A stretch of 64,000 nucleotides of DNA from Auanema rhodensis (taxonomy: Eukaryota; Animalia; Nematoda), in contig OZ059896.1 of assembly GCA_964057225.1 (NCBI GenBank), positions 13,516,001 through 13,580,000 of the forward strand. The letters run 5' to 3'. Under the pieces are notes generated by a model. It was not told where the DNA came from and made no database searches. It was given only the letters and a program-made list of their open reading frames with translations. The position numbers and the translations under genes are program-made. This document shows, in pieces, positions 1 to 64,000 of the stretch (its first letter is position 1; every line of letters starts with the position of its first letter).

Positions 1-967
1 TGAGATAGAAAAAATAATTTGAGTGTCATATCTGTAATTGGACGAAAAGAAAAAAAACTGTGAGAAAGAGAAACATCCGGATAGCATTCTGTATATAGAA
101 TTGAAATTTGTTTTCTCGTTAATCAATCAACACAAAAATATTTATTATTTTATAAAAAAACACTATGAGACTGTTATTTTGGCTAATAAAGAGAGATAAA
201 CGTTGTATAAGGGACTATCCATCTCTCCTTCGTTTTCCTTAACTATCAGCTGTTGTCTATTTAATCCAGCTTCATCTCTTTCTCGTGCCTCTATTCCTCC
301 TCATATGTCTTTATCTCTTTCGCTCTCTGATTTTTTCACCAAATCTTCACTCTCTTCAATCCCATAGCAGATTTTTTCTTAATAAAGTAATTTGGTAAAG
401 ATTATATTTGAATTGATGAAATTAGAGTTGACACAACAACTGGTGGCAGTTCCTTCTTCTCTCGATATCCCTTTCCCTCTTGCTCTCTCTCTCTCTCACT
501 TTCCCTATCTTTCTCTTCCTCTCTCTTTAACTCTATACAATTCTGAACACCTGAATATAAAATCTTAATCACTTCATCACCTCAGTTGAGATTGACAAAT
601 AATTCAGATTTCAAAAATATTTCAAAAACAAAACTTGTTCTATCATTTGAACCAGGAAGAAATAAGAACAGAAAATATTAATATTGTAGAATGAAATGAA
701 ATTAATATCAAGTAATTCAAGAAATTCCATAACTTCTTCTTTGTTTTGCTTTTTCATACTGAACTTTAACATATTTTTTTCTTCTTTGCTTTGAAAACAA
801 AATAATAAAAAATATCTGATAAGTAATTTTCAAATTAAAATTTTTATTTGATACTTTTCATCGGTAATATTATACATAGAAAAGATTTTTTCACAAAGTG
901 TGAGTTAGTACTTTTCTTTTTCAAACATTTCATACAATGTTTAAACAATGAGAACGCTCTCCAAAAA

Positions 968-1928
968 TCATCGAAACCTTGGCAGCCGAATTGGGCAAGG
1001 AAGAACACAGCACAAACATGGCGAATCACATAACATTTCTCCTAGACAACATCCACAACATAAAGCTAAAAGTGAAGTTAGCCACCAATCACTGGAATTA
1101 TCCCTTTGTTGAGGTCGTTCAACATATCTGAAAAAAATAAAATATACATGTTGTATTTAAAAAAAGTAAAAAATATATCAAATAATAGGTTGACACAGCA
1201 ATTTGCAACCAGTTTTCAATCAGAAAACAAATGAAATATCAGTATACACGTGAAAACTCACGTAAATTACTTTAATTTTAGTTAAAAAACGAGAAGACAA
1301 TAAACTTTTTATAATTTATAATGTTGTAAGACATGAGCATATGAAAAGAAATATTAAAAATGGATACAATTGAATAATTGTACCAAATGAATTCAATATT
1401 TGCATAAGATGGAAGTAAATAATGATGTTCTGGCAAACGATATTTGCTTGTCTTTACTTCTCGGAGGAAAAATCAAAATTCAACTATTTTGACACGTAGA
1501 AGAACACATTTCATAATACTTCTAATATAACTTACACAACTTGGGGAGGTGGTTGATTAGGATTATAATGACCAGCTGGGTATGGTCCTTGTTGAGGATA
1601 GCCTTGAGTATACCCTTGTTGAGGATAGGGATTGTATCCAGGCTGAAATATTGATCGTTTAAATGCATAAAAATATTTGTTAGTTATACATATACAATAA
1701 TAAGCAGGTATTGTAATAATATATTTGAGCCGATCAGCCATAACTACTTATAGAAACAAATTTCGATGAAAGTGTAAGTTTCTCTGTACTAGAATTATAT
1801 AGAATAATAGTTTTTCACTTAAATATAATTTGCACAATTATGAATAACGTTAACAATTAAAAGATATGTGATAAGCTTACATTTGGAGTAGGTTGCTGAC
1901 TGTAATATGGTGGTGGTGGCTGCGACAT
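968..1928 (-). CDS. CYSTM1-like proline/glutamine/tyrosine-rich, cysteine-rich membrane-associated protein (3 exons)
   Basis: Exons 1928-1881, 1642-1536 and 1127-968 join in frame at GT-AG sites: MSQPPPPYYSQQPTPNPGYNPYPQQGYTQGYPQQGPYPAGHYNPNQPPPQVVYVERPQQRDNSSDWWLTSLLALCCGCCLGEMLCDSPCLCCVLPCPIRLPRFR*. A P/Q/G/Y-rich N-terminus followed by a hydrophobic LLALCCGCCL motif is the CYSTM architecture. A TTCAG acceptor lies 8 nt before the ATG. Confidence 0.85.
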
Positions 1929-2432
1929 CGCTGATTCTGAATGTTAGGCGGTGGCTGCGAGAAACGAGTACTAGGTTTCTCCTTTTTCTTTCTATCTCTT
2001 CATATTTCTCTTATTCTCTCGCTTACTTCACCTGTTTGACAAAGCAAGAAACAGAGAAAGAGAGAAAAGGATGAAAATATAATGTTTCATTCATAGTGTT
2101 GTTATAGAAATAGGAAACTACTCATCTACTTGGAAGAGGTGAGTGATGACTCATGTAAACACTGACAAAATTATTTTTTTATTTTTTATTTCAAATAGGG
2201 TGTGGTTTATAATATTTAAGATGATTCATTTCCATGAAATAATCTATGAAAATTACTATAAATTACTATAAATTATATCAATTTTTGTATTTTTAAGTAT
2301 AAATTTGTTTACAAAATTATTTATTTACGAAATATTTTCACAAAATAATTTTGTTTTTGTTTTATTTATATTTTTTTGCAAAATGTAGAGGAATTCCACA
2401 GATTTTATAGTTGACTAAAGTTATGCTAATTT

Positions 2433-2492
2433 TGACGTGATTGATACTTCAACTAAATTCGCACGTGATCGTCCGTCATATCAATCACGTGA
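2433..2492. promoter_or_regulatory. ACGT-core motif cluster (TGACGTGA, CACGTG, TCACGTGA) in a divergent promoter
   Basis: TGACGTGA at 2433-2440, CACGTG at 2462-2467 and TCACGTGA at 2485-2492 lie within 60 bp, 55-115 bp upstream of the ATG at 2547, in otherwise CpG-poor DNA. Confidence 0.5.
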
Positions 2493-2546
2493 GGTTTTGT
2501 TTTGATTGTGCACAACTCAAAATCGCTTATCGCTAAATCGCAAGAT

Positions 2547-3474
2547 ATGGACGATTCAGATTCTGAAACTTCAATATCTGAAAAAGCAGAAGAATCAACT
2601 GATGCTCCAGAAGAAGAGTAGGAAATGTTATTGATACAATATAAAGTTATTATGTTTTAAGTTTAACTGAAAGAATAGTATTAGAAAAACCAAAAGATTT
2701 TCCCAATCTTGTAACTCATCTAAAGAATTCAATCAATAATTTTGAAGAAAGTAAGGATCATATTTATTTCAAAAAGGTATGATATTTTCAAGTATATTCC
2801 AATTTATTTTTCGACTGAAAGGAAAAAAGTTATACATCCCTTGACGAATATTTATCATCTCAAAATGGAATTCCGTTAAATCCTTGTTTATCTGCAAAGT
2901 GGTTAAGACGTCAGTTTTAACTTAAAATCAATAGATCAGATGTGCTTCAGATATTTGTATGGGATTGATTTTCCTTCATAGAAATGATTACATTTTTGGC
3001 GGATTGAAATTAACTGATGTGTTCATCAATGAGAGAGGCATTGTAGGGATACTCATCAGTCCAAACATACTTTCAATGACATTGTCTAAAGAGTAAGATC
3101 ATATTTAACAAATAGTTATTTTTCAAATAGTAAATACAAACTATCGTCTCTTGATATGGAAGATGTTGGCAAAATATTGTTTAGATTTGTTACTGGAGTA
3201 GATTATCAAATTGCTCAGGTGAATAATCAAAAAAGGAATTGCAGGAAAATACAATTTAGGGTAAGAATTACATAAAGGGATGTTGTCCTGAATCAATTGA
3301 AGGCATTAAATTAGCAAAGCTTTTGATGTGCAAACGGGAAAAGTAAGAAGTATGACATTCGCAGTTTGAAACTTCTGATGTTTCAGTATGAGACCATCAT
3401 TGAATTCAGTAATAACTCACCCTTGGTTGGAGAAACAAATTTTAAATTCTGACAATATCTTTATTTTAAAATGA
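2547..3474 (+). CDS. Degenerate protein-kinase-like protein (pseudokinase), 224 aa, 7 exons
   Basis: Exons 2547-2617, 2662-2776, 2822-2898, 2940-3092, 3131-3218, 3260-3342 and 3387-3474 are phase-compatible with no stop. Kinase C-lobe signatures: CASDICMGLIFLHRNDYIFGGLKLTDVFINERG (VIa/VIb), LDMEDVGKILFRFVTG (IX) and MRPSLNSVITHPWL (XI). No HRD, DFG, GxGxxG or VAIK. It is absent from the ORF track because the exons are short. Confidence 0.75.
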
Positions 3475-3528
3475 TTTGTTTATAAAAAATCAAATAATAC
3501 CCGTTAAATTAGATCATCTAACTTTATA

Positions 3529-4988
3529 TTATAACAGTTTAGCACCTTCAGAAGGTGGTTCATCCAGGACATCACAAGGATTGAGATCTCTGTATAGACG
3601 TTTTAGAACTTTTTTTACACTACTAATGTCCCCTGATTTTGCAGAAATAGGTAGTACATAGTCAAAGTTTAAAGGATTGAATGGCCTTTGTTCAACAGAA
3701 ACGGATTTTTCCCATCCTGGCTTAGACAAGATGTTTATCAATCGTTGAGGCTCCTGAAACAAAATGTAAAAATAGATCAACCGATAGTCTAGCGTACATC
3801 TTTTTCCTTCACAATATCAATCTTGTTCAGCAATAAAACTGCTGGTTTTGTCATAAACTTATTATCATACATTTCTAGTTCCTTAACTAGCAAAGCGATT
3901 GATTCCAACGGAGTTCTGAGAAATTAATAATTAGAATTTGAAGGTAAAGTATGAGAGCAACCTGAAAGGTTCATCTAAATTTCCTGCCAATTGGAATCCA
4001 GTACAATCAACTACTATTAAAAATATATCGCAGTATTCTAAATGTTTCAAAAAGGCATATCCTTTTCCTCTGTTACGACTAGCCCCTTCGATTAAGCCTT
4101 AAAACCGTAATATTTATATCCTATTTTAGTATCATTACCTGGAAGATCAGCAATTGATAGAGTGAAATCATCATTTTCCTCAATGTTTTTTTCAGTCCAG
4201 AAAGCCATTTGTGGCTTAACCTAGCAATAGAAAATATATGCATGTTAAAGTGTACTAAATAGCTTACTGTTGTGAATGGATATGGGGCTATTTTGACACT
4301 TTTTCGTGGAACAAAAGCTTTTAATAAGGTGGATTTTCCAGCATTCGGAAAACCAACTAATCCAACATTAGGTCGTAACTTTAAATGAACTTCCACATCA
4401 AATTCTTCTCCCTTTTCTCCTCTGTAAAAACATATATAGTTCAGCTTTATAAACGCAATATCAACTTGAAGTTATTAGTAGAACATCCCCCTTTGCCACC
4501 CTGTGCTATTAAATATTTGAAATAAGGTTTTGTACATCGACTTATCAAAATATTAGAATTCCTATCAACCACTTCAATGCCAATTGGTACTGTGAATATC
4601 TGGAAAACATATATCATGAATTCTGAAGTGTGTAAAATACTCTGACCTTATCTTCACTATGTTGACCAATTAGTTTAGTTTTCTGGCTAGAACTACCCGC
4701 GATACCTCGTATCTTCATACTACCTTTCAAATTTTTCTTAATATCAGCAAAAGCAACTTCAGGCTTAGGTTGGAAAATTATGCTGCCGCCGTTTCCGCCA
4801 ATTCCGTTGTACCTTTGAAATTATGATTATTTTATATTCTAATATAACCCATACCTTGCCATTCCATTTCCACCAGTTCCAGCTTTTACATGCATTATAT
4901 ATTTATCTTCAGTTACAATATTATGCTCATTTTTGATTATAGCTTGAATGTTTTTTATAGAATTCCTTGATAGTAAGGAAAATCTCAT
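3529..4988 (-). CDS. GTPBP10: Obg-family GTPase, GTPBP10-like (likely mitochondrial ribosome biogenesis), 8 exons
   Basis: Spliced protein starts [10 protein letters not shown] and contains the Gly-rich Obg fold ([24 protein letters not shown]), G1 [15 protein letters not shown]2 IAPYPFTT, G3 IADLPGLIEGA, G4 LLNKID and G5 PISAK. It ends SEGAKLL* at 3529. Confidence 0.9.
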
Positions 4989-5698
4989 TTCTTAAACGTC
5001 TAGCTATAATTTTAGTAATATTTCCCAGTGAAATTTATTTTAGAATTGACATTTACACTTAAAAAATGAATAAATTTAATTAAATATTTAAAATAAAAAA
5101 ACGTCCGCTGTTTACAACTCATTGCGGTAGCGCTGCATTTGAAATCGTTAATTTTTCCAGTTTGTTTTGTCGTGTGGTCCTGCTAACTTTATTCAGAAAT
5201 CAGTTGACGTTGCCTTCTGAATCTGCTTTGTACGTTTTATCAACTTGAAGATTTTCTTGAGTGTTTTTACTTGTTTTTTTTTGCGTTAAATGGAACGTGA
5301 AGCCATTTGAATACATGAATTCAATAAACTTGCACAAAGCTGACGTAGTAAACATCTTCGGAGCTGTGCCTAGCACATGTTTTTGAATTTGAAAGTTTTC
5401 TAAATCAATACTTGTGAATTAGCTCTCATTTTATCAATTTTTGTATCTGTGATTTAGGAGCTAATCATTATTACACATTAACCGAGAAAAAATCACATGC
5501 TTTAAATCGCATGTTTTGAATAGTTCTGCTTTATTTACTCTTCAAAATAGCTTTTTTGTTGGCCACGTCCCGATTTTTTGTAATGTTTTTCTCCCGAATA
5601 TTCATCTTATTGATCCCTATTTCTTTCTTGGGTCTCATTTCGCGTGTGTATGAGAACTTTCTCTTGCTATATAAAGTATTTGTTACAGGGTGTACGCC

Positions 5699-8050
5699 AT
5701 GACGCAGGGTGGGGCTGGGGATGGCCGAGAATCTCGCTCTGTAAAGATTGAAGACTTTCCAAGCTACTACAACTCATCAGGTAACAAATTTGTTCAATTA
5801 TTTTTGCGACTTGTTTTCAACATTTTTTGATGCCTAAGTTTATTTTAGCCTTTTGCTAATTTACGCAGGTATGAAGCGTAAAATTAATTCTACTGGTTTG
5901 TTTGCTGTTGTTATGTGTTGTATATGCTATTGATGTTAATTATATTGAATTCGTGTTTTATTGAATGTTTTTTTAGGTTCATCTGTTAATGAAATGGCTC
6001 GAGCCAACGAGTCTCCTTCCCCTCCCGCCCCGCGCCGTCGAATTCGCACGATGAGCGGCTCCAAATCCGAGCATCACCTACTAACCACTAAAACAGGACG
6101 AGTACGTTTCAAGGAGAAACAATATTAATATTAATATAATGTAGAAAATCTATACCAAGGGACGTCCGCCTTGGTATGACAAGAAGGGAAAAAATCTCAA
6201 ACAACCCTATGTTATTGGAATTTGTGGAGGATCTGCTAGTGGAAAAACCACTGTTGCGGATAAAATTATTGAAAAACTAGAGATTCCCTGGGTTACTGTT
6301 TTAAGCATGGACAGCTTCTACAAAGTATGTGTTCTAATCATCACATTTTCAAAGTATTGAAATCTCAGGTTCTTGATGAAGAACAGCATCGTCATGCTGA
6401 ACAGGCTAATTATAACTTTGATCATCCTAATGCTTTTGATTTTGACCTTCTATTTGAAGTTTTGTCCCGTCTTCGTGAAGGAAAAAGCACTGAAGTGCCA
6501 GTATACGATTTTACTACTCACTCTAGGGATAATAATCCTAAGGTAGGACGAAAATAAACAATAAAACTAAGTTATAATGATGTGATTTAGGTTATGTATG
6601 GTGCGGATGTTCTAATTTTTGAAGGAATATTGGCTTTTCATAGACCTGATATTGTCGATATGATGGACATGAAGGTGATTTTTTTTCCACAGAATGAAGC
6701 GACCTCAAGTGTTTATGTCAACGTTTACTTTGAAGGTTTTCGTGGATACAGACGGCGATCTTCGCTTAGCTCGACGACTTAATCGAGATATAAATGAGCG
6801 TGGACGTGATGTTGCTGGAGTTCTTGACCAATATTTCCGTTTTGTGAAAGTAAGGCTTTGATTTCATTTGACATTTGTCCTATGAGGTACATCGTGTCAT
6901 TTGTCAGCCTGCGTTCGAAGCTCATATCGCTCCTGGAATGAAAGTTGCTGATATTATTGTTCCTCGTGGTGGAGACAATGACGTCGCGATAAACTTAATT
7001 GCAAAACAAGTGATGACTCAGTTAATAAGAAGAGGTAATATAAGTTGTTTTGCTTAAATGATAGTATGTCATTTTAGGGTATGACGAAACTGTTCACAAG
7101 CCTTGTCGTCAAGAGTTAGTGAGCACAATGTGCCTCCCTGATGAACTACCAGATAATCTGTCTATTATCAAAGAAACTCCTCAGGTTCGAGGACTGCACA
7201 CATTCATTCGAGATAAAAATACAAAAAGGTTTTTAAGCATTATTCTTTTTTTTCTCATTTGGAATTTAGGGATGAAATTATTTTCTACTCTGAAAGACTT
7301 ACTCGAATCTTGATTGAAGAAGCCATGAATTTCATGCCATATTGTGATTATGAAATTGAACTGGGAACCGGTCAAAAGTATGTTACTCTTGACTGAATCG
7401 CTCAAAGCAAGCATGTTTTTTCTAGGTTAATGGGAAAACGCAAGGCTTCTGAAATTTGTGGTGTTGCTATAATGCGAGCTGGTGAAACGATGGAAAATTC
7501 TCTAAGAGCCATTGTTAAGGATTGTAAGGTATGATTATTGTTTTGCATAATGAAGTCTTATTTGGTTGTTTCTAGATGGGAAAGATCTTGATCCAAACTA
7601 ATGAACAAACTTTGGAACCAGAGCTTTATTATCTGCGTTTGCCAAAGGATATTCATAAATACAAAGTTCTACTGATGGACGCCACAGTTGCTACTGGTTA
7701 GAGTTGATTGCTAGGTGTTTGAAAACCTAAAATTTCTCATTTTAGGTGCTGCTGCCATGATGGCTATTCGTATATTATTGGATCATGATGTTCCTGAAGA
7801 AAATATTTACCTCTTGTCTTTATTGATGTCCGAACCCGGAGTACATGCTCTTGCTTACGCTTTTCCTAAGGTATTTTTGTTCTTATTCAATGGACAATAT
7901 TTTTTGATTTAGGTGAGGCTTATTACTACAGCGGTTGACAAATTCTTGTCCGATAATTTCTATGTTATGCCCGGAATGGGTAATTTCGGTGATCGCTATT
8001 ACGGAACATGTCTGAGTGGCGATGATGGCGAAGAGCCTTTTGATGCCTGA
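5699..8050 (+). CDS. UCKL1: Uridine-cytidine kinase-like 1 (uridine kinase plus UPRTase-like domain), about 13 exons
   Basis: [12 protein letters not shown]-loop [44 protein letters not shown] and IIVPRGGDN in the kinase domain. UPRT domain: [37 protein letters not shown] and [13 protein letters not shown]. Confidence 0.95.
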
Positions 8051-8285
8051 TCATCTTTTCCACCGGGATAATATGTTGTTGAATCTATTGCATTTTAATT
8101 TTTAGTTTATCTAGTTAGGTTCTTTATATTTTCATTGTTCTTCTGTTGCTCTGTTTATCTTGTTTCTCATCTTCTCTTCTGTTCTCCTCTCTATTTCTCA
8201 GATCTTTCATTCAACAGTATTCAAATTATTGCTATATTGCATTCTGTTCACTTCTTTCACTGGGCGTTTGTTGGAAAACTTGATA

Positions 8286-8389
8286 AATAAATTTCCATAT
8301 TTATATAAATTTGTTTGAAAGGATTATTCGTTTCCTTCTTTGAATATCTATAACGCCAGCTGTTGAAAATTATTTCATATACATTTCAG
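8286..8389 (+). promoter_or_regulatory. Operon-like intercistronic region: AATAAA, U-rich spacer, TTTCAG trans-splice acceptor
   Basis: AATAAA at 8286-8291, a pyrimidine-rich stretch at about 8325-8341, and TTTCAG ending at 8389, 6 nt before the UFD1 ATG. The roughly 100-nt spacing matches SL2-type nematode operons. Confidence 0.65.
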
Positions 8390-8395
8390 ACAGAC

Positions 8396-9764
8396 ATGGA
8401 ACACTTTTTATTTTCCCGGCCTCTATTGCAGAGAAATTTTAGTCAAAATTTGAAAGCTTGCTCTGCAGCTTACTTTGCTGGGGCAGATCATGATAAAGTT
8501 AGAGAAATAGCAAACGGAGGAAAGGTTCGCTTCTTCGGGATCTACGGTGCTCATTAACAGTTTAACCTTAAGATTCTCCTCCCAAATTCAGCATTAGACA
8601 ATCTCATCCGTCTTAATGTTCAATATCCTATGCTCTTCAAGGTTATTTTTTGAGTCTTGAGGTTAAAATTTCTTTAGCTTCAGGTCACGAATGAAATTAC
8701 TCAACGCGAAACTCACTGTGGAGTTCTGGAGTTTTCTGCTCCGGAAGGCCGTGCCTACTTACCTAACTGGATGATGCAACAACTTTGCCTTGAAGAAGAT
8801 AGCAACGTCAAAATAGAAATTGCCAGCTTACCTAAAGCAACTTTTGCCAAACTTAAACCTCAATCTCTAGACTTTCTTAATATTTCCAATCCTCGGTTTG
8901 TTTTGATGACAGAAACTTCTCGATTTTATTGATTTTAAGTGCTGTTCTTGAAGTTGAACTAAGAAAGTTTGCATGCCTAACAAAGAATGATAGAATATCC
9001 GTATTAGTACGTTCTCTATTTTTTTTTTAAATTTAAAAACAATCCTTTCAGTATGCCGACCAAAATTTGGAATTTCTTGTTCAAGAAGTCAAACCTTCTG
9101 ACGCTGTTTGTATCATTGAATGTGATTTAAACTTGGACTTTGATGCCCCTGAAGGATATGTTGAAGATTCAGAAAGAAGGCCTACTACCTCAATTAAGGT
9201 ATGTAAGATTATTAAAAAGTTTATACAAAGAAACAAACTAGGTTGTAAAAAAAACATAAATTATGTGAGAGTAACAATTGTGGGCTGTAATTAGAGTTTT
9301 CTCAAGGATATAGCTGATCTCATATCTGATAAACTTTATGTTGTAATAATATGGGATTTATTATATAATTTTTAAAAACGAATGTTTATACGTGCATGTT
9401 CCAGCCACCACCTCCTGCAGCCGATCTTCTGGCTATTCCTAGCACACAATTTACAGCGTTTTCTGGATCTGGTGTTCGATTAGACGGAAAGAAGAAGCCT
9501 TCGTCTAATAGTATATGCAGTGATGGCACTCCAGAAACTGTAGAGGCGTTGGGTCCTGTAATTTATCATTCGGACTACAAGCCAGGTATAGAAATGAATC
9601 AAAATGGCATTTCAACGTATGCTTTAGGCACATTGAATTTTATGCGCTACGACTACAAATCACGAATTGTTACTGAACAAGAAATCAAAGAAAAACTTGA
9701 AAATGCAAAGAAGCAAGCTTTACCTTTCCATGGAAGTAGTGCTACAATCCGAAAACGTTATTAA
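8396..9764 (+). CDS. ufd-1: Ubiquitin fusion degradation protein 1 (CDC-48/p97 cofactor), 7 exons
   Basis: NGGK|ILLPNSALDNL, YPMLFK, THCGVLEFSAPEGRAYLPNWMM, LPKATFAKLKPQS, AVLEVELRKFACLT, VCIIECDLNLDFDAPEGY and the SHP box FSGSGVRLDGK. Confidence 0.95.
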
Positions 9765-10692
9765 CATAGTTTCTTGTACAAAACAAATCTGCCCTTACGG
9801 TCATAATTTATTGAAGATATCCATAAGACTGGTGGAGGTTTCCCATATTTATTTTATTTGCATGGCTATTCATTGGGTATTATTACACTGGGTTTCTTCG
9901 TCTCTTTAAATCTCTACAATAAATTATGGTTTGATGAATTGCGTTTGATAGAATCTACATTATCACATGGAAAACATTCAACCCATAATACTTCAAATTC
10001 AATTCGAATTCTTTTTACTTGACATTCGGGTGGTCTCAATAGCTTTTATTTCTATCTCTTTCAGTCGTTTTTATAACTTTTTTTGGATGGAGCCTCGTTA
10101 GATGCGCTGATTCTGCCGACATAACGGGATAATGGGATGAACACGACAATTTGTCGCATTTCGTTTTTTTGCGAGTCTTGAAAAAGGTTTTTTAATACCG
10201 CTAAAGGTCGTTTACAGAATAGGTTATCACCATGCTTTATGGCTAGTTTGCTAGTTTTGAGGCTTCTGATGACGATGGTGATGATCTGGTTCTCATACTC
10301 TTGGTCACAATCACATCTGTATTCACCGTTACCTTGCAGGTTGATTCATTGCTTCTGCTAGCGAGATGCTATCTACAAGTAACTACCCGTATTCATGTCT
10401 CTCACTCCATCTTCAACCTCTCATCTTATAAACCTATAGCTCTCGATTAGTCTATCGCTATAGTTTTACATGAGAAGTGTGAGTTGTTAAGAAAATATTG
10501 AAGTTTTCGGGTTCTTTGAACTACAACTTTCATATCTATTTGTCTCATCTATCGTCTTTTTGTTCTTAAAAACCTATAAGAACCGAGTTCTTTCCACTGC
10601 TTGGAACATTGAAATGTTATTCCTTTTATATACTTCTTTCTTCTTCTTTGTTTTATCTTTTTTTGAAATATTTATCTAATAGAAAAATTATT

Positions 10693-10843
10693 TTATTCAT
10701 TATCAGTTAAATCATTTTCAATTACGTTCAAACTGGCTGATGTAGTTACATTTAAGATGAAAAATATGATTTTATCTCTTAGAACTTCAGGATTTGAAAA
10801 GAAATTGCCTTCATACCAGATTGATAGCTCTGGGAAGTCTTGT
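10693..10843 (-). CDS. Candidate duplicated alternative terminal exon (exon B) of IFT22
   Basis: A CTTATAG acceptor at 10845-10844 is in phase 2, the same phase as the IFT22 exon-5 donor. It reads (K)QDFPELSIWYEGNFFSNPEVLRDKIIFFILNVTTSASLN, which aligns without gaps to GCNLRHEGEHLKQVFYQFLVNV in the proximal last exon. The unspliced form ends VIENDLTDNE*, with AATAAA at 10697-10692. Confidence 0.55.
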
Positions 10844-11010
10844 CTATAAGTAGTTAAAAAGTTTTTTTTTTCAAATCATTGTGAGAACTCATGAGTAATA
10901 AATAGTTTGCACGTTACATGTGAAGGGGAGTGAATTGAGGAAAAACAAAAAAATATAACAAAAAAGAACGGAATCTTTATATTACTTTTACATATATGAT
11001 CAGATGGTGT

Positions 11011-11897
11011 TCAGTTGTCATCAAATCCAATCACTTCCTTTTCTTCTTTTCCTCGTCTATCCTTTAGTACATTACCATCACGACGACCATCATCATCCTC
11101 ATCATCATCATCATCATCATCCACCTGATCATCTTCTTCATTCTCCTCACCGTCATGGTGTTGTCCAGAAAAGATTGAATTGTCATTAGAGCGTTGAATG
11201 ACGTTCACAAGAAACTGATAGAATACTTGCTTCAAATGTTCTCCTTCATGACGAAGATTACATCCAACAAATACAGCTAGCGAAAGTCCAGCTATGACCC
11301 TGTTGACAATTCACATACAGAGAGAGGAAAAACTAACAAAAAAAATTGGCATTGATTCGGAAATCGTGTAGATAGAAAAAAGATTCTGTTACCAAAAAAT
11401 GAAAGATTTTTTTTATATAATATTCAAAAAAAGACAAAAAAAGGGAAAACAACTTACTTGAAAGCTGCAATATTGCCACTATTTGTGTTTCGATCACCCT
11501 TTTCATTCAGAACAACCATGACATTATCGTTCCGAAGATTTGTTTTTTTTATGAATTCCTCATACCTATAGATATATTTTCTTCTTATTTCTCATAGATT
11601 TCATGAAAAAAAAAGTTTTGATGACTCTCTTTATCTGATAGTATCATCTCACGAGCTAAGTAACTGTCAAGATGAATAGACGTAAGACTTGGCCAATCTA
11701 CCAGAATATGTCTGAAGGTAATCCTATCGGATTGTCCTTTCGATGTTCAATCAACCTTTCAATTTGATTGACCACAGTATTATGTTTTTCCATCACATAT
11801 ACATTAAGATTTGTATGAATTTCTTCGCTAACTTTTAGCCTGATTTCTCTTCCTTTCTTCCTCTTTCTATCTCAACTTCTTTCCTTCTCTCTTCAAA

Positions 11898-11933
<36 letters not shown>

Positions 11934-13520
11934 CCCCCTCTCTCTCTCCCTCCCTCTCTCTCTCTCTCTCTCTCCCTCCCTCTCTCTCTCTCTCTCTCTC
12001 TCTGTTTGTATCTTTCTTTCTTTTTCAGAAATCACTTTTCCTCTTGAAAGTCGAATAGATTTATGAAAAACCCATCTTTCCTTTCTGCTTTTTCCTTCAT
12101 ATCGTCTTTCTTAGTTCAATATCAATTTCATTTTGGATCAAGAAAGTTATTACCAAATAAGTAAATCTTCTCCTTTATCCGTATCCGGATCGGCAACCAG
12201 AATCACGCCCTCTACACCGTCCTTCAAAGCCGGCCAGCAGTTCCGATACCTGAATACGATAGGAATTGCATAAAAAACTTTTAAGATCTTATTTCTGTTT
12301 TCAACCTACTTTGTTCAATTTTATTTCGAAATTTAAAATTCAATTTATATGATATAGTTAAATAAAAATTTAAATTGTATTTTTACCTTATATCACCACT
12401 ACAATCCCACAACTCTACATCCACCTCTGCTCTTTGCCCTCTGATATCCAGTTCATTGCTCTCAAATTCCACTATACGAACACCTGGAAGTCAATTTTTT
12501 ATTCAACAAAGTTGGAACAAATATTTTTTTCTTTCCTACCTGCCACACGTGAACTTTTATACAACCTTTGGTTTGATATATAATATATTAAATTGCTAAT
12601 TGCCGTTAATATTAATCTCATTAAAATATTTTATAATTTACTAGAAATTGAACATCTAATCCAGGTTTTACCTAGATATCACACATGCAACTTGAATAGT
12701 TTCTAATTTCCATAACAAGACGGTGCGACCTAGATGAGTTTATAAATACAATTTTGAGTATTATGGAAATTTCATTTGAAGAATATTATTTTTCATTCCC
12801 TCTTCTTCAACGTATTTTCTTTCTCTCTATCTGTATCTCTTGCCCTCTTTGTGCTATATATCTTTCTTTCAATCTGTATTGAATCATTGCTCCAAATGTC
12901 TTCAATTCTCTATATAATATTATACAGTATAGTTAATAAAATTAATTATCTCAAAGTCAAATGAGCTGAGTTGAAAAGATGCAGTCCAGATGACTCAAAG
13001 AAACATCAGGAACTAAGTGATTGCTTGCTCAATTTCAGTCATTGATTTGTCTTTCGCTAAAACTTGAGCTAATGAACTCACTTATAGACATTTCATGATT
13101 TTTGCCTTTTAAGAATTGTTTACTTATCCATATATATCTACATGAATCTTTATATTATTCTCTTTTATTATCATTTTGTCTTCAAATACAAATATTATGA
13201 TTTTACCTTTCGTAGGACGATATTCTCCTAGAGATTCAGAATCAATAGCTTCAGCTAGATATGTAGAAATAGCTGATTTTCCAGCCTTAAAAGAGTAAAA
13301 AGGTTGATTGACATCGTGATTCATTTGCATTTTATCTATAAATATCCCCGGAGAATAGTTTAGTCATTTGATTTTAATTTGATAAGAAAAATAATATTTT
13401 CATTTAAATCTTTTGAGAATACTTGAAATTTCAAAAAAAAAAAAGAAGGAAAATCAATAATACCTTACAAGGTCCTAGTACAAGAATCTTTTTGGCTGGT
13501 CTTTCTTTAGTCCTATGCAT
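11011..13520 (-). CDS. ifta-2: IFT22/RABL5 Rab-like intraflagellar transport GTPase, 6 exons, acidic C-terminal tail
   Basis: Exons 13520-13464, 13285-13207, 12483-12387, 12249-12154, 11565-11458 and 11299-11011 are phase-compatible. Motifs: KILVLGPCKAGKS, EYRPTKGVRIVEFE, VELWDCSGD and CWPALKDGVEGVILV. Confidence 0.92.
11902..12002. repeat. (CT)n/(CCCT) polypyrimidine microsatellite in an IFT22 intron
   Basis: About 100 bp of CT repeats interrupted by CCC runs. It explains the ER-repeat ORF at 11835-12035. Confidence 0.9.
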
Positions 13521-13661
13521 AAGTTGGTTCTAAAAAGTATTTTTATGAAGCTTAATATGTAAATATATAAAATAAATTAAATTAATAAGAAGTTTTAAAT
13601 GATAAAATATATTTCAAATGAATATAATTCTTTCTTTTGTTGTTTAATACTAACCAACAAC

Positions 13662-13675
13662 ATCACCATAGTAAC
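13662..13675 (-). promoter_or_regulatory. X-box (RFX/DAF-19 site) upstream of IFT22
   Basis: ATCACCATAGTAAC (reverse complement GTTACTATGGTGAT) fits the relaxed nematode consensus RTHNYY-WT-RRNRAC and lies about 140 bp upstream of the ATG of a ciliary gene. Confidence 0.8.
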
Positions 13676-16600
13676 CATTAGCTACTATGTATGTATATTC
13701 TAGAAAAATGTTTCATAAAATAAAAAGTGTGAGAATAATTCTATTTATGTAAAATAAAAGAATCTAAAGAATATTTTAAATATTTATAAGCTTGCAAAGC
13801 GAAAAAGAACCTTCTTAACATCAAAATAATAATAAAATATTTGCTTGACCATCGGTAAATATGCTGAAAACTTCAATTTATACTATATAATTCATTCAAA
13901 TATACTGAATTTCTCAATACAATCTATAACTATGATTATAATATATTTTTAAATAAATATAGTCTGTCAATCTATATTATTTCTTTTCGTAAATCTTCAA
14001 ACTAATATCCCAAAATTAGTAAAATATAAGATTATATTTATGTTATTCTTTGTATATTATTTAATTGTTTTTCATCCAATTATAACAAATAACTAATGAT
14101 TTCCTGTTTCTCTGCTCCATCCTTTTCCTGCTTTTTAGAATTGTGATAATCTAAGGCTATGGTTGTACAGTTGACAGAGCAGAAACCTTTTTGTTATTTT
14201 CCTTCGATCTGACCTCTTGTGTCCAAAAGAGATGTATAATGAGCGGCAGGAGGTCGACCGGACCGGAAAGCTGGAAGGAGATGAACGAACGAGAGTGGTA
14301 AAGTCTGGTGAGATCCATCATGCCAAAGAGGAATGGAGATGAGCTGGCTTTCTCAACACTAGAGATAGAATGAGCTATTGAAGCGGATACTTGAAAATGT
14401 TCCATTTGTGAGGGTTATAATGCCTTCTTAAACTTGAGAAGAATATATTGTATACTATATGTATCAGGAACTCCGATACTTTCATTGCCCCTAGCCTTTT
14501 ACCCATCATCATCAGCACAATTCCACTTTCATATTTCCCTATCTTCTATGGTTCACTCTCTATCCCTCTCTCTTATTCTCTTTCTCTCCATGCTCATCTC
14601 AGGCTGGTAGTCCATTATCATCAACTTATAAACATGACGAAAACCACTTTTGCACACATTTTATAATAGATACTTCAAAGATTTATATAAAATATTTATT
14701 TATATAATACATATATGTATTAAGAAGATAATTTAAATTGTAGCAAATTGTATAATATTTTAACTTTTTCTACCCTCATTTTCGAACTTGTCACTCTATC
14801 CAACATCTTTATAACTTTGAAACTTTTTTTTTCAAACAACCTTACTTATATAATCTCTTCTAATCTTATTAAATACCTTATAATCTTTCAAAATATATAT
14901 TATAATCATATTATACGCATATTATTTTCCATTTTCATTTAAAATAAAAAAACTTGTAATGTCGTTACTATGATTCATAATTTCTGTTGTAATCCTCCCT
15001 TAGATTGCTCTACTTGATGACCTTTCCTACCCATACTAAGTTCTTCAATTCTTAATCAAAACCTCAAAAACTCATCTCTCCCTCATCTATTTTTCTAATT
15101 TTCTTTACATTTTTCAATTTTAAGTTAGTATATTAATTCAATTAATCAGCTAAACACTGTTTTTCTGCTTCCGATTCTTTTTTTTTTCGTTTTTGCCATT
15201 CAAATTTATTTCATTTCATCCTCTCTCATAACTCTATATACTCTATGATTTTAACCTCTTAAGTTGAATGGCATCTACCCATCTGTCCGTTTAAGGGCAT
15301 GTTCTTTCTATGTCAAATGTTATATAGAAATAACAATTTTTTCTTTTTTTTTTCATTCTATCTCCTTTTACTATCTTTATTGAAATATCTCCTTTTTTTT
15401 GTTTTTAAACTTTTAGATTTATTTTTTCCTTTTCTATGAAAATTTCTTTTATTTCAATTTTGTACTCTTTTTTTACTTTTTTTTTATATTAAGATAGATT
15501 GTTTATTGGTACTAGTAAAGAACCTATAAGATGCTTCAATGTTTCCTTATATTGCTCCACTTTTCTCTGAAAATTGTTCTCATATAAGGGTTTGCTTAGA
15601 TGTTAATAAGCTTTTCATTTTCTCATTGCTTCATATCCATCTTTCTATAGATATTTCACTATATCCTCCCCTTCCCTCCTTCCCTCCTTCACATATCTAT
15701 CTATCTCTCTCTCTAATTCTTCTTTTCTTTTTCTCTCACTTTCTCTTCATATTCGTACATCATATTACTCTATCTCTCTCTAGTTCACTCATATCCACGC
15801 CATATCATCCTCAATTCCATAATTATTCGTTCTATCTATGATTATGTAAGCCAAACAGCTTCGTGGCCCATTTCCATATTTGTCATCTCATCCCCCCTCT
15901 CAACCGTTTTCCAACCATTTCTCTTTTTCTCTCACCTTTTTATATTTTCTTTTTATGGTTAAACCATTCCATGTACAACTTGACTAATGAGATTCGAGTA
16001 TCGTTCACACTTCTTCTTCCATTACGTGTCCTTCTGTATTGAATCTCATTAATTCATTTTCCACCTCCATCCTCTACTCTCTTGTCTTGTTCCACTGTCC
16101 TCTTCTTATATTTGTTCCACCTCTTCCATCTCCTGACCTTTTCCGATTCATAACCATAAATCCATATTTTCATGCAATATTTTCTTTATTTCAGAATATG
16201 ATGCTACAACGTCTTCTCTAACATCTGACACTTTTTTATCTTTCATTTCAATTCTTCAACTCAATTTTCTATTGTCATTCGTCATATCTGAGAAGTTAGA
16301 TGACATGACATATAGCAAGCCGCTTTGACATCAAGTTATAACTTGACAGAACCTAACTAACAAGAGCTTTGAGTAAAATTATTTTGAAATATCCATTTTC
16401 ACTGATATGGTAAGAAGCAGCTAATTTGCCTCTCTCTTTCTTCTCTCTTGTTATTCCTCATAACATATTCTCATTTTTCAATGAATGAATGAGCTAGCTT
16501 TACCATCTGGTTTAAGCTTTTTCTCCTCTCCTTCCTTTTCTTCATTATCGAAATTAGGCTCAATTGATTTTACCTTGTGTAAAAACAACATATAATCTGC

Positions 16601-19600
16601 CCAGTTAACATCTTCACACATGCACCTGCCTCATCTCATATTTCGTCTTTTGATTCTTCAGCGTTTATTCGATCAGATCACACTAAAAGCCTTTTCATAC
16701 AAAACAATCTATGCCATCGTCAGGTTATCCTTACTCTCATTATCATCAACACCATCTCGAGATAATCCTTTACTCATTCTGTTCTCCAAAATTGTCGGAC
16801 AGGCTTTCTGGTTAAACCCGAGCAGCATAAGGGCAAAGCTTTCCTCAACCCGCCAACTAACCTTGCGGTGTTTCTAATAAACAATTGAAATATGATCGAA
16901 TATCTTAATAGATATTCTATTTTTATTTTACTAAAAGAACAATTCACACTTCAAATACTAACTTCTTGCTCAATTTCTGCTTATTTCTTTCTGTTTAAGA
17001 AAGAAAGAAATGAAGGAATAGATAGCAAAGCTAATTGAATTAACCACAAGACCTTATAGATTTGAAGTTGTTCTTCCTTCATTTTCCTTTTTCTGGAAAT
17101 TCTTCTCACACAAATTAGCTTCAAAAGACTTTTTTTTGAGCATTACAAGCAGTTATTCTAAGTTCAATTCAATGCCTTGTCACTATATATAAAATATTTT
17201 ATCTGTAAGATTATACATAACTATATATATTATATATAGTTATCTTTTTTCATATTCATGTAATTAATATTCCATTTTTTATTTTTTGTTTTCCATTTAA
17301 CCCGGAAATCTCATATATTTCCACATATTTTACACCCTAATATGCTAATTTATTTTTTCTAAATCATACAATCATACTAAGCTAATTAGAATATTTACTT
17401 AGCGTCATTTTCCATTTTTCAATAGCATAGTGCGGTTGTATAGTATATCCTTCCAGGTAAAATTTCATTCAAATTTTAATTTTAACCTCATATAGTATAT
17501 ATATTTTTTAAACATTTAATTATATTCATATAGTTAGTTATATGAAAATTCATTTATAATACTTTATGTGTGGTCAGAATGTTCCCTTTTTCATATAAAA
17601 GTTTCATTTAACTAAGTAAAACTAGTTCGAGATTGCATTGCTTTTGTTTAATAGAAAAGCGAGATGAATCTGTTAATTATGCCCGAATGAACTGCTCAAT
17701 CGAGATACCATGCTTCTTAAATTCAAAATACGTTTTATATCAAGCTGCTCGAAATTTATAATACAACTTTTATTTATATATTATTATATGTAAATATTGA
17801 ATATATAAATAGTTTTGATCGATAGATATACATGTATACGAAACTTGTACATCATTTTTTTCTATTAATATAGTATGTATAATCAAAATGGTTAACTAAT
17901 TAGATGAAGTCAACATTATTAGTAATAAAGTCGAAGCTGGTTGAGCAGCTGGTACTGTTTGTTTTGTTTGAGACATACCACCTATCTCACCTGCCTTCTT
18001 TCACCCACTTTACCTTATTTTTTCCTGGCTCTTACTTCTATAGGTCATGCCATTCATTACCTCTTATTATGCTACATGTTAACTAATATATGTTATATTT
18101 TAAATTATATATTATTATATATTAATGTTTCTTCTACCTCATTTACTATTTAATAATATAATGTATAGTTATGATAGAATATTATATATATATATATATA
18201 TTTGAAATGATTCAACAGGCTTTTTTATGTTTGTCCTAATTCGTTGTTGACTAAATGTCCAGAACATTTAAGATTTTATTCAGCTAGTTTGTAAATCACA
18301 TTATTTCTCCATTTATTCTATAAAAAAAAGTTTTTAAAGCCATTAAGTACATTGGTTAAAAAAGAATAATAGTATTCTAAAAAAGAAAAAAACGATGAGC
18401 CAGCTGTTTCTTAGCTTAATAGGCTTAAGAACATAGTCTCATATATGGAATGAAATGTGGCATAGTTAAGAAAGGAAAGTATAATAGTTCAGCTTTTTCT
18501 TCTTAGATATATACTATGAAAGTTAGAATATTGAAGCTTTACGTTTCACTCTTTGACTTCTTCGACTCGTATCTCATTTTCTTTTGTAAATAGTTATGAT
18601 TTGATCATTACTATTCTATATATTATAGTTAGCGTGCTGTTTAATTTTATATTCATTTATTTTTTAATTTAACTTTATTACCATTTTACATAGAAAGAAG
18701 AGTAGAATTTAAGAGAAAAAGAAATGATAGAGAGGGAGAAATGAGTGCAAGACAGCGAAAGGGAGTGAGCAAATCGAGAAGAAATAGCAAAAGTAGCAAA
18801 TGAGTATTGGAAAAGAGTAATAAAAGAATGGAAAGAAGACGAGAGACATGAAGAGAGAGAATTGAGAGAGAGAGAGAGAAGATGCATGTAAGTAGTGGGA
18901 AGAAGCTAAAACTGGCATTCATTCCAGCCGAAAGCAGACAGTCAATTAGTACTAGGGGGTCATTTCTATTTGCTCAAAGAATAAATGGAAGGCAAAGACT
19001 TATACTGATGACCATAGCAGTGAGAACCAGTAGCAGATAGCTGTCAATCGTCTTAGATTTTGCATTTCACTGTTTTTACAAACAAGAAACAGGTTAACTT
19101 AATAATTTGTCTTTCAATTATCTTTTAAAGCTTAATACATGATTTCCATAATAACTTTAGACGATGCAGACATATAGAACGGTTGTTCTCTATATATGGT
19201 TAATACATATACTTTGTCTTGTTCTCATCTTGAATATCAATGTTTTTACTAAAATAATTAGTTCATAAGATCAATTTTAACTTCTTCATATGATAAGGAT
19301 AATATATCTTAATCAGTTATTACTCATAAATATAGACAGCTGCTGTCGAGATAGAGCACACCTTGCTTCTTACACTTTATCAACTTATGTTATTTCTAAC
19401 TTTTAAACAAGATAACTTCTAAATATAATTATTATTATTTATCTATATCTATATCTATATATATATATAAAGAGAAATAGATAGATAGATATGTGTATTA
19501 TCGTTTTCTTAAGTATAATTTATTTAATTATATACATTGACTATACGTAACTCATTTAACCCTATTCTAATTCTAATTATATTATGTTATGTATAAGCTA

Positions 19601-22600
19601 TGTCTCTTATATTTATATTTTTTTCTCCATCTTTCATGCATAGTAACATAATAATTTTTGTAAATATTTTGTCTATTAACTATATACATAATATATAATG
19701 AATATATACAAATTACAAAAAGAAAATATATGCTATTCAGTTTTAAAATATAGTTATATATAGTTTTGTATAGTTATATATTATTTTTTATTCATTTATT
19801 TTACTTAATGATTGGTAAAGAGGTAAGCTATTGCTTATTAGAAAGCAATCATAGTCTATCCATCTTCATTTGCATATTGATTTGTTTTTCCTTATTTGTT
19901 CATTATGCCAGCTTTAGATTTGCTATCTAGTTAGCATATAACTTAAATTATATAATATAGTTAAGTAAATCATCATAATTCTTCAATATCTTATTAAAAA
20001 ACTTTGAATATTAATATTATCTATTTATATATTGTTATAATAGAAATATTATTTCCTATATGTTATATTTCTCTTCTTTTTTTTTTCATTTACTATTATT
20101 TTAGTTTGTCTATTTAATAATCTCTTATGGAAAAAAGCTTTATCTTTTTTAGCTTTATCTAATTCTCTATCTCTTTTCTCTTCATCTCTATCTCTCTCTC
20201 TTTTCTTTTTTTCTATTGAGTTCAAACTATATGAAGCATTTTGTTTACTCTCCTCAGTCGTTTATTTCCTTCAAACCAGCTTTATTTAGTGCTAAAATTT
20301 CTTAATTAACCCCCCATAAAATTGAATTTTCTCTTCCTTTTTCAAATCCTAATAAACAAAAACTGTATAGTTATGTATATATACGTTAAAAGTAGATATA
20401 CACATACTTAACTATGTGTATGTATGCATATACATATATTTCTATTTTCATATTTCACCTGGTGAGAGTTTAACCTCATTTACATATATATGTAGCTTAT
20501 TATACCTTATAATTATATTTCTGATTGGTTCTCTCTTACATAGTGTGTCTCTATAATCACAAATCATAGTGTTAAATAGTTAGTTAGTTAGCTATATGTA
20601 TAGTTTCAATTCAAATATTTTACTTTTCATCTTTAAAAAGTAAAAAGATTCTTTTAAGTAATCAAAATCTCATCAATCATTCATCATCATCTTTATCTTA
20701 ACTCTGGCAGTCATATAGTATTAACATGAATATATATACATATGTATGTACATATATATGAAAAATCTTTATTATAAGGTTTTATTTTCGATTCCAAAAA
20801 TTTGAATATGTATAAACTAATCTCACGATTATATGATAACTCTCAATTTATTTCTCTTTACTATTTCTCTGCCATTCTCCCATTTTATACTCTCTCTCTC
20901 TCTTTCTCTTTCTCTCCCTCTCTCTCTCTCCTTCTTTTAAATTCTTTTTTTAAATTTTCTTATCCAAAAAGAATATGATAAAGTAAATATATTGAAGAGA
21001 GATGAAGAATAAAAGACTGTCGTTTATTCAATCTCAACCCCACAACCGATTGAATATCTTAATGATGAACCTCGTCTGTCTTGACCGAAAAATGTCGACA
21101 GATGGACAAGATGAGCAACAGCAGGACTCAATCTTGCCTGGTCCTTCTGCTGATTGTAGAAAGCACCATCATGGAACAAGTTGACCGCTTTAACTTCTAT
21201 TACATCATGTTTTATTAGTTTAGTACAACAGATAAACTATATTATATAATATATAAAATATATTTGATTTACTTTATCTTATATCTTCATCTTTGTTTAT
21301 TTCTTTTTCTTCTTCTTTATCATTCAATATTATTTTTTTCTTTTTTTTTTCATCCGAGTGTGAAGACGATAAATCATCATGTACTGTTATTGCCATCAGA
21401 AGATTGTAAATCATTCTATATAGAGAGCGACAATGAGGCAGGCCTTAGTGCCCTCATCTCGCATAGTATATTGAGAGAGAGAGAGAGAAGGAGGGAGAGA
21501 GAGAAAGAGTAAGGATAGTATACGAGTTGACAGTTGTAGATAGTTCAGCCATTTAGACCGTTCCAGCATTCTTTTGAATCATTTTTTCTTTGAAATCATC
21601 ATTTCTAATATCTAAATCATTTATATATTCTTTATTATATCACGTTATATGTATATCTATCAATTTATAATGTTAAATGTATATATTTGAAACTTATTTC
21701 AACAAAAATTGATAGAATAATAGAAAATGTAATTAACTAAACTAAAGTAAAGAATAAGATCAAATAACTTTGACGACACATACTTCTCTCTTTCTATATT
21801 TCGTTTAATCCTTTACTATCATCTTTCTCCCTCTTTCTCTCTCTCTCTGAGTATTCTCTTTGCTTATCTGGACTATTTCTCTTCTGAGTTAGTTTTCTCT
21901 GAAAACACTTGAGATTACCGTTCAGCCCAAGTTAATAGAATGCCGGTAACAAAGCTTGTGTCGTTCTTCAACATCAAAAGACTTCTTTTCACCTTTCTCT
22001 CTAACTATCTCTTATATTCTCTATGATATTCTCACCAAATAAGATATAAGATAGTATGATTACCTATGAATGAGTGCTGGCAATTAAGTGTTTTCTAAAC
22101 TAAACATAGCCAAACCTTATTCTTCATCATATTAATGTATATTCAAAGAATGAAGGTAATAAGGATAGAAGTCAGATATGATATTGAAACGATACTTCCG
22201 AGAAGGAGAATCCACTTTTCTCTTTTACGCTTTCTCTCTTCTTTCTTTCTTTCTTTCTTTCTTTCTCTATCTTACTCTCTTCTATCTTAATTATTTTGTT
22301 TTAACTCTCATAAACTGAAAGACAAAGTAGGAGGAGCACAAGATTGAGAATACATATGAGACTATGAGAGAGAGAGAGAGAGAAGAGTGTGTGTGAGTCA
22401 AAATCGAAGAGAATCAGAACAGCAACTGGGAGGAGGCGTTAGACTTCTAAACAAGGCAAATGACAGCCGGCATATTGTCCATTTCAATGTGCAAAATCAA
22501 CAGACATAAAGATATTTCTCTATGTCATCTCATCTCATTCTCTCCTTCCCTCTCCCGTTTTCTTGGAATTCATCAAAGAGAGTTTAGGGTAAACCTTAAA

Positions 22601-23214
22601 AGATTTTCTTTTCATTCAAAATCATCTTTCATTTCTCTTCGTTATGTATAAGAAGAAACCTTTCTTTCGTGTCTATATCTACATTTAGATTCCTTTTCAT
22701 CAAACTATATTTATATAAATATATAATAGAATAGTCATTACTATATACATTAGTTTATATAAATATTCTCATGAATCTTTAGCCATTATTAACCTTTCTT
22801 CATATTTATTATTGTCATCTTCTTTTTTTTTCTTTTACTTCACATTCTAAAATACAAATTGCATATACAATATCTTTTCTTTCTTTTTTTTTCAATTAAT
22901 TCTCCTCAATAAAATGGAAAAATAATTCATTTTATCATTTTATGTCATTCATTTTCCTTTAATTCTTCCTTTTCCTTGTAACAACATTCTACATCATCGT
23001 CATTTTTTTGACCAATTCTGTTTCCTTTTCCATATGTGCTCCAACTTTTTTATTTTTGAAAAATCTATTGTTGCCCCTAGCATCATCTTCTTCTTCATAT
23101 TCATATATGGTTAATTGTTTTTTTTATTTCAATTTCAATCTTCTTTTAAATATTTTTATGATATTATATACATATAGTATATAGTATATTTTTTATTTTT
23201 AGAAGAATGCTAGG

Positions 23215-26200
23215 ATGCTGTTTCAATACTATATTCTAATCTATTATTTTTTACTCATTCAATCAACAACTCAGAATATATTTCATAGTAAAACTGAAAT
23301 TAATAATATTCTTGTACATGAAGATAAGGTAAGTCGTTCTTTCTTTCAAAATAAATTTCAAATTCTCTTCATTATCTTCTAAAAGATTTTTTATTATTTT
23401 TCCTTTTTCCTCCTTCTCTTCTATTCCCCACCGTATGTGAGTTTGATGTCCGAACTTCCTTCAGACCTACCTCGTCGTTCTCACAAATTGACCCCCCCCC
23501 CTCCACCACGGAAGGATTAAGGGAAAACGGAATTATATGGGAAAAATCATTTCGCTTCTCTGAAATACCAATCTTCTTTCCAATTTTTTGAAAATATTTG
23601 TTTTTATGAAAAAAATAATTTAACTTGTAAATATGATATATTGAGTTGAAGAGATATGAGATAAGAGGAAGATTTGAAATGAATTTCCAGCAACTCATTT
23701 GGGAATAAAAGAAGAATCGAAAAGCTTTATGTCTTTTGAGTCTCATCCACAGACTAATCCATCACATTCTGACTTCTTTTCCATTCTTATTCCTTTTCTG
23801 CTTCTTGTATAAACCTATAACTTAGTCCACAAATTGTTTTGGAATTATTTAGATAAGTCACATATTTGTTGAAAACTCATGTAATCTAAATAAAATTCAA
23901 AGAATATGTTAATCAGAGTCTGATAATTTCATATAAAAGGTTGATATAAATCGGTTGAAGGAATAGAAGCCGTGAAAGAGAGAGGGAGAGAGGGAGAGAG
24001 GGAGAGAGGGAGAGAGGGAGAAAGAGGGAGAGAGAGAGAAAGAGGGAGAGAGAGAGAGAGGGAAAGGGGGGGGAGGAAGATAGTTGTGTTTGAGAAGCCA
24101 TATAGTTGAAATGGTATAGAATTAGCTACATTTTGGTCTATTAGGCAATAAATGAAATAAGCTTAAAATGAAATAGTATTTGATTTGCATATAGTCATAG
24201 GGAGAGATATTGAATATTGAAATAAAAGGAAATGGAAAAGCGATGGTGTGGTATGAGAAGAGGAGGTGAAGCGGAATAAAGTTCCGAGAATGATGAACGC
24301 CAATTGGTCATCATGGGAATCATTGATGATACTCATGCTTGTAATTCTGTTCATTACATTATGAAAGCTTGAAATGATTTGAAATCAAACTATATACTAA
24401 TAGTAAAGAAGAAAAGAAATTGAATTATTACAGATATTTGTTGGAAGTGTGAATAGTATAGCAAGCCTTTGGCTTTCAAATCTTAGTCTTTCACATCAAA
24501 CATCAACTGGACCTGTCAAAGATTCACCATTTTGTAATTATGATGGATCAAGTTGTCTACGTGAAGCTCGTCTTCTCTCAACAGACAATCACAATAAAAT
24601 TTTGGTCAGATATGGTTCTTCAACGGACAAAATAACCGTCTGCGGTTCTGTAAAGCAAGGTATTGCTCAAGTTTGTGTTCGAGAAAGCATTAATTCTAAT
24701 TTTCAGGAACATGTTCCCTCTATTCTATAAAAGATTTAAAACTTATATCTTCTGGAGATGTAGCTGTAGCTGCCAATTTACCGTCAGCATCAACAGTAGC
24801 ATTAACAGCAGGAGAAAACATCTATGTTGCTGCTTCACATTCAACGGATAGCCCATACCGTGATCCGTTCCCGATTGTTGCTATTCGTCAATTACCAGAC
24901 TTTTATGTTCTGAATGCTGGAAGTTTAGAAGGAGAAGGAGCTGTTTATCAAAGAGCAGAATTCCGATCAACTCATCCAATTCGATATGTTTCCATCTTTC
25001 AACATCAGCATTTTGTCTACATAGCATCGGTTGAAACCCAATCAACCTGGAAGACAAGAACAACGAAACTCATTCGATTTTGCGCCAATGACACAAGGTA
25101 CCGTTTAAACAGATTTTTCGATTAATTTCATATACATTATACTTACGCTTCAACAAGTTAAACTTCTATATTTCAAGTTGAAACACATTTTGACCTTGAA
25201 ATTTACATAAAGAAAGTAGAAAATTTGATTGTAATCACACGACAATATGATCCAAACAAAGACAATTTATATTTTTTTCAGATTTGTTTCATATTCTGAA
25301 ATTGAACTTCAATGTCGTTCTGATGATAATCATAATTATCCATATATAACAAGTACTATTCTTAATGGTATTCATCGTTTTATTCAAATATTTTGTACTA
25401 ATTGTCTTTTTTTTCCCTCAAGGTGATACATTGATTGCTACTTTTACTGATTCAACTTCATCTAAATCTGCTATTTGTGCTTTTTCAATGCAAAAAATTA
25501 AATTAACTTATTGGTATAATATTGATCGATGTCGTGGAGGTACAGATTCTATTGGATTACCTCATATTGGACGAGATTCCAAATGTGCAAATGTAGGAGA
25601 ATGATAGAATTTTCTATTTCTATTTCTATGAATTTCAATTTGATTTTCAGAAATCTCGAGCTCCCTTAGATGAGGATACATGTGAACTTGGAGTTGGAGG
25701 TTCTATTGAAGCTGTTGAGATGGCCGCCTATGAGATGAACGATGTCATCACATCCGTTACAGTAGCTGAATCATCCATCATCATCATTGGAACTATGAGT
25801 GGCCAAGTTGTACTGGTATGTTATCCACAACATTCATATTCAAACATGTGTATAGCGGTAAAGATCAAAGATAATTCTTATCATAACAGATGTTTGATTA
25901 AGATTTTTTAAATTATTCACAAAAATAATTTATATTTTTGATTAAAAATATAACATATGGATAGCATAGATTGTTGATGATCATAGTCTTCAGTACAAAT
26001 TTACTGAACAGATTTAAGCAACAGATGACGGATTAGGTATCCCCTTATATCTTCAAATCAATTCTATCTCAGTCTGTCTCTCTCTCTCTCTCTCTCTTTC
26101 TTTCTGTGCTTTATATAGTTCTTTGATATCAATATTGAGAACAGATTTTGACCATGATGACAGCCATCTGGAAATGTATTCATAGAAATATAGTGATTGA

Positions 26201-29200
26201 AAGTAAAATGACTCAGATTTGACATCTTTATTAATATTTCAGAAAAAAATTTCAAAAAAAAGGGATATTACATCAATCAATCTCTATTTAATGTTTATAA
26301 TATGAAATATTTATAATTTCTTTTCATTATTTTTCATGAAATATGAAAGGATTTTGATGTGAGATGGACATTATTCATTCATTGCTTCATGTTTAACAGG
26401 ATATAATGGCTGAGAATGATGCCCAATTAGTTGTAAAAGCTATTGAAGTTTCTAATCAAATTCAGAAAATCGTTCAAGAGAATGAGATGATCCCATGAGT
26501 GATTACCGGAAATTACATTTTCTGTTCAAATGCAACATAGCCATTGCCTCAAATTTAGAATTTGAGCTTTAATCATGTTGAAAGATCCAACATACATAGC
26601 GACAGTCAGATGTCATTAATGAACGATTAGGTGCCAATTCTCATTAGAAAGCCTCAAATCTTTTCTATAGCAATCGGAAGATTGATTTATGTTTATAATG
26701 TGATGAATGAATTGTGATGAAGCTGTAACTGGATAATTCACTATGAATTTCCTTTTTCTTGTATAAATACAAAGAGCATGAGAGAGAATTTGAATGTCTA
26801 TGGCTGAATAATATAAAAGAGAAAAAGATAGAGAGAGAGAGAAAATCTTAAAAGTAGGTTTAGTTTGAGATAAATAAGTACCAACAACCGCTCATATGCT
26901 CATAATGCCTTAAACATGAAAAATCGGATGATCAATTTCTACGTGAATCTTTTCACGTATATTCAAATATAACAATGTATATATTAATTGAATTTCAGTT
27001 GAAATGGAAAGATACTCATCTGGAACCATTCCGAACTGAAAAATCAACCATGGGAGGAGGAGAAGTGAAAAGTCTCAAACTTGTTGGTCAGGATATTCTT
27101 ATTCAACAACCTACAACGGTATGTTTTCTTTAAACTTTTCTCATTGTCATACAAGATAAATGTCCATGTAAAGAGGGGAGATGAAGAAAAATGTCAAAGA
27201 GAAATGAAAGATGAGATGACCCATAGATCGTATGTGTCAGGAGGCTCATTTTGGGCTAATTGTTATTCTTTGGTATAGCTTGATCCACTCATTACACACA
27301 AATTATTCAATTTGCTGCTCTTGTTTCCAATACATTTGTTGACAAATCACAGCAAATTATATGTAAACAAGAAAGAATTTTAAGAGATTTGTAACAAGTG
27401 GGATTAAGCTTGAAAATAAAAATAAAATATTTGAATATAAAATTATTTTCGGAGCATAACTATGAACATATAGTTTATTTAATTATTATTTTATAGTTAA
27501 ACATCAGTTTCAGTTGTAATATTTGTATTTCTATTGTAAAACAAATCAAAATAAAATTTGAATAAACGAGATAGAAATATGGGATGTTCCAACTAACGTT
27601 ACAGTCTCTCTCGCTCTCTTTCTTTCGCATATTGCTTCTCTCTTTAACTACCTATCTTTCTCTTTATTTTCTTTATAAAAAGAATTATATAATGAGAATA
27701 GGTCAGTTGTCTAAACAAAATGATGATCATCTACATCTGATTTATGGCTTCAAACTCTTCAATCTCCCACTTTCTCTCTCTCTCTTTCTCTCTGTTTTAC
27801 TATCAGCTGCTTCAATGAAAATATATTTCAAATATCTCTTATTGACACTACTAAACAATAATTATAAAATATTTTATGTTGTAATAGTTTATTCTACATT
27901 CATCTACAATATCAGGGATTTTAAATAATTTTAATTTTCAGATTTCACTCAAATCTTTAGCGAACTGTAAGCATTTGACTTCATGTTCAGCTTGTGTTCA
28001 AGCTAATGATCCTCTCTGCCAATGGTGTTACTCATCTGGAACTTGTACAACATCTAATCAATGTTCTTCCACACTTACGGTATTATAATCTCTATTTAAA
28101 CTTTTGATTTTATAATTTTTTTAGAATATTTGTCCAATATCAACTGGTCAACCAGTTCCATCAGTTATATCTGTTGATGAAAGTCGTACAATCTTTTTAC
28201 CAATTCGTCATCTACCTCAAGCAGACAAATTTGTTGGCAAAATTTCAAATAAATGAATAATAATTTTAAAAATATTTCAGACATATAAATGTGTATTTGG
28301 TAAAGAACAATCATTAGCTGTATGGAATGATTATGGAATATCATGTACATCACCATTAATACAAACAATATCATCAACACAACAAACTATATTATTATCT
28401 CTTCAAACATCTTCAAATAATTATTCAATTATTCAACATAATTTTACAATTTATGATTGTTCTCATCTTAAAACGTTTGTCTTTTTTAATTTTTTAAATT
28501 TTTCTTTTAAATTATCATTTTAGTTGTGCTAACTGTGCTACATCATCATGGAATTGTCATTGGTGTTCTGATACCAACAGTTGTTCTCGTCAAAATACTT
28601 GTAACCAGGTAATATTTTCCTTTTTTTAGTTTTTTAGTAAAAATCTTCTCTTTTCAGAATAAATTTTCGACTCAATGTGCAAGTATAAGGAAACATTCAA
28701 ATGATTTGCCAATTGTGATTCCGTTAGGAAAGACTAGTCAGATCAATGTGAAGTTTGATAATCTTGAAAGCATTACAAACTCCAAAAACTTGAGTTTGAC
28801 ATGTCGTCTGATTATGCAAAATCGTCTTCTGACATCGAAAGCTATCATTGATGGCGATGATGTTAAGTGCGAATCTGTTAATGTACCTTCAAGCAATTTG
28901 ACTTCCAACTTGACGAGCTCATTAGAAGTTTTGAACTTCGGTCAATTGGTTGATAAGACAGACATTGTGATGTATGACTGCCAAAACTTGGCTGCTGATT
29001 GCTCATCCTGCTCAGCATTGTCTCCCATTTGGAAGTGTCAATGGTGTGGGGGCCGATGCTCATCTGAGTGTCCATCAACAACTCATCCACCGATATGTGA
29101 TCGACCACAAATTCTTCAATTCTATCCAATGACTGGTCCAATGGAAGGTGGTACTGTCTTAACAATACTAGGAAGAGATCTTGGATCATCAGTTGAAGAT

Positions 29201-32200
29201 ATTCAAGATAGAATCATGGTAGCTGGATCAAGATGTCACATTCTTGAATATGTCATCTCAAAAAAGATTGTTTGTAAGCTTGAAAAGGTAATACTATAAT
29301 CTAAAAATTATTTATTATAATTTTCATTTTGAAGGGAAACTCATCAGGTCCAATACGTATTTCAATTGGAAGAGCATCTAAACGAACAGCAGATTCTAAA
29401 GATTATTTTTCATTTGTTGACGTTAAACTCTTCTCTGTTACTCCATTAGTTGCACCAATATCAGGTGGATCAAAGGTATACTATATGATATAAACAGTTA
29501 AATATATTTTAATTTTACAGTTAACTCTTTATGGTTCAAATTTCAATTCTGGATCTAATGTATCCATCATGATTGGTAATATCTCATGTCCTGTACTTCA
29601 ACGTAATTCATCCAGTGCAATCGTATGCGCTGTTCAATCTTCACCTACAGTACAACGAATTACATCAATTTCATTACAAATTGATAATTTCAAATATTCG
29701 TTGAATACTTTATTTGAATTTCGACCAGATCCATCAATTGCTCATCTGAAGCCTGTTGTTGCATTTAGATCAGGAGGCAAACATGTGATTGTTGATGTAA
29801 ACCATTAGTTTCATCTAATTCATTTTTTCATTTTTTATTATTTTAGGGTTCAAATTTTGATTCAATTACCTCAGCTAAGATGTATTATTTGTCCTCGTTA
29901 TCACCACCATATGAAATTATTTCTGAACTTTCGAGTTGTGAAGTTGTAAATTCAACTCGCTTAGCATGTTTAACACCAAAAGTGCTTTATAAATCAGTTC
30001 CTACTGAATCTCTTGAAAGGTAAACTTTTATATTTTAAAACAAAATTAGTTAATTGTTGTTTTTTATTTCAGATATCCAGTTGGTTTTCTGATTGATAAT
30101 GTAACATCAGTTCAAAATCTTGGTCATCGAATTCAAATGAATATCGTGCCTGATCCAGAATTCTTACCTTTCAAAGGAATACGTATACATCATGCTGATC
30201 AACCATTAATCTTAGATGGAAATTATTTAAGTGAAGGAGCTGATTTAACTGATTATCGAGTAAGTTTTCAAAAAAAAAATTTTTTAATCAATAATTTATT
30301 AGATTTTTATTGGAACTGAACGATGTTATGTATCTTTGATTGATATTCGACAATTAGTATGCAATGCTCCATTACTTCAACCATCATCAACTAATGAAAA
30401 AGGTTTGTTAATTATATTAATATATATGGGATTATATAATAATATTTTATAGGAGATATAATTGAAGATGGACCATTAGTTGTTGTTCATGTAGGTAAAT
30501 TACGTCAAGAGCTTGGCCAAGTTCAATATGCTAATTCATTGAATACGGTCCGTCTATGGGCATTAGTTATATCAAGCCTAACAGCATTAATCATTGTTTT
30601 CTTAATGCTTGTTGCTTTATGGAAGAAACGTCAAAATGAACAACAACGAGATTATAAGAAAATTCAGTTACAAATGGAACATTTGGAAAGTAATGTTCGA
30701 AAAGAATGTAAACAAGCTTTTGCTGAATTACAAACATCAATATCATTTACTGGACCTGAAGAATATGGTATGTTAGTCTTTAACTATTATAATTATTCAT
30801 GTATTTTAGGAATTATTGATCATTTAACATTTCGTGAGTATATACTTCGAATATTATGGAATGAAGGAGGTCCAATGACTAATCCATCTCTGTATTCCAT
30901 TACACTTCCATTAACATTAGCTCAATTTGATTCACTTCTAAGCTCTAAACATTTTGTTTTTGCGGTAATTTGAAAAGGATATGGCTTCTTTTAATTATTT
31001 TATTTTCAGCTAGTTGAATCAGCAGAATCTGATAGTTGCATGACACCAGCAGAGAAATCAGTTTTATCATCTCTTATCATCTCAGCTTTACTTCGAAACT
31101 TTCATTATTGTACTGATGTTATATTGGATTTACTTAGAGCTCATATTTCAAAGATGGTTCATGTAAGCTGATCCAAATATATTTTTCTTTAATTTTTATT
31201 CATATTTTCAGCAAAATGAAGCCAATCTGCTATTCAGAAAATCAGAAAGCTTAGTAGAAAAGCTTGTAGCAAAGTGGTTATCAATATGCTTACATGATGA
31301 TATACTTCTATCACAAGGATCACACTTACATCGATTACATAAAGCTTTGAAATATCAAACAGAACGTGGTCCAGTAGATATGATAACAGGAAATGCACGA
31401 TATACAATCAATGAAGCTAAGTTACTTCGAGAAACTGTTGATGCTACACCTATTGTAAGTTACATCATATTCTTATATATAATTTGAATTTGATTTCCAG
31501 GATTGTTTGGTAATGGATTTGTTCTCAAGAGGCCCATATGTAGTTCGAGCTCATGCTTGTGATACGATTACTCAATTGAAATTCAAAATTCTGGATGTTG
31601 TGTACAAGGATACTCCATTTTCACAGAGACCAACTGTACAACAATTTGATATTGGTATATACATATAGTTAAGATATATCATATATTTAAGAAATTTATT
31701 CAGAATTGCAATGTCCCCGAGTTGGAAATATCATTCTGAATGATATCGATGGCCGAGAAACAATGAAAGGACCACATCGATTGAATACATTATCATCGTA
31801 CGATATCAATAATTCTAGCTTATTGATCATGCAAAGTTCTAAAACACGCTTAGAGGATTGCAAAAGTAAAAGCTTTGTTTCATTTTTTTTTCAAAAAATT
31901 TCAAATTTCAGATGGAATGAGCGATAGTGGCCAATGTTCTTGGTCATCGCTTGATCGATCATCATCTCCATTATATTCTTCAAATTCATATTACCATTTA
32001 TCAACAAATTGTAAAACAATGGAGAAGAAAAGAAAAATTGATGAAAGTATTCCAAACTCTATTCCTGAAGTCTATTTAACTCGTCTTCTAACCAGGTAAT
32101 TCATCAATCTATTTTCTATTTTCTATTTTTATTTATTTTTCAGCAAAGGAACTGTTCAAAAGTTTATTGATGATTTCTTTGAATCTGTGTTATTCCTTGA

Positions 32201-32903
32201 AACATCATCATATCCAGTTGTTCTTAAATATCTTTTTGATTTTCTTGATGAAGAAGCTGCAAGAAATGGAATTGATTCTGTTCTTAATCATCAATGGAAA
32301 AGCAATTGCTATATTCTAAGATTATGGGCTAATCTCATTAATAATCCCAGAATTCTATTTGATATTTCTTCGAATATTTCTGTTGAAGGCAATCTTACTG
32401 TTATTGCTCAAACACTAGCAGATTGTTTTTCCTATTTGGAACCATTGTTTGGTGCTCATGCTCCATCTTCTCGTCTTCTGTTTGCCAAAGAAGTCTCAAG
32501 ACTTCGTCCTCTTGTATCAGATCTCTATCGCCGAATAGCAAGACAGCCACCTGTATCAGAACGAGTACTTCATGAGCATCTGAATTCCATAAGCTTAGTA
32601 AGTGATTCAACCACTGTTCTCTGAAACTGAATTTTTTTTTTGAAGGAACTTAACAAGAGTGGATCTACAGCTGCTTTATCAGAATTATTGGCTTGGGTAC
32701 GAGGAAATGGAATCCGTCTTGTTGATGTAATCTCTAGATCTTTCATTCAAAATTTCTAATTTTTAAATTTTCAGGTCATGTCAAAGGATAAAGAATGTTT
32801 AAATCAAAGATTACCTCATCGTTTATCTCAAATTATCAATTTATCAATGGAACAACAAAATGATCACATATATTGTACTATTTCGGATGATATTTACCAG
32901 TGA
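23215..32903 (+). CDS. plx-2: Plexin (semaphorin receptor), PLX-2-like, about 27 exons
   Basis: Signal peptide MLFQYYILIYYFLLIQSTT. Sema domain (TGPVKDSPFC, DNHNKIL, SYSEIELQC, SAICAFSM), PSI repeats (CSACVQANDPLCQWC, DCSSCSALSPIWKCQWC), IPT domains (PMTGPMEGGTVLTILGRDLG) and a TM segment LWALVISSLTALIIVFLMLVAL. Split GAP domain (KECKQAFAELQ, GPVDMITGNARYTINE, IPEVYLTRLL, WKSNCYILRLW). It ends DHIYCTISDDIYQ*. The plx-2 rather than plx-1 assignment is from recalled C. elegans sequence. Confidence 0.93.
23977..24076 (+). repeat. (GGGAGAGA)n/(GA)n purine microsatellite in plexin intron 1
   Basis: A continuous purine tract of about 100 bp with repeated GGG runs. Confidence 0.9.
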
Positions 32904-33496
32904 TTTTACAACTTTTTCAAGCATTTTCTATAATTTTCCCCGATTTTCTTAGACATAATAAGTCTTTTTTCCAATTTTTTATTTATTCATATCTTGTTAC
33001 GTGTAATATTCGGGTATTTGTTATAATTTTAATCATTTATTCTCTTTTTCCAATATTCAGGTTGGATTTCTTCAAGTTTCATAGGAAATCATCATATGTT
33101 TTATTTTTTCTTTATTTTTTTTTGTTTGTGTTGATCTAGTCAACAATTTGAAAATATTTTTGATTACATATGTATATACTTTGAAATAAAATTTATAAAT
33201 TTAAATATAATTTTATACAAAACAAACAAAAATATGTTGTTTTATGTAAAATCAACAATACGAATATGATTAGAACCTAAGCTTGATCCAAGTTTCTAAT
33301 ATGAATGAATGAATATATCCATGTTTCTAAATGAATGTTATGGTTTTGAAATGATTTTCATTCATTATTAAAGGAAATCTATCATATCTTTCTATTTCTT
33401 CTTTATAATTTACATTTCAATCTTTATTTATAAATTGATATTACAATATGGAAAAGAAAGTATTCAAGAAGAACATAAGGTTTAAAGCAAGTAGTT

Positions 33497-34947
33497 TTAA
33501 TCATTGAATTGATCATCAGATTCTAGACTAGGAAGTGAGATTCCAAATGTTTCATAATCATTTCTATAAATTTCTAATAATTTATCGAATAATATTGAAT
33601 TATTTCTGATTTCCTGAATAATAACGCTTCTGTGTGCCATCACCTTTTCACTGAAGCTTAACCTAAGACCTGTAAGATTAATATGCTTCAAATGAATAAA
33701 AGTTGATGAAAAACCTTTTAAAGAATTCCTAATATAATCAACTTTGTTTATTGGTACTTCTGAATGTATAAGAATATCACTTAAATTGTCAGCAAAGTTG
33801 TTGAATTCACTTTCATTTTTTGATGAATATTTAAGAAAATATGATCGATCATTAATACTATGCATATTACAATACCTATAATTTATATTATAATTTATAT
33901 AATTAATGTCAAATGGAATAAAAATTCAATTACCATGTATATGGGGCTAATGCTGTCAATTCTTTTTGAAATGAGTTTTCATGTTGAAGATGAAGAGATT
34001 GTAACGAAGACTTTAAGCCATCAATGACACATTGAAGTTTCCCAGGCTTACAATCGAAACATTTGTTCGGCAAATTCATTTCATTTTCATCGTCGTCATT
34101 TTCACTGAAATATAGTTTTTACTTGGCTTTTTGTTGGAAAAAAGAAGATTTTTTTGATTAAATTGGAAACTAACTTTATACAATTTTCCACATAAGAACT
34201 GAGAAAACGAGAAAATGGATTACGTATAAGAACTGTAATATTATAGTTTAAATAAACATTTTTCCTCATATCATCATATGAATCATAAAAGTTTTTTGAG
34301 CAAGAACTGAAATACATAAAAAATTTAAAGATAACCAGAATAAAATTCGTAAATTATAGATAATATACCTAGATTTATCAAGAAAAGTTGAATTAGATGA
34401 TAAAAAGTTATCAGAATCATATAAATAACAAAAAATATTTGCCATAATTCCGGTCATGGCGTCAGGTATTTCGCAATTAACAAGCTTATAGGCTGGAGCA
34501 ACCTATGAAAATCCACAACTTCTTTTTGAAAATTTATAAACAAACTTGAAATCGTTCAGAAATGCTGTTTATAGCAAAGAGAGAGGAATTAGATCCTAAA
34601 GAATATAAAATTAAATATATTTTTATGAAAAAATAAATAAACTAACCATTATAACTAGTTTTATTGTATAAATTAAAATTATAGTTAACAGATTTAGAAT
34701 ATAGAAAGATTTGATTAAAGGTTGAATTAAGTTCTACTTGAATATTAGTTTGAAAATATGTTTGATAGCATAATACTATAAATGATGTCAATATAGTTAA
34801 AATACTTAATATGGAATACAGAAAAAGGAGACGTTTTTGTGGAACAGAAATTGATGACGACGTAGTTGATGCTGAGTCGGATGCAGAAGAGGCTGGAGCT
34901 TGCTTTGTGTCAGGAGGGCTAGATGATATTATCACAAAATTTTTCAT
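33497..34947 (-). CDS. Sulfotransfer_2 (CHST-like) family type II membrane protein with degenerate active-site motifs; 5' end uncertain
   Basis: TM segment LLFLYSILSILTILTSFIVLCY. The spliced domain reads VAPAYKLVNCEIPDAMTGIMANIFCYLYD...VLIRNPFSRFLSSYVENCI...CFDCKPGKLQCVI...LAPYTWYC...LLEIYRNDYETFG, matching the nematode sulfotransferase-2 layout. The frame stays open upstream past 35100, so the start may be earlier. Confidence 0.8.
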
Positions 34948-35812
34948 TTTTCGAGTCTGACATGATGCTGTAGATGTAAGATGGAAGCCCAATTCCTGAG
35001 TTGACGGAGCAGATGAGGAACGAATAAGCATCACGTTTAAGCCACAAATGTTCCAAAAGAAAATGAATCCAATTCTGGCTATATAATGGAAACTCAAAAC
35101 TGTTTTATCCTCCCTAAAAACTTGAATTAGCCGTATACGTATCTATGTGAGAAAGACGTTATCTTTTAAAATCGAGGACATACGCTGAAGATCAAGATTG
35201 CTTCTCCAAACGTGAACATGCGTAGATCCCGGTACAAAAGTTTGACGTATGAACTGTATCATCATGATCTCTGTTCATTTATGTTATGATACCATTCTCT
35301 TTCACCTTATAGGTTGTAAATATTGAATAGAGTGAATATCTATTAAATGTAACCAAATTAAAAGAATTTATTAATTATAATATTAAATATAATAAATAAA
35401 ACTATAAATACATGTTTTTTTATCATTTATTAGTGTTTAAAAACATTTTGTCTTATCATTTTTATTATATCTATCATCAGATTATAATAACAAACAATCT
35501 ATCTAATATATATTATGTTATTCTAATAGATTGTGTTGTTGAAAATCTGGAAAAACAGAAGTTTATATACTTATTCATTCATCTCTTAAACTACTTTTAG
35601 GATCAAAAGAACAAGTAGTTTCCAGGAATGCTGAAAGGAGGTGGTGCTAACACACCAGCAGGATATTGTGCCTTAAAGAACGTACGGAATGAACGGAGAA
35701 TAACTTGAAAAAGGTATAAAACACTATACGTTCAATGAAAAAAAAACGTGGAATGAATCAATGGCCATGTGGTAGCAAAAAAAAAAAAGAAATTTGATAA
35801 AATCCTTTAAGT

Positions 35813-35841
35813 TACGTGAAACGTCACGTGAAGTTCACGTA
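35813..35841. promoter_or_regulatory. HRE/E-box cluster with dyad symmetry in the divergent promoter of the sulfotransferase-like gene and amt-2
   Basis: TACGTGAA (35813-35820) and its inverted copy TTCACGTA (35834-35841) flank GTCACGTGA (35823-35831). Confidence 0.55.
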
Positions 35842-36469
35842 TTCACCACAGGCTTATCTTAATATTCATTTTTTACATTTAAAGACAAACAGATCGGTTA
35901 TTTTCAAATTAATGGAAGAATTTAGAAATCAAATTAATTAAAGAATGAACGTAATACTCTTATCTACTAGCATAGTTAAAATAACTATAAAATTTATTTA
36001 ATATATAGTTATGTATATATAAATATATATTTTTCCCTACTACTTGTTAATTTTTATTTATTTTTCTTTATTTCTCTCCTATATTTTTTGTTTTGAATCA
36101 AGTATTATATTTATTTTAGCCTTATTTTTCATATTTTAAATTCTTTTTTCTTTCTTTCTCATTTTCTATGCGAAAACGATTTTCTTGTTCCCCCAATCAA
36201 TTTTCTCTTTATACGCCCCTAAATATGCGTTACCACGGAAACTCCAAGATATAATCGGTCTGTCTTGCTTCTGTTATTTCAATTTTTAAAAAAATCGTGC
36301 GTTTGAAGCAAAATATACAGCCCAACTCTACTATGTCATTTCAACTTATTATATATCCTGCTATCCTTCTTCAATACCCAAACTCCATTGTTATGAAATA
36401 TTCAAATATTTCCTTTTGAAATACAAATTTAAGAGATTGGTGTGTGTGAGAGTGTGTGTTATTCTCAAT

Positions 36470-39345
36470 ATGGAAAATGAACCTTCTATATACGAAGCTA
36501 CAGTGGATGATGATTCAGTATGGATGTCAGCATCAAGTTTCACCATCTTCACAATGACAGCAGGTGATTCATAATCATTACCTGATAAGCTCAGTACTCA
36601 CTACATCGTTAACAATATATAATTCACAAAAAATATATACATATAATACATAAATGTGTATAGTTAAATAAATGCATAATTAAAAAGAAAAAAAAAGTTT
36701 TTTTTAGGCTTTGGTTTATTAGAAAGTGGTCGAGTAGCATCTAAAGATGAAGTGAATGTTATGGTAAAAAATGTAATTGATATGATTTTCGGAGGTAATT
36801 ATTTATTAATTTTGTTTTCTTTTTTTTAAAAAAATAATGCAAGTAATTAATATTATTTTTTTATATAAAATTATTCATTTGAATTCAAAATATTTTTATT
36901 TTTTTCATTTTTGTATGAATTTTCATTTAGATTATTAGCTTGCAATAATCATAATATTACAAAAGTTTATAATTTTTTTGTCTGTTTCTTCAAAAACAAA
37001 TTTTGAGATTAGTTACACCCCCTTAAGATGAATTTTTGCAATTTTAAATGTAAAATAATTCAAATGATTTATCAAAACATATTATAACATTTAATGGAGG
37101 TAGAAAATTTTGGTTATAATCCGATTTTCTTACAATTATTAAGAAAATCTTAGAAAACTTTTAATCAAGAATATGTATATGAATAATATCAACAAATAAT
37201 ATTAAGAAATGTATAGATTATTTAAAGTCCCAATTCAAATTATTATTTTTGGATATTCTTGTTTCATTTTTATAATTGCCATCTATTTTTCTAAACATAG
37301 ATATATGTATGTATATCGTTCCTTACATGTATATAGAAGGAATATTTGTTACTATGTACAGGCTTGGCTTATTGGATGTTTGGCTTCGGATTTACATTCG
37401 GATCAGCTGAAGCTTGTCCATATTTAGGAATTGGAGATTATTTCTTTGATCCCGAAAGGAACTCACAATCTACTATCCCACCAGTAATTATCTTGTTTCA
37501 ATATTAAAAAATAATTATTTAATACATAAATATTTATAGAAAGGTCGATCATATGCATTATTTTTATTCCAAATGAGCTTTGCTACTACAACAGCTACCA
37601 TTGTATCAGGTTAGAAAATACTTTCGTGCAATTAAAACAAATTATTTTTGGATTTTGTTTGCAGAAAAATGACAATTTTTCTTTTTCTAATTTTAGCTGG
37701 AATGTCTGAACGTGTTCACCTCAAATCACATTGCTTCGTCAGCTTTTTTGTCACTTTAATACATTCCGTGGCTGGACATTGGATTTGGGCTGATGACGGA
37801 GTTTTCCGAACTATGGGTGTAGTTGATTCAGCAGGTTGTAGTGCTGTAAGTTTTAAAAAATTTTAAAATTAATAAAAACTTGATATATTTAGGTCCATTT
37901 AGTAGGTGGGGTTGCTGGTATGATAGGAACCTTGTACTTGGGTCCAAGACAAAATCGATTCAAACAACCAAAACAGATCAGTGACCCGACAAAATCCATA
38001 TTAGGTATAGTTTGTTTGAAAATAATATGTTTTTGTTGGATGGAATTCTGAATCAAAGTTCAGGTTTAACAATGATTTGGTGGGGATGGTTAGCATTCAA
38101 TACGTCATCCAATTACTCAGTTTCAAATAAACAATGGACTGAAGGAATAAGGTAATTGAAAGATAATAACATTGTAAGTTTCAAATGAATATATAGATCA
38201 GCTGTTGGAACAGTTTTGGCGTCAGCTGGAGGTGGATTTGTGGCTCTAATCATCACCAGAGTATATTCATAAGTTGAATTAACGAAACTAATCATCTTTT
38301 TCTTAGGTTTCTATGAAGAAAATTCAAATAGATATGCTCATCGATGGATTATTGGCTGCTCTCGTATCAAGCACAGGTACTTTTGTTTATGTTATGCCTT
38401 GAAGGGAAATGAATAAATTCATCGTACTTCAGCTGGTTGCCTCTTCTATTCGCCATGGCAAGCAACTGTAGTTGGATCAGTAGGAGCTGCATTAGCTTTA
38501 TTTACGTATCCAGTATTAGAATATCTTCACGTTAGTTCATAATATTAAAGATATTCATTCACATTTCATGAATATGTATTATATTATCTTTCTTTTTTCC
38601 TTAAAAAAAAGATAAAATTACCATTTTGAATGAATAGAATAACACGATATGATTCCAATGAATTCATAAAAAATCATTTTGCCCTCGAATATTATTGAAA
38701 AACTTTTGATTCCTTCGCATAACCTTCTCAATGTATTATCAACCCCTAAATTCAATTTATAAAAACTAAGAAGAAGCGACATAGAAGACGACGATAAACA
38801 TAAACTTGTTTTCATTCAGGTTGATGACCCTGTTGGCGTGATTCCAGTGCATGTGGTCGGCTCCATTTGGGGTATGATAGCTCCAGCGTTATTCTTAAAT
38901 CAAGATTTTGGACTAGATTCACATACAGTGAGTTCATTCGTTCGTTTGTTGTCAAGGCGTTAAACAGGAAATTTTGAAATATTCGAATAAAAGAAAAGAA
39001 TTTTAGATATATATATACACATTCATGGATGTATGTAAGCCCTCTAAAAGTGCAGATGTATGAATGAAGTCTGAGAAAGTTTGAAAAAAAATGAATTAAG
39101 ATAGAACTTTATGAGGAATAAATGAATTGTTAGGAACAACGGAAGAGAAAATCATATGAGATTATGACAAAGGCAGATTGAAGTTAGGACGAAAGAGTAG
39201 ATTAAACCTTCAAATGAACTAAGAGTATTGGCTAATTGACTTCACTTGAAATCTTTTCGTTTTGTTTAAAATACCCTATTCAAAGATATGATTGAAAAAT
39301 TTTTTACTGAAGAGAAACATATAGAGACAGAGAGAATAAGAGAGA

Positions 39346-39378
<33 letters not shown>

Positions 39379-41383
39379 GGAGGGTTAGGTTGATAGTAGG
39401 ATAAGCATGGGCTTTCGGATAATGAGCCGCTATATAGCAATATGAAAAAAAATTCTTTTTAGATTCAACTAAAGCCATGAATTATTTATGCGCCTTTTTC
39501 GTCATTAGGCTGATATATTCTAAATAGGAAATGGCTTAAAACAAAAAAGTTAAAAATAAGCCTTAAATAGAATAATGTTGAGCATTTATCAAGTTTGGAC
39601 ATTTAACTGAACGTTGGGTCTAAATGAGAAGCTCATCAAAACTTTAAATTGATGAAACACGACTTCCGCAAGGCCCCTTCTGACTTTCAGCTCATCTATC
39701 CGTCTGCTGAGAGCATAAAAAACTGGATTGAATTCTAGCTAATAGTCCCACTAACAACAAATAATCAAATAGTCTGAGCATTTTGTGCTATATTACTGAT
39801 GAATTCATGAAACTTATCTTCTTAGTTAGTTTAATTCATTTTCTTTTAATAATTCAATCCCTTCACCTCTTTATTTTATACATATTTGCCTCGTGCGTCT
39901 TTTCTTTTCTGTTTCTCTCTAACTCTTTTACTCACTCTCTCTCTCTCTCTTTAAATTTCTCTCTGCAGTCCCTCTATTCGACTATCTCTTCATCTCTGTC
40001 TCTCTTCAATATACTACACTACCCACTTCTGTTTCCGCTTCGAATCTCCCACACGGACCCGACAAACTCTCTGTTTCTGTCATTTCACTTAGGCTTCTAG
40101 ATGTTTTCAGCCGTAATGTTTTGCCTATATACAAACTTAGTAGTATGTTATGCAGATTCTCTCCATTTTTCTCTCTCCTTCTCTCATACACACATTTGTA
40201 ATTTCACGTCTTCGTCCTTTCTACCTCTTTATATTCGTCTGCTCTCTTTGGCTCTCTGTCTTATCTTCTACTCTCTCGTCGATGTTCTTTTTCTTTGTTT
40301 CTCTTTTTCTATATCTCATCTCTTTTTTTTTTTTTACTTTTTTTTTCATTTTTCCTTTCAGATCACCCTCCTTTGCACTACATAATTTTTGTTTCTCAAC
40401 CTAAAAAGAAGTACCTTCGGTATTAAAATTTCATATTTTCACAATGTAAGTCATGAATAAGAAGTGAGACAAAGCAGGGTTCATCCCAACGAAAAATTAA
40501 AAGAAAACATTTATATTTTCTCCAAGAAAATACCTCCAGGAAGATAAATATGGGCTGACTTTTGTCTATTTATATGCATACATACTTACAAACTGAAATA
40601 ATAAGTTAATGAATTCTATGAGCATAACACTTACCCAAAAGTTTGAAATCAAACGTATAAAGTTTGTTAATATATTACAGGTTACGAATATGGATAATCT
40701 TTCGGGATTATTCTATGGAGGAGGAATCAAACTTTTGGCTCGACAATCTTTAGCCATGAGTTGTATAGCAGTTTTTTCAGCTTTCTCAGCATTTATAATT
40801 TTATTCGTGAGTTCTACTCTTTCTCTTTCTCCTCTTTCTCTCAATCTTTCATTTGTTAAATATATCTTTTCCATTTTTTGTCTGCTATCTTCCTTCATCT
40901 TGCCAGACAAATTAGCAAACATACTACACTGCTGATCTTCTTAATGAAAAGAAGAGAAAGATTCAATTTTTTTTGTTGTAGGTTCTCCAACATTCACCAA
41001 TTGGCCTGAGACTAACTCATTATGAGGAAGAGATGGGAGCCGATTTACGTGAACATGGATTAGCTGGAGTGAACATCAAGCAATACACGGAAGATAAGAA
41101 GCTATCCGCACAGTGCGTTGTGATCATTTTGTTTTTTGTTCCAATTTTTCATATTACTTCAAGAGCACTCAGTGCCGTGCTTATCATGGTCGTAAGATGG
41201 AAGAGCAAAGCCAAAGCAGGAGCTGAAAGAAGAAGAAGACTTCAGCAGCTCACAAACAACAACACAATACATCCAGCAGAACAATCCACAGCCACAGCTT
41301 TTCCGATTTCAGACGGAATGCTAATAGTTCGACGAAAGCACAGCCAAGGGCATATTACCCTTAAGAACACGGAAGAGCAGTGA
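36470..41383 (+). CDS. amt-2: Ammonium transporter (Amt family), about 14 exons
   Basis: WMSASSFTIFTMTAGFGLLESGRV, FQMSFATTTATIVSAGMSER, HWIW, VVDSAGCSAVHLVGG, WWGWLAFN, DDPVGVIPVHVVGSIWG and EEEMGADLREHG. Both pore histidines are present. The C-terminal VRWKSKAKAGAERRRR resembles recalled C. elegans AMT-2. Confidence 0.93.
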
Positions 41384-42224
41384 AGAAAGAATATTACGGA
41401 TTCAACATATCTATTTTAAGTTTTTCTTAATACTTTGACGGGTTTTCTCAGAATTAAAACAGAATAAAGATATAAATTACTTTTTATTCATATCTTTACC
41501 ACACACTTGAATCATAGAACATGGTCATCAATGAAAATTAATAAATACCGTAACAATATCAATGTTCGTTAGAAAATGAAACTTGTGCGGCATATAAAAG
41601 ATCAGCATTCTATACAAGAAAGTCATGAAAAAAAATATTGGTGGAGATATTAGTCAAATAGCTCTCACGGACATTTGAAGAAGATATTTCAGATGTTCCC
41701 TTTGAGGGAGTCTAAACAGAATAGTGCCTATCCTACACACTAAATAGACAGAAATAAAATAATAGAAGACATCTGATGATGACATAAAATACAAAAAGGA
41801 CAATATTAGTATAGTCCATAATTATTGCATCCAAGATTCAAGCGTTTTCTATGCAAGAAAATCAACCTGCGCCTTGCTTTTCTAACAATTATTTACAAAG
41901 TAATACAAAAAAGTTAGAGGAATATACGATAACACGAATATGTTATCATTGGCCTATTATTAATTGGATACGGTAATACCAGACCCTCATAAAAATCGAG
42001 ACTACCATAGAGAAAGCACGAATATGGAGAATCAAAATAGAAAGTCAGTGAAATAATCAATATGGATCTTATAAATTATGCTGATATTACAGAAAGGATG
42101 TTACAACCAGTGTTACAGGAATTTCAGTCTGTCTCAAACTTACATCAAGAGATTAAAAAGGATTGAAAAATCTGAGCAGTTTTGTTCATAAAAAGGCGTT
42201 GTATTAATTTTTGCTCGTCGAAAA

Positions 42225-50369
<8,145 letters not shown>

Positions 50370-52371
50370 ATCAGAGCTAGGCAACAATTTTTTACTTTAA
50401 AATATTAGTCGTATCCAGTTGGCCGTTTTGGGGACCTGCAAAAAATTAAAAATAATTGTTAAAGTTAAAACAAACAAAGTAGAAAAAGAATAATCTAAAG
50501 TTCGAAACACGGTCGCACTGGATATTTGTAATTCGCGCCAAATACTAAGACGAAGAGTTGGCAAATTTACGGTGTAAAAACAGTACGAAGTTTAGAGAAG
50601 AAAAGAGCTCAATCTATGAATTAAGATAGTACATTATATCATATTTCATAAAATATAAATATCAAACAACACGTACGTGGGTTAGTAGGGAACAAAGTAG
50701 CGAGTCACCTACAGTTCTGCCATCTACGTGCAAGTGAAGAATAGCAGTGTCGATGTAAATATCAAGTCAATTTGAATAATTAAATTAATATGTATGATTG
50801 GTTAGTATAAAATGACTGTTTCTGAGAAGAAAATATAAAAAGATTCTATAAAATTAGTTTTTGTTGTAAGTGTGAATATATATGAAGATTAGCTTTCATG
50901 AAAATTCAACCGCTCAGCAGATATGATCATGTAAAATGGGAATGCAACAACGTGTTTAACTAATTAACATACAGTCATGGCGGGAATTCAAATATATATA
51001 TGAGCAAGAAAGTGAAACATTTTATAAAATTATCCAACTTTGTAACTAAAATAAGGAGCGATGAACATGAGAAATACAAGGCTGAAATAACAACTTCTGA
51101 TCATTATCTTGTTTAAATTGTGACCTTGAATGGCCTGTCACTGTTTTCAAAATCTTAGTGCTCGACATGACTATGCCAAACTTTTATTTTTTTCAGAATA
51201 TTGCACATAATTCTTAGAATTTCACCTTGTTCACACTGGAAGCATTGTGATAAAAGTACGATAATATAAGAAATCAAGAAACTGTTATTTTCCCACGATT
51301 TGTATAAATTACCTTTGTATGCTCTAACATTTCTAATAATAAGTTATAATATCAACAATTGAATTATTGATTCAAATTCTATTTCATATTCAATTATAAC
51401 TTCTTAATAATAGGTCAGGTATAGTACTAATATGTTCAATAAAGCAATTTTTTTGTTTTTACTATCTCATACATACATATGCCTTTTCTTTGTTATCTAG
51501 ATATTCATATGGTGAACACTTGCACCTGCTAAAATTAATGCCACGCCTGTTGTCTCTATTAAATTTTTATAAAACTTGTAGCATTTTAGAATATGAATAG
51601 ATATAGATTTCGAAAAAAAATATTGAAGTGTTCTTCTCGGAGATGATATTCAGTTTGAACCAGAGCTTAGGATGAATCAGCTGCTTTTTCATAATCAAAT
51701 ATTCTATTTCAGGAAGTTGGACGACACATCAACTGATATGCTTTGTGTTTTTTCTCGGACAAAATAAACAAAGAGCAAACGATGAAATAGAACATCATCA
51801 AAGCAGCATTAGGATATATAATAGAAATAGGAAGAGGGAAATACATGTACTAAGCAGAGATAGAAAGAGAGAGAGAGGGATAGTTCATTGGACAAAATGA
51901 TAAAAGAAAGTGGAGAAAATACTAGAAATACAAAAAAAGGTTAGAAGCACAAGAGACATAAAGCGAAATAGTTTGATTAAACGATTTGTAATATGAAATG
52001 AGACATGTACGGAATGACAAGAACTAATATGTATACAAATGACTGCTTTTCTATGTCTTAGATACTGAAACCATTGAGATACTATTGGAAAAAGTAAATA
52101 GAATGACTAGACAAAGGAACAACGGATTGTTGCGAAACAGATAGCAGATGAATAGAATAGTCATGAGAATTTCGGTTTTTTAGGAGAAAAATTGGAATGA
52201 TCAAGCTAAACAGCTGATGAAAATGGATTAATCAGTTAGTTTAATGGGTAATTCAGAAGATTTATTCAAGAAGACGAAAGAGAAAAGGAAATGAAATGAC
52301 GACGGGGGCATAAGATGCTGATGATGATGAAGAAGAAGGATGCAAACTAATGGTGATAAGGCGAATCAAAT

Positions 52372-52677
52372 CTATACATGTGAGATGGATGAATTAGGAT
52401 AGGTAAGCTTTCCCAAGCTCGAAGGAAGGGAAAGTCCGGTTTGATGAATTTTGAGAAAATCGTCATCATTCACAGATTTCCCTTTCTTTTGAACATCGTG
52501 CTTGAATTGATTTTCTTTATCTTCATATAGTAGCAAAATAATAAAAGTATATAAAGCGAATAATTTCAACAAAAAAATGAATAGAAATGATAATAGCACG
52601 CGTGGGGATGGGTGTAGCCACTTTGAACCTGGCTGTTGATCTTCAGTTCTACTCTGGAGGTCACCCCACCCAATTCC
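52372..52677 (-). CDS. Orphan 102-codon open frame (possible terminal exon or exons of an unidentified gene)
   Basis: GIGWGDLQSRTEDQQPGSKWLHPSPR, then a hydrophobic 26-mer, then DKENQFKHDVQKKGKSVNDDDFLKIHQTGLSLPSSLGKLTYPNSSISHV*. There is a TAAG acceptor at 52678-52677. No family recognised. Confidence 0.3.
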   Translation of the reverse strand, partial: GIGWGDLQSRTEDQQPGSKWLHPSPRVLLSFLFIFLLKLFALYTFIILLLYEDKENQFKHDVQKKGKSVNDDDFLKIHQTGLSLPSSLGKLTYPNSSISHV

Positions 52678-54704
52678 TTATAAGAACCTTTCCATTTCAG
52701 CAGTTATTAGAAATTTTGAAAAATAACAGTTAAAATGAAGGAACAATTGACGAAGAATCATGTGTTAATGATTTGAATGCAAATGTTTCGTCTCATTGCT
52801 TTATATGAACAAACTTGATTCAGAAAAGTTTTCTAAAGTAGAAAAAGTTTTTTGAAGCTGCCGTTAAAGCGAATATAAGAGAAATGCGATGTTTCTTTAA
52901 TGAAATCTTAGACTTTCCAAATGATCCAAAAGATCGTTTGGAATACTAATTTGTTTTCGAAATCTCAGACATCTAACTAGCTATCTAGCTGTATCTTAAA
53001 CTATGAATATAGTTTTTTGTCTTTATAATTGGCCATTTAAGCTTTTCCTTTGTCTCCCTTCTCACTCGCATTCTGCTTCTGTTTTCTCAACTAATATTCT
53101 TCCTTCTACTTCATCGTCTTCGCGTTCTTATCCTTAGTCTTTCTTTTCGTTTCTCTCAAATCTTTTTCTCTTATAGACCCAGGTTCTACCTCTATTCTTT
53201 CCTCAACTACTTTAATATCCAGTTGTCGTCCTATATTAGTTCATAAAGACAAGGATATTAAGATTTTGAAGTTGACATCCAAAAAAGAAATTGAAGATAA
53301 TTCAGAATATTTCCAAACTACTAACTTTAATAATTATTTAAAAATATTATTATTATATAGTTATGTATACAGCTTAGAAAAATCAAAAAAAAAAAGAAAA
53401 CAGTCGATATTCAGACCAAAAAAACTGAAAAGACGGATACGATACTTAGCAAAACAGAGGCAGAGGGAACAAGAGGAAGTTGTGAGACACAAGTTATTTC
53501 AACAATCAAGTGAATTTGAATCCCTCCAATCAAAAATTGGTGAATTTTAACAAAATAACTCGAACAAACTGAAAACAGAAAATGGAATTATAAACTTCTT
53601 CTTATCTTTTTCTTCTTTTAAAACATATACATATATGATGGCTCTATATGTATGTAAATAGCGTGCAAAAGGACATGGTACTTATTGAATTATAAGAAAA
53701 GAAGAAATTTCCTTTTTAAAAGAAACAAAATATATTAAATTTCAGATTACATCAAATAGAAATAGTAGAATAAAAGCTTCATGGAGTTTTTTTTTTAAAT
53801 TAAAAAAATAAAATTTAGAATATGCAGAACATTGGTGGAGTGAGAGTGTGATGACAGTGGCGTATGGAAATAATACAAAAACAATAAACGATTTATGATA
53901 TTTGAGTCAGCAAATGTTTAGGATTTGATTAACAAATATTATGAAAAAAAACTGACAAGCGGCAAAAAAAGTTGAAAATTTAGGAAAAAAACATTTAAAA
54001 AATAGCAGTAGCAAGGTGAAGGACGGAAAATAAATCAGCGATATCAGATGAACTTTTGGTTAAAAAAAATGAATAAAACAAGAACATATCACGTAAACAT
54101 CAAGATCATTTAATAAATAGCTTCAAAATATTTAGAAATAAAATAAGAAAAACAGAAAGTAGTCAAAAGATGAAGTATATTGAAAAGTGAATAGGAAAAG
54201 GATGAGGAAGAACTTGAAGAAGAGGAAGAAAAAAAGAAGAGGAGGAGGAGGATGATGATGATGGGAAAGTTAGTTATTCATGTCGATGTTATAAAATTGT
54301 TCAATGTAATGCTATTATATAATAATTAAGAATCAGAGTTTAATAGTTTTGATATAAAAAGTAATATAAGGAAAAATAGCTGCTAAAAGCATATATTAGG
54401 TCTTTAAATGATCTGATAATATCACATTATGCTACTTTCCCTATTTCGATTGACGCCACCCTGGTTGTTAAAAAGAAGAAGAAGAAGACGAACAGAATCA
54501 TAAGATTTTCTTCAGATATTTGATAAAAAAAGAAAAATGAAGAACATATTTTGTGGGTAAGAAAGAAATATTTCTGTGAAAACAAGGAACTTTTACAGGA
54601 TTAAACTTCAGGCAAAAATTAATATAAATCGTATCGCAAAGATCATTGCTAACCCAAATAGTAGTTTTGTAGCTTGACATGAGTACTAGAGAATAGATAA
54701 AAAC

Positions 54705-54938
54705 CTGTTCTTTTTTTGGTAATGACGTTTTGTCTCTAGTTGAAGATGAAGAAGAACATGGTGACGTTGACGAGGTGAAAAAGGAGGAGGACGGAGGTGG
54801 AGATGTTGAAGAAGGACAAGGAAGAAAGAGTTTTCTGCAATCATCTTGGAAACATAAATGATCTTTCAACAAAGTTTCAGAAATGTCGTTGTGATCGTCA
54901 TTATTATATAGTTGACGACGTCGTGAGACCCTCGAAAC
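54705..54938 (-). CDS. Orphan internal exon candidate, Ser/Pro-rich
   Basis: TTTTTAG acceptor, CAG|GT donor and 78 stop-free codons in phase 0-0: VSRVSRRRQLYNNDDHNDISETLLKDHLCFQDDCRKLFLPCPSSTSPPPSSS...KKEQ. Confidence 0.35.
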
Positions 54939-57900
54939 CTAAAAAATTTAGTTTATAACATATATATGTATGATCAATTTTCCATATATCATTTGCATAT
55001 GTCACGAGGAATATTATCCATTTTGATAATTTCTTTCTACAATTATTTTGTTTTTTTTTTTCTTAAAAAACATGAAATCAAACATCATGTCGTACTCTAT
55101 TGCCCGAAAAAAATTTTTTTAGGATAACAAGGTAGAGAAGAGTGATGAATACTGTGGGGAACCCCTCTTACTATTTTCCACCCAGTTGCTGATCTAGATA
55201 ACGACTATTAAAGGTAAATAGCTTTTTTTTAGAAAATAAAAAGATATTTCTGTAGTGAATCTTTGTTGATGAGAACGAAGTTTAATTGATCATAAAAGGA
55301 AATAACATGAGATACCCGACAGATAATGTTGAAGGAAGAAACATAAAGAATAGAGCACTAAAGTTCTATATTTCAATAATTTGGGTGAGAAAAAAATAAA
55401 AATGAAATAATAAACAAGAGATAAATAGCTGAATAATTCATTTTCCGTCATTAATAAAGCTTTGCAAATCAATTCATACTAACAAATACTAAAGTTAGTT
55501 TTGGTTTTTTCTACAATGATTGAAAGAGAAGAGAGGAAGCCTTTCGCATTCCAGATGAAAGAAACAGAACAAACCATTATTTGCAAATGTGTAAGAGACA
55601 GATGGAATATCTGAGTCTACTAGAGAATAAAAACTGACAATTGGGTAAGAGAAAAGGAAAAAAAGAAAAAGATACGAATAGACATAAAGAGAGAGATTGA
55701 TAGAGAGAGAGTGATTTTCTGGCTTTTGGATTAGCTGCCAAATCAAGTATTGCGACAGGTTGAAATGGTGTAGAAAGGTTAAATTGATACATATGTACAA
55801 ACAAATAGAATTTATCCAATTTTTCTTAGAAATTGATGCAACTGCTCATTCAAAACATATAGAGATAGAGTGAAATTTTTATTTTTTCTCTTTACTCTTC
55901 TCAACAAGAAATTTTAGAGAAAATCGAGTTACGAGAGAAACCGTCGAACGAAAAAAATTGCTTTTTGGATAAGAAGACGAAGAAGATGAAAATCAAAATT
56001 TTATGATTAATAACAGAAAAACGTAGATACACATATACTAACAGATAGTAGTCAGGATGAAAAAACTCATGAATGAGGAGAATTCATCAATCTCTCTTGT
56101 CCTAGACTCTCTTTCGGTCTTTCTTTGGTCTTCACTGTATCTCTCTCTAAGTTATATCCCTTTTATCTGTTCTCTTTTTCTCCATTTTCTCTTTCTCTAG
56201 CTCTCTGTTTTCTTTTTCTCTTACAATCTTCTTGTTCCGTCTCTTCTTCTTCATATCTCGATACGCATTTGCTGCTTCTACCCCCCATCCTCAATTTCTC
56301 TTTCCCTATCTAACTCATATCTCGTTCTCTTTCTCTCTATCTAGTCATTTAAATGCACTAGCTCCCTTGAGGCATCAAAGTTCCTAACAGCTCCAACATC
56401 TAACGCCTAATGTGATTTGATGATTCGATTCACATGAACTCCTTTCTGGGGGGAAGAATGTCTCTCGACAACGGCATTGCTAAAGCTTCAAGCATATAAC
56501 TTTGACATAAATGCCAAATTTTGTCTTTTTGAAACTTCACCTAGTGAGATCAATTTTTATCCAAAACATAGCTTTTCAACTAATAGGGACTCACAAATGA
56601 AAAGCAAATCAATTTCCTAATAAAAAGTTCTAAATGCTTCTTCTCAGAATTCTATATGTTGAAAATTGAATTGATATGAATTTTTAAAAACAAAACGCCT
56701 TGATTGAAAACATAGAAATTGAGCGGCACAAATGAGTGAGTTAGATGTAAACGCGACAGTTCTATAAAGTGCTGAAGCTGAACAATTACAAACGACGAGT
56801 TGATATGAAAAGCATGAGCATTGCCGAGCTTGGGGAGACAGAGTTGAAGAAAAAAATATATATATATATCTCATAGTGTTGAAAGACGAGTGAACAATTC
56901 ACAGAAATAATTGTCAAGCGCATGGTTTATGGACAAGCTAAGACGACAGTCTGGCGATTTCGCGTTTTGCTCCAAACGCTGAACAAGAAGAGAATGATGA
57001 ACGAAGAGGCAAAAGAAAGCTTTTATTGAAAGTAAACAAAGAAGAGCGTTAAAGAACAAGATATAATACAGATGGACAGAAGACGAAGAAGAAGAATAAT
57101 ACGAAACGGACTTAGTATACATAAGAGAAGAGGACTTGGTTTACGAGCAAAATGACCAGAAGGTTGGAAAGACGAACCACAAGAGCATGACTGAATTCAA
57201 ATATCATCATGACGATGTGTATGGGTAGTGTGAATGGTGTTTTACGATATGAAAAAGCATGAATGCATATAAAAAATTTATTTTTTAAAGAAATAATCAG
57301 AAAATCTTAGCTGAAGACGAGAATACAGAGAGGCAGAATCTGATAGAAGGGCAGCAGCGAGAGAGAAGAAGAGTAGGCGAAAACGCAATGCAAAATAACG
57401 AGAAGAAGTTAAGTCAGAGACTATAATGAAGCCACAAAATTAGTTTCTAAAGCTAAAATGTTCTGAGAAATCAAATGAATTAGATTCAGATCATGAGAAA
57501 ATGAGGAAATATTAGGAAATTAATGAACATATTTCGTAAAGAAGCGATGAAAAATAATGATTGAGATAAGTTGTGAACGTAAATTCAAAGTAAAATTACC
57601 AGATAACGATAAAGAAGATGCATATTTTGTTGTTAAAGCAAGAGAAGAACATGACTTTCCGAAAATAAAGGAAAAACAACAGCGTGAAATCTCATAAAGA
57701 GCTTTGATCTAAACGAGACTAATAGTCTTAGTTTGAGTAAATCAATAAATGAATGTGAAATTAAAGAATAATATACATATATCTAGTATATATGTATGGG
57801 TATGTGTACGTATATATGTATATATAACTAACTATACGTATAAGTAAAAAAAGAAATAGAAAAAAAAAGAAAAACAAATGAATCTTCATCCAGTTGACGA

Positions 57901-59054
57901 TTTATATGTACGTACGTCGAAAAAAAAAAGAAAGAAGTTTTTTCTTCCTCATTTTCCTTCTTCCTCTCCTACTATTCTTACTTTTACTCTGCTATTCATA
58001 CTTTATATAGAGAGCAAATGGTCAATAAGATCATGAAATATTTTAAAAAAATATATGAAGATAAACTATGAAATACAAAATATTTATAGGAAATACAGTA
58101 AATTATTGTTTATTATATGAATTATGATTTAGTTGAATACGATCAAAAATTAACTGTTCATTTCTTGTTCAACATATATTATACATTTTTTATCGTTATT
58201 TACACAATTTTATGGCAAAAAAACCTGAAAATGAAGGAAAAAATTGGTGTGACAGGAAGAATTGAATGTACTAGTTCATGGAAATACGGAAGAATTTCTA
58301 AGTAACACCCAAAACAAACTGGTTAGTAAGTTCTAATAATCAGAGAATAATATGATATGTTTCAAAAAGATCATGAAGTCCAATTAAAGAAAAGAATGAA
58401 ATTGGAAGTTGCTTGTGATCATGAGGATGTAGATGACAACTCTGTCAAGTGATAGGCGTATAAAGATCATATAGTAATGAACTGAAATCCATATAATCCT
58501 CAGATAGTATTGAATACATCGATCATATGAACCAGTGTTCCAAACAGTAGATAAGTGCGGTTAGTTGAGAACAGTATAGCTAAAAAGGATGGAAAAGGGA
58601 AAAGATATGGAGGGAAGGGAACTGTTCGATAGAGACTCAGGCAAAGGTAGATGATGAAGATGAGATACACATACATGCATGTCTAAAGAGAAAAATAGAG
58701 AAAAATGTAGAGAACTATGGAAAGATAGTTAGATACAAAGAGAGAAAGAAAGAAAAAGAGGGTTAAGTTAATTGTGGAGGAATATCGACAGATAGTAGTG
58801 CTATTAGGAACTGTATAGATTGGTCAATGGGAAAGGTGGGGCAATCTAATGACAGGGGAGAACGATACAGAGAAAAAGAAAAGAGATATAGAGTGAATGA
58901 GTGAATGAGTGAGATAGAGATAGGGATGGAGAGAAAGAGGGAGAGGGGAAAGAAAGAGAAAGACTAGATCATGCAAATGAAAGTATTTCTGTTTCTCTCT
59001 TACATCCTATATTAAAACTATAATATCTCTCATTTAGTATTATATGTCCGATGT

Positions 59055-59058
<4 letters not shown>

Positions 59059-59098
<40 letters not shown>
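59059..59098. repeat. (TA)n microsatellite
   Basis: About 20 perfect TA units. Confidence 0.9.
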
Positions 59099-59106
<8 letters not shown>

Positions 59107-62100
59107 ATATAAATATATTATATATGTATTCGACCCTTCGATATGCCTACACACAGGCGCAATCAATCATTTGAAAGTATTCATATGATCAAAAATATAG
59201 AAAAGGCGTTTTCCAAAAACTTTTTTTTTCAAAAACTTATCTTTTGTATGTGTTCTTATAAGATTTCCTACACACTCTCTATTGTAGACTATATTTTTCA
59301 TTTAAAATTAGTTATTTAATATAGAAATGTTATTATATTTATAGAGAATTATATGTATTTTGATGTCTATCATTATTCCAAAAAAACATTTTCTAAAAGA
59401 TATTATGAAATTAGCAATTGAAGCTTGGTCTCTTACTTAATTAATAAAAAAATAACGGTTAAGAAGAAAACAACTGATTTCCTAAAACAGAACGAGAAAA
59501 GTGATGGGAAAAAGACGGTAGAAGATAGAACATGATAATAGGCCAACTGGGGGTAAGAAAGCCTAAGCTGTCGTTGACCTGGGCAAGGTCAAACAAAATA
59601 AGAAAACGAGGGAGAAGACCGAAAATGGTTAAAAGGATTTTCTTCAATGTTATAAAGCCATGTGTCTAGCAGATGCTATGTAAATTCGTGTTGTCTGCGG
59701 ACATTATGTCATACCAATCGTATTTCGAATCGAAATTTATCGAAAATCATACAAATCTAGACGATGGGACAGAAGAAAAAAAATGATATTTTTCAATTAC
59801 AGATGAAATATAGATAATGATTTATAAACATTATTCATCAAGGATTAAGATATTATACATATATACTATGCTGTGCCTTTATATTTTAAAATATACTTGA
59901 AATCCACGTGAAATAATGATGCCATTTTACAGTGTGACGTTATGAAGATCGGTTGTAATTCGAATATCTCCAATTACGTACATGCATGCATTACTCATCC
60001 AAGTTCAACAACTATCGAAAGTTACTTTGGTATGTCTAAATAATCAAAAAAAAAAAAGAAGAAAAAACTTTTGTTATGTTATCTGATGAAAATGTTTTTC
60101 TTTTTCTTAATAATGGCAATGTTTTGGAGTATTCCACTTCTACTCTATTACTATTGCTGCTGTCTCTGCTTCTCTCTTTTCTTTTGCAAGTAGTTGTAGT
60201 TGTATGGAAGCTTTCAAGAGTTCTTTAGTTGCCATCATTGATCACATGTTAGCTTATAAGTCTTAAAATTCATTAAATTGCTTTAAAATAAGGTTTTAAA
60301 GGGTAAAGTGTATTGAGTTTGTTTTGATAACATTAGTTCAGTTATCAAGTCCTTAATAATAATTATAATAATAATAATAGTTCATTTTCTAGTATTATTG
60401 ATAAATGATAATTTATGACTTTTAACGTTTAAAAAAAAAGAAGAAAAAACAGCAATATGATGATAATGATGGTACTGGTACTGGTTTTTCCTTATACTTC
60501 ATCATTCACTATTTACTGTTATCCGAATATTTGTATGAATTACATCTTATGATGTAATGAACTTATAAATCAGATCAAAAATCATAAGTTAGTTAAATCA
60601 TTTCTTGAAATTTAGTTTAAAAATTAAAATAAAGTAATATTATACATACACATGTACGTATATGAGTAAAGAGAATACTTATAAATTCTGCAAGTATTTT
60701 ATTTTATTTATGAATTTAAGATAAAAAACACATCTATTAACATTATATTAAAAATAATATTTATAAAATTCTAAGGTGTTTGATAAATAAAGAAAAGAAT
60801 TCATGAAAGTTTTTGAGAAGTTAAGTTGATGAGATGGGAAAAAGCAGAGAAAAACATAAGAAATCCAGTTTTTCTTATGCTTTGGATATGCATACAGCTA
60901 ACAAACTTCAAGAAATAGCCTCATCATTTAATCTTTTTAGGTGAGAACTGAAGAGGAAGTAAGAACTAAGTATGTTCATTGTATTTCAAAACAAGTCAAG
61001 TAAATATGAATAGGATATTTGGGAAATACGTATAGTTTGAATAACATTGATGTGTGTTGAAATCAAGCCAAAAGAGTGTGAAAGAGAAGCTGTTAGATAT
61101 GAAAAAAATGATATTAAATTCTATACAAGTAATGTTGATTTTCAAGTTTTGATAATAATCTAAGTTTGCATGTCTGGCTAAAAAAGGAGGAAATTGTTTG
61201 AAGAAGAGGTTTTGAAGTGTTGGACCGACAGCGGAAGAATCGAGGGCAAAGTGTCCGTCCGGAAAATGGAATGACAATCCGGCGATCGGTAGGTTTACTA
61301 CCCATAGTCAGTGGTCGTTTTGCATTTTTTGTGGTCATAATCATGAAAAGAATGAGAAAGGAATAAGAATGAGAAAGTAAAGTGAATGAATCATGAAGGG
61401 AGAGAAGAATTATATGATATAGTTTGAGAATAATTTAAACATAAGAATAACATAATTAATCTTGATGAACGGATAATTCGTTGCTGATATGATGAATGCT
61501 GTAATCTAGTTTCACTATTCAGACGCTAGATACATCATTTCAGATCAAATAATATAACAATGAATTTGAAATTGAAAAGGAAAGATTAATTAGAAATAAA
61601 AATAGAAGAATAGTGAACTAGATGATAAGAATGGCAGTACTTCCATGGAATAAGAAATCTTGAAACTGAGAAAAGAGAGGAATGAAAAGATGCCAATATT
61701 CCCAGTTGACCCGTTGCATGCATGACTTTCAAACTGGAAAGAAAAATCTATCGCCTCCTATATATGTATAGTTATATTACAGCTGAAGCTTTTCTTTAAA
61801 ATTTTGATAATTTTAAAAAGAAAACGAAACGAAACAAAACGAAGTAATCTAGAAGTAAAAATCCAATTGAAAAGCAAGAAAAGAAATGTTTCGTTTTTTC
61901 TACTTTTAAACTTTCTCAATGTTTTTGAGAATAGAAAAGTTGTTTTCATGAGATATTGGTGAAGCTTCAATGCCTGGAATAGTAGAAAAAAGGATAAGAG
62001 AATAAGTGAAGTAAGACAGGAACTTAAAGCTAAAATTCTATTTCCAATCTTCTTCTTCAATTTGTTTCATGTTGTCTATTTCAACTGAGATAATGATTTG

Positions 62101-62502
62101 AAGTTTCAATCTTATAAGGTCTTTATATTATTTATTTTTGACAAAAAAATGAAAAATTTTTCACGTAATGTTCGAGAAATCGTATATTATCTGGAAAAAA
62201 TGAAATAAGTACTAGAGAAAAGTTTTGGAATTTTTCTAATTAATCCAAAAAAAAGTTTCTTTTCAAAATAAAATCCTCATATCCTTGTTGTCTTGATATA
62301 TCGTTATTGTCAAGTTTTATGTATGTGTACATGTGTTTGTTCTTTCAAATTGTTAAAGCTTTGATATATATAGAGAAAGAGGTAGATAGAGACATATATT
62401 TATTTTTTTCAGAATATTTATATAAGTTATTGACACGAAAATGAAAAAAAAAGAAAACCCGCAATATGTATCACTGGAGATGTTGTTTCAAACTTTCAAT
62501 AA

Positions 62503-62835
62503 CTACTGAAATCTTCGTGATGCTCCTGAAAAACATTGGCATTAGAATAACATTAAACAATATTTTTTACTAGTTGGTATTGGGGTTATGCCATGATGTT
62601 CCATCAATGGAGCTGATATTTGACGAACGAACGGATGTGGTGAAGTAGCTTGAATCCTCTTCATATCGAAAAATTGATCTTTTCTATCAGATGGAATTAT
62701 AACATCTATGAAAATAAAGATTATTTCTGTACAGAGAAAAAAAAGAAATTTAAAATTACCTGAATATGTGTTATAAAAAGATTGGACTAGAACAATGATC
62801 TGAATGAAAATCAGCAAGAATGCAAGAAAGTTCAT
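62503..62835 (-). CDS. Small secreted protein / candidate neuropeptide precursor, 77 aa, 3 exons
   Basis: Exons 62835-62760, 62705-62571 and 62525-62503 are separated by 54- and 45-nt GT-AG introns with compatible phases: MNFLAFLLIFIQIIVLVQSFYNTYSDVIIPSDRKDQFFDMKRIQATSPHPFVRQISAPLMEHHGITPIPTRASRRFQ*. It has a signal peptide and RK, KR and RR sites. An acceptor (TCTAATCAG) lies 3 nt before the ATG. Confidence 0.75.
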
Positions 62836-63880
62836 CGTCTGATTAGAAAATGCAGAAATAAAATTCTGCAATAAGAAACTTTGAAGAATATGTCGAATAT
62901 TTGAATTCTATAGAAATCAAGATAAAAGTCAATGAAAATAAAAATAAAATGCCATTTTGAGAGAAAATGAGATGAACAACCAACACTGAAATTCAATAAG
63001 TATTTACTTCGTTAGGAAGCAATAAAAGAAAAATTAGTTGTTGAGAACGTCAATACCAGTTTCAACTATCTTCACTTATTATCTTCTAAATCAATCGATA
63101 TAAATGATACAATTAAAGTCAGACTTGTTACATTACGCAAAAGGAGTAAATGGTTTTACTTTTTCAATAAGAATATAATTTGAAGAAAAGTTTTCAAGTA
63201 CAAAACAAGAGGGTTATGAACTGGTTTGCAGTGAAAATATAATTTTGGAACCTTTTTTGTCAAAGTTTCAAGTGTGAGAATAATGCATGTCAAAATCTTT
63301 TAAGCTTCTTCAACGTGTTTTTCCCACAGTTTTTCTGAAACTTTGACGTGATGCTTCACGTACTTCATTTTTGACTGGATATGAAGCAGTAAACGGTTGA
63401 ATGTTTCCAGTTTTTTATCTGGACCAACAGTTAAAAAGTTAGGGAAAATATTGTTTGATTGAAAAAAACTAGCTGGCAAAGAAGGTAGAAATTTGGAGGA
63501 ACTGTTTTACGTAATATACAAATGTAATAGATCATAACCCACTTTTACCAGTCAACGATTAAAGTTATTCTTTACAATAGCCAAAAGAATCAATTGGTTG
63601 ACTCAAATAATTATTGTGAAATGAATGAAAGAAAGAATAAGTAGGTTCAAATATACAAAAGTGAAGGGCAAAACAAGGGAGGGAGGATGACTGAGGAAAG
63701 GGGTGTGCCACAGATTCCGAAAACTGTGTCAACTGAGAATGCAAACGAGGCAAGAAACCAGGAAAAGAAATCTTATATTCTAATTTCATACAAATCTTGT
63801 GTTTCCAGCAGACAGTAGAATAGGAAAGAAAATCTCGACTTGTTATTACGTTTTTCAAAGTATTCAAACTATTTCCGCCA

Positions 63881-63916
63881 TTATAAGTTTTCGGCCAACC
63901 TGTTGGTCACTTCATA
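63881..63916 (-). CDS. Possible short last exon of a gene entering from beyond the window end
   Basis: A TCAG acceptor is followed by YEVTNRLAENL* and then pyrimidine-rich, 3'UTR-like sequence. It cannot be verified within this window. Confidence 0.25.
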   Translation of the reverse strand, partial: YEVTNRLAENL

Positions 63917-64000
63917 CTGACAGATTGTCAAATAACACCGACAGTAAGTAAATGATTCTCAGCCTATTCGTTAGATATTGATATTGGTTATGACTGCAAA

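Follow-up and report, generated by a model that had tools for sequence, protein, structure and literature searches.

The IFT22 gene of the nematode Auanema rhodensis lies on the minus strand of the window analysed here (the whole 64,000-nucleotide stretch of contig OZ059896.1, in whose coordinates all positions are given), and it raises the question of whether one small GTPase can be given two different C-terminal endings by a single gene. The preliminary description of this DNA had proposed that an IFT22/ifta-2 gene is followed, shortly after its normal stop, by a second last coding exon that exchanges the end of the protein. Our analysis suggests that this second exon, exon B, probably defines a genuine but minor Auanema-specific isoform, in which an alternative coding ending would be added through the choice of a distal splice acceptor. 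The gene has six exons in its canonical form, which were placed by reading the sequence, from spliced RNA contigs and by translation:

13520-13464, minus strand: IFT22 exon 1, with its ATG at 13520-13518
13285-13207, minus strand: IFT22 exon 2, with the P-loop GPCKAGKS
12483-12387, minus strand: IFT22 exon 3, with VRIVEFE and, further on, WDCSGD
12249-12154, minus strand: IFT22 exon 4, with the CWPA motif
11565-11458, minus strand: IFT22 exon 5, whose donor leaves two codon bases; the last exon common to both endings
11299-11011, minus strand: IFT22 exon A, canonical as last coding exon, with beta6, the G5 region, alpha5 and an acidic (GAT)n tail; its stop codon occupies 11013-11011

In translation, exons 1-5 joined to exon A encode 241 residues, and exon 5 joined to exon B would bring the protein to 195 residues. 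By its sequence, the gene is a plain orthologue of the IFT22/RABL5 (ifta-2) small GTPase, so that this part of the preliminary description was borne out by the minus-strand exons, the orthologue matches, the motifs and all five splice junctions in RNA contigs. A search with the exon 3 peptide, which is 84-87% identical to strongylid IFT22, and word searches with its matches led to IFT22/RABL5/IFTA-2 proteins across nematodes and animals. The protein of exons 1-5 and A is closest to that of Auanema melissensis (Auanema sp. JU1783), at 94% identity, and shares 63-68% with strongylid IFT22; the characteristic GPCKAGKS (P-loop GxxxxGK[ST]), VRIVEFE, WDCSGD and CWPA motifs are all present in the spliced translation, in columns that are invariant or nearly so in an alignment of 30 sequences. 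Pfam searches with single-exon translations gave nothing useful, and the protein collections searched held neither A. rhodensis' own proteins nor B isoforms from its transcripts. IFT22 of Trypanosoma brucei, Chlamydomonas and C. elegans is known to bind IFT74/81 and to travel with IFT trains (PMC9753473; PMC5902210), and in C. elegans the protein, IFTA-2, belongs to cilia and has been linked to dauer and lifespan signalling (PMC5902210).

Two repeat-rich stretches within the gene deserve a brief description. The long poly-Asp/Glu tail of exon A, which the preliminary description had noticed, is encoded by a (GAT)n-rich stretch at 11073-11133 (minus strand) and is specific to the species: the A. 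melissensis protein is without it and ends about 50 codons earlier, and the acidic tails of several Caenorhabditis IFTA-2 proteins, which end in DDF, are unrelated to it. Intron 4 contains a long (GA)n/(GAGAGG)n microsatellite at 11890-12030, which was flagged as a repeat during the mapping of RNA contigs.

The arrangement downstream of the exon A stop, on which the question turns, is as follows:

11010-10844, minus strand: spacer from the A stop to exon B; part of the 3' UTR when A is used and intron when B is used, with unbroken RNA coverage
10867-10850, minus strand: block before the B acceptor, AAAAAACTTTTyAAyTAC followed by AG/A; conserved in the DNA alignment with the A. melissensis locus
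10843-10693, minus strand: exon B, alternative last coding segment of 49 codons and TAA with no start codon of its own; frame conserved with A. melissensis
10697-10692, minus strand: AATAAA poly(A) signal, which overlaps the B stop codon and is probably used by both mRNA forms
10725-10676, minus strand: proposed 50-nt mini-intron; the GT-AG letters are present, the splicing is unsupported

The acceptor AG of exon B occupies 10845-10844 and the first base of the exon, at 10843, lies 167 nt beyond the A stop, which agrees with the second exon of matching phase that had been placed about 170 bp after the stop; the acceptors of exons A and B both fit the phase-2 donor of exon 5. Exon B is open for 49 codons and its TAA, at 10695-10693, falls inside the AATAAA at 10697-10692, again as originally described. 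No ORF initiated by ATG, GTG or TTG covers B on the minus strand, so the frame is translatable only when spliced on. Near the A stop the sole signal is a TATAAA at 10981, earlier judged weak, and the RNA contigs continue past it.

Expression was assessed in four small runs of a single study (X1, X2, X3 and X5), taken as contigs and mapped to 9600-13800; the contigs are spliced and therefore derive from RNA. All five junctions from exon 1 to exon A were found in contigs of X1, X2 and X5, with no intron coverage, and the junction of exon 5 to exon A (11458 to 11299) was accordingly present in three of the four runs. No contig in any of the four runs joins 11458 to 10843, the exon 5-to-B junction whose search had been proposed as a check; contigs lose rare variants, and its absence from them thus sets no upper limit on the usage of B, nor does it lend support. 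An X1 contig covering 10603-11072 leads without a break from within the coding part of A past its stop and across the spacer and the whole of B, an X2 contig (10720-10916) passes the B acceptor unspliced, and an X3 contig spans 10845-11072. The B sequence is thus part of the 3' UTR of the exon-A mRNA. The unbroken contigs from A through B also mean that this mRNA does not end at the TATAAA; the RNA contigs show no separate poly(A) site for exon A as the upstream terminal exon, and with the sole AATAAA at 10697-10692 the exon-A mRNA most likely uses the signal at 10697, which both mRNA forms probably share.

Three further readings of these contigs were set aside. The preliminary description had, as one of two options, let exon B continue over the mini-intron at 10725-10676 into a polybasic tail, and had thought of a charge-switched isoform; the X1 contig 10603-11072 crosses the mini-intron unspliced, and it is the unspliced end (IEN..NE and stop) that A. 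melissensis shares, so that the mini-intron and its tail were rejected and the charge switch is left unsupported. An X3 contig of exons 1-5 ends exactly at 11458, which could be taken for a branch of alternative splicing, but intron retention gives the same end. The end of another X3 contig at 10845 was likewise rejected as a splicing branch point, because it is at odds with the k-mer overlap that a merge point should show.

The principal evidence for exon B comes from the sister species. In A. melissensis, two products with consecutive accessions have been deposited, CAI4227159.1 (197 aa) and CAI4227160.1 (192 aa), which are identical over residues 1-145 and then continue with an A-type or, in CAI4227160.1, a B-type ending. 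Only the longer product is on record as a gene, as is expected when two products belong to one gene. Both endings map to a single A. melissensis locus (L001) in the same exon order, with B starting 163 nt after the A stop (167 nt in A. rhodensis), and the same AATGAATAAAAT arrangement, with the stop within AATAAA, is found there. The annotated B product joins exon 5 directly to B, whose phase fits the exon-5 donor in both species. The AG/A acceptor and the 18-nt block ahead of it are conserved between the two species, and the remainder of the spacer is hardly alignable. AUGUSTUS in BRAKER2 normally gives an extra isoform only when hints support one, and TSEBRA may keep a transcript in which not every intron is supported. 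The A. melissensis annotation was made by BRAKER2 with poly(A) RNA-seq hints and merged by TSEBRA (PMC9984802). Judged from this pipeline, RNA junction support for the A. melissensis B isoform is likely.

Comparison of the two species also allows the coding status of exon B to be examined. Over exons 1-5, identity at codon positions 1, 2 and 3 is 0.90, 0.98 and 0.46, with an amino-acid identity of 0.94, a dN of 0.03 and a dS that was not computable; the first 46 codons of exon A give 0.96, 0.98 and 0.65, with an amino-acid identity of 0.96 and a dN of 0.02. The IFT22 introns are only 42-47% identical between the species even with gaps, and neutral divergence, as judged from synonymous sites and introns, is saturated. 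Exon B nevertheless aligns ungapped from its first base over 40 codons (120 nt), with identities of 0.47, 0.68 and 0.42 at the three codon positions, an amino-acid identity of 0.30, a dN of about 0.6 and a dS of about 1.9. The peptide pair in this frame scores +63 with BLOSUM62, against a mean of -35 (sd 14) for residue shuffles and a best score of 11 among 3496 stop-free 40-residue control windows of the A. melissensis locus. All five other frames are interrupted by stops in one or both species and score 2-14, and the probability of a stop-free run as long as B, given the local base composition, is 0.013 in A. rhodensis and 0.021 in A. melissensis. The preliminary description would have given up exon B had its frame been broken in a close relative; in A. 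melissensis it is open. We regard these comparisons together as good evidence that B is kept as coding sequence, though a very fast-evolving one: its peptide is 30-34% identical between the species, where the remainder of the protein reaches 94-96%, from which it follows that the constraint is weak. By these estimates the non-synonymous rate of B is some 20-30 times that of the rest of the protein, and B is still under purifying selection.

The further proposal that exons A and B are tandem duplicates fared less evenly. A gapless alignment of B to A does exist, with 6/22 identities and a one-residue offset from the exon starts, but BLASTP of A against B returned no alignment at E<=100. An HMM of the canonical last exon, based on 35 nematode sequences, gave the A ORFs 33-34 bits (33 for that of A. 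rhodensis) and left the B ORFs at noise. With hhalign, the two B peptides matched the canonical nematode alignment with a score of 13.9 (P 0.0096), reached in 0/200 column shuffles, and did so in the expected register, with B residues 11-34 on canonical positions 14-37 (the N of G5; E..[RK]; F..N). With non-nematode animal IFT22 C-termini, the profile match of B was likewise marginal (score 15.2, P 0.014, same register, reached in 1/100 shuffles). Exon B probably began as a copy of the canonical last exon a very long time ago and has diverged strongly since; its position, its phase and a weak profile signal make an origin by duplication of A plausible, while BLASTP and HMM searches, as noted, find nothing.

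Whether the B ending could rebuild what exon A supplies was approached by structure prediction. AlphaFold was run on the sister-species proteins with A-type (P0037) and B-type (P0041) endings; the homologues in the alignments were cut before the last exon, so that neither ending was given family information. For the A-type protein (mean pLDDT 82.5, pTM 0.80) a strand at 155-159 and a helix at 165-191 were predicted at pLDDT 84-92, and for the B-type protein (mean pLDDT 69.8, pTM 0.68) a long helix at 139-159 and a hairpin at pLDDT 51-67. Under equal conditions, then, the canonical beta6 and alpha5 were built for the A-type and not the B-type ending. In Foldseek searches both models matched T. 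brucei IFT22 first, with TM-scores of 0.57-0.65 for A and 0.43-0.55 for B, the top matches of the A-type model being solved IFT22 structures (8ruy_T, 6ia7, 6iae and 6ian). These models lend no support to the clean exchange of strand and helix by which exon B would swap in a new C-terminal helix, and the non-canonical ending predicted for B is of too low a confidence to argue against one.

The B-type ending appears to be confined to Auanema. A search for exon B in related nematodes, proposed at the outset as a check, succeeded in A. melissensis and failed in three more distant rhabditid loci: after the last IFT22 exon of C. auriculariae, Nippostrongylus brasiliensis and Mesorhabditis spiculigera no B-like exon was found, the matches being noise on the wrong strand or far away. 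Among the other annotated IFT22 proteins that we retrieved, from nematodes and from other animals, none has a B-type ending. Entries from Haemonchus contortus and metaclust (P0001, P0038 and P0002) have unrelated short endings straight after the exon-5 equivalent, and in one of the entries the exon-5 peptide occurs three times, each time continued differently. These odd endings look like intron read-through or assembly loops, and could hide alternative endings in strongylids.

Exon B also has a close neighbour on the opposite strand:

9626-10627, plus strand: terminal exon of the UFD1 orthologue with its long 3' UTR, from high-depth contigs running from 9626 to 10599-10627 and tblastx to the UFD1 of the A. 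melissensis locus

This convergent gene spans 8432-10627 (plus strand), with its stop near 9770, and is syntenic in A. melissensis. Its RNA contigs have about 10 times the depth of those of IFT22; as they reach 10599-10627, the UFD1 3' UTR would be about 830-860 nt long and end 66-94 nt from the B stop, a gap so small that the 3' ends of IFT22 and UFD1 nearly touch or overlap. The loose end of a contig implies a short UFD1 intron at about 9583-9625. A patch of the UFD1 3' UTR at 10095-10145 resembles positions 8228-8278 of the A. melissensis locus (tblastx 59% over 17 codons, with an internal stop) and may be a conserved UTR element.

Several of these observations can be read against exon B. 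It may be an unused ORF in the 3' UTR, perhaps the dead relic of a duplication, with the A. melissensis B product an artefact of gene prediction. The RNA contigs join exon 5 only to A and run unspliced across B, neither BLASTP nor the HMM detects similarity between A and B, AlphaFold leaves the GTPase fold incomplete with the B ending, B is known from one genus only, and an ORF of such length is not very rare over all frames of an AT-rich UTR. We nonetheless consider this unlikely, since the open frame, the position and phase of the acceptor and the ungapped alignment scoring +63 have all been kept despite saturated neutral divergence, since identity within B peaks at codon position 2 and is lowest at position 3, and since AUGUSTUS in BRAKER2 normally adds isoforms only with the support of hints.

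Quite unlikely, in our assessment, is that the conservation of B reflects a non-coding constraint, such as 3' UTR elements, the poly(A) context or the overlap with the UFD1 3' end, with the open frame as a by-product. The conservation lies in one of six frames, at the amino-acid level, and is robust to residue shuffling, and an RNA-level constraint does not predict the absence of stops in both species. Location fits such a constraint better, as B falls within a transcribed 3' UTR, 66-94 nt from the end of the UFD1 transcript, and the AATAAA context is conserved; the nucleotide identity of B (0.53, ungapped) is also practically no higher than that of its flanks (0.52), a value that is gap-optimised and hence inflated, whereas B is ungapped over 120 nt. 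Translation of B by another route, whether through a donor within or downstream of exon A or in the form of a small protein of its own, seems highly improbable: the second B codon in A. melissensis is indeed ATG, but this ATG is not conserved in A. rhodensis, where no start-codon ORF lies over B on the minus strand, the annotated A. melissensis product links exon 5 straight to B, and the B phase fits the exon-5 donor in both species.

The reading we favour remains that of an alternative coding ending. In the proposed mechanism, the exon-5 donor at 11458 would pair with either of two acceptors. Use of the proximal acceptor at 11299 would yield the major mRNA, in which coding ends in A and the 3' UTR extends through B to the AATAAA at 10697; use of the distal acceptor at 10843 would skip A and add a 49-residue B ending with its stop inside the same AATAAA. 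The two endings would thus be exclusive in the protein through acceptor choice within one terminal region, and not through separate poly(A) sites. We infer that A. rhodensis uses the 11458-to-10843 junction and produces a functional B protein. Of the original claim of an alternative C-terminal coding exon, the conserved frame, acceptor and peptide and the two annotated products of A. melissensis speak in its favour, and the junction in A. rhodensis is the part that the RNA contigs did not supply.

IFT22 is among the least understood IFT-B subunits; its loss in C. elegans leaves cilia intact and disturbs dauer and lifespan signalling (PMC5902210). If the B isoform is real, a natural isoform with an exchange of beta6, G5 and alpha5 would be a tool for studying what the C-terminal third of the protein contributes to nucleotide binding, IFT74/81 docking and cargo choice. 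A bolder proposal, and in our estimate an improbable one, is that this Auanema-specific isoform, in which a fast-evolving module replaces the last strand, G5 and the C-terminal helix, handles nucleotides or binds partners differently in some of the ciliated sensory neurons. In Auanema, passage through the dauer stage decides between hermaphrodite and female fate. Given the part that IFTA-2 plays in C. elegans dauer signalling (PMC5902210), the isoform could bear on that switch. The reach of these findings is modest, being confined to one nematode genus and to an isoform whose use was not seen in RNA contigs, but the locus illustrates how a coding ending can be hidden in what appears to be a plain 3' UTR in RNA assemblies. 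Both IFT22 products are already listed for A. melissensis in its public annotation, but no paper describing them was found in the literature searched.

Alternative C-terminal exons are already known in small GTPases, although for IFT22 no description was found in that literature. In the KRAS gene, alternative fourth exons exchange the C-terminal helix and tail of the GTPase to give KRAS4A and KRAS4B. As with KRAS4A/4B, the proposed IFT22 endings would be exclusive in the protein through an alternative terminal coding exon. The swap in IFT22 begins earlier, however, before beta6 and G5, so that part of the nucleotide pocket would be exchanged as well; neither ending carries lipidation or polybasic membrane-targeting motifs, and no A. 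rhodensis RNA contig joins exon 5 to the second ending. The analogy with KRAS4A/4B, which had been drawn in the preliminary description, fails on mechanism: in the RNA contigs the upstream ending of IFT22 lacks a separate poly(A) site, and the downstream exon is contained in the 3' UTR of the A form. RAB6A and RAB6A' offer a second comparison, in which near-identical, internal, mutually exclusive exons arose by tandem exon duplication. IFT22 exons A and B are likewise adjacent, of the same phase and of similar size and would serve the same structural element, which makes a tandem duplication origin plausible; unlike those of RAB6A, they are terminal, show no BLASTP similarity and retain only a profile signal (P about 0.01). 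The B-type ending, absent from other retrieved IFT22, and the species-specific acidic (GAT)n tail on A set the Auanema rhodensis gene apart from canonical IFT22, while the protein of exons 1-5 and A is like that of C. elegans IFTA-2 and of T. brucei IFT22 (PDB 6IA7, 6IAE and 6IAN).
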